Source of the DNA: a virus
Strand: one strand, 5' to 3'
Virus record (IMG/VR): IMGVR_UViG_3300022213_000004
DNA length: 64,000 nt
The first letter of the stretch is position 1, and each line of letters begins with the position of its first letter. Below, piece by piece: positions 1 through 64,000 of the stretch. The translations under genes were made by a program, and so were the position numbers. A model generated the notes under the pieces. The model made no database searches, was not told the DNA's origin, and saw only the letters and a list, made by a program, of their open reading frames with translations.

Positions 1-1
1 T

Positions 2-3000
2 GGTGCAGTATTAACTCCAGTAGTTTTAAATAATCAAATAGTTGATGTTAAAATTATTGAACCAGGTGCAGGATATTCTCCCAACAATACAAGAATAATC
101 GTTTTTCATCCGGGAAGTGGTGCAAAATTCGCTTCAAAAATTAAAACATGGACTGTAAATTTATTTGCAAAATATTTGAACACATTTACAGAAGATGATG
201 GATTTTTAAGTAGTGGATTAAACGATCAATATGAAATTCAATATTGCCATCTATACGCTCCAAGAAAATTAAGACAAATCTTATATTCTAGAGATCAATC
301 AGGAAAAATTTTATTTTCAAATCCAGACTTAAAGTTTTCCAGAAACAAAGAAATAAAATCAACGGATCATTCTCCAATAATTGGATGGTCTTATGATGGA
401 CATCCAATTTATGGTCCATATGGTTATTCCAAAAAATCTGGTGGCGTTGTTTCTCAAATAAAAAGTGGATATAACTTATTCATAGATCAAACTAGACCAT
501 CTGCAAAGTATTTTCAACCAGGATTCTTTGTTGAGGATTTTAAATACCAAAAATCAAATGACGAATCTGTATTGGATGAAAATAATGGAAGATTTTGTAT
601 AACTCCAGAATTTCCAAACGGAACTTATGCGTATTTTGCAACATTTGAAGAATCTTCAGTAGATTCTTCAGGACCATTTAAGAGATATTATAGACCAAAA
701 TTTCCTTACCTAATAGGAAATTTCTTTAATTCAAAACCAAATGATTTTAATTTTAAGAAAAAATCCAATCAAGATGATATAGATCTCAATAAAACTGATT
801 GGATTAGAAATACTTATGCTTATAATATAACAAAAACTAATTCTAGATATGAATATATAACTTTACCAAATAATTTAAACCAATCGATAGATATTGACGG
901 AGTTTCTCCTGGTTCAATTGATAGTATTGGAATATCTTCTGGGGGAAACAATTATAAAGTAAATGACAAATTAATATTTAATAACATAGATTCTGAGGGA
1001 AATCCTAGAACCTTAGGAAGTTCTGCATCGGCAGTTGTTTCTGAACTAGTCGGAAAATTTATTTCTACAGTGAGCACTGCAAGTACTCACTTTTATAGTG
1101 TTCCAATATATCCATCAAACAAAAAAGGAGAATATGTTTTATATAACAATTTTCCACACAATATTAACACTTATGATTTAGTTAAAATATCCGGATTAAA
1201 TACAACTTCAAATATAGTTGCTGGAAATTATATTGTAGGAGTTGCAACAAATAGATTAGTTTTAGTTGGTTTGGGAACTACAACGGTAGGAATTGCCTCT
1301 GCAAATGTAACTGGAATAGTTACTTACATATCGGTTAGAGGAAATTTAGATTTTCTAAGTATAAGGGAGAATGATATTTATAGCATTGATAGTGAAAAAG
1401 TAAAAATTTTAAATGTTGATAGAAAATCTTCAAGATTAAGAATATTGAGACAAATAGAGGGAACTCCTGGATTATCTCATAGTATTACAACACTTTTATA
1501 TGAAGATCCTAGAAAGTTATTTGTGAAAGTTTCTAAAGAAAATGACATAACAAATTATAGTTCATACTTAGAAAATAAACAAATTTATTTTAATCCAAAA
1601 GAATCTCTGGGAATAGGAACTAATGGTAATGTAGGGATAGGGACAACAATTTATTTTTCCAATCCTGGAGCTGGTGCAACACAAGTATTCATACCACTCA
1701 GAACGATTTATTTACCAGAACATGGATTAAACACCGGAGATTTATTAACTTACGAAGTTAATAATGGAAGTCCCATTGTTGTTTCATCTACAGGGATAGG
1801 AACTACATCTTTATCTAACAATTCATCTTTATACGTTGCAAAAATAAATGAGAATTTAATTGGTATTTCTACAGTACAAGTTGGTTTAGGGAGCACTGGA
1901 TTTTTCTCTGGCATAACAACATCCACAAAAAATATTGGATTACTATTTTTTACAGGAATAGGCACAGGAACTTATCATAGTTTCAAAACAAATTATCCAG
2001 AAATTAAATGCGATTTATCAAAACATGTTGTCACAGTTTCTACTGCACAAACTCATGGATTAACAACTGATGATGTTGTTAATGTAATGGTAAGTGCATC
2101 TTCTACAACTGTTATTGTAAAATATAATAACTTTAATAGAAGAATTGTAGTAAATCCTAGAGATTTTACTGGAGCAAATATAAGTACAGCAAATAGTACA
2201 ATTACTATTTTAAATCATGGATATATTAATGGGCAAAGAGTGATTTATACTTCAGATTCTCCTTCTGGGGGATTAGTCAGTAATCAAATGTATTATGTTG
2301 TTTCGATTAATAAGGATATTATTAAACTTTCAAATTCTTATTACGATTCTACTATTGAAAGGCCAAGTACTATTAATATTACAAGTTCATCGGATGGAAC
2401 TATATCACCAATAAATCCACCTATAGATCTTTATAAAAATTCTACAGTAACATTTGACTTATCTGATTCATCTCTATCATACGTTAATGCACTTAAAACA
2501 TACCCATCATTTAAGTTTGAATTGTATGTAGATGAACAATTTAGAAAAGTTTTTGACTCCGATCAAAGAGATAGTAGTTTTAATGTGCAAAGAAATGGAG
2601 TAGTTGGAACTCCTGGATCTGCGCTAACTTTAAAAATTGATGAATTTACGCCAAATATTTTATACTATGATTTAGTTCCATTAGATTCTAATGGTCTCTT
2701 CTTACCCGAAGCACAGAAAGAAATTGTAAAAGATGAAATTGTAAATTCTTACAATCAACTCAGAATAAGAAATAGCGTTTATAATGGCACTTATAAAATA
2801 AGAGTTTCTGATCCAAATTATTTCGAATATTTTCTTCCCACAACTCCAGAAGTCCAATCATATACATCTGAAATTTCTCCTACATCTACATTATCATCGT
2901 ATCTGAAATACACGACAGAATCTTTAACTGCATCAGGTGCAATTTCTAAGATAAAAATTGCAAATAAAGGAACAAATTATTATTCTTTACCAGGAATAAC

Positions 3001-6000
3001 TTCAGTAAGTTCTTTAAAGGGTAGCGGGTGTATATTAAATGCAGAAACTAATACAATTGGAAAAATTAAAAAAATAAAAATAGTAGATGGTGGATTTGAT
3101 TTCACCTCAGATAAAACTTTAAGACCATATGCAGAATTTCCAGAGAATATAAAAATTGATAATTTATTTTCCATTGACAATATTGGAATATCTTCCCAAG
3201 GAAGAGGATACACAACTGCACCGAAACTTCTAGTTTTGGATGGAAGAACTAAAAAAGTAATACCATCTGATTTGAGTTATAAACTTGGAGATAATAAAGT
3301 AACGATTAAAATCAATGCCAAAGGATTAACTGATTCTATCCCAACAATAATCCCAACACAAAATTCAAATGGTATAGGAATAACGGACATAACATATAAT
3401 CCAACTACTAAAGAAGCAAAAGTTTATTTGCCATTTTCTTTCAGCGATATTGGAAACTTCGATGCCAATACATATCCAATTAGAGTCGGTGATAAAGTTT
3501 TAATTGAAAATATTAGTGTGGGTGTAAATTCTACATCTAAGGGATTTAATTCTTCAAATTATGAATATTCTTTATTCGCAATAAAAAGTATAGACTTAAA
3601 TATTGGTGGTGTTAGCGCGGTAACTTATAGTTTGGATGGATATCTCTCAGATTCTGAATCTCCAGGCATATATGACCCAATCAATTCTTCGGGAAGAATA
3701 GTTCCAGAGAGAAATTTTCCTACATTTGTACCAACAATTAAACAAGATGAATATAAAAAAGGAGAAACCGTAAGATCTAACGGTTCTCTTGGAGTTGTTG
3801 AAAACTGGGATCCAATTACCAAATATTTAAAAATATCATCAAAAAGCGACTTTAAAATTGGTAGCATTATAGAAGGATTGTCTTCAAAAACAATAGGAAC
3901 TGCATCATCAATAGTCGATTTTAATTCTCATGCAAAAACTGATTTTTCAATTAAAGTACTTGGTGGATGGGAGTCTAATGCTGGATTTTTAAATGATAAT
4001 GCACAGAGAATTCAAGATAGTTTGTACTATCAGAATTTTTCATATTCATTAAAATCAAGAGTTGACTATGATACTTGGAATGATGCTGTCAGTGCTTTAA
4101 ATCATACTGTCGGATTTAAAAAATACTCAGATTTTCAAATGGAGTCCAAACTAGATAATGATTTTAGTAATTTGTTTGTGGGTCTTTCTACAGATACAAC
4201 TGCCACTGATGTTAAAGTAGAACTGATTAGTTATGGCGATTTAAATTGTGTGACGGATTTTGATTTGGGAAGAGAAAATTATTTGAATCTAAATTCAAAA
4301 ATTGCAAGTAATAAAATATATTTTGATAACATACCTCTTACTGATTATTATGAGGCGAGAGGAAATAGGGTTTTACTAATAGATGATATTAGTCCATATT
4401 TTAATAGTGGAGAAAGACCAGAAAAATACTCCAATGTTTACAAGTTTAATATTAACACAACTAGATCTTTAAAGTTTCTTTCATATATTAGAGATAAACA
4501 ATTTACTGGACAAAGGCAAGTAATGTTGACATCTCTTATTCATAACGATTCATACGGTGCCATAAACCAATATGGAAGGATTGAAACTGCATATGATTTG
4601 GGTTCTTTTGATTTTATAGTTGATCAACCATTTGGAATTGTTCGTTTTTATCCTACAAGGTATACTATTAATAATTATGATGTTGCTTTATTATCATACA
4701 ATTTAGACGATGCTTTTACTGGAGTTGGAACAACAACAATTGGTTCAATTGTTAAAGTAGATACAAGTAATATATCTTCAACTGCCTCTACAATAAATGT
4801 TGTTAGTTTGGCAACTTCATACACTTCGGCTAAAATTTTAGTACAGATATACAGAGACAGTTTAAATTATCAATTTAATGAGCTAAATGTAGTTCACACA
4901 GGAACTAATGCATCTATTGATTTTATTGAATATGGAGAATTATCAACAAAGACAAGGACTACAGAGTCATCTGGTTATGGCACATATTACCCATACATTT
5001 CTGGTGGAAATCTAAAAATAGACTTTATACCAAATGTTTCTGTTGGAAATACTTTCTATATAAACACTGCAAATGTTGCTCTTGGTGATACAAATTCATC
5101 AGGAATTGGGACAATTGAACTAGAATATGGAGAAATAAGAGCAAATAGTGTTTCTATACCAAGCTCTCCAACACCGACTGCATCAACCATTTTGAGTTTT
5201 ACTGGGGAGCATGATTGTGCATATTGTTTAGTTCAAGTTTCTGACATTACAAATAATCGCTGTTCCTTTTCCGAAGTTATTTTGATAGTTGATGATGTAA
5301 CTTCAGAACCTTTAATAACAGAATATGGCAATGTTCAGACTTTTGCTGGTCTTGGTACAATTGGCGCATCAGTAACTGGAATTGGATCGACAACTCAACT
5401 GTTATTTACTCCGTTACCTAATATTCAAGTTCAGGTAAAAGTATATGCAAATTTACTTGGTCTTGAAGGTAGCGATATAAAATCATATCAATTAAGTAAC
5501 CTAAATGTGAGTTCTCAATATGGTTCTTATAGTGGTACTGAGGTTGACCAAGTAAGAACATTCAATTTAACTCACAAAGGATATCCTCTTTTTGAAAGAT
5601 ATTTTTCAGCATCCGATTCTTCGATTGTAGATTTATCAAGAAATACCATAAAAATTCCATCTCATTTTTATTCAACTGGAGAAAAAATAACATATGATGC
5701 CAACTTTGGAAATCCAATAGGAATAGCGACAACTACTATTGCAGGAATAGGTTCTACAACCATACTTCCAAGCACATTATATGTTGTAAATTTAAACAAC
5801 AATAAAATTAGAGTTGCAGCTTCTGCTTCTGAAGCATTAAGACCAATCCCCAACGTATTAAATCTAACTTCACTTGGTAGTGGAACACAGCATAAATTTT
5901 TATCTCAGAATAAAAATTCTAGATTGGTAGTTGCTATTGATAATATTATTCAATCACCAATAGTGGCCACAGGATTAACTGCATCGTTGACATCTCCAGT

Positions 6001-9000
6001 ATTTTTAACTGATGAAAGTATTGAATTGGACAATTCAACATCTTTCTATGGTGGAGATTTAATAAAAATTAATGATGAGGTAATGCGAATCACTTCTATT
6101 CAAAAAAATAATGTAGTTAATGTAAGAAGATCTTGGATGGGAACGGATATTGCAAATCATTCTGGAGGTTCATTAGTCAATACTGTAGTTGGTTCTTATA
6201 ATATTGTTAATAATAATATTAGTTTTGCTGAAGCACCATACGGAAATGTTCCACAGACATACACAACAAGTCCTCCGGACGAACAAGACTGGGTTGGAAT
6301 ATCAACTGGTTCTAGTTTTTCCGGTAGATGTTTTATGAGGTCTGGAATACAAGATTCTTTAAATGACACTTATTCCAAAAATTACATTTTTGATGATATA
6401 GCAACAGGATTTAATGGAATAACTTCTACTTTTACACTAAAATCTTCACAATCAAATATTACAGGAATTTCTGAAGAAGGTGCCTTGATATTGATTAATG
6501 ATATAGTTCAAGCAAGAGGTTTATCCAGTGATTTAGAAAATGAAAGAAAAGGTATAAATTTCATTCTTTCAGAATCAAGTGGAATAACGTCTGCAACTTT
6601 CATCGGTTCAGCAACTTCAGTTTCTTATGATATAAATTCATCTGGATTGCCTAAGGGTGGTATTATAGTTTCTGTTGGGTCTACTGAAGGTCTTGGATAT
6701 CAACCTTTAGTTTCTGCCGGCGGTACTGCTATTGTTTCTTTAGCAGGAACAATTCAATCAATTTCTATAGGAAATACTGGTTCTGGATATAGAGCGAGTG
6801 CTTATTATGATATTCCTACAAACATTTCATCGGTTGTTGGAGTAGGTTCGACTGAAATTTTTATTGAAAATAAAAATAGCGTTTTTGGACTTCTAAATTT
6901 ACTTAATACAGGTTCAAATTGTTCTATTGGAGTTGGAACATTTATTTTTTCAACAAATATAGTGTCAGTTGGATCATCTTTTGTAAGGATTGGTTTCGGG
7001 AGCACTAGTTCCAATCAGATATCAGTTGGAACTCCAGTAAACATTAAGATTTCAAACCCACAAGTTGGAATAGTAAATGTGGGAATTTCTAGCACTTCCG
7101 CAGAAAATTCTACAAAAACTTATGTTGGATTTGCCACAATCATAAAAGGAAAAATTTCAGAATCTGTTACAATAACAAAAGTTGCTTCTGGATATACTTC
7201 ATCAAATCCACCTCAGGTTATAATTGACGATCCTTTATCATACTCAGATGTTCCTTTGATTTATAGTTCATCTTCAATTTCTGGAGTGGGAACAGCAGCT
7301 ACTATTGACATAGTTGTTGGACAAGGATCTAGCGTTATTGATTTTGAGATAAAGAACACTGGTTATAATTATAGAGCAGGTCAGACACTAACCGTTCCTA
7401 TTGGAGGACTAACTGGTATTCCAACAACGTCTTCATTCAAAGAGTTTCAAATATCGATACAAGAAGTTTTTAATGATAAATTTACAGGTTGGGCTTTTGG
7501 TGAACTTCAAATACTTGATGATATTTCAGACTTATTTGATGGCGAAAGAGTCGCATTCCCCCTCAAATATTTTGGAGAATTGATTTCAATTAGATCCGCT
7601 AGAGGATCTAACATTAATCCACAGGAATTATTGTTGGTCTTTATAAACGATGTTTTACAAGAACCAGGAAAAGGTTATACTTTTAGGGGAGGTAGCAACA
7701 TATTCTTCACAGAACCACCAAAACCACCAGTTCTTGAAATTCCAAATACTGGAGATTCTTGCAAAATACTATTCTATAAAGGCACTGCCTCCGTTGATGT
7801 CGTTTATAAAAATATAATAGAAACTGTCAAACCAGGAGATGGATTAACACTTGGATTTGATTCAACATTAAATCAATCTTACGGTCTTCAGGAAGATGAA
7901 AGAATTGTTGATGCAATTTTATCTTCAGATTTAGCATCAACAAATCCATACTATGGACCAGGAAACACTAAAGACGAAACATTAACAAGACCAATCACTT
8001 GGTGTAGACAAACTGAAGATAAAATTATTTATGAGCAAGAGGTTTCTAAAGATAGGATGTTATATGAACCAGTTATTAATCCATCGGCATATCTTATAAA
8101 ATCCGTTGGAATAGGTTCTACGATAGTTTTCGTTGACAATTTAAAACCAATCTTCAACCAGGTTAATGAAAATAAGTCACTAATTCCATCATTCCAAGAT
8201 GAATTTTTAAGTTTCCAAAAACAAATTACATTCATTCCACAAGAAACAAAAAGAGATGCATTTGCTACTGCTATTGTTTCTGTAGCAGGAACAATAAGTT
8301 CTATAGCAATTTCTACGGGAGGATTTGGATATCTTTCAGTTCCTGATGTAGTAATTCAAAATCCAATTGGATTTGGAACTACATGTAGAGCAGAAGCAAC
8401 TGCTTCTATTTCTTCCGGAATTGTTACATCAATAACAATAACAGGTCCAGGAACAGAATATTCCCAGGAGAATCCACCCGTTGTTTTAATTTCTCCACCA
8501 TCATTTGAGTCAGAAACCAATAATGTTGTTCAATATGAAGGAGATTTTGGAATTATTTCAGGAATTTCGACAACTTCTGTTGGAGTTGCTTCAACTGGCA
8601 TTATTTTTGATTTCGCCATAGAAAAAGATTCTATTCTTAGAGTTGTTGGTATTGCATCAACTTCAATAACTGGGGTAACTACAATTAGTGGAATACAAAC
8701 CGGATATTATTTTGCGGTGTATAATTCCAGAGTTGGTAACGGCGTAACTTCTCTAGATGAAAATCTACAAGTTATTGGTATAGGAACTACTGGATTAGAT
8801 AACATTTATAGAGTTGCAAGTGTTTCTTTAGCACAAACTGCAGTTCCTGGTCTTGGAGTAACTTATGTTGCTAGAGTTACTGTTAGTGTATCTGGATATA
8901 ATGGATTAAGTGGCATAGGATACAGTTCTTTATTCGCTGAATATAGTTGGGGGAAAATTACCTTAAAAACTAGAACAAAAGATAATGAGTACAACTCTTA

Positions 9001-9085
9001 TACAAAATCTGGTTTTTCTGGAATATCAACTGGAACTATGATAATGAGAACTAATCCTCTCAAATATTATAATTATGGTATATGA
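2..9085 (+). CDS. gp7: Giant baseplate wedge protein (gp7-like), 5'-truncated by window edge; contains YHYH-type segment
   Basis: Frame is open from position 2 (GAVLTPVVLNNQIVDVKIIEPGAGY...), so the TTG at 176 is not the true start. Motifs HSPIIGWSYDGHPIYGPYGY...LDENNGRFCITPEFPNGTYAYF and RIQDSLYYQNFSYSLKS...LNHTVGFKKY; lies directly upstream of gp8. Confidence 0.75.
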   Translation, partial: GAVLTPVVLNNQIVDVKIIEPGAGYSPNNTRIIVFHPGSGAKFASKIKTWTVNLFAKYLNTFTEDDGFLSSGLNDQYEIQYCHLYAPRKLRQILYSRDQSGKILFSNPDLKFSRNKEIKSTDHSPIIGWSYDGHPIYGPYGYSKKSGGVVSQIKSGYNLFIDQTRPSAKYFQPGFFVEDFKYQKSNDESVLDENNGRFCITPEFPNGTYAYFATFEESSVDSSGPFKRYYRPKFPYLIGNFFNSKPNDFNFKKKSNQDDIDLNKTDWIRNTYAYNITKTNSRYEYITLPNNLNQSIDIDGVSPGSIDSIGISSGGNNYKVNDKLIFNNIDSEGNPRTLGSSASAVVSELVGKFISTVSTASTHFYSVPIYPSNKKGEYVLYNNFPHNINTYDLVKISGLNTTSNIVAGNYIVGVATNRLVLVGLGTTTVGIASANVTGIVTYISVRGNLDFLSIRENDIYSIDSEKVKILNVDRKSSRLRILRQIEGTPGLSHSITTLLYEDPRKLFVKVSKENDITNYSSYLENKQIYFNPKESLGIGTNGNVGIGTTIYFSNPGAGATQVFIPLRTIYLPEHGLNTGDLLTYEVNNGSPIVVSSTGIGTTSLSNNSSLYVAKINENLIGISTVQVGLGSTGFFSGITTSTKNIGLLFFTGIGTGTYHSFKTNYPEIKCDLSKHVVTVSTAQTHGLTTDDVVNVMVSASSTTVIVKYNNFNRRIVVNPRDFTGANISTANSTITILNHGYINGQRVIYTSDSPSGGLVSNQMYYVVSINKDIIKLSNSYYDSTIERPSTINITSSSDGTISPINPPIDLYKNSTVTFDLSDSSLSYVNALKTYPSFKFELYVDEQFRKVFDSDQRDSSFNVQRNGVVGTPGSALTLKIDEFTPNILYYDLVPLDSNGLFLPEAQKEIVKDEIVNSYNQLRIRNSVYNGTYKIRVSDPNYFEYFLPTTPEVQSYTSEISPTSTLSSYLKYTTESLTASGAISKIKIANKGTNYYSLPGITSVSSLKGSGCILNAETNTIGKIKKIKIVDGGFDFTSDKTLRPYAEFPENIKIDNLFSIDNIGISSQGRGYTTAPKLLVLDGRTKKVIPSDLSYKLGDNKVTIKINAKGLTDSIPTIIPTQNSNGIGITDITYNPTTKEAKVYLPFSFSDIGNFDANTYPIRVGDKVLIENISVGVNSTSKGFNSSNYEYSLFAIKSIDLNIGGVSAVTYSLDGYLSDSESPGIYDPINSSGRIVPERNFPTFVPTIKQDEYKKGETVRSNGSLGVVENWDPITKYLKISSKSDFKIGSIIEGLSSKTIGTASSIVDFNSHAKTDFSIKVLGGWESNAGFLNDNAQRIQDSLYYQNFSYSLKSRVDYDTWNDAVSALNHTVGFKKYSDFQMESKLDNDFSNLFVGLSTDTTATDVKVELISYGDLNCVTDFDLGRENYLNLNSKIASNKIYFDNIPLTDYYEARGNRVLLIDDISPYFNSGERPEKYSNVYKFNINTTRSLKFLSYIRDKQFTGQRQVMLTSLIHNDSYGAINQYGRIETAYDLGSFDFIVDQPFGIVRFYPTRYTINNYDVALLSYNLDDAFTGVGTTTIGSIVKVDTSNISSTASTINVVSLATSYTSAKILVQIYRDSLNYQFNELNVVHTGTNASIDFIEYGELSTKTRTTESSGYGTYYPYISGGNLKIDFIPNVSVGNTFYINTANVALGDTNSSGIGTIELEYGEIRANSVSIPSSPTPTASTILSFTGEHDCAYCLVQVSDITNNRCSFSEVILIVDDVTSEPLITEYGNVQTFAGLGTIGASVTGIGSTTQLLFTPLPNIQVQVKVYANLLGLEGSDIKSYQLSNLNVSSQYGSYSGTEVDQVRTFNLTHKGYPLFERYFSASDSSIVDLSRNTIKIPSHFYSTGEKITYDANFGNPIGIATTTIAGIGSTTILPSTLYVVNLNNNKIRVAASASEALRPIPNVLNLTSLGSGTQHKFLSQNKNSRLVVAIDNIIQSPIVATGLTASLTSPVFLTDESIELDNSTSFYGGDLIKINDEVMRITSIQKNNVVNVRRSWMGTDIANHSGGSLVNTVVGSYNIVNNNISFAEAPYGNVPQTYTTSPPDEQDWVGISTGSSFSGRCFMRSGIQDSLNDTYSKNYIFDDIATGFNGITSTFTLKSSQSNITGISEEGALILINDIVQARGLSSDLENERKGINFILSESSGITSATFIGSATSVSYDINSSGLPKGGIIVSVGSTEGLGYQPLVSAGGTAIVSLAGTIQSISIGNTGSGYRASAYYDIPTNISSVVGVGSTEIFIENKNSVFGLLNLLNTGSNCSIGVGTFIFSTNIVSVGSSFVRIGFGSTSSNQISVGTPVNIKISNPQVGIVNVGISSTSAENSTKTYVGFATIIKGKISESVTITKVASGYTSSNPPQVIIDDPLSYSDVPLIYSSSSISGVGTAATIDIVVGQGSSVIDFEIKNTGYNYRAGQTLTVPIGGLTGIPTTSSFKEFQISIQEVFNDKFTGWAFGELQILDDISDLFDGERVAFPLKYFGELISIRSARGSNINPQELLLVFINDVLQEPGKGYTFRGGSNIFFTEPPKPPVLEIPNTGDSCKILFYKGTASVDVVYKNIIETVKPGDGLTLGFDSTLNQSYGLQEDERIVDAILSSDLASTNPYYGPGNTKDETLTRPITWCRQTEDKIIYEQEVSKDRMLYEPVINPSAYLIKSVGIGSTIVFVDNLKPIFNQVNENKSLIPSFQDEFLSFQKQITFIPQETKRDAFATAIVSVAGTISSIAISTGGFGYLSVPDVVIQNPIGFGTTCRAEATASISSGIVTSITITGPGTEYSQENPPVVLISPPSFESETNNVVQYEGDFGIISGISTTSVGVASTGIIFDFAIEKDSILRVVGIASTSITGVTTISGIQTGYYFAVYNSRVGNGVTSLDENLQVIGIGTTGLDNIYRVASVSLAQTAVPGLGVTYVARVTVSVSGYNGLSGIGYSSLFAEYSWGKITLKTRTKDNEYNSYTKSGFSGISTGTMIMRTNPLKYYNYGI

Positions 9086-9112
9086 TTAATAAATAAATAA
9101 AAAACCAAAAAA

Positions 9113-10660
9113 ATGGCTGCAATTGTAACTGACCAACTTAGAATATTAAATGCTAAAAATTTTGTAGAAAAAATTTCTTCTGAAAATAATTCATATTATT
9201 CATTTATTGGATTACCCAATCCTTATGATTATCAAACTAACTGGGATGAGTCACCACCTGTACCTAAAGATAATTTTACACAGGAAGATGACTATTGGGA
9301 TACAATGATTGCATTGAAAAAGATAAACTCAGAAGATGTTCGTCAAGTTGTTCCGAAAAGGGTTTGGACTTCCGGAACAACATATGACATGTATAGGCAC
9401 GATTATAGCAGAACAACTATAGCTCCAGTTTCTGGAGCAACAAATTTATATTCATCATCTTATTTTATTATTAATAGTGAGTATAGAGTTTATATTTGTT
9501 TGCAAAATAATTCAAATCCAGATACTCCGGGAGGAGGTCCTTCATTAGATGAACCCCTTTTTACTGATTTGGAACCAAGAGCAGCAGGTGACAGTGGAGA
9601 TGGATATATTTGGAAATATCTTTATACTATAAAACCTGCTGATGTTATAAAGTTTGAAACAACAGATTTTATTCCTGTTCCTAAAAATTGGGCAACATCT
9701 GCAGATTCTTCATTAATAAGGAATAATGCGATAGATGGTTCAATAAAAACTATAGTGATTAAAAATAGAGGAAGTGGGTTAGGTGAGGCAAATACATATC
9801 TCAATGTCCCTATTAAAGGAGATGGATCTGGATCAACATGTACTATTGTGGTAGATGAGAACGGCGAAGTGAGCACAGTAACAGTTTCAAATCAAGGTTC
9901 TGGATATACTTTTGGAAATGTTGACTTATCTGGCGGAAATTTCCCCACAGGCGATATAATACCAACCTTTGATGTGATTATTTCACCAAAAGGTGGACAT
10001 GGTTATGACATTTATAGAGAACTTGGTGCTTTTAATGTATTAATGTACTCTAGAATTGAAAATGATAATGAAAACCCGGATTTTATTACGGGAAATCAAA
10101 TTGCTAGAATTGGAATAGTAGAAAATCCAGAGGTAACTACAGGTACTATTTTAACTTTAGACAAAGCTAGTTCCGTTTATGCTATAAGATTGACCGGAAC
10201 TGGTTATAGTAGTTCAAATTTTGCTTACGATTCTTATGTAACACAGACTATATCTACTGGAACAACTGCTGTCGGTAGAGTTATTAGTTATAATTCAACA
10301 ACTGGTGTTTTAAAATATTGGCAAGATAGAAATTTATCCGGATTTAATACAGTAGGAACTGCACAAACTAATCCAACTTATGGATTTAATCTTAATAGAT
10401 TCACAAGTTCACCATCCACTGGAGGAAATTTAGTCATTAACGGAAATAGTGGTGGAACTTTATTTGTTGATACATCTTTTACCGGTATATCAACCACAAT
10501 AAATAATAGAATATATTATCTAGGGCAAACTTTTACAAATGGAATTTCCTCTCCAGAAGTAAAAAAATATTCCGGAAATATCATTTATGTTGATAATAGA
10601 CCGGCAATAACTAGATCATCAAACCAAAAAGAAGATATTAAAGTCATTTTGCAGTTTTAA
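9113..10660 (+). CDS. gp8: Baseplate wedge subunit gp8
   Basis: WTSGTTYDMYRHDYS, YRVYICLQN, DGYIWKYLYTI, C-terminal IIYVDNRPAITRSSNQKEDIKVILQF. Confidence 0.9.
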   Translation: MAAIVTDQLRILNAKNFVEKISSENNSYYSFIGLPNPYDYQTNWDESPPVPKDNFTQEDDYWDTMIALKKINSEDVRQVVPKRVWTSGTTYDMYRHDYSRTTIAPVSGATNLYSSSYFIINSEYRVYICLQNNSNPDTPGGGPSLDEPLFTDLEPRAAGDSGDGYIWKYLYTIKPADVIKFETTDFIPVPKNWATSADSSLIRNNAIDGSIKTIVIKNRGSGLGEANTYLNVPIKGDGSGSTCTIVVDENGEVSTVTVSNQGSGYTFGNVDLSGGNFPTGDIIPTFDVIISPKGGHGYDIYRELGAFNVLMYSRIENDNENPDFITGNQIARIGIVENPEVTTGTILTLDKASSVYAIRLTGTGYSSSNFAYDSYVTQTISTGTTAVGRVISYNSTTGVLKYWQDRNLSGFNTVGTAQTNPTYGFNLNRFTSSPSTGGNLVINGNSGGTLFVDTSFTGISTTINNRIYYLGQTFTNGISSPEVKKYSGNIIYVDNRPAITRSSNQKEDIKVILQF

Positions 10661-10666
10661 AGAATT

Positions 10667-13600
10667 ATGTCTCAGAAAACTAATCTAAACGTAGCTCCAT
10701 ATTTTGATGACTTTAATCCAAATAATGATTATCATAGGGTTTTATTTAAACCAGGATACCCAGTTCAAGCTAGAGAACTAACCACTCTTCAGTCAATACT
10801 ACAAAATCAAATTGAAAAATTTGGTCAACATTTTTTCAAAGAAGGTGCAAAAGTAATACCAGGAAATACCGGATATACTCAGTTATACTACTGTGTACAA
10901 TTAGAAAATAATTATCTAGGTGTTCCTGTTGCAGCATATGTCGATCAACTTATTGGTGCAAAAATAACCGGACAAACATCCGGTGTTACCGCTGTAGTTG
11001 ACAAAATATTGTTACCCCAGGATTCAGAAAGAGGAAATCTTACATTATACATAAATTATTTAAGTTCTAGTACCCAAAATAATTCTACTCAACAATTTTC
11101 TGATGGAGAGTTATTAACTTCAAATGTTATAATTACATCAGGTCTTTTAGGAAATACTTCTATTGCAGCAGGAGAACCTTTTGCTTCAACAATTTCAACT
11201 AACAGCACTGCTGTTGGATCATCTTTTAATATTTCCGAGGGAGTTTATTTTATAAGAGGGCAGTTTGTTAATGTAAAAACAGAAACTTTAATACTTGATC
11301 AATACACTAATACCCCAAATTATAGAATTGGACTTTTTATTGATGAGCAAATAGTAAATTCAAATACAGATGAAACATTAAACGATAATTCTCAAGGATT
11401 TAATAATTATGCTGCTCCGGGAGCAGATAGATTAAAAATATCAATATATTTGTTCAAAAAATCATTAACTGATTTTGATGATGGTAATTTTGTAGAACTT
11501 GCCACTATTGTTAATGGTTCAATTCGTTCAAAAAAAGATGATGACAAGTATTCATTTATAAAAGACGAGTTTGCAAGAAGAACTTATGCAGAATCGGGTG
11601 ACTATTTAGTTTCTCCATTTGACGTTTCAGTAGAAGAATCTCTGAATAATCAAAAAGGAAATAATGGGGTATTTAATAAAAATCAAATTACTTACGGTGG
11701 AGATACTCCAAGTGAAAGTAAATGCGTTTATAAAATATCTCCAGGAAAAGCATTTATTAGGGGATATGAAGTAGAAACAATTTCTACTTCATTTTTGGAT
11801 GTAAATAAACCAAGAACTACTCGAATTTTAGAAAATCAATCAATTACATATAACACAGGAACAACTCTAAAACTAAACAGAGTTTATGGTTCTACTCCTG
11901 TTGGTTTAGGAAATACTTTTATTTTGAGTTTGAGGGATGAAAGAGTTGGTTCTTCTGGTGCAGTAAGTTCGGGAAAGGAGATAGGTCTTGCTAGGGTTTA
12001 TGATTTTTATCTAGATTCTGGTTCATATAGTACATCAAACTCAAATTTAAACGAGTGGAACATTTCGTTATTTGATGTTCAAACTTTTACAAATATAACT
12101 TTAAATAACCCAGTCACACTCTCAACTCCAACTTTTGTTAAAGGAAATAATAGTGGAGCAACAGCATTTTTGAGGGATAGTGTTGTAGGGACAGCTTTAA
12201 CTCTATATGAGGTAAAAGGTTCTTTTAGTAGATTTGAATCATTTTCGTTTAACGGAATTGATTCTGGGATGATAGGTATTGCAGTTACCTCATATGGAAT
12301 TTCTGATGTAAAATCAATTTACGGTCAAGTAAGTTCTGCATCAACTTTTTCTGCAGATACTATACAATCGAGTGCTTTTAGTGTTGGCATTGCAACAATA
12401 AGTGCAGCATCTAGTGGAGTAAGCACAGTAAGAAGTTCTAACAGTCTTTTTCCTGGGAATATTGTTAAAGTTGGCAATTTAGTTAAGTATTCAGATTTAA
12501 CAAAAACTTCTCCAGTTGTAGCAAAAGTAATTGGAGTAGGAGCGTCAACTATTTCTATAACTGGAGTAACTACAGTAAGTGGAGTAGTAGATGGTTCTTT
12601 ACCAACGTCTGTTTTAAATGTGACTGATTTTACTGTCCTCAAAACAGATTTGGAAAAGTTAACAGATAATACATTATACACTAGTCTCCCAAAAAATAAT
12701 ATATCTAATGTTGATGTTTCAAATACTACTCTCAACATAAGAAAAATATTTACTGTCAATATTTCCAACAACAAACTTTCTACTGTTGTAACTTCTGGCA
12801 CAAACGAAACTTTCTTACCATTTACAGAAAAAAGATATTCTTTAGTTAGATCTGACGGAACAACTGAGGTTTTAACTCCAGATAAATTTGAATTTACTTC
12901 CGGTGGAACAGAATTGCAAATTTATAATCTTGGTTCTAATAATACAAATGCCACCTTAGTAGCAACTTTACAAAAAATAAAACCAAAAGCAAAAGTTAAG
13001 AGAAAGAATAGAGTAAATTCTATAATTATTGAAAATTCAAAATACGAAGGATCTGGAATTGGAGGCACTACTCTAAATGATGGATTAGTATATGGACAAT
13101 ATCCATATGGAACCAGAGTTCAGGATGAAAATATATGCTTAAATGTTGCAGATATTATAGAAATTCACGGAATTTACGAGTCAGAAGACACATCAAATCC
13201 TTCTGCTCCTAAAGCAGTTCTTGCATCTATTACAAGTCAATCCTCCACAACTTCAGAATTAGTAGTTGGGGAAGAAATTTTAGGAACAACTAGTGGCGCT
13301 GTTGCTATTGTTGCAGAAAAACTAACCTCATCACAAATATCATTACTATATAAAAATCAAAATAGATTTAATGAAGGAGAAACAATCACTTTCTCAGAGT
13401 CAAACATTCAGGCGCAAATAGTAACCCTAGATACTCCCAGTTTTGAGATCTCGTTTAATTATAATTTTAATAAAGGTCAAAATGGAAGTTTTTATAATTA
13501 TGGATATTTGATAAGAAAACCAAATATAAGTGAGCCAACTAAAAAGTTAAAAATATATTTTTCTAATGGATATTATGAATCAAGTGATGATGGGGATATT

Positions 13601-16600
13601 ACAACAGTAAATTCATATAATTCTTTTGATTATATCTATGATATTGGTATTGTAAATGGGATTAGAAACACCGATATTATAGACATTAGACCGGTAGTAA
13701 ATAATTATTCGGTTTCAGAAGGATCTCGTTCTCCTTTAGAATTTTATGGAAGAACTTTTGATTCTGTTTCAAATTCATCAAATGCTATATTATCTCCCGA
13801 TGAAACTTTGATTGCATCATTCTCATATTATCTGGGAAGAATTGATTCAATTTATTTGTCTAAAGATGGAAAGTTTCAAGTAAAATATGGAACTCCTTCG
13901 GAAAAACCAGAAAGACCGGTATCGGTAGATGATTGTTTAGAAATAGCAACAATTTCTTTACCCCCATATCTATATTCTAATCGCCAAGCATCTATAAGAT
14001 TTTTAGAATATAAAAGATATAGAATGAGTGATATAAAAAATCTTGAAAATAGAATTAAAAATCTAGAATATTACACTTCACTTTCTTTATTGGAGACAAA
14101 TACTTCCAATCTGTTCATTTCAGATTCTGGTGGATTTAATAGATTTAAATCTGGATTTTTTGTGGATAATTTTACTTCATATTTACCACAAGAATCTGCT
14201 GTAGATATTAATAATTCTATTGATATTGAATTTAAAGAATTGAGACCAAAAGCTTATCCAACCTCAATAGATCTAAAACCTGGATATTCCTCAGTAAACA
14301 CATCTATTGCAGATTTGGCATTTGAAAATCCAGATGGAATTAATATTAGAAAATCTGGAGATATTATAACTTTGGATTATGCTGAAGTTGAATGGTTAAA
14401 GCAATCTTTTGCAACAAGGTCAGAAAGTGTAACACCATTCCTTATTAGTTTTTGGCAGGGAACGGTCGAACTTACTCCAGCATCAGATACCTGGATGGAC
14501 ACTGTTAGAATTAGAGCCAAAATTATTGATGTTGAAGGAAATTACTCAACAACTTTAGCGGATTCGGTAAGAAGATTAAATGTTGATCCACAAACTGGTT
14601 TTGCACCAACTGTTTGGAATGCGTGGACAACAAATTGGACAGGAAGAAATGTTAGCATAAGCACTAGAATATCATCAAGTGGATCTTCAAGTGTACGTGG
14701 TGTTGGTGGTTGGATAAATGGTGGTAGTGGCACAGCCGCATGGGTAGAAACTTCATCTTCTTCGACAATTGAAGAAACACTACAAAATATAACAGAAACT
14801 GGAGTTGAGTCAAGAACTGGAACTAGAACGGTAGTCACTGAGCAATTTGATAGAACTTCTGTTGGTGATAGAGTTGTAAGTAGGGATATTGTTCCTTACA
14901 TGAGGTCAAGGAATGTTCAATTTATTTCCAAAAAAATCAAACCACTCACTCAAATTTATGCATTCTTTGATGGAAAAGATGTAACAAAATACTGTGTCCC
15001 CAAACTTCTAGAAATTACTATGTCATCTGGAGTATTTCAGATTGGAGAAACTGTAACGGGGTATATTCAACAAACTGGAACGGGTCAAAATGAAAATGAT
15101 ATTGCCGCAAAAATTACTTTTAGAGTTGCACAAACTAACCATCGAGAAGGGGCTTATGACTCACCTACAGTAACATATTCAAGAAATCCATACAATTCTC
15201 AAGTTCTTCCATCAACATATTCATCAACTTCAACAATATTGAATGTTGACACATTTTCTCTTTCAAATTCAACTCAAGGAGAATTTGGTGGATGGGTAGA
15301 AACTGGCATGATTTTAATAGGCAATACCAGCAAGGCCCAGGCAACTGTTTCTAATTTAAGATTAATATCTGATTTATCTGCTACTTTAATAGGAAGTTTC
15401 TATATTCCAAATCCAAATACAGAGGTACATCCAAGATTTGAATCTGGAACAAAAACCTTTACTTTAGTGAATACTGCAAATAATGACCAAAACGCAGCAA
15501 CTACTATTGCAGAGGAAGCATTCGTCTCCAGTGGAACTATTGAGACTGTTCAAGAAAATATTGTTTCAGTGAGAAACGCTAGAGTTGAAAATAAACAAGA
15601 ATTTGATTCGAGAGCAGTTTCCAGAACAACTGGTACTCAGGTAATAAATTCTAGAGTTATAGCTTCGGCGTCATCATCAAGGGTTATAGGGTGGTACGAT
15701 CCATTAGCACAATCATTTTTGGTTGATAATGAAGAAGGTGTTTTCTTAACTAGTTGTGACGTATTCTTCAAAACAAAAGATGATGCAGATATCCCAGTTA
15801 CTTTCCAGTTAAGAACTATGAGGGGAGGATTTCCCACTCAATATGTTCTTCCATTGTCAGAAATTATACTGAACCCCGATCAGGTTAATGTATCGGGAGA
15901 TGGGTCTGTACCAACTAGAGTAACATTTAAAGCACCTGTTTACTTAGAGGGGGGAGGCGAATATTGTATTTGTCTCGCATCAATTTCAACAAAATATAGT
16001 GTCTATATTTCTAGAATAGGTGAAAATGATTTACTAACACAAACATTCATATCCAATCAACCATATCTAGGGTCATTATTTAAATCCCAAAATGCCTCTA
16101 CATGGGAAGCAAGTCAGTGGGAAGACCTCAAGTTCACTTTATATAGAGCGGATTTTATTGAAAATGGTTCTATAGATTTTTACAATCCAGATTTAACTGA
16201 GGGTAATTCACAAATTGCAAAATTGATGCCCAATTCTTTGCAGTTTAATTCTAAAAAAATTAGAGTAAGTCTTTCTTCAACCATTTCAGACTCTGGAATA
16301 AAACTTGGAAATACCATAATTCAAGCAAACACTACTGGCAGAGGAAATTATGTGGGAAGTGCCGGAAGTGCAACAGGAACTCTTTCTATAAGTAATCCCG
16401 GTATTGGATACACCCCAAGTTCTGGCGGATATGCATTCAATAATGTAAGTCTAACTACAGTTACAGGTAAGGGTACAGGAGCTACAGCAAATATAACTAT
16501 TTCTAATGGAGTTGCTGCGGCTGCCACGATTGTTAATGGTGGAAGCGGGTATCAATCTGGCGATGTTTTGGGAATTAGTAGCATTGGTAATAGTCCAGTA

Positions 16601-18148
16601 GGAACAAATGCTAGATTAACTATAGTTTCTATAGGCAATACAAATCAAATTATTATAGATAATGTCCAAGGTGAATTTTCAACTGGTGTAGGAAAGACAA
16701 TTCAATACATCAATAGTTCCGGAATTACTACCACTTTAAATGCGTCTCTGGGTGGAAATATTTTGGCAAATGAGATTATTACTGAAAGTGATGGTTTGCA
16801 TGTGAAAGTAAATCATAAAAATCATGGAATGTATTTTGATAATAATTTTGTTAAGATATCTGGAGTTGAATCTGATGTAAAACCAACAAAATTATCCGCA
16901 GAATATGCATCAGACTCCACTGGACAAATAACTGTCGAAGATGCATCGAAATTTGCAAATTTTGAAGGTGTTGGAGTTGGAACAACTAATCCGGGATATC
17001 TTCTAATAGGAAATGAATTGATAGAGTATACTTCAGTTATAGGTAATACTATTGGTGGAGATATATCTAGAGGTTTATCATATGGACCAAATTCTGCCTC
17101 AGTAACTCATCCAATAAATTCTACAGTTTATAAGTATGAAATTAATAATATTTCTCTTAGAAGAATTAATAAAATTCATGATTTAAATAATGTAACATTA
17201 GAAAATCCTATTGGATTTGACTATTATAATATTAAACTAGATATGTCTTCGGATGGTGTTGATAGATCTGTTGGTATAGGATTTAGTAATCTATACCAAA
17301 ATACAACTAAATCTGGTGGTGGTTTTAATATAAGAGCATCCCAGAATATTCCATATGAAATTATTTTACCAAACGTCCATAATGTTACAGTAAACGGAAC
17401 TTCATTGAGTGCAGAATTGAGAACTGTTACAGGGAAGAGTATAAGTGGTAATGAAATACCATTTATTGATAATGGATTTGAACCTGTAACAATAAGAGAA
17501 AATAATTATCTTTCTTCACCAAGAATTGTTTGCTCCAAAGTTAATGAAAGCAATTTTCTATCAAATTTACCTGAAAACAAATCTTTAACTTTAAGACTTA
17601 CTCTGGGGACAACAACACCATATCTTTCTCCGGTGATAGATACTCAAAGAATAAGTGCCCAATTTGCTTCAAATAGAGTTAATAACATTGTAACAGATTA
17701 TGCAACCGACAATAGAGTTAATTCTATTTCAGATGATCCAACCGCTTTCCAGTATATTTCAAAAGAAATAAACTTAGAAAATTCGGCAACTTCTCTCAAA
17801 ATAATTTTAGAAGCTTATATCAATTCATATTGCGATATAAGAGCTTTTTACTCTATTGGACAAAATCCAGGTTTTTCTCCAATCTTTACTCCTTTTCCTG
17901 GATATGATAATTTGAATGAAAAATCTCAAATTATTTCATTAGAAGATAGTAATGGAAAATCGGATTCATTCGTAACTCCTACAAGTTCTTTGGAATATAT
18001 TTTAAGTGATGGTGATTTTAAGGAATATGTTTTTACAACTGACAACTTACCATCATTTAGAAATTTTAGAATTAAATTGTTGGGAACATCGACAAATCAA
18101 GTTTTTGTCCCTAGAATAAGAAATTTAAGAGTTATTTCTCTTGCATAA
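10667..18148 (+). CDS. Large virion structural protein (VrlC-like / DUF4815 family)
   Basis: N-terminus TNLNVAPYFDDF...VLFKPGYPVQARELTTLQSILQNQI; APGADRLKI; RRTYAESGDY; RFKSGFFVDNF; DPLAQSF; GSLFKSQNASTW. Confidence 0.85.
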   Translation: MSQKTNLNVAPYFDDFNPNNDYHRVLFKPGYPVQARELTTLQSILQNQIEKFGQHFFKEGAKVIPGNTGYTQLYYCVQLENNYLGVPVAAYVDQLIGAKITGQTSGVTAVVDKILLPQDSERGNLTLYINYLSSSTQNNSTQQFSDGELLTSNVIITSGLLGNTSIAAGEPFASTISTNSTAVGSSFNISEGVYFIRGQFVNVKTETLILDQYTNTPNYRIGLFIDEQIVNSNTDETLNDNSQGFNNYAAPGADRLKISIYLFKKSLTDFDDGNFVELATIVNGSIRSKKDDDKYSFIKDEFARRTYAESGDYLVSPFDVSVEESLNNQKGNNGVFNKNQITYGGDTPSESKCVYKISPGKAFIRGYEVETISTSFLDVNKPRTTRILENQSITYNTGTTLKLNRVYGSTPVGLGNTFILSLRDERVGSSGAVSSGKEIGLARVYDFYLDSGSYSTSNSNLNEWNISLFDVQTFTNITLNNPVTLSTPTFVKGNNSGATAFLRDSVVGTALTLYEVKGSFSRFESFSFNGIDSGMIGIAVTSYGISDVKSIYGQVSSASTFSADTIQSSAFSVGIATISAASSGVSTVRSSNSLFPGNIVKVGNLVKYSDLTKTSPVVAKVIGVGASTISITGVTTVSGVVDGSLPTSVLNVTDFTVLKTDLEKLTDNTLYTSLPKNNISNVDVSNTTLNIRKIFTVNISNNKLSTVVTSGTNETFLPFTEKRYSLVRSDGTTEVLTPDKFEFTSGGTELQIYNLGSNNTNATLVATLQKIKPKAKVKRKNRVNSIIIENSKYEGSGIGGTTLNDGLVYGQYPYGTRVQDENICLNVADIIEIHGIYESEDTSNPSAPKAVLASITSQSSTTSELVVGEEILGTTSGAVAIVAEKLTSSQISLLYKNQNRFNEGETITFSESNIQAQIVTLDTPSFEISFNYNFNKGQNGSFYNYGYLIRKPNISEPTKKLKIYFSNGYYESSDDGDITTVNSYNSFDYIYDIGIVNGIRNTDIIDIRPVVNNYSVSEGSRSPLEFYGRTFDSVSNSSNAILSPDETLIASFSYYLGRIDSIYLSKDGKFQVKYGTPSEKPERPVSVDDCLEIATISLPPYLYSNRQASIRFLEYKRYRMSDIKNLENRIKNLEYYTSLSLLETNTSNLFISDSGGFNRFKSGFFVDNFTSYLPQESAVDINNSIDIEFKELRPKAYPTSIDLKPGYSSVNTSIADLAFENPDGINIRKSGDIITLDYAEVEWLKQSFATRSESVTPFLISFWQGTVELTPASDTWMDTVRIRAKIIDVEGNYSTTLADSVRRLNVDPQTGFAPTVWNAWTTNWTGRNVSISTRISSSGSSSVRGVGGWINGGSGTAAWVETSSSSTIEETLQNITETGVESRTGTRTVVTEQFDRTSVGDRVVSRDIVPYMRSRNVQFISKKIKPLTQIYAFFDGKDVTKYCVPKLLEITMSSGVFQIGETVTGYIQQTGTGQNENDIAAKITFRVAQTNHREGAYDSPTVTYSRNPYNSQVLPSTYSSTSTILNVDTFSLSNSTQGEFGGWVETGMILIGNTSKAQATVSNLRLISDLSATLIGSFYIPNPNTEVHPRFESGTKTFTLVNTANNDQNAATTIAEEAFVSSGTIETVQENIVSVRNARVENKQEFDSRAVSRTTGTQVINSRVIASASSSRVIGWYDPLAQSFLVDNEEGVFLTSCDVFFKTKDDADIPVTFQLRTMRGGFPTQYVLPLSEIILNPDQVNVSGDGSVPTRVTFKAPVYLEGGGEYCICLASISTKYSVYISRIGENDLLTQTFISNQPYLGSLFKSQNASTWEASQWEDLKFTLYRADFIENGSIDFYNPDLTEGNSQIAKLMPNSLQFNSKKIRVSLSSTISDSGIKLGNTIIQANTTGRGNYVGSAGSATGTLSISNPGIGYTPSSGGYAFNNVSLTTVTGKGTGATANITISNGVAAAATIVNGGSGYQSGDVLGISSIGNSPVGTNARLTIVSIGNTNQIIIDNVQGEFSTGVGKTIQYINSSGITTTLNASLGGNILANEIITESDGLHVKVNHKNHGMYFDNNFVKISGVESDVKPTKLSAEYASDSTGQITVEDASKFANFEGVGVGTTNPGYLLIGNELIEYTSVIGNTIGGDISRGLSYGPNSASVTHPINSTVYKYEINNISLRRINKIHDLNNVTLENPIGFDYYNIKLDMSSDGVDRSVGIGFSNLYQNTTKSGGGFNIRASQNIPYEIILPNVHNVTVNGTSLSAELRTVTGKSISGNEIPFIDNGFEPVTIRENNYLSSPRIVCSKVNESNFLSNLPENKSLTLRLTLGTTTPYLSPVIDTQRISAQFASNRVNNIVTDYATDNRVNSISDDPTAFQYISKEINLENSATSLKIILEAYINSYCDIRAFYSIGQNPGFSPIFTPFPGYDNLNEKSQIISLEDSNGKSDSFVTPTSSLEYILSDGDFKEYVFTTDNLPSFRNFRIKLLGTSTNQVFVPRIRNLRVISLA

Positions 18149-18377
18149 TATGAGTTATATAAAGGTGGAGGGTCATGAAGGTCTATTTCGTGACTCAAAT
18201 ACAAACTCCATTATCAACAAAAACATGACAGAATATCAAGAGTACATCTCTAGAAAAAAATTCAAACGTGAAGAAGATGAAAAAATGAAAAATTTAGAAT
18301 CCGAAGTTTCTGAAATAAAAAATGATCTTAATGAAATTAAATCTATGTTAAGGAGTTTTATAAAAGAATCTTCATAG
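18141..18377 (+). CDS. Conserved small hypothetical protein with C-terminal coiled coil
   Basis: YIKVEGHEGLFRDSNTNSIIN followed by heptad tail; start may be the ATG at 18150. Confidence 0.7.
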   Translation: MHNMSYIKVEGHEGLFRDSNTNSIINKNMTEYQEYISRKKFKREEDEKMKNLESEVSEIKNDLNEIKSMLRSFIKESS

Positions 18378-18470
18378 CAATTTAACAAAATTTCAAAGGA
18401 ACACACAAAAATTTATACAAAATAATATAAAAATTTTATTTTAAATATAGGAAAATAACATCTCATATAC

Positions 18471-18478
18471 TATAAATA
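18471..18478 (+). promoter_or_regulatory. T4-type late promoter (TATAAATA) for gp13
   Basis: Exact TATAAATA 21 nt upstream of the gp13 ATG. Confidence 0.8.
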
Positions 18479-18499
18479 TTTCTAAGAATAAAACTAAAT

Positions 18500-19348
18500 A
18501 TGGCGCAACCATCTACTAGACAGGAACTCATAGATTACTGCAAAAGAAAACTGGGAGCGCCAGTTTTGGAAATTAACGTTGCTGATGAGCAGATTGAAGA
18601 CTTAGTAGATGATGCAGTTCAGTTTTTTCAAGAGCGTCATTTTGATGGAGTTTATCCCACGTTTTATAAGTACAAAGTAACTCAAGCAGATATTGATAGA
18701 GGAAGAGCAAAAGGATTAAGTCAGGATAGTGTTGGCATTGTTACTACAACGGTCAATACAAATATAGTAGGAACTGCCACTACTTTTAGTTATTATGAAA
18801 ATAGTAATTATCTCCAAGTCCCCCCAAATATCATTGGAGTAAACAAAATTTTTACTTTTGATGGGGCTAATACTATCACTCATAATATGTTTAGTGTTAA
18901 ATATCAATTGTTCCTAAACGATATTTACTACTGGGGAACAACTGAACTTTTGAGTTATGCAATGGTTAAGACATATCTAGAAGACCTAGATTTTCTCTTA
19001 AATACACAAAAACAAATCAGATTTAATAAGAGGCAGGATAGATTATACTTAGATATTGATTGGGGTTCCGTAACAGAAAATCATTATTTTGTTATTGATT
19101 GCTATTCAACTCTAGATCCAAATGATTATTCAAGAGTTTGGAATGATTCTTTCCTAAAACCATATCTGACTGCACTAATTAAAAAGCAGTGGGGTCAGAA
19201 TATGATGAAATTCACTGGAGTTAAACTTCCAGGTGGAGTTGAATTAAATGGCAGACAAATGTATGATGATGCACAAAGAGAGATAGATGTTTTAATGGAG
19301 AAGATGTCTAGCACTTACGAACTTCCACCCTATGATATGATTGGTTAA
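18500..19348 (+). CDS. gp13: Neck protein gp13
   Basis: YCKRKLGAPVLEINVADEQIEDLVDDA; KKQWGQNMMKFTGVKLPGGVELNG. Confidence 0.93.
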   Translation: MAQPSTRQELIDYCKRKLGAPVLEINVADEQIEDLVDDAVQFFQERHFDGVYPTFYKYKVTQADIDRGRAKGLSQDSVGIVTTTVNTNIVGTATTFSYYENSNYLQVPPNIIGVNKIFTFDGANTITHNMFSVKYQLFLNDIYYWGTTELLSYAMVKTYLEDLDFLLNTQKQIRFNKRQDRLYLDIDWGSVTENHYFVIDCYSTLDPNDYSRVWNDSFLKPYLTALIKKQWGQNMMKFTGVKLPGGVELNGRQMYDDAQREIDVLMEKMSSTYELPPYDMIG

Positions 19349-19351
19349 TAT

Positions 19352-20758
19352 ATGTTAAATCCATTCTTTCTTCAAGGATCAAAATCAGAGCAAGGTCTTA
19401 TTCAAGATTTAATTAATGAACAATTGAGGATGTATGGCGTTGAAGTTTATTATTTGCCGAGAAAGTATATTACTGAAAAAACAATAATAAGAGAATTGAT
19501 AGAATCCAAATTTACAAATGCATATCCAATTGAAGCATATGTTAATAGTTTTGATGGATATGGAGATAATCCAACAATATTATCAAAGTTTGGGATTCAA
19601 GCACTCAACGAAATTACACTTACTATTTCTAGAGAAAGATTTAAAAATTACATCTCTCCTCTATTAAAAAATCAACCCAATATTAAATTATCCTCAAGAC
19701 CCAAAGAGGGAGATTTAGTTTGGTTTCCTCTTGGCGATAGATTATTTGAAATAAAATATGTTGAACCTGAAAAACCATTTTATCAACTGCAAGAAAATTA
19801 CACGTATGAATTGAGGTGTGAACTTTTCAGATATGAAGATGAGATTATTGATACTGATGTAGAAGATATTGATGACAACATTAGTGGAAGTTTGGGTGAT
19901 GATAAAGTTCCTATTGGATCAATCCAAAAACTTACAATGGTCGGAATCGGTGTTACCGCATCTGCAATTACAGAAATTGTAAATGGTGGTATTAGATTTA
20001 TTACTATCACAAATCGTGGTGGCGGATATACAAGCACTCCAACTGTAGGAATATCGTCAGCACCTTCTGGAGGAAAAACTGCAGTAGCAATTGCTAAAAT
20101 GATTGGTGGGATTGTAGTATGTAATGATAATACAAATCCTTCTGCACAATCTGTTCAGAGTGTTGAGATAGTAAATCCTGGATATGGATATACAATAACT
20201 CCAGGAGTTAGATTTATTGGTGGGGGTGGGAATGGAGCAACCGCAACTGCAACTTTAGGTGATGGAATTATTGGAATTATAACAATTACAAATTCTGGTT
20301 CAGGATACGTAACTCCACCAACAATTACATTCAGTGGCATTTCTTCAGTATCTGCTGCTGCTACTGCTGTTGTTTCTACTTCAGGAACAATTACACAAAT
20401 CAGAATTACAAATGCGGGTCTTGGATATACTGAAGCGCCAATAATTACTATCGGAAATCCATCATTGTCTTCCACAGGAACATTTGTTTTTAATGAAATT
20501 GTTACGGGTTCTCAAAGTGGAGTAACTGCAAGAGTAAGATCCTGGAATTCTATTACTAATATCCTTGAAGTTTCTAATGTAAATGGAGAATTTATTTCCG
20601 GAGAAAATGTCGTAGGAACAGCATCAAGTGCATCTTATCGCTTAAGATCTGTCGATGTTTTTGCACCTAAAGATGGATTTTCGAGTAATGAAGAAATTGA
20701 AACCAAAGCAAATAATATTATAGATTTTAGTGAGTTAAATCCCTTTGGAATGCCATAA
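19352..20758 (+). CDS. gp14: Neck protein gp14 with inserted repeat domains
   Basis: EQLRMYGVEVYYLPR, RPKEGDLVWFP, PFYQL...YELRCELFRY, IIDFSELNPFG. Confidence 0.92.
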   Translation: MLNPFFLQGSKSEQGLIQDLINEQLRMYGVEVYYLPRKYITEKTIIRELIESKFTNAYPIEAYVNSFDGYGDNPTILSKFGIQALNEITLTISRERFKNYISPLLKNQPNIKLSSRPKEGDLVWFPLGDRLFEIKYVEPEKPFYQLQENYTYELRCELFRYEDEIIDTDVEDIDDNISGSLGDDKVPIGSIQKLTMVGIGVTASAITEIVNGGIRFITITNRGGGYTSTPTVGISSAPSGGKTAVAIAKMIGGIVVCNDNTNPSAQSVQSVEIVNPGYGYTITPGVRFIGGGGNGATATATLGDGIIGIITITNSGSGYVTPPTITFSGISSVSAAATAVVSTSGTITQIRITNAGLGYTEAPIITIGNPSLSSTGTFVFNEIVTGSQSGVTARVRSWNSITNILEVSNVNGEFISGENVVGTASSASYRLRSVDVFAPKDGFSSNEEIETKANNIIDFSELNPFGMP

Positions 20759-20761
20759 TTC

Positions 20762-20769
20762 TATAAATA
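20762..20769 (+). promoter_or_regulatory. Late promoter (TATAAATA) for gp15
   Basis: Exact consensus in the gp14-gp15 intergenic gap. Confidence 0.75.
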
Positions 20770-20811
20770 GAATTTATTATGTTTAAATATTATCATAAGG
20801 GTCTGTAGTAT

Positions 20812-21813
20812 ATGTTTGAGTATTTTTATCACGAAATTTTAAGAAAAACCGTTATTGCATTTGGTTCTTTATTTAATGAAATAAATATCAAGCACACCAA
20901 TAATAGTGGAGATGTTACTAACATCATTAAGGTTCCTCTTGCATATGGACCAACGCAGAAGTTTCTTGCAAGATTAGAACAGTCTCCAGATTTAAATAAA
21001 CCAGTTCAAATAACATTGCCAAGAATGTCTTTTGAATTTATTGGTTTAACTTATGACCCATCAAGAAAATCAACAACTACTCAAACATTTACTGCAAAAT
21101 CAACGGAAGACGGAACAGAAACTAAAAAGACGTATCTCCCTGTTCCTTACAATATGCAATTTGAACTTAGCATTATGTCAAAGTTAAATGATGATGCTTT
21201 ACAAATAATAGAACAAATTTTGCCATATTTTCAACCAGCATATGCAATGAGTGTAGAATTGGTCGATATTATCAACGAAAAGAGGGACGTTCCTGTTGTT
21301 CTTGAAAATATAACAATGCAGGACGATTATGAAGGCAATTTTACAACGAGAAGAGTATTAATTTATACTTTAAGATTTACTGCAAAAACTTACTTGTTTG
21401 GCCCTGTTTCTTCTGCGACAAAGGATATTATCAAAAAGACTACTATTGGTTATATCACTGGAGATACTACAAATACTCCAATGAGAGAAATCGTATATTC
21501 TGCGGAACCAAGAGCAATCAAAAATTATACAGGAATTATTCTTACAAACTTAACTAAAGATATTACGTCAGAAGATACATTAATTGCAGTAGATAATGTA
21601 AGTTCGATTCTTGTAAATACATATCTAGATATTGAAGGTGAAGAAGTTTATGTAAAATCAAAAGCAGGAAATATTCTTACTGTTGATAGGGGAAGGGATA
21701 ATACTACTATTACTTCACACTTAGCGGGTTCTCCAATCAAGTCTATTACTGCAACTGATGCTACTCTAATTGAAGATGGAGATGATTTTGGATTTAGTGG
21801 TAGTAATCTATGA
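20812..21813 (+). CDS. gp15: Tail sheath stabilizer/terminator gp15
   Basis: YFYHEILRKTVIAFGSLFN, KVPLAYGPTQKFLARL, TLPRMSFE, QIIEQILPYFQP. Confidence 0.93.
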   Translation: MFEYFYHEILRKTVIAFGSLFNEINIKHTNNSGDVTNIIKVPLAYGPTQKFLARLEQSPDLNKPVQITLPRMSFEFIGLTYDPSRKSTTTQTFTAKSTEDGTETKKTYLPVPYNMQFELSIMSKLNDDALQIIEQILPYFQPAYAMSVELVDIINEKRDVPVVLENITMQDDYEGNFTTRRVLIYTLRFTAKTYLFGPVSSATKDIIKKTTIGYITGDTTNTPMREIVYSAEPRAIKNYTGIILTNLTKDITSEDTLIAVDNVSSILVNTYLDIEGEEVYVKSKAGNILTVDRGRDNTTITSHLAGSPIKSITATDATLIEDGDDFGFSGSNL

Positions 21814-22244
21814 AAATGACAAAGAAATTTGACAAATTAAATGATGCTTTCAATGTTGAAGGAGAAATCGTGTCAGTTGAGAGTAAAAGTGAAATTGAAA
21901 AAATTGAAAAAATAGCATCTACAGTTGATGATATTAAAAAAGATTATGATTACACTAGAGGAAATTTATATTCATTGATTGAAAAGGGTCAAGAAGCAAT
22001 TAATGGTATTCTTGAACTTGCCCAAGAAAGTGAGATGCCTCGTGCTTATGAGGTTGCGGGACAATTAATTAAGAATGTTGCTGATGCAACTGATAAATTA
22101 ATGGATCTACAAAAGAAACTCAAAGATATTGAAGAAGAAAAGGTGGGTAAAGGACCAACTACTGTCAATAATGCATTGTTTGTGGGTTCTACCGCCGAAC
22201 TAGCAAAACTCTTAAAGCAACAAACGGAAAATGAAAACGTTTAA
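21810..22244 (+). CDS. gp16: Terminase small subunit gp16
   Basis: DYDYTRGNLYSLIEKG, PRAYEVAGQLIK, NNALFVGSTAELAKLL. Confidence 0.92.
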   Translation: MKMTKKFDKLNDAFNVEGEIVSVESKSEIEKIEKIASTVDDIKKDYDYTRGNLYSLIEKGQEAINGILELAQESEMPRAYEVAGQLIKNVADATDKLMDLQKKLKDIEEEKVGKGPTTVNNALFVGSTAELAKLLKQQTENENV

Positions 22245-22386
22245 GCAGTTTCAAGAAGATTGGAGTAATAAATATAAAAAGAGTATTGATTGCTCCAATC
22301 CTAAAGGATTTTCTCAACGTGCTCACTGTGCTGCGAGAAGAAAAAGAGCAAAAGGCGAACAAACTAAATCAAAACCAGTTGAATAA
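22231..22386 (+). CDS. Small basic protein (51 aa) with capsid-targeting-like N-terminus; not in ORF track
   Basis: Manual translation MKTFKQFQEDWSNKYKKSIDCSNPKGFSQRAHCAARRKRAKGEQTKSKPVE*; overlaps the gp16 stop, and its TAA overlaps the next ATG (TAATG). Confidence 0.75.
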   Translation: MKTFKQFQEDWSNKYKKSIDCSNPKGFSQRAHCAARRKRAKGEQTKSKPVE

Positions 22387-24425
22387 TGCCCAAGATTAAA
22401 GCGCATAAAACCGTTGAGCAAATTGCAAAGAAGCATCGTCTTGAGACTTCTTTTATACAAAAGCAACTTGATATGGGGGAACCTATCGAACATGAACACA
22501 CTCAAGATCATGAACTTGCAATGGATATTGCTCTTCAACATCTTGACGAAATTCCAGATTATTACACTCGTTTGAAAAAAATGGAAGCATCCGCCAAAAA
22601 AGAACATAAAAAATTTAAAGATGTAAAAGAAGAAAATAGTAGTGATGGAAATCTTAAATATGAATGGGACACTCCTATTCATCCAGAAAAAATAAGATAT
22701 TGTATTAAATGTGGAAAAGATGAAACTAGAGAAGACTGCCAATATGGAACTAGATATTGGGATTTATTCTCTTTACCTTCAAAATTGAAAGAAGAAACTA
22801 AAAAGAAGGGAAGTCTTCATAAATGGTTTCAAGATTCAGAATCGACAGATAAAACCCCAGGTTGGGTTGAAGTAATCTCCGGAGAACCTTGTGCCCGCGA
22901 AGAAGGTGAAGAAGATGAAACTCCTAAGTGCGTTTCTTCGGATAAAAGAGCAAGTATGACTAAATCTGAAAGAATATCAGCACAAAGAAGAAAAAGTGCT
23001 ACAGACCCAAATCAACCAGAAAAATCTGGTGCCGCCAAACCAACATATGTTTCTACAGATTCACCTAAAAAGAAAATGAAAGAAGAGATGGACGTACAAG
23101 AAGCAAAGGATAAACCAGGTAAAGGTAGCGGTAAAAAAGATGCCTGCTATCATAAGGTAAAGTCTAGATATGATGTATGGCCAAGTGCATATGCTTCTGG
23201 AGCACTAGTCAAGTGTCGTCAAGTTGGTGCTGCAAACTGGGGAACTAAATCGGAGGAAATTATGCACGAAGAAGAAAGATACTGTCCTTTATGCGATAAG
23301 AGAGAAACAAGATCGGAATGTTCTTATGGCGGAAAAGCATGGGATAAAGTCTCCGTAAAAGACGAAGAATATTCAATGGCAAGATCAGAACTTAAAACTA
23401 TTGAAGATGCGGTAAAGAGACTTAAGGCAAGAGTTGGTAAAGGTGAGGGTTCACTGGAAGCATGGGTTCAATCAAAAATCACCAAAGCAGCTGATTATAT
23501 TGATACTGCGGCAGATTATGTTAATAGTGGCGAAATGGAAGAAGAAATTAGTTTTAAAGTTAATGAAAAAAAACCACTAACTTCTCCACAAATAAAAGTT
23601 CATAAAATGTCTCCAAAACAAAGAGGACAACTTCCCCCAGAAATGGTTGGTAAGTTAATAGGACTTACTGACTTACCTCCAATGGATTTAAATAAAAAAG
23701 AATCTATATCCATAGTTGATAAAATTTTAGAGGAATGTGGTTGTTCACATTCAAACAAAAAAAGTAAGTCTAAAAAGATCATAGTTCCAGAACAAACCAT
23801 TGAAGATGCAAACGGAAATACTTTTGCAGAAGTTGTGGATTTGATTAAACCAGAACCAATTAAAGGATTTAAGTCTCAGGTAAGCGAAGCAACAAGACTT
23901 CAAGCACAAACTGGAAATGTTATTGCAGTAGTTCTTTCCTGGAGGGGGAAATATTATTCACTTAAAATGTTTTTCCCACAAGTAAAGACGCCTTCAAGAA
24001 AAGAAATTAATGATGAGATTCAAAAAGTTTATCCAGGTTCAGTAGTTGTATATCATTCTATCTCAGAGATTCAACCAGGTCAACCACTAATTCAAATGGT
24101 TGGACCACAAGGTGGAAGTTATGCCAAACCTGGACCAAATAAAAATTATGTAAAACCAATGGGTGAAGAAGTTGATTTAAAGGAAGAAGGTCCTTCTTTG
24201 TCCGTAGGTAGGGGAGAAAAACTTCCAGTAAGTAGAGGTGGAGGTCTTACTAAAAAGGGAAGAGATAAATATAATCGTGCTACGGGTTCCAATTTACAAG
24301 CACCAGTGACTGGAGACGTAGAACCAGGAAGTAAAGCAGCAAAACGACGTAAAGCATTTTGCTCTCGCAGTAGAAGTTGGAAAGGAGAAAGAGGATTAGC
24401 GGCAAGAAGACGTTGGAAGTGTTAA
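22386..24425 (+). CDS. Modular hypothetical protein (679 aa), possible internal head protein; DUF5661-, DUF5872- and DUF6321-like modules
   Basis: EHEHT...IALQHLDEIPDYYTRL; YHKVKSRYDVWPSAYASGALVKC; GGGLTKKGRDKYNRATGSNLQAPV...RRKAFCSR. Domain names are from recall. Confidence 0.7.
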   Translation: MPKIKAHKTVEQIAKKHRLETSFIQKQLDMGEPIEHEHTQDHELAMDIALQHLDEIPDYYTRLKKMEASAKKEHKKFKDVKEENSSDGNLKYEWDTPIHPEKIRYCIKCGKDETREDCQYGTRYWDLFSLPSKLKEETKKKGSLHKWFQDSESTDKTPGWVEVISGEPCAREEGEEDETPKCVSSDKRASMTKSERISAQRRKSATDPNQPEKSGAAKPTYVSTDSPKKKMKEEMDVQEAKDKPGKGSGKKDACYHKVKSRYDVWPSAYASGALVKCRQVGAANWGTKSEEIMHEEERYCPLCDKRETRSECSYGGKAWDKVSVKDEEYSMARSELKTIEDAVKRLKARVGKGEGSLEAWVQSKITKAADYIDTAADYVNSGEMEEEISFKVNEKKPLTSPQIKVHKMSPKQRGQLPPEMVGKLIGLTDLPPMDLNKKESISIVDKILEECGCSHSNKKSKSKKIIVPEQTIEDANGNTFAEVVDLIKPEPIKGFKSQVSEATRLQAQTGNVIAVVLSWRGKYYSLKMFFPQVKTPSRKEINDEIQKVYPGSVVVYHSISEIQPGQPLIQMVGPQGGSYAKPGPNKNYVKPMGEEVDLKEEGPSLSVGRGEKLPVSRGGGLTKKGRDKYNRATGSNLQAPVTGDVEPGSKAAKRRKAFCSRSRSWKGERGLAARRRWKC

Positions 24426-24461
24426 TTTATTTTTATATTTAAAAAATAGAGGTGATTTATT

Positions 24462-26108
24462 ATGTCAAATGATGTTTATCTCGGTAATCCGCTTTTAAAA
24501 AAAGCAAATACCCCGATGGAGTTTACTCAAGAACAAATTCTTGAGTTTGTTAAGTGTCAGAATGATCCCGTTTACTTTGCAAATAATTATGTAAAGATCG
24601 TGACCCTGGATCACGGTCTTCAAACATTCAAACCATATCATTTTCAAGAGAAGTTAATTAATAATTTCCACAATCATAGATTTAATATCTGCAAGATGCC
24701 ACGACAGACTGGCAAATCAACGACTGTCATATCTTTTCTATTACACTATGCAGTTTTTAATGATAACGTAAATATTGGTATTCTCGCAAACAAAGCAGCA
24801 ACAGCAAGAGAGCTCTTAGACAGACTGCAAACCGCTTATGAAAATCTACCAAAGTGGATGCAACAAGGAATCATATCATGGAACAAAGGTTCCTTGGAAT
24901 TGGAGAATGGAAGTAAAATCTTGGCTGCTTCTACTTCTGCTTCTGCGGTTCGTGGTATGTCATTCAATATCTTATTTTTGGATGAATTTGCGTTCGTTCC
25001 CAATCACATCGCAGACTCATTCTTTGCATCAGTTTATCCGACAATTACTTCAGGTAAACAAACCAAAGTTATAATTGTTTCTACACCACACGGTATGAAT
25101 CATTTCTACCGAATGTGGCACGATGCAGAAAAAGGTAAAAATGAATATGTCTTTACAGACGTTCATTGGAGTGAAGTTCCTGGAAGAGATGAGGAGTGGA
25201 AAAAGCAAACAATTGCAAACACGTCAGAACAACAATTCAAGGTTGAGTTTGAATGCGAATTCTTAGGTTCTGTCGATACTCTTATTGCACCATCTAAACT
25301 CAGAACCCTCGTATACGATGCCCCCAAGACCCGCAGCGCGGGTTTAGATGTTTATATTGATCCTGAGGAGAATCATGATTATCTCATCACTGTAGACGTT
25401 GCTAGAGGTGTGGGAAACGACTATTCAGCATTTACAGTCATAGATATCACTGAATTTCCACACAAAGTTGTTGCAAAGTACCGAAATAATGAAATAAAAC
25501 CAATGCTTTTCCCAAGCATTATTCATGAAACAGCAACTGCATATAATAGTGCTTATGTTTTATGTGAGGTTAATGACGTTGGGGATCAAGTAGCAAGTAT
25601 TATTCAATATGATTTGGAATACAATAATCTTCTTATGTGCTCTATGAGAGGTAGGGCAGGTCAGATTGTTGGACAAGGATTTTCTGGGAAGAAAACGCAA
25701 CTCGGTGTCAAGATGTCCAAAACGGTCAAGAAAGTTGGTTGTCTCAATCTAAAGACAATGATTGAAGAAAGTAAGTTATTACTGAATGATTATGAGATTA
25801 TCAGTGAACTTACAACTTTTATTCAGAAACATAATTCTTTTGAAGCAGAAGAAGGTTGCAATGATGACTTAGCAATGTGTCTTGTAATTTATGCTTGGTT
25901 GGTTGCTCAAGACTACTTTAAGGAGCTCACCGACCAAGACGTGAGAAAAAGATTATATGAAGAACAAAAGAATCAGATTGAACAAGATATGGCACCTTTT
26001 GGATTTGTATCTGATGGATTAGATTCCAGTAGTTTTGTCGATACAGACGGTGATCGGTGGTATGTTGATGAATATGGAGATCGCGCTTATATGTGGGAAT
26101 ATATGTAA
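24462..26108 (+). CDS. gp17: Terminase large subunit gp17
   Basis: Walker A PRQTGKST, Walker B ILFLDEFAF, IIVSTPHG, nuclease DVARG and NDDLAM; uninterrupted. Confidence 0.97.
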   Translation: MSNDVYLGNPLLKKANTPMEFTQEQILEFVKCQNDPVYFANNYVKIVTLDHGLQTFKPYHFQEKLINNFHNHRFNICKMPRQTGKSTTVISFLLHYAVFNDNVNIGILANKAATARELLDRLQTAYENLPKWMQQGIISWNKGSLELENGSKILAASTSASAVRGMSFNILFLDEFAFVPNHIADSFFASVYPTITSGKQTKVIIVSTPHGMNHFYRMWHDAEKGKNEYVFTDVHWSEVPGRDEEWKKQTIANTSEQQFKVEFECEFLGSVDTLIAPSKLRTLVYDAPKTRSAGLDVYIDPEENHDYLITVDVARGVGNDYSAFTVIDITEFPHKVVAKYRNNEIKPMLFPSIIHETATAYNSAYVLCEVNDVGDQVASIIQYDLEYNNLLMCSMRGRAGQIVGQGFSGKKTQLGVKMSKTVKKVGCLNLKTMIEESKLLLNDYEIISELTTFIQKHNSFEAEEGCNDDLAMCLVIYAWLVAQDYFKELTDQDVRKRLYEEQKNQIEQDMAPFGFVSDGLDSSSFVDTDGDRWYVDEYGDRAYMWEYM

Positions 26109-26339
26109 ATGGATTTAGATAAGCAGATAAAACTTGGACATTTGTTATTAGCAGATAGAAAATGTAGAGTCTGTGGCGAAATAAAAAATCTAATAGATGG
26201 ATTTTATAGAACAAGAAAAGATAGAGGACCAGTTGCATCTTCTTATTCTTATGAGTGTAAAGAATGTACTATAAAAAGAATTATTGAAACTAAAAGAAGC
26301 GCAGCGCCATCTATAAATTGGGAATACCCTGATTGGTAG
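26109..26339 (+). CDS. Small Zn-ribbon hypothetical protein
   Basis: CRVC...FYRTRK...YECKEC; abuts the gp17 stop. Confidence 0.75.
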   Translation: MDLDKQIKLGHLLLADRKCRVCGEIKNLIDGFYRTRKDRGPVASSYSYECKECTIKRIIETKRSAAPSINWEYPDW

Positions 26340-26421
26340 ATATTCACGTCAGGTTTCCCCCGTGTAAAGTATCTTTTTAATAAATATTTTTTAGATAAAC
26401 TGAGATTTCACGGAGAAAAAA

Positions 26422-28893
26422 ATGGCGACTCCTCAATTATCTCCAGGCGTACTCGTCAGGGAAGTTGATTTAACTGTAGGAAGAGCTGATAATGTTTTAG
26501 ATAATATTGGTGCAATTGCTGGACCCTTCCCAATTGGACCCGTTGATTACCCTATTGATATTACTACTGAGCAAGATTTAATTAACGTATTTGGAAAACC
26601 ACAAACCACGGATTCCCAGTATGAATATTGGATGAGCGCCTCGTCCTACCTATCATATGGCGGAGTTCTCAAAGTTGTTAGAACTGGTGGAACATCTTTA
26701 AATAACGCGAATGCTGGAGTTGGAGTTGCTTCAGATACCAGCTTAAAAATTGATAATTATGACGATTATTTAAATAATCACGCAGAGGCTACGGAATTTT
26801 ATTTTGCAGCAAAAAATCCAGGATCTTGGGCAAATGGTCTTAAGGTTTGTATTATTGATGATTTAGCAGATCAAACTATAGGAATTACAACACTTAATGT
26901 TGCAAATCTCGGCATAAGTGCCAGTATGGGAGTAACCGTAGCATTAAATTCTGTTAAAATACCAACTTCAAGTGGAATAACTACATTTAATGGATATCTT
27001 AAAGGAATTATTACGGGAGTAACTACAGATTCTGTAAATGGAAATAGTACTTTAAATGTAAAAATTGTTTCTAGAGTATCTTCCGGTTCAACACAGTTTA
27101 ATACAACTTTAGTATCAGCAGCAACGACTAGTGCAAACGCAGGAATCAGCACAGTTTATGTGAACAGTATTGATGGAATAAATGCACTTTCCGATTTAAT
27201 TACTGTAAATGGACTTTCAAACGTTGCAATTAGTGCTGTTGGAATAGCAACTGCTGGCGTTGGTTTGGGATTAACTGAATTTTATGGATATTATGTTACA
27301 TTAAGCACCCCATTGACTTCTGGAATTTCTGCAGGAGTAGGTGTCACTTTCACTAGACTTGTAACAATAGGTTCAACTGAGACAAGTGTTGACTATGCAA
27401 GTGAAACAAGACATTCATCATTTAATTTAAGCGACACTATTAACGTTGTCAATTCTTCAGGAACATCTGTTGAAACTTTTTCTGCTGTTAGTGTTAGCGA
27501 TTGGTACGATCAACAAACTTTACAATTAGATAGTGGAATAATTTATTGGAAATCTATTGCACCAAAACCCGTTTCTAACAAATATGTTTTAGATAGAAAT
27601 GGTAAAAATGACGGAATTCACGTTGTTGTAGTTGATGATTCCGGATCTATTAGTGGAAATCAAGGAACAATTCTTGAGAAACATCTGAGTCTCTCTAAGG
27701 CATCAGATACAGTTTCATCCGCAAATTCTCCTCAAAAGATTTGGTATAAACAATATATTGCAGATTTTTCTTCACAGGTTTTTGCTGGAGGAAATCAATC
27801 AAATTCTTCAGATTCTTACTGGGGAACTTCTCCAAGAGCAACTGCATTCTCAACAGGATTTACTCCAGTTACTGGATTATGGGGTTCTTCTGCACAAGGA
27901 ACAAAGTTTAGTGCAATTGGAAATAAAACCTACACTTTAGGTGGCGGAGTTGATTATTCTGCATCAGGAGGACTGACAGCAACTCTTGGAGATTTGCAGA
28001 CATCATACAATTTATTTTCAAACAAAGATGAAATTCAAGTTGATTATTTGATTATGGGTCCTGGACTAACAGGTGATGCCAACAATCCTTTTGATTCACA
28101 AGCAAAAGCACAATACTTGATTTCTATAGCGGAACAAAGAAAAGATTGTGTTGCTTGTATTGGACCACATAGAACATCGATTGTTGGACAAACAAACACA
28201 ACTACACAAACAACGAATCTAATCAAATACTTTAGTTCGCTTTCTTCTTCATCATATGCAGTCTTTGATAGTGGATATAAGTACACCTATGATAGATTCA
28301 ATAATAAATTCGTATATATTCCTTGCAACGCTGACGTTGCAGGTTTGATGTGCCGCACAAATATCGTAGCATATCCATGGTTCTCTCCTGCTGGTCAGCA
28401 AAGAGGAATTATCAACAATGCAATCAAACTTGCATATAATCCAAATAAGACACAAAGAGATCAACTTTATCCACAGAGAGTTAACGCAATTGTAACTCAA
28501 CCTGGAATCGGCACTCTTCTGTTTGGTGATAAAACTGCTCTCGGTTATGCATCAGCGTTTGATAGAATCAATGTTCGTCGTCTCTTCCTCACCATCGAGC
28601 AAGCTCTGCAAAGAGCAGCACAATCTCAACTCTTTGAATTAAACGATGAACTAACTAGAGCAAACTTCAGAAACATTGTTGAACCATATCTGCGTGATGT
28701 TCAGGCAAAGAGAGGTCTTTATGGATTTCTTGTTGTTTGTGATAGTTCTAATAATACCCCAGATGTTATTGATAATAATGAATTTAGAGCAGATATCTTC
28801 TTAAAACCAGCCAAATCCATTAACTACGTCACTCTTACATTTGTCGCAACCCGCACTGGCATAAGCTTTGAAGAAGTAGTCGGAACAGTTTAA
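26422..28893 (+). CDS. gp18: Tail sheath protein gp18
   Basis: LSPGVLVREVDLT, PWFSPAGQQRG, FDRINVRRLF, KPAKSINYVTLTFVATRTG. Confidence 0.97.
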   Translation: MATPQLSPGVLVREVDLTVGRADNVLDNIGAIAGPFPIGPVDYPIDITTEQDLINVFGKPQTTDSQYEYWMSASSYLSYGGVLKVVRTGGTSLNNANAGVGVASDTSLKIDNYDDYLNNHAEATEFYFAAKNPGSWANGLKVCIIDDLADQTIGITTLNVANLGISASMGVTVALNSVKIPTSSGITTFNGYLKGIITGVTTDSVNGNSTLNVKIVSRVSSGSTQFNTTLVSAATTSANAGISTVYVNSIDGINALSDLITVNGLSNVAISAVGIATAGVGLGLTEFYGYYVTLSTPLTSGISAGVGVTFTRLVTIGSTETSVDYASETRHSSFNLSDTINVVNSSGTSVETFSAVSVSDWYDQQTLQLDSGIIYWKSIAPKPVSNKYVLDRNGKNDGIHVVVVDDSGSISGNQGTILEKHLSLSKASDTVSSANSPQKIWYKQYIADFSSQVFAGGNQSNSSDSYWGTSPRATAFSTGFTPVTGLWGSSAQGTKFSAIGNKTYTLGGGVDYSASGGLTATLGDLQTSYNLFSNKDEIQVDYLIMGPGLTGDANNPFDSQAKAQYLISIAEQRKDCVACIGPHRTSIVGQTNTTTQTTNLIKYFSSLSSSSYAVFDSGYKYTYDRFNNKFVYIPCNADVAGLMCRTNIVAYPWFSPAGQQRGIINNAIKLAYNPNKTQRDQLYPQRVNAIVTQPGIGTLLFGDKTALGYASAFDRINVRRLFLTIEQALQRAAQSQLFELNDELTRANFRNIVEPYLRDVQAKRGLYGFLVVCDSSNNTPDVIDNNEFRADIFLKPAKSINYVTLTFVATRTGISFEEVVGTV

Positions 28894-28930
28894 GAATTTT
28901 ATCCAAACAACTATAAAGGAGTAAAGAATC

Positions 28931-29632
28931 ATGTCTATTGGAGCTTATTCAATCTCACAATTTAAATCAAAACTATCGGGTGGTGGAGCCCGCGCAAATT
29001 TATTTGAAGTTAGAATGAATTTACCTTCAGGATTGTCTTGGGGAGGAGGAAAATCTGCCGCCTCTTCAAGTGCAAGCACTGGCAATAATAATGAAAAAGC
29101 ATCTAACACAAGCAGCTCTGCAGAAACTTTTATATTTTTATGCAAAGCAGCTGCTTTACCGGCATCTAATGTTGCATCAATAGATGTTCCATTTAGGGGA
29201 AGAACTTTTAAAGTTGCTGGCGATAGAACTGTTGATCCCTGGACAATCACAGTTATAAATGATGAGGATTTTCAGTTAAGAAGAACTTTTGAGCAGTGGG
29301 TGAACTCCATCGCCACCTTGGAATCGAATGTTGGATCAACCAATCCATCAAATTATATGGCTAGTGCAAATGTTTATCAATTAGGAAGATCATCGGCATC
29401 ATCTGGCGGAAAAACTGACTCAAACACAAATGCATCTTCACTTACTCATTCAGTTTTAGCGAATTATAAATTTGTTGATATTTTTCCAACCACAGTTTCT
29501 CAAATTGATCTTTCATACGATTCATCAAATACTATTGAAGAATTTACGGTAGAATTCCAGGTTCAAAATTGGAGTTATGTGGGAACCAGCTTAGAGTCTA
29601 CTTCTTCATCTTCGGAAGAAGATGAAAAATAA
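28931..29632 (+). CDS. gp19: Tail tube protein gp19
   Basis: GGGARANLFEV, VPFRGRTFKVAGDRT, WTITVINDEDF, IEEFTVEFQVQ. Confidence 0.95.
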   Translation: MSIGAYSISQFKSKLSGGGARANLFEVRMNLPSGLSWGGGKSAASSSASTGNNNEKASNTSSSAETFIFLCKAAALPASNVASIDVPFRGRTFKVAGDRTVDPWTITVINDEDFQLRRTFEQWVNSIATLESNVGSTNPSNYMASANVYQLGRSSASSGGKTDSNTNASSLTHSVLANYKFVDIFPTTVSQIDLSYDSSNTIEEFTVEFQVQNWSYVGTSLESTSSSSEEDEK

Positions 29633-29677
29633 TAATCAATTTAAATTTAAATAAATAAGTAAAATTACTAATAAATT

Positions 29678-31357
29678 ATGGCAAGATTGTTTGGATTTTC
29701 CATTGAGGATAATGAACCATTATCTCCCGGTGTGGTCAGTCCAGTTCCCCAAAACAATGAGGACGGGACTGACCACTATCTGAGTAGTGGTTTTTTTGGT
29801 TCATATGTTGATATTGAAGGTGTTTATAGGACTGAGTTTGATCTAATTAAAAGATATCGTGAAATGGCACTTCACCCAGAATGTGATAGTGCTATTGAAG
29901 ATATTGTAAACGAAGCAATTGTATCAGATACAAATGATACTCCTATAGAAATTGAACTTTCTAATTTAAATGCAAGTGACGGAATTAAGAAAAAAATAAG
30001 GCAAGAGTTTAAATATATTCTTTCTCTTTTAGATTTTGATAAAAAATCTCACGAAATCTACAGAAATTGGTATATAGATGGTAGATTGTATTACCATAAA
30101 GTAATTGACCTCAAGAATCCGCACGAAGGAATTCAAGAGTTGCGTTACATAGACCCAATGAAAATGAGGTATGTAAGGCAACAAAAGAAGTCAGAAAAGG
30201 ATAGATATAGACTATCAAATATTAATACAGATAATCCAATGGATTTTGAGTTTCCTCAAATCGAGGAATACTTCATTTATAATCCCAAAATGACATATCC
30301 AGCAAGCAATCCATCATCTCTTGGCGGAACTGCTGGAATCAAAATGTCAAAGGATTCCATTACATATTGCACTTCTGGACTTGTAGATAGAAATAAGGGA
30401 TCAACTCTTTCATACCTCCACAAGGCAATCAAGTCTCTTAATCAACTGCGAATGATTGAGGATTCTTTAGTCATTTATCGTCTCTCTCGGGCTCCAGAAA
30501 GAAGAATTTTTTACATTGATGTAGGTAATCTTCCGAAGGTTAAAGCAGAACAATACCTTCGCGATGTTATGATGCGTTATCGCAACAAACTTGTATATGA
30601 TGCAAATACTGGAGAAATTCGTGACGACAAGAAGTTTATGGCAATGCTTGAGGACTTCTGGCTTCCAAGAAGAGAAGGTGGTAGAGGAACTGAAATCTCT
30701 ACACTTCCTGGTGGTCAGAATCTTGGAGAAATTACAGATATTGAGTATTTTAAGAAAAAACTTTATCGTTCACTAAACGTTCCCCCCTCAAGAATGGATG
30801 GAGAGGGTGGATTTAATCTTGGACGCTCATCAGAAATTCTCCGCGATGAAGTTAAGTTCAGTAAGTTTGTTTCTCGTTTAAGAAAGAGATTCTCATATAT
30901 GTTCCACGATATGTTGAGAACTCAACTGATTCTTAAAAATATTATTACTCCAGAAGATTGGAACATTATGGAAGAGCATATTCAATATGACTTCCTATAT
31001 GACAATCATTTTGCAGAACTTAAAGATGCGGAGTTGATGAATGAAAGACTTGGTATGGTTCAAATTGCAGAACCATATGTTGGGAAGTATTTTTCTCAAG
31101 ATTATCTGAGAAGAAAAATTCTTCGCCAAACAGATGAAGAAATTCTTGAGCAAGATAAGATTATGAAAAAAGAGATTAAAGATGGAATTATCCCCGATCC
31201 AAATGCTCCAGTAGATCCAATGACAGGAATGCCTTTAGATCAAACTGCTCAAATGGATTTAGGTCAACCAGTAATGGAACCAAATCTTGATGCTCAAGGT
31301 GCTGCAACTGAGGCAAGTGGAAAGATTGCAGAAATGCCCAAGGGTGGCGAGATATAA
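29678..31357 (+). CDS. gp20: Portal protein gp20
   Basis: YLHKAIKSLNQLRMIEDSLVIYRLSRAPERRIFYIDVGNLPK, EDFWLPRREGGRGTEI. Confidence 0.98.
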   Translation: MARLFGFSIEDNEPLSPGVVSPVPQNNEDGTDHYLSSGFFGSYVDIEGVYRTEFDLIKRYREMALHPECDSAIEDIVNEAIVSDTNDTPIEIELSNLNASDGIKKKIRQEFKYILSLLDFDKKSHEIYRNWYIDGRLYYHKVIDLKNPHEGIQELRYIDPMKMRYVRQQKKSEKDRYRLSNINTDNPMDFEFPQIEEYFIYNPKMTYPASNPSSLGGTAGIKMSKDSITYCTSGLVDRNKGSTLSYLHKAIKSLNQLRMIEDSLVIYRLSRAPERRIFYIDVGNLPKVKAEQYLRDVMMRYRNKLVYDANTGEIRDDKKFMAMLEDFWLPRREGGRGTEISTLPGGQNLGEITDIEYFKKKLYRSLNVPPSRMDGEGGFNLGRSSEILRDEVKFSKFVSRLRKRFSYMFHDMLRTQLILKNIITPEDWNIMEEHIQYDFLYDNHFAELKDAELMNERLGMVQIAEPYVGKYFSQDYLRRKILRQTDEEILEQDKIMKKEIKDGIIPDPNAPVDPMTGMPLDQTAQMDLGQPVMEPNLDAQGAATEASGKIAEMPKGGEI

Positions 31358-31360
31358 ATA
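31353..31360 (+). promoter_or_regulatory. Late promoter (TATAAATA) overlapping the gp20 stop
   Basis: Exact consensus. Confidence 0.75.
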
Positions 31361-31386
31361 AAAAAAAATATTATTAGGTATTAACA

Positions 31387-31548
31387 ATGGATGAACTTAT
31401 GGATATGATTGTAGGTGATGAAGCACCTTCTCAAATCAGCGATAAAATTAAAGAACTTTTGTTTGCAAAGTCTTCTGAAAAGATTGACGAATTTCGCCCA
31501 GCAGTTGCAAATGCTATGTTTAGCGGAGAAACCGAAGAGGAAGAATGA
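31387..31548 (+). CDS. Small acidic protein (53 aa), positional equivalent of prohead core gp67; not in ORF track
   Basis: MDELMDMIVGDEAPSQISDKIKELLFAKSSEKIDEFRPAVANAMFSGETEEEE*; follows a late promoter after gp20; ATGA overlap with next ORF. Confidence 0.7.
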   Translation: MDELMDMIVGDEAPSQISDKIKELLFAKSSEKIDEFRPAVANAMFSGETEEEE

Positions 31549-31868
31549 AATCTTTTAAAGAATTCCTTTCAGAGTCAGTAAATATTTCTGGAGATTTTAA
31601 CGGAAATCTCTACATCAATTCTTCTCAACCAGAATCACAACAAGTTGGAGAGGAATATGTTGCAGATGTAATGTGGAATGGAAGTCTTTACAGAATGGAA
31701 ATGACCACTCAAAGTGGCGGCATTCCATCCAAAAGAGATTTGGGAGAACAACTACAAACTCAATATCCAGGTGCTGTAGTTCAGCAGATATATCCAGTCG
31801 AAGAGAAAAACTTTAACATTAAAAAAGCAAGTAGATACAACCCATCGAAGTTGGAATGGATTGATTAA
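31545..31868 (+). CDS. Hypothetical protein with capsid-targeting-like N-terminus (MKSFKEFLSE)
   Basis: ORF track; shares a module with the 22386 ORF. Confidence 0.75.
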   Translation: MKSFKEFLSESVNISGDFNGNLYINSSQPESQQVGEEYVADVMWNGSLYRMEMTTQSGGIPSKRDLGEQLQTQYPGAVVQQIYPVEEKNFNIKKASRYNPSKLEWID

Positions 31869-31870
31869 TA

Positions 31871-33462
31871 ATGGCTATTTGGAATAAGACTACACAAGAT
31901 TATTTAAATCAGGAAAGAACCCTACACGAGGTTTATATCCGTGCTGATGAGTATGGAAATATTCTAAATGAGAGTGCTTGCTCCAAATCTGCATTTGGAG
32001 AAAATCTAGCAATTCCACTCACACCCAAAATTCAGGGTGATGCGATTTATGGATTAGATCCAAGAAACTTTGATACTTTTAAGTTTAGCAATAGTGGTAT
32101 TGCAACACACGAAAATAATACTTTCAAGGTTGGTTGTGGAACAGATGCAAACTCTTATGGAGTTATAAGAAGCACAAACTTTCTTAGATATCGTCCAGGA
32201 CAGGGTGTAGTCGGTAGATTTACTGCATCATTCTCAAATAACCCAGTAGGATTTACTCAAAGAGCAGGTTTCTTCAATCAAGAAAACTCCCTCCAAATTG
32301 GTTATGCCCATACAAATGGACAGTTTGGTATTCTTCGTGCAACTGGTGGTAAGACACACATTCACCAATTTACATTTACTGCACTTGATGATGGTAATGT
32401 AACTGTGACTATAAATGGGACTGCATTTACTGCGGTAACTTTAAGTACTGGAACTATTGCTGGAAATATTGCACAACTCGTTCAGGGACTAAGAGCACAA
32501 GCACTCTTTAATGCTTTATATCTCGCAGAATACGACCAAACAAAGATTACTTTCCTTGCTACATCTCTTGGTGCCCAAAACGGAACCAACAATGTAACCA
32601 GCACCGCAACAGTTACATTTACTTCCAGTCATTTACAACTAGGTGTAGCACAAACCGAGAATTGGACATTCCAAGAAGACTTTAACTTAGATAAACTTGA
32701 TGGAACTGGATACTCTGGTGTTACACTAGACCATCAAAACTGAATATCTATCAAATCAACTTCCGTTGGTTGGGTGCTGGTGAGATGAGATATGCGATAG
32801 AAAATCCTCTGAATGGAGATATGATTTTCTTCCATCACGAGCATTATTCCAATAGATACACAACTCCACACTTAGATAATCCATCACTCAAACTTGGATA
32901 TGTCGCAGCAAATCTTGGTTCTCCTACAAGTGGAGTTGTAACTTGTAGAGGTGCATCATTTATGGGTGCAGTTGAAGGTAATGTAGTTCAAACCAGATTA
33001 CCTTACTCTGCAACAGGTTCAAGAACTGATGCAATGAACACTCCTGGTTCTTTGTATCATATTCTATCAGTTAAGAATAGATTGGTTTTCCAAGGAAAAG
33101 TAAATACAAGAGACTTGATTCCAAAAAGAATTACTGCTTCGGTGAATACCGTTGGAGACCCAGCAATCTTATATGTTTATGTAAATCCAAATACAACAAA
33201 CTTTTTTAGATGGATAAGTCCAACAAATGAATTTAATGCATCACTTTATGCAACACAAAGCACTGCTGGGTTGTTTTCAATGAGTGCTACACAAACCTAT
33301 CAACCAATAGCAGCATTTCATATTTCGGACGGAGCAACTCTGGATGCAAGTCTAAGTGATTTAGGTATTGATATTCCACCTAATAATTTTATCAGTATCT
33401 ATGTTTCTTCTACAAGTAATATGACTGCTGCTTCGGCATCATTGATTTGGGTAGAAGACTAA
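31871..33462 (+). pseudogene. Probable single ~530-aa virion structural gene broken by a 1-nt frameshift near 32731 (ORFs 31871-32743 and 32770-33462)
   Basis: Adding one C at ctagac[c]catca gives a continuous DGTGYSGVTLDPSKLNIYQINFRWLGAGEMRY; the second ORF's TTG start lies inside the WLG motif. Confidence 0.7.
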
Positions 33463-33497
33463 TAATAATAAATAACTAAAAGTGTACTATAAAAATA

Positions 33498-34049
33498 ATG
33501 GCTCATAGACCAGTTGGGGCAGGTTCCTCATTTAGTTTTTCTGCAGGTGCTGCAACAACATCATCTGCCTTTTCAGTTCAATCTAGTGTTTTGAGAGTGG
33601 TTGCTGTTGGGGGAGCTGCACACATTGCTGTTGGTGAAACACCTTCAGCAACAACTGCAGATTATTATGTTCCCTCGGGCGAGACTGTAACTTTAGGTTT
33701 AACTAAAGCATCAAATAGAGTTGTTGGTGTAACAACAGGAACAACAACCATTGTTACTGTTCCAGAAGGAACTCAAGTTCCATTTGCAGTTGGTGATTAT
33801 GTATCTTTAACTGCAACTGGTCAATCTTATTATAATTTCACTCACCAAAGAGTTTTATCGATTGATACTTCTACAGGTGTTGGTGGATATTTCTCAACAA
33901 GAATGACTGTAAATTATAATTCAAGTGGAATTGTAACAGCATTCTCTGCAGCAGATGCATCAGTAGTTCTTTCAAATAAGATCTCTGCTTACGGAGTTGG
34001 TTCAGGAACACTTTATTTCCAACAAGTACAAATCACAGGTCAAGCATGA
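33498..34049 (+). CDS. Conserved hypothetical (probable virion) protein upstream of gp21
   Basis: Small-residue beta-rich ORF preceded by AATAAATA; ATGA overlap with gp21. Confidence 0.75.
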   Translation: MAHRPVGAGSSFSFSAGAATTSSAFSVQSSVLRVVAVGGAAHIAVGETPSATTADYYVPSGETVTLGLTKASNRVVGVTTGTTTIVTVPEGTQVPFAVGDYVSLTATGQSYYNFTHQRVLSIDTSTGVGGYFSTRMTVNYNSSGIVTAFSAADASVVLSNKISAYGVGSGTLYFQQVQITGQA

Positions 34050-34699
34050 TGAAACTCATTACCGAAGAAATCGAATCAGTAGAAGTTCTTACCGAAACGG
34101 TCAATGGTAAGAAGACTCTTTATATTCAAGGACCTTTCCTGCAAAGTGAATGTGTGAATCGTAATGGCAGAATGTATCCGTTTTCAATTATGGAAAGGGA
34201 AGTGAAGCGTTATACTGAGCAATATGTAGATAAAGGACGTGCTCTTGGAGAACTTGGACATCCTGATGGTCCTACTGTAAATCTTGATCGTGTTTCTCAT
34301 AAGATTGTTTCTTTATCTTGTGAAGGAAACAATTGGATTGGAAAAGCACAAATTCTACCAACTCCAATGGGTAAGATTGCTGAATCACTTTTAAATTCTG
34401 GTGTTTGTCTTGGAGTTTCTTCTCGTGGTATTGGATCACTAAGAGAAAATAGTAGAGGTTATAAAGAAGTTGGTGAAGATTTTATGTTAGCAACTGCTGC
34501 TGATATCGTGGCTGACCCTTCCGCACCCGATGCATTTGTTCAAGGAATTATGGAAGGTAAAGAGTGGGTATGGGATGGAGGAATGCTTCGCGAAAGACTT
34601 GCAGAGCAAACTCAAAGAAAAATTAATACTCTAGTAGATCAAAAACTTCTAGAAGAGTATAAACTAAGTCTGTTCAATGAGTTTTTAAACTCATTGTAA
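34046..34699 (+). CDS. gp21: Prohead protease gp21
   Basis: NRNGRMYP, ALGELGHPDGP, GVSSRGIGS, DIVADPSAPDAFV. Confidence 0.97.
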   Translation: MMKLITEEIESVEVLTETVNGKKTLYIQGPFLQSECVNRNGRMYPFSIMEREVKRYTEQYVDKGRALGELGHPDGPTVNLDRVSHKIVSLSCEGNNWIGKAQILPTPMGKIAESLLNSGVCLGVSSRGIGSLRENSRGYKEVGEDFMLATAADIVADPSAPDAFVQGIMEGKEWVWDGGMLRERLAEQTQRKINTLVDQKLLEEYKLSLFNEFLNSL

Positions 34700-34709
34700 T
34701 TTATTTAAT

Positions 34710-34717
34710 TATAAATA
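34710..34717 (+). promoter_or_regulatory. Late promoter (TATAAATA) for gp22-gp23
   Basis: Exact consensus upstream of the CGGAGA SD and gp22 ATG. Confidence 0.8.
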
Positions 34718-34756
34718 AATATAGTTTATAACGTAAAGGTTAAACGGAGAGTTCAA

Positions 34757-35920
34757 ATGTCTCGTGGAGATTTACAAGAAATGGAAGTAGGCACTAAACC
34801 ATCCAGAACCGCTGTTAATGCTAACGCAAAAGCAGCGGAGGCAATGCCTCATTTATCTGGTTCAACCCCTGGACAAACTGGTGGTTGGGAAGATCTAGGT
34901 GGTCCCGATCCTTCTAACTATCGTCCAGATGATGATTCAGCAAAACTGAAGACACCTGGTGCAAGTCTTAAGCAAGTTAAGGATGTTGTCAATAAAGGTG
35001 CTAAGGCTGCTGAAGCAATGAAAGGTCTTCACAAAGAAGAGGAAGAACTCGAAGATGAAGATGTAATTGAAGAAGAGATTGAAGAAGATGAAGAAATTGT
35101 AGAAGCAAAAGAGGAAGAAGAAGATAGTGAAGATGAGGACGATGAAGATGACGAAGAAGATGACGAAGAAGATGATGATGAAGTAAAGAAAGAAGAGTAT
35201 GATATCGAAGAAGATGTTAATGCTCTTTTAGAAGGTGAAGATCTTTCCGAAGAATTCCAAGAGAAAGCACGTACCATCTTCGAAGCTGCTATTCGTTCAA
35301 AAGTTTTTGAAATCAAAGAAACTCTTGAGGAGCAGTATGCTACTGCACTTGCAGAAGAAGTAGAAGAAATTAAAGAGTCTCTTGCTGAGCGTGTAGATGC
35401 ATACCTTGAGTATGTTGCAGATGAGTGGATTCAAGAGAATGCACTTGTTATTGAGCAAGGTCTTAAGACTGAGATGACCGAATCATTCCTCCAAGGAATG
35501 AGAGGTCTTTTTGAAGATCATTATGTAACAATCCCTGAAGATAAATATGATGTGCTTGAGAGCATGGTAGAAAAACTTGATGAAATGGAGACAAAACTCA
35601 ACGAGCAGATTGAGAAAAACGTTTCCCTTAACAAGCGTCTCGCAGAGTCGGTTGCTGATGGAATCTTTGAACAGGTCGCTGTTGGTCTTGCAGACACACA
35701 GAGAGACAAGCTCGCTTCACTTGCCGAAAGTGTTGAGTTTGAAAGTGAAGAAGAATATCGTGAAAAACTGGAGACTTTGAAGGAATCATATTTCCCTTCA
35801 AGAGTTGTATCTCCATCGGCTAAAACTGAAACTCTGTCTGAAGGTTTAGACGTTACACCCGAATCTTATTCAGATTCAATGTCCGTATATCTAAAGACTC
35901 TTTCAGCATTCGGCAAATAA
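34757..35920 (+). CDS. gp22: Prohead core scaffold gp22
   Basis: LSEEFQEKARTIFEAA, VDAYLEYVADEW, KLETLKESYF; acidic; lies between gp21 and gp23. Confidence 0.93.
   Translation: MSRGDLQEMEVGTKPSRTAVNANAKAAEAMPHLSGSTPGQTGGWEDLGGPDPSNYRPDDDSAKLKTPGASLKQVKDVVNKGAKAAEAMKGLHKEEEELEDEDVIEEEIEEDEEIVEAKEEEEDSEDEDDEDDEEDDEEDDDEVKKEEYDIEEDVNALLEGEDLSEEFQEKARTIFEAAIRSKVFEIKETLEEQYATALAEEVEEIKESLAERVDAYLEYVADEWIQENALVIEQGLKTEMTESFLQGMRGLFEDHYVTIPEDKYDVLESMVEKLDEMETKLNEQIEKNVSLNKRLAESVADGIFEQVAVGLADTQRDKLASLAESVEFESEEEYREKLETLKESYFPSRVVSPSAKTETLSEGLDVTPESYSDSMSVYLKTLSAFGK
35032..35215 (+). repeat. Low-complexity GAA/GAT tract encoding the Asp/Glu-rich linker of gp22
   Basis: KEEEELEDEDVIEEEIEEDEEIVEAKEEEEDSEDEDDEDDEEDDEEDDDE. 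Confidence 0.8.
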
Positions 35921-35978
35921 TTGAATTTAATATAATTCAAACCACAAAAAACAAACACTTAGTAAAAGGTAAAAGCAA

Positions 35979-37397
35979 ATGTTCCAGTCAGAACAATTGC
36001 AGGAAAAGTGGGCACCACTCTTAGACTATCAGGGTCTTGATTCGATCAAAGATTCTCATCGTAGAGCTGTAACCGCTGTCCTGCTCGAAAACCAAGAAAG
36101 ATTTTTAAGAGAAGAATCAGCATTTAGTTCAGGTGGTATTTCCAACCTGATGGAAGCACCAACCAACGCAGTTGGTAACGGTGGATTCACTGGATCTGCT
36201 ACTGCAGCTGGTCCTACCGCAGGTTTCGACCCCGTACTGATCTCACTGATCCGTCGTTCGATGCCTAACCTGATCGCCTATGATATTGCAGGCGTTCAAC
36301 CAATGAGCGGTCCTACTGGACTCATCTTCGCAATGCGTTCACGCTACCAGAATCAGTCTGGTGCAGAAACATTCTACAATGAAGTAGATTCTGCATTCTC
36401 TGGTCAACCTGCTGGTCGTGATAATTCAGATGGATTTACCGATGGTAATGCCGGTATGGGCACTACCGCTCAAGGCGGAAGCAATCCATCAGTTCTGAAC
36501 CCAGTTTCAACTGCAACCTCAACCGCATACAATGTTGGTCAGGGTATGCGTACAGACCAGGCTGAAGCTCTGGATGGTACGGGTGCTGACGCATTCAACC
36601 AGATGGCATTCTCAATCGAGAAAGTCACTGTTACTGCAAAGTCACGCGCACTGAAAGCTGAGTACTCACTAGAACTCGCTCAAGACCTCAAGGCAATCCA
36701 TGGTCTGAACGCTGAAGCGGAACTAGCAAACATTCTCTCAACTGAGATTCTTGCTGAGATCAACCGCGAAGTTATCAGAACCATCTACAAGGTTGCTGAA
36801 CAGGGTGCGGTACAGAACGTTGCAACTCCTGGTATTTTCGACCTCGACGTTGATTCCAACGGTCGTTGGTCTGTTGAGAAATTCAAGGGTCTTCTGTTCC
36901 AGATTGAGCGTGATGCTAACGCTATCGCTCAGAGAACTCGTCGTGGAAAGGGCAACATCATCCTCTGCTCTGCAGACGTTGCTTCCGCTCTAACCATGGC
37001 TGGCGTTCTGGATTATACCCCTGCACTCAACGCTAACCTCACCGTAGATGACACCGGCAACACCTTTGCTGGTACTCTAATGGGCAAGTTCCGCGTCTAC
37101 ATCGACCCATATGCTGCTAACCTGACTTCAGGTAATGCAACTCCAGGTAATCAGTACTATGTTGCTGGTTATAAGGGTTCTTCACCTTATGACGCTGGAC
37201 TCTTCTATTGCCCCTATGTTCCTCTCCAAATGGTTCGTGCCGTTGGTGAGAACAGCTTCCAGCCCAAGATTGGATTTAAGACCCGTTATGGAATGGTTGC
37301 AAACCCATTCGCTGAAGGTACTAACCAGGGTCTTGGTGGACTTAACATCAACGCTAACCGCTACTATCGTCGTGTGGCGGTCAAAAATCTCATGTAA
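35979..37397 (+). CDS. gp23: Major capsid protein gp23
   Basis: GVQPMSGPTGLIFAMRSRY, SRALKAEYSLELAQDLKAIHGL, YCPYVPLQ, FQPKIGFKTRYG. Confidence 0.99.
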   Translation: MFQSEQLQEKWAPLLDYQGLDSIKDSHRRAVTAVLLENQERFLREESAFSSGGISNLMEAPTNAVGNGGFTGSATAAGPTAGFDPVLISLIRRSMPNLIAYDIAGVQPMSGPTGLIFAMRSRYQNQSGAETFYNEVDSAFSGQPAGRDNSDGFTDGNAGMGTTAQGGSNPSVLNPVSTATSTAYNVGQGMRTDQAEALDGTGADAFNQMAFSIEKVTVTAKSRALKAEYSLELAQDLKAIHGLNAEAELANILSTEILAEINREVIRTIYKVAEQGAVQNVATPGIFDLDVDSNGRWSVEKFKGLLFQIERDANAIAQRTRRGKGNIILCSADVASALTMAGVLDYTPALNANLTVDDTGNTFAGTLMGKFRVYIDPYAANLTSGNATPGNQYYVAGYKGSSPYDAGLFYCPYVPLQMVRAVGENSFQPKIGFKTRYGMVANPFAEGTNQGLGGLNINANRYYRRVAVKNLM

Positions 37398-37417
37398 ATC
37401 TCATATGAGATTATCTG

Positions 37418-37446
37418 GAGGACCTCAAAAAAGGTCCTCTTTTTTT
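37418..37446 (+). terminator. Rho-independent terminator after gp23
   Basis: GAGGACCT-caaaaa-AGGTCCTC followed by T7; TATAAATA at 37446-37453 immediately follows. Confidence 0.85.
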
Positions 37447-37476
37447 ATAAATAATACAGTTAAGAACCTCAGTGAT

Positions 37477-37953
37477 ATGTTTTATATTTACAAATCAACT
37501 AATAAAATTAATAGTAAATTTTATATCGGTAGATGCAAAGGCCCTATTGAAAACAGAGAATATAAACACTGGTGGTATGTTTCCAATAAAAATAGCAATG
37601 CGCCATTTCCAAATGCTTTACGAAAATATGGAAGAGATAACTTTACGTGGGAAATTATAGAAGAAACTAATGAAAGTAATAATGGAGAAAGAGAAATCTA
37701 TTGGATAAATAAACTCAAACCACATTACAATGCAACTTTAGGTGGAGATGGAGGAACTCTTGGACATTCGTGCCCAGAACATGTAAAAGAAGCGACAAGA
37801 CAATCAAGAATTGTATCAGTTAAAGATAGAAAGACTGGAAAAATTTATACTTCTATGAAAGAAGCAAGAAAAGATACTGGAATTTTGGAAAGTAGTATAA
37901 GCAGATCTTTAAAATATAACGGACCTGGTAGTAGATGGGAAAGAGTTATCTAA
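37477..37953 (+). CDS. GIY-YIG homing endonuclease (Seg-like) with NUMOD1-like C-terminus
   Basis: True start ATG 37477: MFYIYKSTNKINSKFYIG...ALRKYGRDNFTWEIIE...REIYWI...YNATLGGDG; preceded by its own late promoter. Confidence 0.85.
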   Translation: MFYIYKSTNKINSKFYIGRCKGPIENREYKHWWYVSNKNSNAPFPNALRKYGRDNFTWEIIEETNESNNGEREIYWINKLKPHYNATLGGDGGTLGHSCPEHVKEATRQSRIVSVKDRKTGKIYTSMKEARKDTGILESSISRSLKYNGPGSRWERVI

Positions 37954-37968
37954 ATATTTAAAAAAATC

Positions 37969-38520
37969 ATGGTAGCGGGACAACCAGAGAATAGAAATTT
38001 TCTATCTCCAACGGGATTTAAATTTACATTAAAAAGAACTCCAAAGGTTGCATTTTTTTGCAATTCAGCAAACATTCCAGAATTAAATCTTGGTATAGCA
38101 GTCCAACCATCATATCTCAAAGATATTGATATTCCAGGAGATAAAATTGTTTTTGGAGATTTAAATTTAAGATTTCTTGTAGATGAGAACCTTGAAAATT
38201 ATATGGAAATTCAAAACTGGATTAGAGGGTTAGGATATCCAGAAAGTTTGAATCAGATTTATGATTTTCAAGAGACCGGATATATTACTCCTAGAGTAGA
38301 AGCACAGAAGCAGTTGGGATTATATTCTGATGGAACTCTTCAAGTTCTAACAAGTTCCTCAATACCAAATTTTCAGATTGTTTTTAAAGACCTGTTTCCA
38401 TATTCATTGGGAACTTTAAGTTTTGATGCAACTCAAACCGATGTCCAGTACTTTACAGCAGATGTAAGTTTCAAGTATACTATTTACAATATAGTAGATC
38501 TTGGTGGCAATCCTTTATGA
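37969..38520 (+). CDS. gp3: Tail completion protein gp3
   Basis: NRNFLSPTGFKF, IPGDKIVFGDLNLRFLVDENLENYMEIQNW; CTAAATA at 37950. Confidence 0.9.
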   Translation: MVAGQPENRNFLSPTGFKFTLKRTPKVAFFCNSANIPELNLGIAVQPSYLKDIDIPGDKIVFGDLNLRFLVDENLENYMEIQNWIRGLGYPESLNQIYDFQETGYITPRVEAQKQLGLYSDGTLQVLTSSSIPNFQIVFKDLFPYSLGTLSFDATQTDVQYFTADVSFKYTIYNIVDLGGNPL

Positions 38521-38954
38521 GTTTTGATTTAGATACAATTCAAAAAATGTGGGAACAGGACTCTAAAATTGATATGGATAATCTTCATACAGAGTCTACA
38601 AACATTCCAGTTCTTCACGCAAAATATTTTGAGTTATATAATACCATATTTCTTTTAAGAAAAAAAGCAGAGCAACAAAAAAGAAATATACGTCACGAAA
38701 GATATGAATATTATTCCGGCAAGTCAGACCCAGAAGTATACGTAGAAAATCCTTTTCCCAAAAAGATTCGGGATAAAGACACAATGCAAAAGTATCTTGA
38801 CGCAGACGAAAAACTTTCAACAGTGTGTCTCAAAATAGATTATTATGATACTATGCTTACTTATATTGAAAGTATTCTTAAAATGATTCAGAACAGAACG
38901 TTTCAAATCAAGAATGCTATTGAGTTTATGAGATTTAACGCTGGACTAGGGTAA
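38517..38954 (+). CDS. uvsY: Recombination mediator UvsY
   Basis: IPVLHAKY, RYEYYSGK, RTFQIKNAIEF; synteny gp3-uvsY-uvsW. Confidence 0.92.
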   Translation: MSFDLDTIQKMWEQDSKIDMDNLHTESTNIPVLHAKYFELYNTIFLLRKKAEQQKRNIRHERYEYYSGKSDPEVYVENPFPKKIRDKDTMQKYLDADEKLSTVCLKIDYYDTMLTYIESILKMIQNRTFQIKNAIEFMRFNAGLG

Positions 38955-38981
38955 ATAAATACTCATAGCAATATTAATGCT

Positions 38982-40454
38982 ATGAGTGATGTCATTATAG
39001 AAAAAAAGAATGAGGTTTACATTAAACTTCATTGCGAATCCCATATTTTATACGAACTTCAACCATATTTCACATTTGAAGTCGAATCTGCAAAATTTAT
39101 GTCTCAGTATAGAAGCAGACACTGGGACGGCAAAATTCGACTGTTAAGTACTCATACTGGAGAAATTTACGCAGGTTTGTTAGATAAGATTATCGACAAA
39201 CTAACTCTCCACAACTATACATATGAGTTTAAAGAAAATAAATTTTATGGTATGCCTTTTGAAGTTAATGAGGGCGTATCATTTGAGGGTGTAAAGGATT
39301 ACATGCAATCTATTTGTGCTCATACTCCCAGGCAATACCAGATTGAGGGAGTATATGATGCACTAAGGCATAATAGAAAACTGTTGATAAGCCCCACTGC
39401 ATCAGGCAAATCACTGATGATTTATTCTCTCGTAAGATATTATGTGGATAAAGGCGAAAAAATTCTCTTAGTTGTTCCAACGACATCTCTTGTAGAGCAG
39501 ATGTACAAGGATTTCCAAGACTATGGTTGGGATGCTGAGTCATATTGCCACCGTATCTATTCTGGTAGAGAAAAAACGAATGAATATCCAGTAACGATTA
39601 CGACTTGGCAATCTGTTTATAAACTAGAGCGTTCATTCTTTGAAGAATATAACTGTATTATAGGTGACGAAGCGCATTTATTCAAGAGTAAATCTCTGAT
39701 TGAGATTATGACTAAGCTTCATCATGCTAAGTATAGATTTGGTTTCACTGGAACTCTTGATGGAACTCAGACTCACAAGTGGGTTTTGGAAGGATTGTTT
39801 GGTCCATCATATAAAGTGACTAGAACTTATGAGTTGATGGAGCAAGGACATATTTCCCAGTTAGATATTCGTTGTCTTGTTCTTAAGCACCCCCCTCAAA
39901 AGTTTGAAACTTATGAAGATGAGATTCAGTATTTAATATCTCACGATCAAAGAAACAAATTTATAACAAATCTTTCTTTAGATTTAAAAGGTAACACTCT
40001 TGTTCTTTTTTCAAGAGTTGAAGCACACGGAGCGATACTTTATGAAAGAATAAATAACACTAAGCGAGGTGATCGTAAAGTATTTTTTATTCATGGCGGT
40101 GTAGATACTGAAGAAAGAGAATTGGTTAGAGAAATAACAGAACGGGAAAACAACGCAATCATTGTTGCTTCCTATGGAACTTTTTCTACTGGTATTAATA
40201 TTAAAAATCTTCATAACGTTATCTTTGCTTCTCCTAGCAAATCGCGAATAAGAAATTTACAAAGTATAGGAAGAGTGCTTAGAAAAGGAAAAAACAAAAC
40301 AAAAGCAGTTCTTTACGATATCTCTGATGACTGTACATATAATTCGAGAAAAAATTACACTTTAAATCATTTGATAGAGAGAATCCGTATATACAATGAG
40401 GAACAATTTAACTATGAAATAATTACTGTACAATTAAAGAAAAATGGGAATTGA
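38982..40454 (+). CDS. uvsW: DNA helicase UvsW
   Basis: WDGKIRL, SPTASGKS, DEAH, GFTGT, QSIGRVLR. Confidence 0.96.
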   Translation: MSDVIIEKKNEVYIKLHCESHILYELQPYFTFEVESAKFMSQYRSRHWDGKIRLLSTHTGEIYAGLLDKIIDKLTLHNYTYEFKENKFYGMPFEVNEGVSFEGVKDYMQSICAHTPRQYQIEGVYDALRHNRKLLISPTASGKSLMIYSLVRYYVDKGEKILLVVPTTSLVEQMYKDFQDYGWDAESYCHRIYSGREKTNEYPVTITTWQSVYKLERSFFEEYNCIIGDEAHLFKSKSLIEIMTKLHHAKYRFGFTGTLDGTQTHKWVLEGLFGPSYKVTRTYELMEQGHISQLDIRCLVLKHPPQKFETYEDEIQYLISHDQRNKFITNLSLDLKGNTLVLFSRVEAHGAILYERINNTKRGDRKVFFIHGGVDTEERELVREITERENNAIIVASYGTFSTGINIKNLHNVIFASPSKSRIRNLQSIGRVLRKGKNKTKAVLYDISDDCTYNSRKNYTLNHLIERIRIYNEEQFNYEIITVQLKKNGN

Positions 40455-40839
40455 AGAAGATTTTTACTGCACACTCAAACTAAAAACAGGCGAAGAGATC
40501 TTTGCTAAAATAGCAGCATCTGAAGAGGAAGATAGAACTATTCTGATTGTTTCTAATCCAATCACAGTAAATGAAATTAAAAATAGATCTGGTATCGTTG
40601 GATATAAATTAGAACCTTGGTTAAAAACAACAACAGAAGATATGTTTATTATTAATCTTGAAGATGTCTTAACTCTTTCTGAATCTTCTGATATTGAAAT
40701 GATTATGATGTATCAGTCTTTTGTTCGTAACTCAAATAGAGAAAGTACAAATCAATCTAAGATTAATCGTAGAATGGGATACATTGCCAATGTTAAGGAT
40801 GCTAAAGAGATATTAGAGAAGCTTTATAAAAATAGCTAA
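40444..40839 (+). CDS. Conserved hypothetical protein (possible Sm-like fold)
   Basis: LKLKTGEEIFAKI...EPW; usual position between uvsW and gp55. Confidence 0.75.
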   Translation: MGIEEDFYCTLKLKTGEEIFAKIAASEEEDRTILIVSNPITVNEIKNRSGIVGYKLEPWLKTTTEDMFIINLEDVLTLSESSDIEMIMMYQSFVRNSNRESTNQSKINRRMGYIANVKDAKEILEKLYKNS

Positions 40840-40868
40840 GATATAACTTATCAACCCCGACAAAGGTT

Positions 40869-40897
40869 ATTGTACAGGGTTTGAAGCACCTTGTCAA
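40869..40897 (-). promoter_or_regulatory. Divergent antisense sigma70-type promoter
   Basis: Minus strand TTGACA (40897-92), 17 nt, TACAAT (40874-69). Confidence 0.6.
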
Positions 40898-40919
40898 GTA
40901 TTTGTTTGAGTGGTATAAT
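40891..40919 (+). promoter_or_regulatory. Sigma70-type promoter for gp55
   Basis: TTGTCA (40891-96), 17 nt, TATAAT (40914-19), with TGn extension. Confidence 0.8.
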
Positions 40920-40944
40920 TTATACATAATAATGATAAAAACTT

Positions 40945-41442
40945 ATGATAAGTACAGCAGTTATGACCAAGAGAAAGAGGTCAGAGCATTACGTTAATAA
41001 CAAAGAGTTTCTTGCTGCTCTCATTAAGTATCGTGAAGATAAAGAAATTGCATTAATTCAAGGAAAGACAAAACCTCCCATTCCTCGCTACATTGGAGAG
41101 TGCTTCTTGAAGATTGCAAATCATCTTTCTTTCAAACCAAACTTCGTGAACTACATGTTCAAGGAAGATATGATTTCTGACGGTATTGAAAACTGTGTTC
41201 AGTATATTCACAACTTCAATCCAGAGAAGTCACAAAATCCTTTTGCTTACTTTACCCAAATCATTCACTATGCGTTTCTTCGTAGAATCCAAAGAGAGAA
41301 ACGTCAACTAGAAATCAAGAATAAAATCCTTGAGCGTTCTGGATTTTCTGAAGTATTTGCGGACGACAACACGGTTGACGGTGGGAACTATTCCGATTAC
41401 AATAGCATTAAAGATGGCGTTCACTCTAAGCTTCGTTATTGA
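40945..41442 (+). CDS. gp55: Late transcription sigma factor gp55
   Basis: HYVNNKEF, YIGECFLKIANHLS, MISDGIENC, NPFAYFTQIIHYAFLRRI. Confidence 0.96.
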   Translation: MISTAVMTKRKRSEHYVNNKEFLAALIKYREDKEIALIQGKTKPPIPRYIGECFLKIANHLSFKPNFVNYMFKEDMISDGIENCVQYIHNFNPEKSQNPFAYFTQIIHYAFLRRIQREKRQLEIKNKILERSGFSEVFADDNTVDGGNYSDYNSIKDGVHSKLRY

Positions 41443-42477
41443 ATGAAAGTAGCTCTAATTAACGATACCCACTATGGGGCAAGGAAAGGTTCAAAATTGT
41501 TTCACGATTATTTTGAACTCTTCTACAAGAATGTGTTTTTCCCGACGCTGGAACAGTACGGGATTGATACAGTCATTCATATGGGTGATGCTTTTGATAG
41601 CCGCAAATCAATTGATTATCAAAGTTTAGAGTGGGCTAAAAGAGTTGTATTTGAACCTCTTAAGAACTATGAGGTTCATATGATTGTTGGTAATCATGAT
41701 AGTTATTATAAGAATACGAACAATACAAACTCTCCTCAACTTCTGCTGAAGGATTATCCAAACATTCGGACATATTCTTCTCCTACAGAAATCAAAGTTG
41801 GGAACCTTGATGTTCTTCTTCTTCCGTGGATTTGTATGGAAAATGAAGAAAAGTCATTGAAGATGATTAAAAAAACCAAAGCAAAAGTTGCTATGGGTCA
41901 TCTTGAGTTTCAAGGTTTTCGAGTAAACCGTCAAATCGTTATGGAACATGGACTGGAAGCAAATCTTTTTACAAACTTCAAAAAGGTATTTTCTGGTCAT
42001 TACCACACTCGTTCTGATAATGGAACTGTATTCTATACGGGAAATCCTTATGAGATTTACTGGACGGACGTAAATGATACTCGCGGTTTCACTATTTTTG
42101 ATACTGAAACATTAGAGCATACTCCAGTTGATAATCCTTATAAGATGTTCTATAACATCTACTATGAGGACACAAACTATCAGACATTTGATACTCGTGA
42201 GTATGAGAACAAAATTGTAAAAATTATTGTCCGCAAAAAGTCTGATACTAAAAAGTTTGAAAAGTTTGTTGATAAACTTTATTCATCTAATATTGCAGAA
42301 CTCAAAATTATTGAAAACTTCGACATTCAAGAACCTGTAGAGTTTGAAGCATTTGAAAGTGAAGATACGATTTCTATCTTGAATAGATATATTCAGGAGG
42401 CAGAAATTAGTCTTGATAAGTCAATCATTCAAAAGATGATGCAAGAAATATATCAAGAGGCATGTGAATTAGTTTAA
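41443..42477 (+). CDS. gp47: Recombination endonuclease subunit gp47 (Mre11/SbcD-like)
   Basis: DTHYG, GDAFD, GNHD, GHLE, SGHYH. Confidence 0.95.
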   Translation: MKVALINDTHYGARKGSKLFHDYFELFYKNVFFPTLEQYGIDTVIHMGDAFDSRKSIDYQSLEWAKRVVFEPLKNYEVHMIVGNHDSYYKNTNNTNSPQLLLKDYPNIRTYSSPTEIKVGNLDVLLLPWICMENEEKSLKMIKKTKAKVAMGHLEFQGFRVNRQIVMEHGLEANLFTNFKKVFSGHYHTRSDNGTVFYTGNPYEIYWTDVNDTRGFTIFDTETLEHTPVDNPYKMFYNIYYEDTNYQTFDTREYENKIVKIIVRKKSDTKKFEKFVDKLYSSNIAELKIIENFDIQEPVEFEAFESEDTISILNRYIQEAEISLDKSIIQKMMQEIYQEACELV

Positions 42478-42750
42478 ATGTTTATTCTAACAATCAATGG
42501 TAGAGAAACCGAAGGAGCATATTCTGTAGTTGATGATGAAGGAGAACACATTCTTTATCTCTTTCAAGAAGAAGATGATGCTGTTCGTTATGCTATGATG
42601 TTAGAAGAAGATGGATATCCTGAGATGCATGTAATTGAAATTGAAAATGAAGTGATGGTAAAAACTTGCGAAATGCATGGATATCAGTATACTATTATTA
42701 CGCCCGATGACATTGTAATTCCTCCAAATACTGAGTATGATTTTATTTAA
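42478..42750 (+). CDS. Conserved hypothetical protein
   Basis: LYLFQEEDDAVRYAMML...ITPDDIVIPP; tight coupling between gp47 and gp46. Confidence 0.75.
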   Translation: MFILTINGRETEGAYSVVDDEGEHILYLFQEEDDAVRYAMMLEEDGYPEMHVIEIENEVMVKTCEMHGYQYTIITPDDIVIPPNTEYDFI

Positions 42751-44452
42751 AACTATAAAATGGAAAAATCTGTTATCTACTGGCAATCAATATACGGAAG
42801 TTGATTTTACAAAAAATAAAACTAATTTGATTGTTGGGACTAATGGTGCAGGTAAAAGCACTATTTTGGATGCTCTTTGCTTTTCTTTATTTGGTCGCAG
42901 TTTTAGACGCATAAACAAACCACAACTTATCAATTCTGTAAATGAAAAAGATTGTAAAGTTGAGGTTGAGTTTAGTATTGGAAATGTTGAATGGAAAGTT
43001 GTAAGAGGAATTAAACCTGCTTTGTTTGAAGTGTGGAAAAACGGTTCTATTTTGGACCAATCTGCTGCTGCATTAGATCAACAAAAGTGGTTGGAGCAGA
43101 ATGTTCTAAAGATGAATTTTAAAAGTTTTACTCAAATCGTTATTTTGGGTTCGAGTACTTTTGTTCCTTTTATGCAACTTTCTGCTGCCCATCGTCGGGA
43201 AGTGATTGAGGATTTACTTGATATTAAGATTTTTTCTTCAATGAATATGGTAATCAAAGAGAAAATCCGTCAAGCAAAAGAAGAAATAAAAGTTCTGGAC
43301 CTTAAGAAGCAATCTCTTGCAGAAAAACTTAAGATGCAGGAAGAGTTTATTGAAGAACTTGAGAATCGTGGTAAGGAGAATATTAAAGATAAAGAGGAAA
43401 AGATTGGACAACTTCTTAGCGAAGAAAATAATTGGATAAATGTAAATCAATGTAAGAATGAGGAACTTCAAAAACTTCAGAATCACCTTGAAAATTATGT
43501 TGGTGCTACCGAAAAACTTCGTAAAATGGGAAACCTAAAAGGTAAAATCTCCCAAAAAGTATCTACGATTACCAAAGAGCACAAGTTCTTTACTGAGAAT
43601 ACGGTATGCCCTACTTGCACACAGTCTATTGAAGAGACCTTCAGAATAAATAGAATTACAGACGCTCAAAATAAAGCAAAGGAGTTGCAATCTGGTTATA
43701 AAGAACTGGAGGAAGCAATTAAAGAGGAAGAGGAGCGAGAGCGTCAATTCACCGCTCTATCGAAGGAGATTTCAAACTTAACGAATGGCATTTCTCAAAA
43801 CAATACTAAGATCGCTGGATGTCAAAAACAAATCAGAGATCTTGAACATGAAATTCAAGTTCTTACCGAGAACCTTGCAAACAGAAATTCTGAACATGAG
43901 AAGCTAGAATCCTTCAAAGACAACTTAAAAACTACATACGACGAACTCGCTTCTAAAAAAGACACAATAAACTACTACGATTTTTCGTATAGTTTGCTCA
44001 AAGACGGTGGAGTAAAATCCAAAATCATTAAGAAGTATCTACCGCTGATAAATCAGCAAGTTAACCGTTATCTTCAGATGATGGATTTCTATATTAACTT
44101 CACACTTGATGAGGAATTTAACGAAACCGTCCAGTCACCCATTCATGAAGATTTCTCTTATGCTTCCTTCAGTGAAGGTGAAAAAATGAGGATCGACCTT
44201 GCTCTTCTTTTTACTTGGCGGGAAGTTGCGAGAATGAAGAACTCAGTCAATACCAATCTGCTGATTATGGATGAAGTGTTTGATAGTTCACTTGATGGAT
44301 TTGGAACAGAAGAGTTCCTTAAGATTATTAGATACGTAATAAAAGACGCAAATATTTTTGTTATTTCCCATAAGACTGGATTAGAAGATAGATTTGAAAG
44401 TGTTATTAAGTTCGAAAAGATAAAGGGATTTAGTCGAATGGTCTTTATCTGA
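42737..44452 (+). CDS. gp46: Recombination ATPase subunit gp46 (Rad50/SbcC-like)
   Basis: GTNGAGKS, zinc hook CPTC, signature FSEGE, LIMDEVFD, ISH. Confidence 0.96.
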   Translation: MILFKTIKWKNLLSTGNQYTEVDFTKNKTNLIVGTNGAGKSTILDALCFSLFGRSFRRINKPQLINSVNEKDCKVEVEFSIGNVEWKVVRGIKPALFEVWKNGSILDQSAAALDQQKWLEQNVLKMNFKSFTQIVILGSSTFVPFMQLSAAHRREVIEDLLDIKIFSSMNMVIKEKIRQAKEEIKVLDLKKQSLAEKLKMQEEFIEELENRGKENIKDKEEKIGQLLSEENNWINVNQCKNEELQKLQNHLENYVGATEKLRKMGNLKGKISQKVSTITKEHKFFTENTVCPTCTQSIEETFRINRITDAQNKAKELQSGYKELEEAIKEEEERERQFTALSKEISNLTNGISQNNTKIAGCQKQIRDLEHEIQVLTENLANRNSEHEKLESFKDNLKTTYDELASKKDTINYYDFSYSLLKDGGVKSKIIKKYLPLINQQVNRYLQMMDFYINFTLDEEFNETVQSPIHEDFSYASFSEGEKMRIDLALLFTWREVARMKNSVNTNLLIMDEVFDSSLDGFGTEEFLKIIRYVIKDANIFVISHKTGLEDRFESVIKFEKIKGFSRMVFI

Positions 44453-44507
44453 CCCACTTTCAAAACTGTCCATCCTTAGAGTATTTCTGGAAAACACCTG
44501 CTATATT
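44451..44507 (+). promoter_or_regulatory. Putative early promoter with ACTGTCC upstream motif
   Basis: ACTGTCC (44465-71), 30 nt, TATATT (44502-07) preceded by TGc; same architecture at 47366 and 47834. Confidence 0.6.
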
Positions 44508-44531
44508 ACTAGAAGTTCAAAAGCAATCCAG

Positions 44532-46715
44532 ATGCCCGTCAATCTAGAAGTTAAAGGTTCTCTTGCCAAATGTCTGGCAACTGAGAACCTGATTATCGAG
44601 CACAAGAAAGTTCCGACTGCAATGTTCGATGTTGACCGTCGTGTTCTGACTCTTCCGAATTGGGATAAAGCATCTGCGACTGTTTATGATCTTCTGGTTG
44701 GTCACGAAGTTGGACACGCACTCTTCACCGATAATATTGACTGGACTAAAGAATATCCTGAAGTTCCTAAGGACTTTGTGAACGTTCTTGAGGATGTCCG
44801 TGTGGAACGTCTGATGAAGAAAAAGTATCCTGGACTTTCTCGGACTTTCTATAATGGTTATAATGAACTGAACTCTGATGACTTCTTTTCAACCAAAGAC
44901 GAGAACCTGGATGAACTGACTTTTATTGACCGAATCAATCTTTACTACAAGATTGGTGCTTTTCATAACATCTGTTTCAATGATGAAGAGAATGAGTTTC
45001 TGACTCGTGCTTCTTTGACTGAAACTTTTGATGAAGTGCTGCAACTTGCTCGTGAAATCGCCGAGTATGTGAAGTATAAAAAGCAAGAGGTTCAGGCAAT
45101 GCCTACTTCTGGCGAAGGTGATTCTTCTCAGGGTGCTGGTGAGAGAACTGAAGGTTCTTCGGATTTTTCTCAAGATGGAGAGAATCAAGACGGTCAGAAC
45201 AAATCTGAACTGGACCAAGATTCGCAGGGTCAGTCTCAAACTGATGGTGAATCTTTTGGTGATGAGATGAATAAGTCTATGGAAGCACCGAGTGGTGGTG
45301 GTTTCGGTCAGGAAGCAAGTAATCAGCACGGTGAAAACAGCAAAGATGAACTGACTTCTAAGACCTCTCGTTCTTTTGATGAAAAGTCTCAAGACCTGGT
45401 GGATAAGTATGCTCAGGAAACTCATTATGTGGAACTTCCTAAGATGAATCTTGAGACGATGATTATTCCTAATGAGTTTATTCATCGTAAGGCAAAAGAG
45501 TTCTATGAAAATCGTGGAACTTATTACAAAGAGACTTTTGATTTTACTTGCAAGGAGTACAATGCCTACAAGAAATCTGCCGAAAAGGAAGTTTCTTATC
45601 TGGTAAAAGAGTTTGAGTGTAAGAAGTCTGCAGACCAATATGCTCGGTCTAGCACTGCCCGCACAGGTGTTCTGGATACTTCCAAACTCCATACCTATAA
45701 GTTTAACGAAGACCTGTTTAAGAAGGTCTCTGTGGTCCCTGATGGTAAGAATCACGGTCTCATCTTCATTCTTGACTGGTCTGGTTCAATGAGTGAGTTT
45801 ATCCTGGATGCTTATAAGCAACTGCTGAATCTGATTTGGTTCTGCCGTAAGGTGAATATTCCTTTCGAGGTGTATGCTTTCACTCTGGATGCTCATTCTT
45901 ATATGGAACTGCAACCCAATCATCCTCCTGTGTATGATAAAGTTGCTGGTGTTCTCTCCCCTGAAGCATCGTTCCGTCTGATGAATTTCTTCACCAGTAA
46001 AGTGAACAATCGAGTTCTCGATGAGCAACTCAAGAACATCTGGTGTGCTTGCTATTCTTATCAGAAACGTTCTGGTGCTGTTCCTCCTCACCTGGACCTT
46101 TCGGGTTCTCCTATTGGTGAAAGTATGATGGCACTGCACTCTCTGATTCCTGATTTTCAGGCAAAGAATAAACTGCAGAAGGTAAATGTTATCTTCCTGA
46201 CTGATGGTGAGGGTTATCAGAATTCGGTGACAGTTTCTCGCAAAGGTCGTTATCCTGATTCTCCCGAATATATCGGTCATACAAAGCATAATCGCACTGC
46301 AGTTCGTGACCGTAAGACTGGTCGTGTCTATCCTGCTCTGGACTATGATAACTTCCCTCGTTATGCAAAAGTTCTTCTGCAGACTGTGAAAGATAGGTTC
46401 CCGACTGTGAATCTGATTAACTTCCGTATTACTCCTGGTCGTGATTTTTCAAATTGCTACCGTTGGTATGGTAGTGGTCAGGAGAACTACGAGAAAGTAA
46501 AGTCCGATTATCGCAAGAACGGATGTGTTCAATTCACTGAAACTGGTTTCGACCAATTCAATGTGATTGCATCATCTTCTCTCGCACAAGATGAAGACTT
46601 TGTGGTTCCCGAGAATGCAACAAAAGCACAAATCAAAACTGCTTTCTCTAAAGTTCTTGGTAAGAAAAAGACTAATAAGAAACTCCTCAGCAACTTTATT
46701 TCTATGGTCGCATAA
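44532..46715 (+). CDS. CobT-like protein: N-terminal HEXXH metallopeptidase-like domain, acidic linker, C-terminal VWA domain
   Basis: GHEVGHAL, NVLEDVRVE, MIDAS LDWSGSM, IFLTDGEG; partner of the downstream CobS-like ATPase. Confidence 0.85.
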   Translation: MPVNLEVKGSLAKCLATENLIIEHKKVPTAMFDVDRRVLTLPNWDKASATVYDLLVGHEVGHALFTDNIDWTKEYPEVPKDFVNVLEDVRVERLMKKKYPGLSRTFYNGYNELNSDDFFSTKDENLDELTFIDRINLYYKIGAFHNICFNDEENEFLTRASLTETFDEVLQLAREIAEYVKYKKQEVQAMPTSGEGDSSQGAGERTEGSSDFSQDGENQDGQNKSELDQDSQGQSQTDGESFGDEMNKSMEAPSGGGFGQEASNQHGENSKDELTSKTSRSFDEKSQDLVDKYAQETHYVELPKMNLETMIIPNEFIHRKAKEFYENRGTYYKETFDFTCKEYNAYKKSAEKEVSYLVKEFECKKSADQYARSSTARTGVLDTSKLHTYKFNEDLFKKVSVVPDGKNHGLIFILDWSGSMSEFILDAYKQLLNLIWFCRKVNIPFEVYAFTLDAHSYMELQPNHPPVYDKVAGVLSPEASFRLMNFFTSKVNNRVLDEQLKNIWCACYSYQKRSGAVPPHLDLSGSPIGESMMALHSLIPDFQAKNKLQKVNVIFLTDGEGYQNSVTVSRKGRYPDSPEYIGHTKHNRTAVRDRKTGRVYPALDYDNFPRYAKVLLQTVKDRFPTVNLINFRITPGRDFSNCYRWYGSGQENYEKVKSDYRKNGCVQFTETGFDQFNVIASSSLAQDEDFVVPENATKAQIKTAFSKVLGKKKTNKKLLSNFISMVA

Positions 46716-46720
46716 TTTCT

Positions 46721-47353
46721 ATGAATTTTTATACCTATGCTTACTTGAGAGAGGATGGCACCCCTTACTATATTGGTAAGGGGGTTGGTAATAGAGCATA
46801 CAAAAAATCTAAAAGAGAGATTAATCCACCAGTAGATAAAAATAGAATAATTTTCTTAAAGAAAAATCTAACGGAAGATGAAGCATTTAGGCACGAAGTT
46901 TATATGATTGATATTTTTGGTAGAAAAGATTTAGGAACAGGTATTTTAAGAAATAAAACTAATGGTGGGGAAGGTCTCTCTGGACTTATTTGGAGTGAAG
47001 AACATAAAGAAAAAATAAGTAAATCGCAAGAAGGTGAATCTAATAGTTTTTATGGTAAATCACATTCTGAAGAGACTAGGAAGAAACTAAGCAATGCATT
47101 TAGTGGAAAAAATCATCCACAATATGGGGGAACAATTTCGGAAGAACATAAACTCATATTGAGTAGAGTTCATAAAGGTAAAATTCCTTGGAATAAAGGG
47201 AAAAAAGGTGTGCAGATTCCTACTGAAGAGACTAGAAGAAAACGCAGTAAAGCAATGAAGGGAAGAAAATGGTGGCATAATCCAATAACAGGAAAAACGC
47301 AAATGTCTATAGAATCTCCTGGAAGTGATTGGGTTTTGGGTAGAACTCCATAG
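46721..47353 (+). CDS. GIY-YIG-like homing endonuclease with NUMOD3 repeats
   Basis: FYTYAYLREDGTPYYIGKG...R, GILRNKTNGGEG, FYGKSHSEETRKKLS. Confidence 0.85.
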   Translation: MNFYTYAYLREDGTPYYIGKGVGNRAYKKSKREINPPVDKNRIIFLKKNLTEDEAFRHEVYMIDIFGRKDLGTGILRNKTNGGEGLSGLIWSEEHKEKISKSQEGESNSFYGKSHSEETRKKLSNAFSGKNHPQYGGTISEEHKLILSRVHKGKIPWNKGKKGVQIPTEETRRKRSKAMKGRKWWHNPITGKTQMSIESPGSDWVLGRTP

Positions 47354-47402
47354 ACCACCTGGGGGACTGTCCACTGGATACCCCCCTATACCTTTTTCCG
47401 TG

Positions 47403-47780
47403 CTATTGCGGATTAGTTATGGAATATCCTAAACTTTTCAAATATTCTATTGCCCACAACTCTTTGTCTATATTTGAGGTAAATTGAACTCTATTTTTAT
47501 TATTATCCGATTTACTGACCCACTCTAAATTTTCAATATTATAATTTTGCCTATCACGGTCTTTGTGATTTACTTCTGGTAAATTATTTGGGTTTGGAAT
47601 ATAAGTTTCTGCTATCAACCTGTGAACTGCTTTTATTCTCCATACTCCAGCATCATTTTTTACATTAACTACTGGATATCCAAAAGAATTATTGCAAATT
47701 TTTGATAATTTTCCTTTTTTGGAATATATTTTTCCATCTTCTGTTATTTTATAGTTTGAAAATCCTTTTATTGTTTTCAT
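47403..47780 (-). CDS. HNH homing endonuclease (NUMOD4/HNH_3 type)
   Basis: IKGFSNYKITEDG, VHRLIAETYIPNPNNLPEVNHKDRDRQNYNIENLEWVSKSDN. Confidence 0.88.
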   Translation of the reverse strand: MKTIKGFSNYKITEDGKIYSKKGKLSKICNNSFGYPVVNVKNDAGVWRIKAVHRLIAETYIPNPNNLPEVNHKDRDRQNYNIENLEWVSKSDNNKNRVQFTSNIDKELWAIEYLKSLGYSITNPQ

Positions 47781-47820
47781 ATAACTATGATTAACTTAAT
47801 CATAGTTATTTATAGATGAA

Positions 47821-47877
47821 GGACAGTCCAGAAACTGTCCTTACTGACCCCCCTTTTGCCCCACCTTGCCCTATAAT
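47821..47877 (+). promoter_or_regulatory. Putative early promoter for cobS with inverted-repeat motif GGACAGT-N6-ACTGTCC
   Basis: Palindromic arms 47821-27 and 47834-40, 31 nt, TATAAT (47872-77). Confidence 0.65.
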
Positions 47878-47899
47878 AAGAGGGTAATCAACCAAACCG

Positions 47900-49021
47900 A
47901 TGCCTACCAAATCTAACATTATGACCGACCAAGCAATCTCCATTCTGAAGGAAAAGTTTGGCACCGAGTTTGGTGCTGATGCTGTCAAAGAAGTGGCAGA
48001 TGAACTGAATACTTCTTATGCGACTCTCTCCAAGTATCTGAATCAATACAAGGTGGGTCGTGGTAAATGGAATCTGGACCAAACTGTGCAAGACCTTGAA
48101 GAAACTTATGCTTCTCCTTCTGCCAATCCAGTAGCAATTATGGATAATGTAAAACAAAATCTTGTCCCCGAGAAGGATAGTATTTTTATTCCTTTTGGCA
48201 ACTTTACTGATGTTAAGAAAGTTGTTCAGTCTGGGATTTTTTATCCTGTATTCATCACTGGTCTCTCTGGTAATGGTAAAACTTTTAGCATTGAGCAATC
48301 TTGTGCTCAACTAAAACGAGAACTCATTCGTGTTAATATCACGATTGAGACAGACTCTGATGATTTGCTTGGTGGTTTCCGTCTTGTGAATGGGGAAACT
48401 GTGTGGCACAACGGTCCTGTGGTAGAAGCAATGGAACGTGGTGCTATCCTCCTGCTGGATGAGATTGACCTGGCATCTAATAAGATTATGTGTCTGCAAT
48501 CTATTCTTGAAGGAAAGGGTGTGTTCCTTAAGAAAATCGGCAAACACGTTCTTCCCAAGGCAGGTTTCAATGTGATTGCAACTGCAAACACCAAGGGTAA
48601 GGGTTCCGATGACGGTCGTTTTATCGGCACCAATGTTCTCAACGAGGCATTCCTGGAACGATTCCCCATCACGTTCGAGCAAGAGTATCCTACTGTCAGT
48701 GTTGAGACTAAAATCTTGACTAAGGTGGCAGAATCTCTTAAAATTCCTATGATTGGTGAGCATACTGATTTCATCAAACATCTTTGCACCTGGTCTGAGA
48801 TTATTCGTAAGACCTTCAACGATGGTGGTATTGATGAAGTCATTAGTACTCGTCGTCTGGTTCATATCATCAAGGCATATTCTATCTTCGGTAAGAAGGA
48901 CAAAGCAATCAAGGTTTGTCTGAATCGTTTTGATGATGAAACTAAATCAACTTTTGTTGAGTTGTATGATAAGATTGACGCAGAGTTTCAATCTTCCATT
49001 GACAAAGACCAAGTAAATTGA
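47900..49021 (+). CDS. cobS: CobS-like MoxR AAA+ ATPase
   Basis: GLSGNGKT, LLLDEID, ATANTKGKGSDDGRFIGTNVLNEAFLERF, ISTRRLVHI. Confidence 0.92.
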   Translation: MPTKSNIMTDQAISILKEKFGTEFGADAVKEVADELNTSYATLSKYLNQYKVGRGKWNLDQTVQDLEETYASPSANPVAIMDNVKQNLVPEKDSIFIPFGNFTDVKKVVQSGIFYPVFITGLSGNGKTFSIEQSCAQLKRELIRVNITIETDSDDLLGGFRLVNGETVWHNGPVVEAMERGAILLLDEIDLASNKIMCLQSILEGKGVFLKKIGKHVLPKAGFNVIATANTKGKGSDDGRFIGTNVLNEAFLERFPITFEQEYPTVSVETKILTKVAESLKIPMIGEHTDFIKHLCTWSEIIRKTFNDGGIDEVISTRRLVHIIKAYSIFGKKDKAIKVCLNRFDDETKSTFVELYDKIDAEFQSSIDKDQVN

Positions 49022-49027
49022 TAAAAT
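48999..49027 (+). promoter_or_regulatory. Sigma70-type promoter
   Basis: TTGACA, 17 nt, TAAAAT with TGn extension. Confidence 0.8.
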
Positions 49028-49029
49028 GT

Positions 49030-49056
49030 GAGGAGGTAAATGTGCCTCCTCTTTTT
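49030..49056 (+). terminator. Rho-independent terminator after cobS
   Basis: GAGGAGG...CCTCCTC followed by TTTTT. Confidence 0.75.
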
Positions 49057-49076
49057 GCCCTTTACTATGAAAAACA

Positions 49077-49646
49077 ATGTCTAATGAGTATCCGTATCAA
49101 ATCAATGATTCTGTTGGGAATAAATATGAAGTTTCTCAAGTGAATCCTGATGAGGGGACTGTAAAAGTTTCAAAAATATTTGGGGACACTGTAATTTCTA
49201 GTGGATCTGGAACTGATACAATTTATTTTGGTTCTACTCAACCATCTCAAGACTATTGGTATGAAGATGGAATTAGTCTAACTGGAAATGGTTTTTATGC
49301 TCCTGATACAATTTCTTTTAATGTGAAAATGCCTGAAGATACAAACAAAAATGGTTTTTGGAAGTATGAGGAAGACAAAACTCTAAAGCAAATAGAAGAG
49401 TATCTTGTTAGCACGTACAAATCTCACTATACTTCCGAACAGTCAAAAACTCAAACTCTGGATTTGATTGAAAGTATTGGTGATGCAGAACCATTCACTC
49501 GATCAAATGCTATCAAATACCTTTCTCGTTTTGGTAAGAAAAATGGAAAATCTAAACAGGATATTCTGAAAGCAATTCATTATTGTATTCTTCTGTATCA
49601 TTTTGCTGGACTTCACAAGAACACAACTGGACAATATAACTATTGA
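49077..49646 (+). CDS. DUF3310-like protein
   Basis: FWKYEEDKTL...HY...QTLDLIESIG...NAIKYLSRFGKK...DILKAIHY. Confidence 0.75.
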   Translation: MSNEYPYQINDSVGNKYEVSQVNPDEGTVKVSKIFGDTVISSGSGTDTIYFGSTQPSQDYWYEDGISLTGNGFYAPDTISFNVKMPEDTNKNGFWKYEEDKTLKQIEEYLVSTYKSHYTSEQSKTQTLDLIESIGDAEPFTRSNAIKYLSRFGKKNGKSKQDILKAIHYCILLYHFAGLHKNTTGQYNY

Positions 49647-49696
49647 TTATTATGAAAGATAATATTCTTCTAAATAATAATAGTTGAAGAATATTA

Positions 49697-50155
49697 ATGC
49701 CAAAAAATCAATACAAAGATAAAACAACAAAAGAATATCAGCAGGAATGGAAAGCCAAAAATAGAGAAAAACAGAGGCAACTTCAAAGAGACCATTATAA
49801 TAAGAAAAAAGAGTATTTGCTTGAAAATGTTGGAAGTGTCTGTGTATCTTGTGGTTCAACATCAAATATTGAATTTGATCACATTAGACCAAGAACATCT
49901 TCCGAAAAAGAGAAGCAAACTCGTCTCAGAACTGATAACACGGGAGGAAACATAGTATGGAATAAAAGACCATCTGCTATGAGTTGGGAATGTATTAAAA
50001 AAGAAATTCCTGATTTACAACCTCTTTGTAGAGATTGTCACCGAAAAAAATCCAACGCACAACTTGCTGCTGCTTGGGAACTTTTTTGCTCCTTAACTCT
50101 TAAGGAACAAACCAAACTTACAAATTTACAATATGGAAAAAATGAAATTCTCTGA
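49697..50155 (+). CDS. HNH homing endonuclease
   Basis: CVSCGSTSNIEFDHI...LQPLCRDCHRKK. Confidence 0.85.
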   Translation: MPKNQYKDKTTKEYQQEWKAKNREKQRQLQRDHYNKKKEYLLENVGSVCVSCGSTSNIEFDHIRPRTSSEKEKQTRLRTDNTGGNIVWNKRPSAMSWECIKKEIPDLQPLCRDCHRKKSNAQLAAAWELFCSLTLKEQTKLTNLQYGKNEIL

Positions 50156-50807
50156 CAAAACACTTACGCTTCTGAAGAATTTTTCTTCTATTAATCAAAG
50201 TATTCTATTCAAAAAAGGAAATCACTTGCGTAGTATTAGTGTTATGAAAAACATTCTTGCAGAAGCGACTATTGAAGAAGAACTGCCTAAGGATTTTGGT
50301 ATCTATGATTTGAACCAGTTTCTGAATGGTCTTAATCTTCATCAAAATGCTGAACTGGATTTTCGGAATGATGGTTATGTAGTTATTAAAGAAGGTCGGT
50401 CTCGTTCCAAATACTTCTTCGCAGATCCAAATGTAATCGTTACTCCTCCAGATAAATCCATCTCGCTTCCTTCTGAAGACGTTTGTTTCATCCTTGATAC
50501 CAAGGAACTTGATAAACTCCTTAAGGCTGCTGCTGTTTATCAACTTCCTGACCTGTCTGTGGTTGGTGAAGCAGGTGTGGTGAAACTGGTGGTTCGTGAT
50601 AAGAAGAATGATACATCGAACGATTTTTCTGTGGTAGTTGGTGAGACTGATGAAGTATTCACTTTTAACTTCAAGGTGGAGAACATCAAGATTATTCCTG
50701 GCAACTATGAGGTAGTGATCTCTTCTAAACTTTTGTCACGATTTAAGAATACTGGGTTTGACGTTACGTACTATATCGCGTTGGAACCGGACAGCACTTT
50801 TGGATGA
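50133..50807 (+). CDS. gp45: Sliding clamp gp45
   Basis: LLKNFSSINQSI, FGIYDLNQFL, YYIALEPDS; start at 50133 or 50142. Confidence 0.95.
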   Translation: MEKMKFSDKTLTLLKNFSSINQSILFKKGNHLRSISVMKNILAEATIEEELPKDFGIYDLNQFLNGLNLHQNAELDFRNDGYVVIKEGRSRSKYFFADPNVIVTPPDKSISLPSEDVCFILDTKELDKLLKAAAVYQLPDLSVVGEAGVVKLVVRDKKNDTSNDFSVVVGETDEVFTFNFKVENIKIIPGNYEVVISSKLLSRFKNTGFDVTYYIALEPDSTFG

Positions 50808-50836
50808 TAAAATACTATTGAGTTGAGGAACCTCCC

Positions 50837-51352
50837 ATCAATATCTTCGTTACTTCTCCCTTTCCTGCTGAGAGTGCCATCTGCCTCCCAGACAAGCACG
50901 TTGTCAAGATGCCCTTAGAGTGCTGTCAGATGCTCTCTATCGTGGCATCAGACAAGTGGGGACACGGGTACGGCACCCTCCCTAAGGCAGATGGAACCCC
51001 CTACAAGACCGAGAAAGGAGCATTCCGCAATCATCCCTGCACCAAGTGGGCACTGGAGAGTATCCATAATGCCTATTGGTTAATCAAGTGGGGATTGAAC
51101 TTGTCTGATGAATACTGCCTGCGGTATAATAAAACTCACTCCTGTTATAAGACCCTTGTGGATGCATACTATTTGTTTCCCAAGGGTAAGATTACAGAAG
51201 TGACTCCATTTGCTCGTGCTATGCCTGAGGAATGGAAGTTTGACGATACTATTGACACATTTGAAGCATACAAACGATACATTGCATCCAAACCCTGGGT
51301 TGCTGATAATTATCTTCGTATGCCGTCAAGACGACCCTCTTGGATAATATAA
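50837..51352 (+). CDS. Pyrimidine-dimer DNA glycosylase-like (DenV/Pyr_excise family) protein, probable ATC start
   Basis: In-frame (I)NIFVTSPFPAESAICLPDKHVVKMPLECCQMLS...HPCTKW...TPFARAMP; in-frame stop at 50819; GAGG 8 nt before the ATC. Confidence 0.75.
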   Translation: MNIFVTSPFPAESAICLPDKHVVKMPLECCQMLSIVASDKWGHGYGTLPKADGTPYKTEKGAFRNHPCTKWALESIHNAYWLIKWGLNLSDEYCLRYNKTHSCYKTLVDAYYLFPKGKITEVTPFARAMPEEWKFDDTIDTFEAYKRYIASKPWVADNYLRMPSRRPSWII

Positions 51353-51410
51353 ATAATGATGCCTGGTTTGTTCGCACTTTTCAGGTGGGAGAGTAGAAAT
51401 GCTCTCCCTT
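51348..51410 (+). ncRNA. Putative late small RNA (~50 nt) antisense to the start region of the downstream endonuclease
   Basis: TATAAATA 51348-55; stem GCCTG/CAGGT; loop GTTTGTTCGCA complementary to 51422-32; GAAA-loop hairpin GGGAGAG/CTCTCCC. Confidence 0.5.
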
Positions 51411-51420
51411 ATAAATACTA

Positions 51421-52023
51421 ATGCGAACAAACAACAGAGCAGAGATGTATTACACTTACGCCTATTTGCGTGAAGATGGAACTCCTTACTATATTGGTAA
51501 AGGTAAAGGAGACCGTGCATATAGAAAAGTTGGAAAACCTTGTGCTACTCCAAAAGATAAAAATAAAATAATACAACTCAAAACAAATCTTACAGAAGAA
51601 GAAGCATTCAATCACGAAAGATATATGATTTTTATCCTTGGTAGGAAAGATTTGGGAACTGGTATTTTATTAAACAAATCTGATGGTGGCGAAGGTAGAA
51701 GTGGATATGTTCCAACAGAAGAACTAAAAAGAAATCAAAGTAAGAGGATGAGTGGTGAAAATAATCCTATGTACGGTAAAAAAGGTGTTGAATGTCCTTG
51801 GTATGGGAGAAAACATAGTGAAGAAACAAAAAATAAAATTAGTAAATCTTTAACTGGCGAAAACCATAATTTTTATGGAAAAAAACATAAGCAAGAAACA
51901 AAAGAAAAAATGAGTGAAATTAAAAAAGGAGAAAAAAATAGTTTTTATGGAAGAAAACATACAGAAGAAAGTAGGAGAAAAATGAGGGAAGCAGCAAAAC
52001 GAAGAAAAGAAAAAAGTTCTTGA
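51421..52023 (+). CDS. GIY-YIG-like homing endonuclease with NUMOD3 repeats (paralog of 46721)
   Basis: YYTYAYLREDGTPYYIGKGKGDRAY, GILLNKSDGGEG, three YG(R/K)KH(S/K/T)(E/Q)E repeats; start at 51421 or 51445. Confidence 0.87.
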   Translation: MRTNNRAEMYYTYAYLREDGTPYYIGKGKGDRAYRKVGKPCATPKDKNKIIQLKTNLTEEEAFNHERYMIFILGRKDLGTGILLNKSDGGEGRSGYVPTEELKRNQSKRMSGENNPMYGKKGVECPWYGRKHSEETKNKISKSLTGENHNFYGKKHKQETKEKMSEIKKGEKNSFYGRKHTEESRRKMREAAKRRKEKSS

Positions 52024-52048
52024 TTTTTGTTGATTGCCGTGATAAACT
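52020..52048 (+). promoter_or_regulatory. Possible sigma70-type promoter
   Basis: TTGATT, 17 nt, TAAACT with TGn extension. Confidence 0.45.
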
Positions 52049-52068
52049 AAACACGATTACATTTTATT

Positions 52069-52686
52069 ATGAAAGACGTTGAAATTTTAAATGAAATTTT
52101 CACTGAAATGAATATTCTTCAGGAAGAATATAAACAAATAACATATTATTATGTTTATGCAATTTTTTTTCCAAATTGTAAATTTTACATAGGTTCTCGT
52201 CAATGTAACTGCATCCCCATTGAAGATAAAAAATACACTGGTTCTTATACGGATAAAAGTAATGGTGATGGTATAAAGGTCATTTTAAAAATTTTTTCCA
52301 ATGAAAATGAAATGACTTTTTATGAGACAAATTTAATTCAAAAATTTAAATCTTATTCAAATTGTATTAATGTAAATTCGTCCCCACGAGTTTGTAATAA
52401 TAATAAGTTGAATAGTAAAGTTTTTAAAACAACGGATTTAATGCAAATATATGGGTATTCAAGTTCAACAACACTGTCTAATTGGTGTATAATTGCCGAA
52501 ATTGATAGATTTAGACAAGGAAAATACTTTTATGTGAGTAATGAAGATAAATTAAAACTTGATGAGGTATCCAATTTTATTAAATCTGGATATACTTATG
52601 AGGATTACCTTAAAACTAAAGGTAAATCAAAGGAAGAAATTAAAAGCATTATTTCAAAGGTGAAAGGACTTAATTATGACAAGTGA
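52069..52686 (+). CDS. Putative GIY-YIG (Seg-like) endonuclease with C-terminal HTH-like region
   Basis: YYVYAIFFPNCKFYIGSR...YTGS...E...CIN; TTDLMQIYGYSSSTTLSNW. Confidence 0.65.
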   Translation: MKDVEILNEIFTEMNILQEEYKQITYYYVYAIFFPNCKFYIGSRQCNCIPIEDKKYTGSYTDKSNGDGIKVILKIFSNENEMTFYETNLIQKFKSYSNCINVNSSPRVCNNNKLNSKVFKTTDLMQIYGYSSSTTLSNWCIIAEIDRFRQGKYFYVSNEDKLKLDEVSNFIKSGYTYEDYLKTKGKSKEEIKSIISKVKGLNYDK

Positions 52687-52903
52687 ATTTCTTTTAAAGG
52701 CACAATTAGTTTGGGATGAGTTTTGTGGAGGACTTAAACAAGAACCAACAGAGGATATGAAAGAAGCACTTTGCGAAAGTATCACAGAGATTATGGTTCA
52801 ACTTACGCAATATCCAAATCCGCAAGATTCATATTATTCTATTATTGATGTAAAGGAACTTTCTAAATTGAGAGATGAATTGGAGAAACTGGTGGATGAG
52901 TAA
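52676..52903 (+). CDS. Hypothetical protein
   Basis: ORF with AAGGA SD; begins MTSEFL. Confidence 0.6.
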   Translation: MTSEFLLKAQLVWDEFCGGLKQEPTEDMKEALCESITEIMVQLTQYPNPQDSYYSIIDVKELSKLRDELEKLVDE

Positions 52904-52962
52904 TCTTGAATAAGTGTAAATAACTCATTTACTAAATAGTATTATACTACGAGGTTTAGTAA

Positions 52963-53496
52963 ATGAGTTGCGTTTATCAAATAAGAAACAAAATAACAGG
53001 AGAAAATTACATAGGTTCTACTGAAAAGAATTATATGCTTAGGTTTGCTAAACATATAACTATGTGTAATAGTAATAAAATGGATTGTCCTAAACTTTAT
53101 GAAAATTTTTTAAAGTATGGGTATCATAATTTTACTATTGAAGTCGTAAAGTGGATACACGAAGACGAAGACCTCAAAAAAGTAGAACAAGAATATTGTG
53201 AATGGTTAAACCCTTCTTTAAATTCTTTATGGGGAACAAAACATACCAAAGATTCTATTGATAAAATGCGTAAGTCGCAAAGAGAATATTGGTCTAAAAA
53301 TTCTCATCCAAGAAAAGGAGTTCCTTTTACTGAGGAACATAAAAATAATCTTTCAAAATCTATGGGTAAAAAGTGTTATGTTGATGGAGTAGTTTATGAA
53401 TCTGTGAAAGAATGTGCTAAAATACTTGGTATCCATAGGGATACTGCAAGTTGGAGAATGAGAAGTAAATCATTTCCAAATTACTATTACCTTTGA
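52963..53496 (+). CDS. GIY-YIG homing endonuclease with NUMOD3/NUMOD1 C-terminus
   Basis: CVYQIRNKITGENYIGST...RFAKH...KYGYHNFTIEV...EQEY; HTKDSIDKMR; DGVVYESVKECAKILGI. Confidence 0.88.
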   Translation: MSCVYQIRNKITGENYIGSTEKNYMLRFAKHITMCNSNKMDCPKLYENFLKYGYHNFTIEVVKWIHEDEDLKKVEQEYCEWLNPSLNSLWGTKHTKDSIDKMRKSQREYWSKNSHPRKGVPFTEEHKNNLSKSMGKKCYVDGVVYESVKECAKILGIHRDTASWRMRSKSFPNYYYL

Positions 53497-53511
53497 TTTT
53501 TATTTTTTGAT

Positions 53512-54471
53512 ATGGAAATTACTGATACTAAACCATTCTTGTGGGTGGAAAAGTGGGCACCAGAATCTGTTGATGATTTGATTCTTACTAAAAGTGTAAA
53601 GGAGTTTTTCACTAATGTAGTAAGTGAAGGGCAACTGAATCAAAATCTTATCTTACAAGGTTCTCAGGGTTGTGGTAAAACTCAAACTATTAAAACTCTC
53701 TGTAAGATTACAAAACAGGATGTTTTGTTTTTGAATGGTTCTTCTGAGGGTAGATATTTGGATACTATTCGCAATCAAGTCATTAATTTTGGAACTACTG
53801 TTTCTATGTTTAATGATAAGAAAAAGGTAGTGTTCTTTGATGAGTTTGATGGGACAACTAATGATGTAATGCTTTGTCTTCGTGGAGTAATTGAGCAACT
53901 TCACAATAATGTATGCTTCATTTTTACTTGTAATAATCTTAATAAAATTATTGAACCAATTCAATCAAGGTGTGTTGTTCTTAAATATACTCCCATTCCA
54001 AAGAATGAAAAACCTGAGTTGATGGTATCCATTTTCAATAGAATGTCTCACATTCTTGACGAGGAAAATATTGAATATGATAAAAAAGTTGTAGCAGAAC
54101 TCATCAAAAACTATTTTCCAGATACAAGGCAACTCCTCAATACTCTTCAACGATATTCTACAGGGGGAAAAATTGACACGGGCATTCTTGCATCTTTCTC
54201 AGACATCTCTGTAAATGAACTCATTAAAAATCTCAAGGATAAAAACTTTCCTGAAGTCCGAAAGTGGGTGGTCTCCAACTTGGACAACGATGCTAGCAGT
54301 CTACTTCGCAGGATTTATGACGCCTGTTATGATTGCCTTTCACCCCAATCTATCCCCGCTGCCGTTCTTGTTATTGCTAAGTATCAATACCAATGTGCGT
54401 TCGTGGCTGACCAAGAAATAAATCTTCTTGCTGCTCTTACAGAAATAATGATAGAATGTGAGTTTCGTTGA
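53512..54471 (+). CDS. gp44: Clamp loader large subunit gp44
   Basis: FLWVEKW, Walker A GSQGCGKT, DEFD, FIFTCN, SRC motif, AFVADQEINLLA. Confidence 0.92.
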   Translation: MEITDTKPFLWVEKWAPESVDDLILTKSVKEFFTNVVSEGQLNQNLILQGSQGCGKTQTIKTLCKITKQDVLFLNGSSEGRYLDTIRNQVINFGTTVSMFNDKKKVVFFDEFDGTTNDVMLCLRGVIEQLHNNVCFIFTCNNLNKIIEPIQSRCVVLKYTPIPKNEKPELMVSIFNRMSHILDEENIEYDKKVVAELIKNYFPDTRQLLNTLQRYSTGGKIDTGILASFSDISVNELIKNLKDKNFPEVRKWVVSNLDNDASSLLRRIYDACYDCLSPQSIPAAVLVIAKYQYQCAFVADQEINLLAALTEIMIECEFR

Positions 54472-54482
54472 GGTAATTTAAA

Positions 54483-54776
54483 ATGAATGTAAAACTTATT
54501 CGTATGTGGTCTGGTGAAGATGTAATTGCCGACCTTGTTGGAGATCTTACTGATAACATTGTAATCCGTAATCCTATTGTTGCCATTCCTACTGGAAATG
54601 GACAGATGGGATTTGCTCCTTGGTCTCCTCTTTTGAAGGAGAAAGGTGTGGATATAGAAGTAACTAAAAAATATGTTGTTTATATTTCTGAAGCACAAGA
54701 GCAGATTGTTGAACAATATGAGCAAATGTTTTCAGTAATTCAAAAACCATCTAAAAAGTTGATTGTATCGCAGTGA
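54483..54776 (+). CDS. Conserved hypothetical protein (possible Sm-like fold)
   Basis: MNVKLIRMWSGEDVIAD...FAPWSP; GAGG SD. Confidence 0.78.
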   Translation: MNVKLIRMWSGEDVIADLVGDLTDNIVIRNPIVAIPTGNGQMGFAPWSPLLKEKGVDIEVTKKYVVYISEAQEQIVEQYEQMFSVIQKPSKKLIVSQ

Positions 54777-55621
54777 AATCACTAAAAACTGCCTTGCGCT
54801 ACCCTGGAGGCAAGTCCCGTGCTTGCGCCAAGATGGACCCATATTTTCCCGACCTTCGAAACTATGATGAGTTTCGTGAACCGTTTCTTGGTGGTGGAAG
54901 TGTTGCAATTCATATCACTAAGAAATATCCTTACCTAGATATTTGGGTGAATGATCTTTATGAACCTCTTGTGAACTTCTGGCAGCAGCTCCAGATGCTT
55001 GGTCCTGATCTAAAGGATAAACTGGTAGATCTTAAATCAATACACAATAATCCAGCATCTGCAAAGGAACTGTTTCTCGCAAGTAAGGAGAAGGTCAATG
55101 ACCAAAGTTTGCCCAGTCTTGATCGTGCTGTGGCTTTCTATGTTGTTAATAAGTGTTCTTTCAGTGGTCTCACAGAGAGTTCATCATTTTCAGAACAAGC
55201 ATCCAATTCCAACTTCAGTTTGCGAGGGATCGAAAAACTGTCTGCGTATTCTGAATTAATCTCTAAGTGGCGCATAACTAATTATTCCTATGACTATCTA
55301 ATGGATGGAAACAAAGGTGCTTTTATGTATCTCGATCCTCCTTATGACATTAAGGATAATCTCTATGGGAATAGGGGATCAATGCACAAAGGATTTGATC
55401 ACGATAAGTTTGCTGCTGACTGCGATGCTAACGATATGGATCAGTTAGTAAGTTATAACTCTAATCAACTTGTAAAAGATCGCTTTAAGAACTGGAACGC
55501 CGCTGAGTTTGATTTGACTTATACGATGCGTTCTGTGGGCGAATATATGCGTGAGCAAAAACAACGTAAAGAACTGCTACTGTTTAATTATGGAATTGAA
55601 GGATTGGTTGAACTCAATTAA
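54773..55621 (+). CDS. dam: DNA adenine methyltransferase (Dam family)
   Basis: LRYPGGKSR, EPFLGGGSV, FMYLDPPY; GTG start. Confidence 0.92.
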   Translation: MKSLKTALRYPGGKSRACAKMDPYFPDLRNYDEFREPFLGGGSVAIHITKKYPYLDIWVNDLYEPLVNFWQQLQMLGPDLKDKLVDLKSIHNNPASAKELFLASKEKVNDQSLPSLDRAVAFYVVNKCSFSGLTESSSFSEQASNSNFSLRGIEKLSAYSELISKWRITNYSYDYLMDGNKGAFMYLDPPYDIKDNLYGNRGSMHKGFDHDKFAADCDANDMDQLVSYNSNQLVKDRFKNWNAAEFDLTYTMRSVGEYMREQKQRKELLLFNYGIEGLVELN

Positions 55622-55958
55622 CTTTACAAAAGAAGATTTATCAGAAAATATAAAAAATTATTCTCCATATATTATAAATCGTTGTCTTTCGGGGCACATT
55701 GACTGCATTATGTATGCCAATGAAATGAATATTAATCATCACCTCGATAAAGATATGCAATATTCTTTTTTTCTAAATACTATAAGAAAAAGGAAGAGAT
55801 TTTCTCCCTGGCTCCGTAAAGATGAAATCAAAGACTTAGAGTGTGTAAAACAATACTATGGTTATAGTAATGAAAAAGCATCTCAAGCACTTAAAATTTT
55901 GTCAAAAGAGCAAATCAACTTTATTAAAAAACGACTTGAAATTGGCGGAACAAAATGA
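55590..55958 (+). CDS. gp62: Clamp loader small subunit gp62
   Basis: Start MELKDWLNSIN at 55590; PYIINRCLS, RKRKRFSPW, YYGYSNEKA. Confidence 0.92.
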   Translation: MELKDWLNSINFTKEDLSENIKNYSPYIINRCLSGHIDCIMYANEMNINHHLDKDMQYSFFLNTIRKRKRFSPWLRKDEIKDLECVKQYYGYSNEKASQALKILSKEQINFIKKRLEIGGTK

Positions 55959-56395
55959 CAACTCAAACAATTGAACCTCAGGTAAATTGGTCGCAAGATC
56001 AAATGGTAGAAGTTATTCTCAACGAACCCGATGACTTCCTTAAAGTTCGAGAAACTCTAACTCGTATCGGGGTTGCATCCAGAAAGGAGAAAAAACTCTA
56101 TCAGTCTTGCCATATTTTGCATAAGCAAGGTAGATACTACATTGTTCACTTTAAGGAACTATTTGCTTTGGATGGCAAACACGCTAATCTGACTGTGAAT
56201 GATGTTCAACGCCGTAACCGTATTGTTCGTCTTCTTGCTGATTGGGGACTTATTACTGTAGTCAATCAAGATAAGGTTGCAGATATTGCTCCACTGAATC
56301 AAATCAAAGTTCTTGCATATAAGGATAAAGGTGATTGGATTTTGGAACAAAAATATAATATTGGTAAAAAAGGAAGAAATGTAGAGACTGAATAA
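55955..56395 (+). CDS. regA: Translational repressor RegA
   Basis: DDFLKVRETLTRIGVAS, LYQSCHILHKQGRYYIVHFKELFALDG. Confidence 0.97.
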   Translation: MTTQTIEPQVNWSQDQMVEVILNEPDDFLKVRETLTRIGVASRKEKKLYQSCHILHKQGRYYIVHFKELFALDGKHANLTVNDVQRRNRIVRLLADWGLITVVNQDKVADIAPLNQIKVLAYKDKGDWILEQKYNIGKKGRNVETE

Positions 56396-56479
56396 ATAGT
56401 TTTGTGCCATTCGTGCGGCACTCTACAAAAGTCGGAACACCCTAAAGAGAAGTTCGGTTTTTACCTTGCTTCTCTTTTT
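56392..56479 (+). ncRNA. Putative late-promoter-driven small structured RNA between regA and hsp20
   Basis: ATAAATA 56392-98; hairpin GTGCC/GGCAC; terminator AAAGAGAAG/CTTCTCTTT followed by T-run; no ORF. Confidence 0.45.
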
Positions 56480-56489
56480 GCTTTATGGT

Positions 56490-56553
56490 TAAATAATAAT
56501 GGATGCCTTCGGGATCCACACAAAACAAACTCGCTTTAAAAGGAGCTACTATA
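56490..56553 (+). promoter_or_regulatory. hsp20 leader: late promoter, UUCG hairpin and ROSE-like anti-SD hairpin
   Basis: TAAATA 56490-95; TGGATgCC-TTCG-GGATCCA 56500-18; CTCGCTT (56530-36) pairs with AAGGAG (56540-45) with a bulged G. Confidence 0.6.
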
Positions 56554-56988
56554 ATGACTAACCTAATGCGTTATACTGCTGCGGATCTTCCTGCTTTGAT
56601 GGATAAGATCACAAAGAACAGTATCGGGATGGATGAATATTTTGATCGACTGTTTAATCTTCACGAAACTTCAACAAATTATCCACCTTATAATCTTATT
56701 CATGTAAATAATGTTGAATCTCATTTAGAGATTGCATTGGCTGGATTTAAAAAAGGAGAGGTTAATGTTTTCACCGAGTATGGAAAACTTTTTGTCGAAG
56801 GACAACGGGCAGATACCGAGACGGACAGGACGTTTATCCACAAGGGAGTGGCTAGCAGAAGTTTTAAACGAGCGTGGACTCTATCCGACGACACAGAAGT
56901 CAGGGATGTTGTATTCGAAGACGGACTTCTACGGATCGTACTTGGGAAAATAGTACCAGAGCATCATGCCCGTAAGGATTATCTTTAA
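56554..56988 (+). CDS. hsp20: Small heat shock protein Hsp20
   Basis: Start MTNLMRY after AGGAG; NYPPYNL, LEIALAGF, HKGVASRSF, FEDGLLRIVL. Confidence 0.95.
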   Translation: MTNLMRYTAADLPALMDKITKNSIGMDEYFDRLFNLHETSTNYPPYNLIHVNNVESHLEIALAGFKKGEVNVFTEYGKLFVEGQRADTETDRTFIHKGVASRSFKRAWTLSDDTEVRDVVFEDGLLRIVLGKIVPEHHARKDYL

Positions 56989-57001
56989 ATAAAAATAAAA
57001 A

Positions 57002-57178
57002 ATGAAATCTTTCGACGAGTTCAAAACAATTGCATATAGGGAAGCAATCCCACATACTGTTTATTCTCAAGGAAAACAAAAGCAAGTTCCAAAAGGAAAA
57101 GCAGTTCCCGTAAGAAGTCGTTCAAGTGCTGGTGGTAATGGAAATGGTGATGGTGGTGGAGGAGACGGTGGAGAATAA
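57002..57178 (+). CDS. Small protein (58 aa) with MKSFDEF N-terminus and Gly-rich tail; not in ORF track
   Basis: MKSFDEFKTIAYREAIPHTVYSQGKQKQVPKGKAVPVRSRSSAGGNGNGDGGGGDGGE*; TAAATA overlaps the hsp20 stop. Confidence 0.7.
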   Translation: MKSFDEFKTIAYREAIPHTVYSQGKQKQVPKGKAVPVRSRSSAGGNGNGDGGGGDGGE

Positions 57179-57210
57179 ATAGATTTGAATATCGTCGGTG
57201 TTATGCCATA

Positions 57211-57251
57211 GAGGAGTTCTGGCAAAATCCAGGTTGACTCCTCCTTTTTTT
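57211..57251 (+). terminator. Rho-independent terminator with overlapping sigma70 promoter
   Basis: GAGGAGTT...GACTCCTC followed by T7; TTGACT (57234-39), 16 nt, TATAAT (57256-61). Confidence 0.75.
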
Positions 57252-57283
57252 GTACTATAATAATAAGAGGTATGGAGTAAAAA

Positions 57284-57661
57284 ATGACTATTAAATTAAT
57301 GCTTTTTAAATCTGGAGAAGATTTAATCGCGGATGTTGCAGAAATGGTTGTTGGTGAAGATGAAGAAAGTAAAAGAACAGTCGGATATTTTCTCACTAAA
57401 CCTTGTATAGTAAAGATGAGAAATCCAACCCAAGTTGAAGATGCTGAGAATAAAAAAACTGGATTTGAAGTTTCTCTTTTTCCTTGGATTCCCCTTTCTG
57501 CCGACGAAAAAATTCCAGTTCCTGCAGATTGGTTAGTTACTATGGTAGAGCCAACTGCAAAATTAAAAGAAATGTACGTTAAAGATGTTTTAGACTATGG
57601 AAAAGAAAACAATAAAGATCATAGCGTTGATGAACAACCTGATTCTGATAAGCAAGATTGA
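57284..57661 (+). CDS. Conserved hypothetical protein (possible Sm-like fold)
   Basis: MTIKLMLFKSGEDLIAD...LFPWIPLS; GGAG SD. Confidence 0.78.
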   Translation: MTIKLMLFKSGEDLIADVAEMVVGEDEESKRTVGYFLTKPCIVKMRNPTQVEDAENKKTGFEVSLFPWIPLSADEKIPVPADWLVTMVEPTAKLKEMYVKDVLDYGKENNKDHSVDEQPDSDKQD

Positions 57662-57860
57662 AGAGATTGGTGCCGATATTGGAGAACCTGACTGTAAGTT
57701 GGTTGATCCATTTGTGGTGAAAAGTGATCAAACTTTGGAACCATTTCTTTGTGGGTACACGAAAGAAAAAACTTTTATGATGAGTTCGGATAAGATTCTG
57801 ACACTTGCAGATCCAACTCCAACTCTACTTGAAAAATATGAGGACCTGATTAAAGAATGA
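57597..57860 (+). CDS. Conserved hypothetical protein upstream of gp43
   Basis: IGEPDCKLVDPF...MMSSDKILTLADP. Confidence 0.75.
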   Translation: MEKKTIKIIALMNNLILISKIEEIGADIGEPDCKLVDPFVVKSDQTLEPFLCGYTKEKTFMMSSDKILTLADPTPTLLEKYEDLIKE

Positions 57861-57861
57861 C

Positions 57862-58395
57862 CTAAACATTTTTTTTCTTTTTGTACCTAACATACCATCC
57901 CGTGTATCTTCCGGTCTTATAATTTCCATTATTTTCGCCAGATACATCTGAGTAATCTCTTTGTTTGCGAGTTCCATTCTCATAAGATTTTTTTAAACTT
58001 TCACTTCTTTTTATATTGCTTTCTATTGAATTGGTTTTTCCTTTTCTGTTTGAAGTTTTTCCCTTTTTTGCAAGTGACATTTTTTCTTTAGTTTCTTTTG
58101 AGAATTCTTTAGCAGTTTCTCCACCGCTTGTTAAATTGTATCCTTCAATCATAGTGTTATAAAAACTTATCCAATATGATTCTCTTTCATCTAAAATATC
58201 AGGTGAACACTCTTCTAGAATTTCGATTCTAAAATCTTCTCTTGCGTATTTTCTCATCGCTTTGTATAATGGTCTCGTAAGATTAACATTTTTAGATGAT
58301 ATGAAGTGTTGAGATATTCTTTTTGATAATCTTTGTTTGGTTTGTCCTATGTATTTTTTTCCACTAGGACTTTCTATGGAATAAATTATCGCCAT
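57862..58395 (-). CDS. GIY-YIG homing endonuclease with NUMOD3
   Basis: IIYSIESPSGKKYIGQT...RISQH...AMRKY...ERESYWI...GYNLTSGG; minus-strand TAAATA at 58428-23 overlaps the gp43 ATG. Confidence 0.88.
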   Translation of the reverse strand: MAIIYSIESPSGKKYIGQTKQRLSKRISQHFISSKNVNLTRPLYKAMRKYAREDFRIEILEECSPDILDERESYWISFYNTMIEGYNLTSGGETAKEFSKETKEKMSLAKKGKTSNRKGKTNSIESNIKRSESLKKSYENGTRKQRDYSDVSGENNGNYKTGRYTGWYVRYKKKKNV

Positions 58396-58427
58396 ACTAA
58401 TAAAATTTTTCCTTTATACTTTTATTT

Positions 58428-59705
58428 ATGTCTTTAAGGTTTTATACTAATGTTCAGTTGATTGGAAATCAATTTTTGGTTCGTGGAGTAGATAATGGAA
58501 AAAGATTTGAAACTAGAGATGAGTTCTTCCCAACTCTCTTTGTAAAAACTAAAAAAGATTCTAAGTATGGAACATTAAGTGGAGAAGCAGTAGAACCAAT
58601 TAATCCTGGAACAGTAAAAGATTGTCGAGAGTTCTACAAAAAGTATGATGAAATTGATGGATTTGAGATCTATGGAAATGATCGATATATCTATCAATAT
58701 ATTTCAGAAAAATATCCAGAGGATGAAATCAAGTTTGACATTAGTAAAATTAAACTTGTAACTTTGGATATTGAGGTTGCTTCTGAAGCAGGATTCCCTG
58801 ATGTAGAATCTTGTTCTGAAGAAATTCTTGCAATCACCATCCAAGACTATACAACTAAGAAAATTGTTACTTGGGGAGTAAAACCTTTTAATCATAATCG
58901 TAAGGACTTGACTTATCACCATTGTCCTTCTGAATATGAACTTCTTAATCATTTCATCAACTATTGGATGTTCAATGTTCCAGATGTAATTACTGGATGG
59001 AACATTCAGATGTATGATGTTCCTTATATTTGCAAACGTCTGAATCGTGTGCTTGGTGAAAAATTGATGAAACGTTTTTCCAACTGGGGATTAGTTACGG
59101 AGGGAGAAGTATTCATTAATGGTCGTAAGCACACTGTGTTTGATGTTGGTGGATTGACTCAACTTGATTATCTTGACCTTTATAAGAAGTTTACTTATAA
59201 GGCACAAGAATCTTATCGTCTTGATTACATTGCTGAAGTGGAACTTGGGCAGAAAAAACTTGACCACTCCGAGTTTGACACCTTCAAGGATTTTTATACT
59301 CAAGGATGGCAGAAGTTTATTGAGTATAACATTGTTGACGTGGAACTTGTTGACCGATTGGAAGACAAGATGAAACTCATTGAGTTAGCACTCACCATGG
59401 CTTATGATGCTAAGGTAAATTATGCTGACGTTTTCTATCAAGTGAGGATGTGGGATAATATTATCTACAATTATCTTAAGAAACGTAACATCGTTATCCC
59501 CCCGAGGAATAAATCCCAGAAGAACGAAAAATATGCGGGGGCATATGTCAAGGAACCAATTCCGGGAAAGTATGACTACGTGGTAAGTTTTGACTTGAAT
59601 TCACTTTATCCGCACTTGATTATGCAATATTCAATTTCGCCCGAAACTCTTGTGAGTATGGATGATATTAATAATCGTATTGCGGAATTAGAAAAAATGT
59701 TGTAG
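58428..59705 (+). CDS. gp43: DNA polymerase gp43, N-terminal subunit (gp43A: 3'-5' exonuclease through motif A)
   Basis: ExoI LDIEV, ExoII TGWNIQMYD, ExoIII YNIVDV, YAGAYV, motif A SFDLNSLYPHLIMQYSISPET, then a short tail and TAG. Confidence 0.93.
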   Translation: MSLRFYTNVQLIGNQFLVRGVDNGKRFETRDEFFPTLFVKTKKDSKYGTLSGEAVEPINPGTVKDCREFYKKYDEIDGFEIYGNDRYIYQYISEKYPEDEIKFDISKIKLVTLDIEVASEAGFPDVESCSEEILAITIQDYTTKKIVTWGVKPFNHNRKDLTYHHCPSEYELLNHFINYWMFNVPDVITGWNIQMYDVPYICKRLNRVLGEKLMKRFSNWGLVTEGEVFINGRKHTVFDVGGLTQLDYLDLYKKFTYKAQESYRLDYIAEVELGQKKLDHSEFDTFKDFYTQGWQKFIEYNIVDVELVDRLEDKMKLIELALTMAYDAKVNYADVFYQVRMWDNIIYNYLKKRNIVIPPRNKSQKNEKYAGAYVKEPIPGKYDYVVSFDLNSLYPHLIMQYSISPETLVSMDDINNRIAELEKML

Positions 59706-59747
59706 AATATCCACACATTATAAATAATAAAGTGTGGATAAAACTAA

Positions 59748-60308
59748 ATGCAACCAAAATTCAATATAACAAAAGAACAGTTAAAACAACTTTATATTGT
59801 TGATAACAAAAGTAGAAAAGAGTGTGCTGAATTTTTTGGTTGTTCTGACCCACTTATTAAGCAAAAAATACAAAAATATGGGTTGCAAAAACCTAAACAT
59901 TTGGAGAACAAAAATAAAGAAAGAAAAGAAACTCTTTTTTGTGAAAATTGTGGTTCTCCATTCACTGTAAGTAGATTTAGAGCAACAAGTGAAAAATGGA
60001 AACTTCGGTTTTGTTCTCATTCTTGTTCTTCTAAATTTAGATATTTGGGTGAAGAGCATAAAAGAGCGGTTTTGAATTCTATTTCTGCTCGCAGAAGATG
60101 TAGAATGAGAGATGCTTTTGATGAAACTTCAAACCAACAAAAAATAAATGAAATATATTGCGAAGCAAAAAGATTAACTGAAGAAACTGGTATTCCTCAC
60201 GAAGTAGACCATATTATTCCAATTTCAAAAGGAGGAAAACATCACGAAGATAATTTACAAATTATCACGATGAGTGAAAATCGTAAAAAACATAGTAAAA
60301 TTATCTAA
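59748..60308 (+). CDS. HNH homing endonuclease (HTH + Zn finger + HNH) within the split gp43 locus
   Basis: LKQLYIVDNKSRKECAEFFGCS; CENC...FCSHSC; HEVDHIIPISKGGKHHEDNLQIIT..EN. Confidence 0.88.
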   Translation: MQPKFNITKEQLKQLYIVDNKSRKECAEFFGCSDPLIKQKIQKYGLQKPKHLENKNKERKETLFCENCGSPFTVSRFRATSEKWKLRFCSHSCSSKFRYLGEEHKRAVLNSISARRRCRMRDAFDETSNQQKINEIYCEAKRLTEETGIPHEVDHIIPISKGGKHHEDNLQIITMSENRKKHSKII

Positions 60309-60309
60309 A

Positions 60310-60474
60310 ATGACTTACGAAGAAGAATACCAACCAAGAAATAGAGAAAAATCAAAACAAGCAAAATATGGAATGATATGGTGTGCTTATTGTGATAGAG
60401 ATATGGTAGGAGATATTGGTAAATGTTCTTACTGTGGAAGATTTAATAACAGAAAGAAAATTCGCTATGAGTAA
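60310..60474 (+). CDS. Small Zn-ribbon protein (54 aa) within the split gp43 locus
   Basis: MTYEEEYQPRNREK...WCAYCDRDMV...KCSYCG; overlaps the gp43B start. Confidence 0.65.
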   Translation: MTYEEEYQPRNREKSKQAKYGMIWCAYCDRDMVGDIGKCSYCGRFNNRKKIRYE

Positions 60475-61825
60475 TAATATGTGGAAAGATGTTCGTAAAA
60501 TGTCTTCTAAAGAAATTAAAGAAGAGTTGGAGGCACTTAAGAAAGTAAGAGAACTTTCTAATAAAGCAAATGTAGATAAACTCCTAAAACAAGAGTTAGA
60601 TTTAGAACCTTTACAAAAGGTAAATCTTACTATGACTGCTAATGGAGCACTTTATCGCAGAGTAAAAGGTATGCTTCCCGAACTAATGGAAAAAATGTAT
60701 CAAGACCGAGTAATCTTCAAGAAGAAAATGATTGAAGCGAAAAAAGAATATGAGAAAACCAAGAACAAAGAACTTGTAAAAGAAATTGCCCGTTGTAATA
60801 ATATTCAGATGGCAAAGAAGATTTCTCTGAATTCTGCTTATGGTGCTATTGGGAACCAGTATTTCCGTTATTATAAACTTGAGAATGCTGAAGCAATTAC
60901 TCTTTCAGGTCAAGTCGCAATTCGTTGGATTGAAGGTAAGTTAAATCAATATCTCAATAAACTTCTTAAAACTCAGGACGTTGATTATGTTATTGCTTCA
61001 GATACTGATTCCGTTTATCTTAATATGGGTCCTGTGGTTGAAACTGTATTCAAAGGAAGAGAGAAAACTACTCAAAGCATTGTTTCGTTCCTTGATAAGG
61101 TCGCTTCAATGGAACTTGAAAAATATATTGAAAGTTCTTACCAAGAACTGGCTGACTATGTGAATGCGTATGACCAGAAGATGCAGATGAAGCGTGAGAA
61201 CATTGCTGATCGTGGAATATGGACTGCTAAGAAGCGTTATATTCTCAATGTATGGGATAGTGAAGGTGTTCGCTATGAAGAACCTAAACTGAAGATGATG
61301 GGTATTGAAGCAGTTAAGTCTTCAACCCCTGCCCCTTGTCGAAAGATGATTAAAGATGCTCTTAAGTTGATGATGAGTGGAACTGAAGATGAAGTGATTG
61401 AATTTATTGATAAGTGTCGTGAAGAATTTAAAAAACTTCCACCTGAACAAATATCATTTCCACGTTCAGCATCTGATGTTCAAAAATATAAATCTTCTGC
61501 AGACATTTATATCAAAGGCACTCCCATTCATGTTCGTGGGGCATTATTGTTTAATCACTATATTAATATGAATAAACTTACAAATAAGTATTCTCTTATT
61601 CAGAATGGAGAAAAAATCAAGTTTATCTATTTAAAAAAACCAAATATTATTCATGAGAATGTAATTTCTTTCATTCAAGAGTTTCCAAAAGAACTCAACC
61701 TTGACAAATACATAGATTATGAATTACAATTTGAGAAAGCATTTCTAGAACCACTCAAGATTATTCTTGATTCGATTGGGTGGAGTGTAGAAAGGACTAA
61801 TAGTTTAGAATTATTTTTTGTATAA
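60467..61825 (+). CDS. gp43: DNA polymerase gp43, C-terminal subunit (gp43B: fingers, motifs B and C, thumb)
   Basis: Likely start MSNNMWK; TANGALY, motif B KISLNSAYG, motif C SDTDS, AKKRY, C-terminal clamp-binding SLELFF. Confidence 0.92.
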   Translation: MSNNMWKDVRKMSSKEIKEELEALKKVRELSNKANVDKLLKQELDLEPLQKVNLTMTANGALYRRVKGMLPELMEKMYQDRVIFKKKMIEAKKEYEKTKNKELVKEIARCNNIQMAKKISLNSAYGAIGNQYFRYYKLENAEAITLSGQVAIRWIEGKLNQYLNKLLKTQDVDYVIASDTDSVYLNMGPVVETVFKGREKTTQSIVSFLDKVASMELEKYIESSYQELADYVNAYDQKMQMKRENIADRGIWTAKKRYILNVWDSEGVRYEEPKLKMMGIEAVKSSTPAPCRKMIKDALKLMMSGTEDEVIEFIDKCREEFKKLPPEQISFPRSASDVQKYKSSADIYIKGTPIHVRGALLFNHYINMNKLTNKYSLIQNGEKIKFIYLKKPNIIHENVISFIQEFPKELNLDKYIDYELQFEKAFLEPLKIILDSIGWSVERTNSLELFFV

Positions 61826-61833
61826 GAAGTATT

Positions 61834-62835
61834 ATGGATTTTCTTGCTGATATTGTAAAAGAAATCGGTGGCGAGTATACGCAACTTGCAACAGATATTG
61901 ATGAGACTGAGACTTATGTTGACACAGGTTCGTATATTTTTAATGCACTGGTTTCAGGTAGCATATTTGGTGGTGTATCTGGGAATAAGATTACTGCTAT
62001 TGCTGGAGAGTCTAGTACTGGAAAAACTTTTTTCAGCCTCGCCGTTGTTAAGAATTTTCTTGATACCAATCCCGATGGTTATTGTCTCTACTTTGATACT
62101 GAAGCTGCTATAACTAAATCTCTTCTAGAGAGTCGTGGTGTAGATACTCAACGCCTTGTAGTTGTGAATGTTGTAACTGTTGAAGAGTTTCGTAGTAAGG
62201 CACTTAAGGCAGTTGATATTTACCTGAAGAAAAAAGAGGATGAAAGAAAACCTTGTATGTTTGTTCTTGATTCTCTTGGAATGCTTTCAACCAATAAAGA
62301 AATTGGAGATGCTCTTGCCGAAAAAGACTCAAGAGATATGACAAAGGCACAACTGATTAAAGGTGCTTTTCGTATGTTGACTCTCAAGTTGGGGCAGGCA
62401 AGCATTCCAATGATCGTGACAAATCACACTTATGAAAGTATGAGTTTATATGGTGGCAAACAAATGAGCGGTGGATCAGGAATTCAATATGCTGCCTCTA
62501 CAATCATTTATCTTTCCAAATCAAAAGAGAAAGAAGGAACAGAGGTTATTGGAAACATTATTCGCGCCAAAACACAAAAATCACGTTTGAGTAAAGAAAA
62601 TCAAGAAGTTCAAATTCGTTTATATTATGATGAACGCGGTCTGGATCGATATTACGGACTACTTGAACTCGGTGAGATTGGAGGTCTGTGGAAAAATGTC
62701 GCAGGTCGTTATGAGATTGATGATAAGAAACTTTATGCCAAGCAAATTCTTAAAGAACCCGAAGTGTATTTTACTGAAGAAGTGATGCAAAAGTTGGACG
62801 AAATCGCACGTAACGAATTTAGTTACGGGTCATAA
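61834..62835 (+). CDS. uvsX: RecA-like recombinase UvsX
   Basis: DTGSYIFNALVSGS, AGESSTGKT, YFDTE, VLDSLGML, VTNHTY. Confidence 0.95.
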   Translation: MDFLADIVKEIGGEYTQLATDIDETETYVDTGSYIFNALVSGSIFGGVSGNKITAIAGESSTGKTFFSLAVVKNFLDTNPDGYCLYFDTEAAITKSLLESRGVDTQRLVVVNVVTVEEFRSKALKAVDIYLKKKEDERKPCMFVLDSLGMLSTNKEIGDALAEKDSRDMTKAQLIKGAFRMLTLKLGQASIPMIVTNHTYESMSLYGGKQMSGGSGIQYAASTIIYLSKSKEKEGTEVIGNIIRAKTQKSRLSKENQEVQIRLYYDERGLDRYYGLLELGEIGGLWKNVAGRYEIDDKKLYAKQILKEPEVYFTEEVMQKLDEIARNEFSYGS

Positions 62836-62849
62836 TCAATTTCTATCTG

Positions 62850-63392
62850 ATGATAAAGATTCTAAAAACAGGCATTAATGTATTTAAAGTTGTAAATCAA
62901 CTTAAAAAATATCCACAGGATTGGGATCATCAGAAACATCTGAAGAATTCTCAGTCCTTAGTTGATAGAGGATTTGCTGACTTGCCAGTGAGTGCTCTTC
63001 AACTTATAATGGGTGGGGTTAAAAGTAAAAAAGACTTTGTTGGAGATTCTGAAATCAACATCAAAACTCCAGCATACGAACATCACAGTGAAATCAGAAA
63101 GATTATACGCAAGCACTTTGGGAATAGAGAACTACATCGTTGTGGATTTCTTTCTCTTCCTGTTGATGAAATCGTTGGTGCTCACATTGATGAAGGTACT
63201 TATTACTTAACAAGAGACAGATATCATCTTTCCATTGTTGGAAGATATCAATATTTCTGTGGAACTGATAGCGTGATTATAGAACCTGGAACTCTTTTGT
63301 GGTTTAATAATAAGATACCTCATGGAGCCGTAAATATCGGTGATGAAACAAGAATAACCTTTGTATTTGATATGCCACATGGACCAAGTTGA
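62850..63392 (+). CDS. 2OG-Fe(II) oxygenase (aspartyl/asparaginyl beta-hydroxylase-like)
   Basis: HxD motif AHIDEG, RYHLSI, WFNNKIPHGAVN...RITFVFD. Confidence 0.85.
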   Translation: MIKILKTGINVFKVVNQLKKYPQDWDHQKHLKNSQSLVDRGFADLPVSALQLIMGGVKSKKDFVGDSEINIKTPAYEHHSEIRKIIRKHFGNRELHRCGFLSLPVDEIVGAHIDEGTYYLTRDRYHLSIVGRYQYFCGTDSVIIEPGTLLWFNNKIPHGAVNIGDETRITFVFDMPHGPS

Positions 63393-64000
63393 ATTTCTTA
63401 TTCTCCGTAATCTTTTACATAATGAGCAATATATTAGAAAAGTAATACCTTTCATCAAATCTGAATATTTTGAAGATCAAAATCAAAAGATTGTATTTGA
63501 AGAAATACTTTCTTTTGTTCAAGAATATAATCAACCAGCAACAAAAGAAGTTCTCTGCATTGAGGTTGAGAAAAGAGCAGATATTAATGAGCAATCTTTC
63601 AAAGAAATCATTCAAATAATTTCTTGCCTAGAAGATGTTCCAGCAGAATTTAATTGGTTAGTTGATACTACTGAAAAATGGTGTCGTGATCGTGCCATTT
63701 ACTTGGCACTTATGGAATCTATTCATATTGCTGATGGAAAGGACGAAAAAAAGAATCGTGATAGCATTCCTTCTATTCTCTCTGATGCTCTTGCTGTAAG
63801 TTTTGATAATCATATCGGACACGATTACTTACAGGATTATGAACAAAGATATGAGTCTTATCATAAAAAGGAGGATAAAATTGAATTTGATCTTGAGTAC
63901 TTTAACAAAATCACGAAAGGTGGTCTTCCTAACAAGACTCTCAATATTGCTCTCGCTGGTTGTGTTCATCCAGAAACCAAAGTTAAAATTAGGTTTAGGA
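63379..64000 (+). CDS. gp41: Replicative helicase gp41, 3'-truncated by window edge, interrupted by an intein; not in ORF track
   Basis: Manual translation MDQVEFLILRNLLHNEQYIRKVIPF...TTEKWCRDRAIYLAL...ALAVSFDNHIGHDY...KITKGGLPNKTLNIALAG. Confidence 0.93.
   Translation, partial: MDQVEFLILRNLLHNEQYIRKVIPFIKSEYFEDQNQKIVFEEILSFVQEYNQPATKEVLCIEVEKRADINEQSFKEIIQIISCLEDVPAEFNWLVDTTEKWCRDRAIYLALMESIHIADGKDEKKNRDSIPSILSDALAVSFDNHIGHDYLQDYEQRYESYHKKEDKIEFDLEYFNKITKGGLPNKTLNIALAGCVHPETKVKIRFR
63961..64000 (+). mobile_element. Intein N-terminus (block A) inserted in the gp41 Walker A motif
   Basis: After LNIALAG the expected TGVGKS is replaced by CVHPETKVKIRFR, a typical intein start C-[VL]-x-x-[DE]-T-x-V. 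Confidence 0.8.

Follow-up and report, generated by a model that had tools for sequence, protein, structure and literature searches.

A compact RNA and promoter cassette lies upstream of a free-standing homing endonuclease gene in the virus IMGVR_UViG_3300022213_000004, of which a stretch of 64,000 nucleotides was analysed (the window). With a probability of about 0.72 it can be read as a mobile control element, in which RNA that enters by read-through would silence itself, while a short late transcript from the internal promoter P2 would have an open leader and be translated. The parts follow each other in the order (N)ATAAATA, which is promoter 1 (P1), 5 nt, a stem-loop with a stem of 5–8 bp (SL1), a GC-rich hairpin, TATAAATA (P2), 4–5 nt, the complement of the SL1 loop, a short purine-rich stretch and the ATG.

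The window belongs to a T4-like cyanomyovirus whose best DNA matches are Kyanoviridae with an identity of about 70%, and the cassette region is covered by none of the cultured phages among these matches. The cassette is found in a cluster of core genes that includes those for the sliding clamp gp45 and the clamp loader gp44 (Table 1). In the HEG-free phage S-SCSM2R, gp44 follows only 6 nt after the homologue of the DenV-like gene, and about 2.15 kb have therefore been inserted in the window. The GC content of the inserted genes is 26–32%, against 33–41% in the adjoining core genes. The stop codon of the DenV-like gene falls within P1, and the cassette thus starts exactly at the end of that gene.

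Table 1. Features of the cassette and its surroundings, with positions counted from the first nucleotide of the window.
Feature	Position	Strand	Basis or remark
gp45 sliding clamp	50133–50807		
DenV-like core gene (Pyr_excise)	50909–51352	+	Pfam PF03013, E 1.8e-7
P1, late-promoter motif TATAAATA	51348–51355	+	Family consensus NATAAATA
SL1 (stem 51361–51365/51382–51386, 16-nt loop)	51361–51386	+	MFE of 51361–51411
GC-rich 9-bp hairpin, GAAA loop, terminator-like	51387–51408	+	Fold
P2, late promoter TATAAATA	51410–51417	+	Inside the long-range helix
3' strand of the long-range helix	51422–51441	+	MFE
P2 mRNA leader, predicted, 22 nt	51423–51444	+	A-rich, unstructured without the 5' arm
Free-standing homing endonuclease, 192 aa	51445–52023	+	NUMOD3 x3, GIY-YIG-like N-terminal motif
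Three endonuclease-like ORFs and one small ORF	51445–53496		
gp44 clamp loader	from 53512		

A preliminary description of the region had named two late promoters, a stem with an 11-mer displayed in its loop and a GNRA hairpin with a short T-run, and all of these are present. The two TATAAATA motifs are 62 nt apart, the SL1 stem in the window has 5 bp with one G-U pair and its loop carries the 5' arm (51366–51376), and the hairpin directly after it is followed by two T before P2. The 11-mer is, as claimed, the exact reverse complement of 51422–51432, but the predicted pairing is longer and comprises 17 bp. The transcript predicted for P1 would have the first nucleotide of SL1 as its 5' end. Late transcripts of T4 start about 6 nt past the promoter motif, and by the same rule the P2 transcript should start near 51423. 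Over the whole window the motif TATAAATA shows no enrichment, with 10 copies against an expected 7.7, and one 11-nt inverted repeat would be expected by chance roughly once per window, and the case for the cassette therefore rests on folding and conservation. A covariance model detects a single cassette copy in the window, and cmscan of positions 49000–54000 against Rfam 15, with E values up to 10, gave no match that overlaps 51348–51450.

The MFE structure of any RNA that contains both arms has 51360–51376 paired to 51422–51441 in a helix of 17 bp with two small bulges, where 51422–51432 pairs with 51366–51376, 51435–51437 with 51363–51365 and 51439–51441 with 51360–51362. RNAs with both arms fold with -38 kcal/mol (z -5.1) and -41.1 kcal/mol (z -6.35), and none of 200 shuffles was as good. 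The helix encloses the GC hairpin and P2, the latter being located within the helix in every aligned cassette as well, and it spans the leader from -23 to -4 relative to the AUG at 51445, ending 4 nt 5' of the AUG, which itself is uncovered. There is no clear Shine-Dalgarno sequence in the 22-nt leader, and sequestration of a ribosome binding site thus means here that the whole leader is buried, and not a defined site. The RNA from P1 to the hairpin folds on its own as SL1 plus hairpin (-22.8 kcal/mol, z -3.9), and the predicted P2 transcript shows little structure over 51423–51475 (-6.9 kcal/mol, z -0.6), with an unpaired 5' end of 16 nt in the MFE and 33 nt in the centroid structure.

The gene downstream of the cassette has NUMOD3 as its sole Pfam match (E 7e-32) and matches PHROG 314, homing endonuclease (E 7e-16). 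Weak matches in the PDB are to the DNA-binding region of I-TevI and to GIY-YIG proteins, the latter over residues 3–39 only with E 0.2, and the GIY-YIG likeness of the N-terminus, which has no Pfam GIY-YIG match, was judged by eye. Both DNA and protein similarity to the homologues set in at the ATG at 51445, which is taken as the start of the gene. The 11-mer complement had earlier been placed over the start codon, at the in-frame ATG at 51421, and this could not be upheld, as that ATG is not conserved and is located 5' of the predicted P2 start. Two further reading frames were rejected, namely an ORF of 21 codons from 51356, with an unconserved ATG 5' of the predicted P1 start, and a minus-strand ORF of 64 aa (51326–51520), a mechanical ORF in which the pattern of variation fits RNA pairing.

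Relatives of the endonuclease are encoded at 444 loci in IMG/VR. From these, 80 were taken in a protein-guided search, and most of them have the same upstream architecture despite differing sequence. An independent pattern scan, built on P1, the SL1 stem and P2 only with the 3' arm left out, returned at least 120 stretches, and there are accordingly at least 120 cassette copies in uncultured T4-like cyanophages in IMG/VR. Among the matches listed, 99 cassettes were usable, with 56 distinct arm sequences, and in 97% of these 99 the cognate duplex is at least as stable as -15 kcal/mol. The mean of the cognate duplexes (16–17 bp) is -23.4 kcal/mol versus -10.2 kcal/mol for non-cognate combinations of the same 99, and the 3' arm begins 4–5 nt past P2 in 82 of them. 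The dedicated RNA module suggested in the preliminary description is thus a conserved RNA and promoter unit that occurs with a nuclease gene at more than 100 related loci.

Covariation between the loop and its downstream complement had been proposed as a check, and it was found in 15 of the 16–17 pairs of the helix. In a MAFFT alignment of 38 distinct cassettes 91.8% of the cells of the long-range helix are paired and 15 of 17 pairs have changed on both sides, a value reached in none of 500 shuffles, and in the set of 48 distinct cassettes that were aligned by a model the share of paired cells is 93.7%, with compensatory changes in 15 of 16 pairs. Because many cassettes are related by descent, counts of cells exaggerate how many of the changes arose independently. 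When the partner strand was slid, pairing fell to 42–52% in the MAFFT set and to 42–59% over both alignments. P1 retains ATAAATA at positions 2–8 in 43–48 of the 48 distinct cassettes with position 1 free, and its spacing to SL1 is fixed at 5 nt; P2 has ATAAATA in all 48 and the first T in 44.

All 43 distinct type-A cassettes are predicted to form SL1 with the hairpin directly after it, 88.9% of the SL1 cells are paired and three of its five pairs have changed on both sides. According to the folds of the single sequences and a second covariance model, the third pair is C-G in 44 and U-A in 6 cases, and the fifth is G-C in 39 and A-U or U-A in 4. The same bases of the 5' strand also covary with their distal partners (G-C 26 versus A-U 17, and C-G 40 versus U-A 6). 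SL1 and the long-range helix exclude each other and both of them covary, and both pairings are therefore under selection. Two selected but mutually exclusive pairings of one strand are, as judged from the alignments, the signature of an RNA with two states or of two RNA species.

The alignments also point to the sense strand as the one on which the fold is selected. It is very improbable that the conserved fold instead belongs to an RNA from the opposite strand, since the plus strand has the more stable fold in 45 cassettes out of 48 and in 96 out of 99, with a mean advantage of 5.5–6.5 kcal/mol, and gives the better long-range duplex in 81 cases versus 17. The long-range helix of the aligned set contains 21 G-U against 9 A-C combinations, and 89 G-U pairs are found in the predicted sense-strand duplexes. 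Furthermore, the hairpin loops read GAAA or UUCG on the plus strand across the cassettes, and no TATAAATA is found on the minus strand within the cassette. Hardly more credence can be given to a function at the DNA level, with the inverted repeat being the operator for a repressor dimer or forming a cruciform around P2, or to an RNA that serves as cofactor or guide of the nuclease. A precedent for an operator exists in I-TevI, which binds an operator overlapping its own late promoter and represses it (PMC2988022), but the 56 variants of the arms have no conserved sequence, and the G-U pairs, as well as the bulges that are conserved, speak for RNA. An RNA partner of the nuclease was one of the three roles suggested in the preliminary description, and it fits poorly with a cassette that heads nucleases of unrelated families and has a variable segment that matches its own leader and not a target site.

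The genes that precede the cassette at different loci include DenV, PsbA, 2OG-Fe(II) oxygenases, a transaldolase-like gene and others. No sequence similarity was found 5' of P1 between the cassette loci, and P1 is therefore the left edge of the mobile unit. On the other side, the cassette heads genes for classic GIY-YIG, HNH and HNH_3 proteins, several NUMOD3 families and one TnpB, the last being an OrfB_IS605 protein with a Cas12f1-like TNB domain. The cultured phage S-SRM01, accession MW015081, carries six copies that head six nuclease genes of about five types, and in this phage the cognate duplexes have -21 to -27 kcal/mol versus -4 to -16 kcal/mol for cross-pairs. The cassette is absent from S-SCSM2R, Syn9, S-PM2, P-HM2, P-SSM2 and P-TIM68, and transcriptomes have been published for the last five of these. 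By its distribution over loci the cassette is a widespread, self-contained mobile module that travels with free-standing nuclease genes.

A second type of cassette is present in some of the homologues. Here, a long terminator-like hairpin displays the 5' arm in its loop, a late-promoter motif is missing upstream, and the 3' arm reaches the ATG, with complementary arms around TATAAATA that form cognate duplexes of -21 to -30 kcal/mol. When the two types are compared, the shared element is a late promoter between complementary arms of which the 5' arm is displayed in a loop.

The GC-rich hairpin is found in all cassettes that were folded. In the window it is not listed by a simple terminator scan (GC stem, short loop and at least five U in 8 nt), and 4 of the 8 nt that follow its stem are T. 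In other subfamilies the GC core is followed by a U-rich tract with a length of about 7 nt, and U counts made after the MFE stem underestimate such tracts, as an upstream A-tract pairs with them. Judging from its shape, the hairpin would stop some of the incoming transcription, weakly in the window and more strongly in other subfamilies. As a speculation, a weak hairpin might do no harm here, or even be of advantage, as the essential gp44 is located downstream.

In the mechanism that we propose, incoming RNA, whether it reads through from the DenV-like gene in the early or middle period or starts at P1, would first fold SL1 and the GC hairpin, and the hairpin would halt some of the polymerases. 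On RNA that continues, the segment 3' of P2 would pair with the SL1 loop and then invade the SL1 stem, and the resulting helix of 16–17 bp would bury the leader, beginning with its 5' nucleotide and reaching up to -4 relative to the AUG, leaving the nuclease untranslated. Late in infection, a gp55-type polymerase should start at P2 inside the helix, and the P2 mRNA, which has no 5' strand, would have a short open leader and be translated. We infer the transcript ends, the termination and the effect on translation in this scheme. The cis core, which would follow the logic of T4 I-TevI and mobE, is considered likely. A cis switch on read-through RNA had also been among the roles first suggested, and it is the best supported of the three, as the helix is the MFE structure of RNAs with both arms and the second cassette type has the arms without P1.

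This type of control is well described for T-even phages and Aeh1. In T4 I-TevI, where it has been shown, and in I-TevII, I-TevIII, segB and Aeh1 mobE, for which it has been described, early and middle transcripts hide the ribosomal binding site in a structure, and transcripts from a late promoter inside that structure are unable to form it; the T4 late genes e and soc have translational masks with a late promoter in a hairpin as well (PMC2988022). In the same manner, the cassette has TATAAATA between the strands of a helix, which here spans nearly the whole leader ahead of the start codon, the long transcripts would be masked and the short late one would not have the 5' strand, and the genes are selfish nucleases in T4-like phages. 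In contrast to these masks, the helix of the cassette is long-range, with at least 45 nt between the arms, and encloses a terminator-like hairpin, its 5' strand is first held in a covarying stem-loop of its own, a second conserved late promoter precedes that stem-loop by 5 nt, the mask does not act on a defined Shine-Dalgarno sequence, and the whole is a portable unit common to many unrelated nuclease families. The statement that the arrangement is more elaborate than that of I-TevI is therefore justified by the nested hairpin, the second conserved promoter and the two competing helices.

P1 and the SL1 stem are both conserved although a model confined to cis could do without either, indicating something beyond the T4 scheme, and the role of P1 is not explained by that scheme. 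P1 is more likely than not a working promoter, and as such it might be an added negative input, giving either an RNA of about 50 nt (50–65 nt) with SL1 and the hairpin, or read-through that silences itself. Its products would lower the output of nuclease through antisense pairing in trans, interference with P2 or the formation of inert mRNA. That P1 is nonfunctional is judged unlikely; the cassette would then consist of a terminator and a T4-type mask with a late promoter in a hairpin only, and ATAAATA would be a boundary feature, being AT-rich, supplying stop codons for the invaded gene or representing a recombination scar. The motif does give the stop of the DenV-like gene here and in relatives, via two different TAA triplets, its first base is free unlike that of P2, and the lack of enrichment of TATAAATA in the window agrees with such a reading. 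However, the 5-nt spacing is kept also where the upstream gene ends well before the cassette, as in the locus L027 with psbA, which has its own terminator, the motif provides stop codons in just two reading frames, and NATAAATA matches the reported cyanophage late-promoter consensus (PMC2984593).

A further reading, which we regard as tentative, is that the main function is exerted in trans by a discrete P1 RNA of 50–65 nt, with the SL1 loop nucleating on the 5' end of the P2 mRNA. The RNA would then zip into a 17-bp duplex and block the ribosomes, as a same-strand analogue of RNA-OUT and RNA-IN of IS10, and nuclease output would be damped as genome copies rise; this is compatible with the cis mechanism. 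The conserved ATAAATA of P1 at its fixed distance would place the RNA start flush with the SL1 stem, P1 is the 5' boundary of the cassette in every genomic context, and SL1 displays the arm in its loop and is maintained by compensatory changes. The limits of the long-range helix nearly coincide with the two predicted transcript starts, the computed duplex of the P1 RNA with the P2 leader has -22 kcal/mol, and the six copies in S-SRM01 cross-pair poorly, as given above. Against a function in trans, the U-tract is weak in the subfamily of the window, P1 has been lost in one cassette copy (L030), orthogonal arms are expected also from independent descent, and P1 and P2 answer to the same late machinery, which makes the regulatory gain less than obvious. 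In addition, the second cassette type keeps the arms without an upstream promoter, and the shared function therefore does not need P1. A physiologically relevant effect of the P1 RNA in trans is plausible but less likely than not.

The antisense RNA-OUT of IS10 uses its 5' part to pair with the initiation region of the transposase mRNA and blocks ribosomes, an effect that is stronger at higher copy number; it is encoded on the opposite strand, with perfect complementarity over 35 nt (PMC5006887). The likeness to the cassette, a small stem-loop RNA directed at the mRNA start of a selfish element, holds only if the P1 RNA acts in trans. Unlike in IS10, the antisense segment would be a same-strand inverted repeat of 11–17 nt, 5' of the target promoter. 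A type I antitoxin-like function had been suggested as well, and the antisense part of this suggestion stands, as loop 51366–51376 complements the 5' region of the predicted P2 mRNA (51422–51432) and the complementarity is kept by covariation, which would give a short RNA complementary to the start region of an adjacent, potentially harmful gene. The rest does not agree with type I systems, since the gene encodes a DNA endonuclease of 192 aa with NUMOD3 and not a small hydrophobic membrane peptide, the setting is a lytic phage, and there is no sign of differential RNA stability or post-segregational logic.

The closest precedent for the cassette itself is found in ocean metagenome loci with fractured genes, where 15 of 16 5' UTRs of free-standing endonuclease genes were described with hairpins that have an embedded TATAAATA and two conserved, mutually pairing motifs, and these were read by analogy with Aeh1 mobE (Dassa et al. 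2009, PMC2677866). Marine phage-like loci, GIY-YIG and other nucleases, and a late-promoter hairpin in the 5' UTR are common to those loci and the cassette, and, compared by the text of that paper, the hairpins are probably the same or a sister element. That text presents a regulatory hairpin only, with no second promoter, competing stem-loop, nested terminator or covariation statistics. Our search of the literature found no description of the second upstream promoter, the competing stem-loop, the nested hairpin, the covariation or the association with TnpB. As judged from the sequences, the cassette would be an elaborated form of the control known from phage T4.

Homing endonucleases are abundant in T4-like phages, and their restraint is known in detail for a few genes of E. 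coli and Aeromonas phages. In marine and freshwater cyanophages one portable and conserved cassette appears to serve many unrelated nucleases, TnpB included, and a cassette that heads unrelated nucleases implies that control modules and the genes for nucleases are exchanged independently of each other. With more than 50 variants of the arms and two exclusive, selected helices, the cassettes offer many natural co-evolving RNA pairs for studies of RNA-switch evolution, and might be a source of orthogonal pairs of leader and anti-leader. It is possible, if less than probable, that the cassette is an antisense circuit with two promoters on one strand, where the SL1 loop is a freely evolvable address for the neighbouring P2 mRNA. 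If so, each selfish nuclease would have its own orthogonal RNA brake, with six addresses in S-SRM01, and the brake would tighten with the rising genome copy number late in infection. The additional late promoter, which is conserved, suggests a level of control that has not been described in the T4 paradigm.

The junction between the DenV-like Pyr_excise gene and gp44, the clamp loader gene, is occupied in the window (51445-53496) by three tandem endonuclease-like ORFs and an ORF of 75 aa, and the same junction in the HEG-free phage S-SCSM2R measures 6 nt. The cassette, consisting of promoter 1 with its ATAAATA motif, the stem-loop SL1 with the 5' arm in its loop, a GC hairpin, promoter 2, the complementary 3' arm and the ATG, is found at the first of the three ORFs only. 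No match to the second ORF was found in Pfam or PHROG; its N-terminus, as judged by eye, is similar to that of a cassette-headed NUMOD3 family. A further free-standing nuclease gene of the window, an HNH endonuclease ORF that has no cassette, overlaps the start of gp45 (sliding clamp) by 23 nt.

Nuclease ORFs of the window
Feature	Coordinates	Remark
HNH endonuclease ORF	49697-50155	between the DUF3310 gene and gp45
Endonuclease-like ORF 1	51445-52023	tandem, cassette-headed
Endonuclease-like ORF 2	52069-52686	tandem, without cassette
Endonuclease-like ORF 3	52963-53496	tandem, without cassette

The third endonuclease gene is of the GIY-YIG type, with ATG 52963 as its start codon, located within a perfect hairpin of 14-15 bp (arms 52922-35 and 52955-68). 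The predicted fold of this region (window 52918-52972) has -22.2 kcal/mol and a z of -5.0, and a late-promoter-like GTAAATA lies immediately 5' of the 5' arm, outside the hairpin. As modelled, this mask is of a different type from the cassette.

The DenV-like reading frame remains open, and homologous to its relatives, for 24 codons 5' of the first ATG (50909), and the window has ATC at 50837-39 where the relatives begin with ATG; the sequence therefore suggests that the gene may have a non-canonical start or encode an N-terminally shortened protein. At 44-50%, its GC content (window positions 50800-51400) exceeds that of gp45 and gp44, which lie at 33-41%, and that of the endonuclease genes, which lie at 26-32%. 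Many cassette-bearing contigs share a nearly identical 3' end of this gene. A possible explanation is that flanking DNA was co-converted in the course of homing.

A second cassette type heads the same endonuclease family in the IMG/VR loci L019, L023, L052, L058, L059, L061, L062, L066 and L078, about 90 nt 5' of position 1501 or of the match start. It lacks an upstream promoter motif, and its 5' arm is located within the loop of a long hairpin that resembles a terminator; the 3' arm extends to the ATG, and the arms covary between members. Solitary, decaying cassettes are found in L183 (4141-4290) and L135 (minus strand), with promoter 1, SL1 and promoter 2 intact, a degenerate hairpin, no 3' arm and a non-nuclease gene downstream, and are probably remnants following loss of the endonuclease gene. 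Finally, a cassette copy on the 243-kb viral contig L125 (region 3848-5151) heads a gene for a TnpB-like protein of 398 aa with HTH_OrfB_IS605, OrfB_IS605 and Cas12f1-like TNB domains, and the control module is therefore not confined to homing endonucleases.

Follow-up and report, generated by a model that had tools for sequence, protein, structure and literature searches.

A replicative polymerase gene in two cistrons

The locus described here raises the question of how a replicative DNA polymerase can be encoded in two separate pieces with an endonuclease gene between them, and of what would bring the two chains together. As judged by homology, it is the family-B replicative DNA polymerase gene (gp43) of a T4-like cyanophage, present as two cistrons on the forward strand of the window, the whole 64,000-nucleotide stretch of virus record IMGVR_UViG_3300022213_000004. 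The upstream cistron, gp43A (58428-59705, 425 aa), encodes the N-terminal and 3'-5' exonuclease domains and the beginning of the palm, motif A included, and matched the Pfam families DNA_pol_B_exo1 (E = 1.6e-20) and DNA_pol_B (E = 1.2e-12). It ends in SPETL followed by a 17-aa tail (V409-L425; 59652-59702). The downstream cistron, gp43B (60479-61825, 448 aa; Pfam DNA_pol_B), opens with a 27-aa head (60479-60559) and continues with the remaining palm, the fingers, motif C and the thumb. From chain length, the two products are estimated at about 49 and 52 kDa. Between them, on the same strand, lie a freestanding HNH homing-endonuclease gene of 186 aa (59748-60308; Pfam HNH) and a zinc-ribbon-like (CxxC...CxxC) cargo ORF of 54 aa with weak Pfam matches only (60310-60474), the likely ATG of which, at 60310, is 1 base past the HNH stop and the stop codon of which is 4 nt ahead of the gp43B start.

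All of the ORFs described in the original prediction were present, but the gap between the gp43A stop and the gp43B start measured 773 nt rather than approximately 760 nt. An in-frame ATG occurs upstream of gp43B at 60467, and translation had been read from there (MSNN); this start was discarded, as more than 100 homologues share the MW start at 60479, and the extra head is therefore 27 aa in length.

Alignment to the gp43 proteins of S-SRM01, P-SSM2 and RB69 placed the cut in the palm, just past motif A, after the position of RB69 I430. gp43A was aligned to residues 188-432 of RB69 gp43, and gp43B to residues 531-897 of T4 and RB69 gp43. The exonuclease and motif A were found on gp43A, where D114, I115 and E116 (the DIE motif), D389 and SLYP at 392-395 were invariant; motifs B (K114-G122) and C (D175 and D177, nt 61001-61009) and the thumb were found on gp43B, with conservation of K114, N118, S119, Y121 and G122 and of D175, T176, D177 and S178. 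The ORFs, the Pfam matches and the alignment to intact gp43 all agree on a gene split after motif A by an HNH cassette. As had been proposed, the catalytic aspartates are on different chains, that of motif A (D389, nt 59592-59594) on gp43A and those of motif C on gp43B. The gene is contiguous in relatives, and the freestanding endonuclease gene stands between two open halves, an arrangement of the type known as 'genes in pieces'.

Distribution of the split and contents of the cassette

The same split was recovered in 75 independent viral-contig loci with both ends. Estuarine and freshwater Synechococcus samples contain it. The tail recurred in dozens of gp43A sequences of 415-435 aa and the head in more than 100 gp43B sequences of 448 aa. 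The gap contained an HNH gene in 35 of the 75 loci, a GIY-YIG-like gene in 14, HNH with the 54-aa zinc-ribbon-like ORF in 8, HNH with Dam in 4 and HNH with a 78-aa product in a single locus. The remaining 13 had no endonuclease gene, and a remnant of 47-171 nt, corresponding to the 3' end of the gene, occupied the gap. The endonuclease gene was shown to have been exchanged at a later stage (HNH or GIY-YIG-like) or to have decayed, while the polymerase remained split. In the window and in loci L006, L166, L178 and L180, the stop or last codons of the upstream ORF fall 1-5 nt before the gp43B ATG. Literature searches returned no published description of this cyanophage gp43 split, and no cultured phage carrying it is available. 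A T7-like cyanophage lineage has a 'split DNA polymerase' as well, which was set aside as it belongs to a different enzyme family.

Conservation of the new termini

Both termini are under purifying selection, as judged from codon substitutions, including at loci without an endonuclease gene. Values of dN/dS were approximately 0.19 for the tail and 0.17 for the head, compared with 0.08-0.13 for the flanking core. R417, I418, L421 and E422 were invariant among 34 distinct tails, and both arms were kept in all 75 split loci. The first eight residues of the head, MWKDVRKM, occur in split forms only, with M1, W2, K3, D4 and M8 invariant; together with KML at the end of the tail they bring the residues new at the cut to approximately 11. 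Little variation was seen in tail or head, an observation confounded by linkage to cassette type: the tail ended in ELESML in all 14 loci with a GIY-type cassette and mostly in ELEKML in those of the HNH type.

The original prediction held that both termini were amphipathic helices. Their helicity was borne out. An AlphaFold2 (AF2) model of gp43B alone (mean pLDDT 88.9) contained a helix at residues 10-29, with lower confidence for residues 1-9. The hydrophobic moment exceeded that of shuffled sequences for the head (p = 0.017) but was not statistically exceptional for the tail (p approximately 0.08-0.16), in which the hydrophobic residues M411, I414, I418, L421 and L425 follow a 3-4-3-4 spacing over only about two heptads. 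The case for amphipathicity is weak on these statistics alone, and conservation is the stronger evidence.

A helical hairpin in contiguous relatives

Alignment matched the tail, together with residues 9-27 of the head, to the two arms of an insertion of approximately 32 aa in a clade of contiguous gp43 proteins (855-881 aa), in which tail, loop and head occur in a single chain; the tail is the homologue of arm 1, and residues 9-27 of the head are homologues of the loop and arm 2. Standard intact gp43 is without this hairpin. One member of the clade is encoded by the cultured Synechococcus phage S-CAM7 (NC_031927), with an annotated length of 867 aa. In S-CAM7 and the metagenome relatives the insertion occupies the same site and the arms are homologous to those of split forms. 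S-CAM7-type proteins also share S or A instead of N ahead of ISPETL, the sequence TMTANGA and a one-residue deletion before LPELM; they differ from the split forms in having one chain with a loop of 5-10 residues, no endonuclease gene and no MWKDVRKM. An AF2 model of the contiguous metagenome member P0242 (mean pLDDT 90.4; TM 0.89 against the RB69 gp43 fold) predicted a helix at 409-421, a loop at 422-426 and a second helix at 427-441, the first helix being the segment homologous to the tail (block pLDDT 81-91).

The alignment and the model suggest that the hairpin helices are mostly older than the split and that the cut falls in the loop. The proposal that they were acquired in order to mend the break was not upheld, as the arms align to a one-chain insertion of contiguous gp43, that of S-CAM7 included. 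An earlier idea taken from a MAFFT alignment, in which the tail would be a degenerate copy of the native VTVDKILNQEL segment, was dropped because just 5 of 17 residues match and because contiguous forms with the hairpin account for the tail better. The sequence P0043 was rejected as a clean re-fused gene owing to a frameshift at the fingers tip and was used as a sequence variant only.

Proposed assembly of the polymerase from two chains

The explanation judged probable is that a mobile cassette cut the loop and that the product is a non-covalent, two-chain polymerase. A freestanding homing-endonuclease cassette would have entered the loop of the lineage-specific helix-loop-helix, creating a stop past arm 1, which became the tail, and a new start ahead of arm 2, which became the head. 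The two polypeptides would be made separately and reassemble without covalent joining, for which Aeromonas phages 44RR and 25 offer a precedent. Reassembly may proceed through the large native palm interface, with the hairpin arms probably still packing antiparallel and providing affinity and register.

A passive split, in which the native palm, fingers and exonuclease interfaces suffice and the arms are a tolerated surface cut site with no assembly role, is the less likely account. The halves of the 44RR and 25 polymerases function when cut at the fingers tip and show no obvious added termini (PMC2988022); the cyanophage tail is short and weakly amphipathic, and the hairpin is wholly absent from standard intact gp43. 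Against this, tail and head are under purifying selection even where the endonuclease gene has been lost, the MWKDVRKM extension is conserved in split forms while missing from contiguous ones, and not one of the 75 split loci lacks either arm.

That the helices instead arose de novo as a zipper with the endonuclease insertion, the contiguous hairpin polymerases being later re-fusions, appears improbable. Contiguous forms of the P0043 and P0242 type lie very near the split modules. Contiguous forms were basal to all split modules in the module tree, but monophyly of the split modules received a support of 0.53, which is weak because the module alignment is short; the contiguous forms could therefore be secondary re-fusions. 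However, no fewer than four separate lineages of contiguous forms fall outside the split modules. One of these lineages is a diverse clade of 21-22 sequences with support of 1.0 in both half-gene trees and 0.915 in the module tree; S-CAM7, which carries the same hairpin, was left out of the trees. Moreover, the loops of the contiguous forms resemble one another in sequence, a likeness that independent deletions would not generate.

Restoration of a single chain at a later step, whether by an intron of group I or II, by translational bypass or by a split intein that escaped recognition, is very improbable. Translational bypass does exist, as in T4 gene 60. Split inteins fracture other cyanophage replication genes (PMC2677866). 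At this locus, however, a search of Rfam over 57500-62500 returned no intron at E values up to 1, and functional-looking split loci have spacers of 47-108 nt, of which those of 47 nt are too small for an intron. The split bears no sign of an intein: the tail starts with Val instead of Cys, Ser or Thr, there is no His-Asn end and no Pfam intein domain was matched, and the extra termini of 17 and 27 aa compare with a total of roughly 100 residues or more for intein blocks. Tail and head are also selected as protein. The RNA-library runs cover small parts of the stretch (shares 0.07-0.13), uncovered parts are uninformative, and their contigs may stem from contaminating DNA; one such contig runs unbroken across the gp43A stop into the HNH gene, and the sole joint seen in them is a replacement by 202 other letters and not a splice. 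The original statement that the split contains neither intein nor group I intron is upheld by these results.

A dead gene or assembly artefact, with the phage relying on another polymerase, can scarcely be credited, given a contig of 1,370 nt, obtained from another marine metagenome run, that spans 59454-60823 with zero mismatches, the occurrence of the stretch in 16 runs listed as DNA (kind guessed) from at least nine studies, the 75 split loci on contigs of up to 232 kb, and halves with full-length open frames, all catalytic motifs and low dN/dS; the assembly chimera envisaged at the outset is excluded by the first two of these.

Mobility of the module

Between 59619 and 60678 (1,060 bp, gp43A codon I398 to gp43B codon P67) the window differed from contig 3300010354_003911 of IMGVR by 4 mismatches (99.6% identity), whereas the flanks were 75-90% identical; tail and head are both inside this laterally transferred tract. 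Outside the junction the window backbone had 90-100% protein identity to the intact alleles L008, L009 and L013, while at the junction it resembled split forms only. In both half-gene trees, well-supported nodes placed split forms among intact ones. In addition, an RNA-library contig identical to 59320-59575 continues with 202 other letters in place of 1,098, which fits an empty-site allele.

Comparison of these alleles showed the mobile unit to comprise arm 1, the stop, the putative regulatory hairpin with its late-promoter box, the endonuclease gene with or without cargo, the start and arm 2. The module was shown to replace a standard 43-codon segment of intact alleles, with recombination joints in the ultra-conserved motifs on either side, SLYPHLIMQY and LPELM. 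A near-identical tract in diverged flanks and a polyphyletic distribution would fit homing, in which the nuclease presumably cuts intact alleles and drives transfer of the module; general recombination between the conserved flanking motifs could also move it without the endonuclease.

A bolder reading, held tentatively and leaning towards doubt, is that the cassette carries its own rescue of the host gene, the imported helix pair holding the two-chain polymerase together. The arms and the endonuclease gene move together as a module, and one homing event would thus be enough to convert an intact allele to a two-chain enzyme. If this were true, non-covalent protein complementation would be a third route, beside introns and inteins, by which a selfish nuclease can reside in an essential gene. 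A segment of an essential core gene can in any case pass between phage lineages as a cassette, and such movement matters wherever g43 serves as a marker gene for cyanophages.

Comparison with known split genes

Split T4-type polymerases are known from a few Aeromonas phages, and how the halves meet was described as an open structural question in PMC2988022. In the A. salmonicida phages 44RR2.8t and 25 (Petrov, Ratnayaka and Karam 2010, cited in PMC2988022 and PMC2993671) a T4-type family-B polymerase is likewise encoded by two adjacent cistrons, separated by a short spacer only in 44RR and by a freestanding endonuclease gene in phage 25, and the split gp43A and gp43B of phage 25 co-purify and are polymerase-active (PMC2988022). 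The comparison with these phages drawn in the original prediction holds in kind but not in position. Both systems are cut at the tip of a helical hairpin, that of Aeromonas being the fingers tip (S-SRM01 residues ~477-483), approximately 70 residues downstream. Phage 25 carries both a group I intron and a seg-type gene of the GIY-YIG family; the cyanophage split has an accessory palm hairpin, HNH or GIY-YIG-like cassettes and no intron found, and it is a mobile module across many environmental cyanophage lineages.

The nrdA gene of phage Aeh1, split by mobE, is the example of 'genes in pieces' described by Friedrich et al. 2007 (cited in PMC2988022 and PMC2677866). There too an HNH freestanding endonuclease lies inside an essential gene, and the chains are active without splicing. 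It differs in the host gene, in that no pre-existing hairpin or conserved new termini are reported for it, and in being known from one phage, whereas the cyanophage split is spread over numerous lineages, among which the endonuclease has turned over. Dassa et al. 2009 (PMC2677866) described genes fractured by split inteins, with an endonuclease gene lying in between; these are also metagenomic cyanophage-like replication genes in two parts with a homing endonuclease gene between them, and endonuclease-less variants occur. Their products are rejoined covalently by trans-splicing inteins, in contrast to the cyanophage gp43 split, which has no intein blocks.

The cyanophage locus is a second, independent split site in a T4-type polymerase. 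It offers much natural variation: variants numbering in the hundreds whose termini are conserved, contiguous relatives revealing the state of the termini before the cut, and every stage of endonuclease gain, exchange and decay. If the arms drive assembly, the system would be a natural case of helper-assisted fragment complementation and a compact pair for building split enzymes.

The endonuclease gene and the spacer hairpin

The HNH ORF scored 36.6 bits against Pfam HNH PF01844 (cutoff 21.4; E = 4.9e-9) and matched the HNH and endonuclease VII families of PHROG. Its product has a helix-turn-helix at the N-terminus (HTH_28, weak), a cluster of Cys residues in the interior and the HNH motif at the C-terminus. 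A predicted RNA hairpin past the gp43A stop (59699-59754, forward strand) was identified from its folding energy (-17.1 kcal/mol, z = -5.9) and its recurrence among spacers. The inner stem pairs 59708-59716 with 59732-59740, and the outer stem joins the final codons of gp43A to the region of the HNH start codon. The loop holds a T4-type late-promoter box, TATAAATA, at 59719-59726. This motif was not enriched in the whole window (10 found, 7.7 expected), a scan for sigma-70 promoters and terminators gave nothing above shuffles, and it is the conserved position of the box that suggests its meaning. Hairpin and box may together have a regulatory role; mobE is also under late-promoter and hairpin control, as Gibb and Edgell reportedly found in 2007. 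Similar hairpin sequences recurred in spacers of both cassette types (among the spacers printed), and the late-promoter box was missing from only 3 of 40 distinct spacers that bear a homing-endonuclease gene.

Organisation of the split gp43 locus

The DNA polymerase gene at 58428-61825 is encoded in two pieces. gp43A (58428-59705, + strand) specifies 425 amino acids comprising the exonuclease domain and the start of the polymerase domain, while gp43B, on the same strand, extends from an MW start at 60479, a start codon common to its homologues, to 61825. An HNH endonuclease gene (59748-60308, + strand) and a small CxxC...CxxC ORF, most likely of 54 amino acids (ATG at 60310 to 60474, + strand), occupy the gap. 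The ORF list, Pfam and alignments confirmed the original prediction of a split just after motif A with these two ORFs inside it.

When aligned with the intact gp43 proteins of S-SRM01 and P-SSM2 and with RB69 and T4 gp43, the two halves show a cut directly after SPETL (equivalent to RB69 I430), which lies within the first segment of the palm, past motif A and before the fingers. The catalytic aspartates lie on different chains, as predicted: D389 of motif A on gp43A, and D175 and D177 of motif C, together with motif B, on gp43B. gp43A ends with 17 extra residues (the tail) and gp43B, counted from the MW start, opens with 27 (the head). No intron was found at the locus using Rfam and intein landmarks were absent from the gp43A/gp43B junction, in agreement with the initial reading.

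Upstream of gp43A, and separated from its start by only 32 nt, is a divergently oriented second gene for a freestanding homing endonuclease (57862-58395, - strand; PHROG homing endonuclease, E 3e-24), a GIY-YIG protein with a NUMOD3 motif; nuclease genes therefore both flank and interrupt the polymerase gene. Further downstream, the gp41 helicase ORF (63361-64000, + strand) leaves the window after ...LNIALAG followed by CVHPETKVKIRFR.

Distribution of the split

The gp43 split is widespread and real. Protein searches yielded dozens of gp43A proteins of 415-435 amino acids ending in the same tail (consensus V-x-x-x-[DE]-[LIV]-N-x-R-I-A-E-L-E-[KS]-M-L) and more than 100 gp43B proteins of 448 amino acids opening MWKDVRKMSxxEIxEELEALKxVRELS; the contigs bearing these homologues reach 232 kb. 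Among the viral contigs scanned, 75 independent loci had both ends, the window included. The window's own stretch was present in 16 runs listed as DNA (a run kind guessed by the tool); these come from at least nine metagenomic studies covering estuarine, freshwater and marine environments. A 1,370-nt contig from one of these runs covered 59454-60823 with zero mismatches. The split head was absent from deposited cultured phage genomes.

Gap contents and selection

Across the 75 split loci the gap content is variable and the termini are constant. The HNH gene stood alone in 35 loci and was accompanied by the CxxC...CxxC (zinc-ribbon) ORF in eight, a Dam methyltransferase (PF05869, 2.8e-30) in four and a 78-aa ORF in one; a GIY-YIG-like gene (PHROG homing endonuclease, 2.6e-9) was present in 14, and 13 possessed no endonuclease gene. 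The Dam-type N6-adenine methyltransferase gene lies 3' of HNH, replacing the zinc-ribbon ORF (L160:2524-2976, also L149, L170 and L172). The GIY-YIG-like and HNH proteins have similar helix-turn-helix elements, C-terminal in the former and N-terminal in the latter.

In the 13 endonuclease-less loci the spacer (47, 96, 108 or 171 nt) is what is left of the 3' end of an HNH or GIY gene, still recognisable as such. In the spacers of the window and four other loci (L006, L166, L178, L180) the stop or last codons of the upstream ORF fall 1-5 nt 5' of the gp43B ATG. The 3' remnant may be retained because it supports gp43B translation, through coupling and through a GGAG in the final codons.

The spacer 3' of the gp43A stop contains a strong predicted hairpin (-17.1 kcal/mol, z -5.9), with TATAAATA in its loop and an outer stem covering the HNH start codon. 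Among the spacers listed, similar hairpin sequence occurs in both cassette types, and all but 3 of 40 distinct HEG-bearing spacers have a late-promoter box directly 3' of the gp43A stop. A regulatory role for hairpin and box is suggested; the arrangement resembles the late-promoter and hairpin control of T4 I-TevI and Aeh1 mobE.

Nei-Gojobori dN/dS values, which are rough since synonymous sites are close to saturation, were 0.19 (tail) and 0.17 (head), compared with 0.08 and 0.13 in the flanking core. Such low ratios indicate that both termini are translated and selected. The gene remains in two pieces after loss of the nuclease gene and, taken together with the shortest spacers, these data argue strongly against splicing of any kind.

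Origin of the terminal extensions

The original prediction, sound in its observation of the split, was supported only in part in its interpretation, namely that helices acquired with the cut rebuild the palm. An imported zipper would, if true, make the locus striking. The termini are indeed extra, but both arms also occur in uncut genes. Among longer proteins, contiguous gp43 sequences of 855-881 amino acids were found that carry tail, loop and head in a single chain; a viral-contig scan recovered further such loci, and the cultured Synechococcus phage S-CAM7 has a contiguous form annotated as 867 amino acids. On alignment with these forms the tail corresponds to the first arm of a hairpin and head residues 9-27 to its loop and second arm, only KML and MWKDVRKM being specific to split forms. 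The AlphaFold2 model of P0242, a contiguous metagenome protein (mean pLDDT 90.4; TM 0.89 to RB69 gp43), has helices at 409-421 and 427-441 joined by a loop at 422-426 (block pLDDT 81-94), and gp43B modelled alone has a helix at 10-29 with its N-terminus at lower confidence. In the module-only tree, all split modules formed a single, weakly supported (0.53) group, with four contiguous lineages branching outside it. The simplest interpretation is that the hairpin existed first and an endonuclease was later inserted into its loop; because the hairpin is thus read as the older element, acquisition of the helices is only partly right.

Another contiguous hairpin-bearing protein, P0043 (ENA contigs), is frameshifted at the fingers tip, and a 290-aa ORF follows; this could represent an error in sequencing, a pseudogene or another split. 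This protein was identical on two contigs from different samples and its 90% cluster has 55 members.

Mobility of the module

Compared with IMGVR 3300010354_003911, the window shows 4 mismatches over 59619-60678 and dense mismatches up to 59618 and after 60678. The near-identical tract runs from gp43A codon I398 (in SLYPHLIMQY) to gp43B codon P67 (in LPELM) and so includes tail, hairpin, HNH gene, zinc-ribbon ORF and head. Away from the junction, the window protein is 90-100% identical to the intact alleles L008, L009 and L013, while the junction resembles split forms only. In separate trees for the N- and C-terminal parts, split and standard intact forms interleave at many well-supported nodes, and the tail variant follows cassette type (ELESML in 14/14 GIY cassettes). 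An RNA-library contig (run X17) is identical to the window over 59320-59575, then carries 202 other letters, the size of the standard segment, against the 1,098-nt module; its downstream part (60674-60900) has 22 differences. It is probably an intact, empty-site allele on a near-identical backbone. Tract, trees, tail variants and empty-site contig form the pattern produced by homing with co-conversion, in which the nuclease would be the agent.

Within the co-transferred tract, gp43A codon 402 (59631-59633) is N in the standard intact alleles inspected, which read MQYNISPETL with the single exception of S-SRM01 (MQFNVSPETL). S or A (one G) replaces N in every contiguous hairpin form and in all split forms except two. 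This change could be a nuclease target or immunity polymorphism.

Relation to known systems

The cyanophage split belongs to the known 'genes in pieces' arrangement. No description of it was found in the literature, and the locus offers unusually rich natural evidence on the origin, mobility and decay of a split. The nearest precedent is the split gp43 of Aeromonas phages 44RR and 25 (PMC2988022, PMC2677866). By our mapping that cut falls at S-SRM01 residues ~477-483, also at the tip of a helical hairpin, there in the fingers, and ~70 residues downstream of the cyanophage cut; the different positions indicate independent events. For HNH endonucleases the closest precedent is Aeh1 nrdA/mobE. 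Genes fractured by split inteins are a different case, their halves being rejoined covalently.

At about the Aeromonas phage cut site, the otherwise intact gp43 of L047 (IMGVR 3300020198_000153, ~4920-5115) carries ~60 extra residues in the fingers region, its match to gp43B being interrupted between residues 80 and 101; this insertion is distinct from the hairpin.
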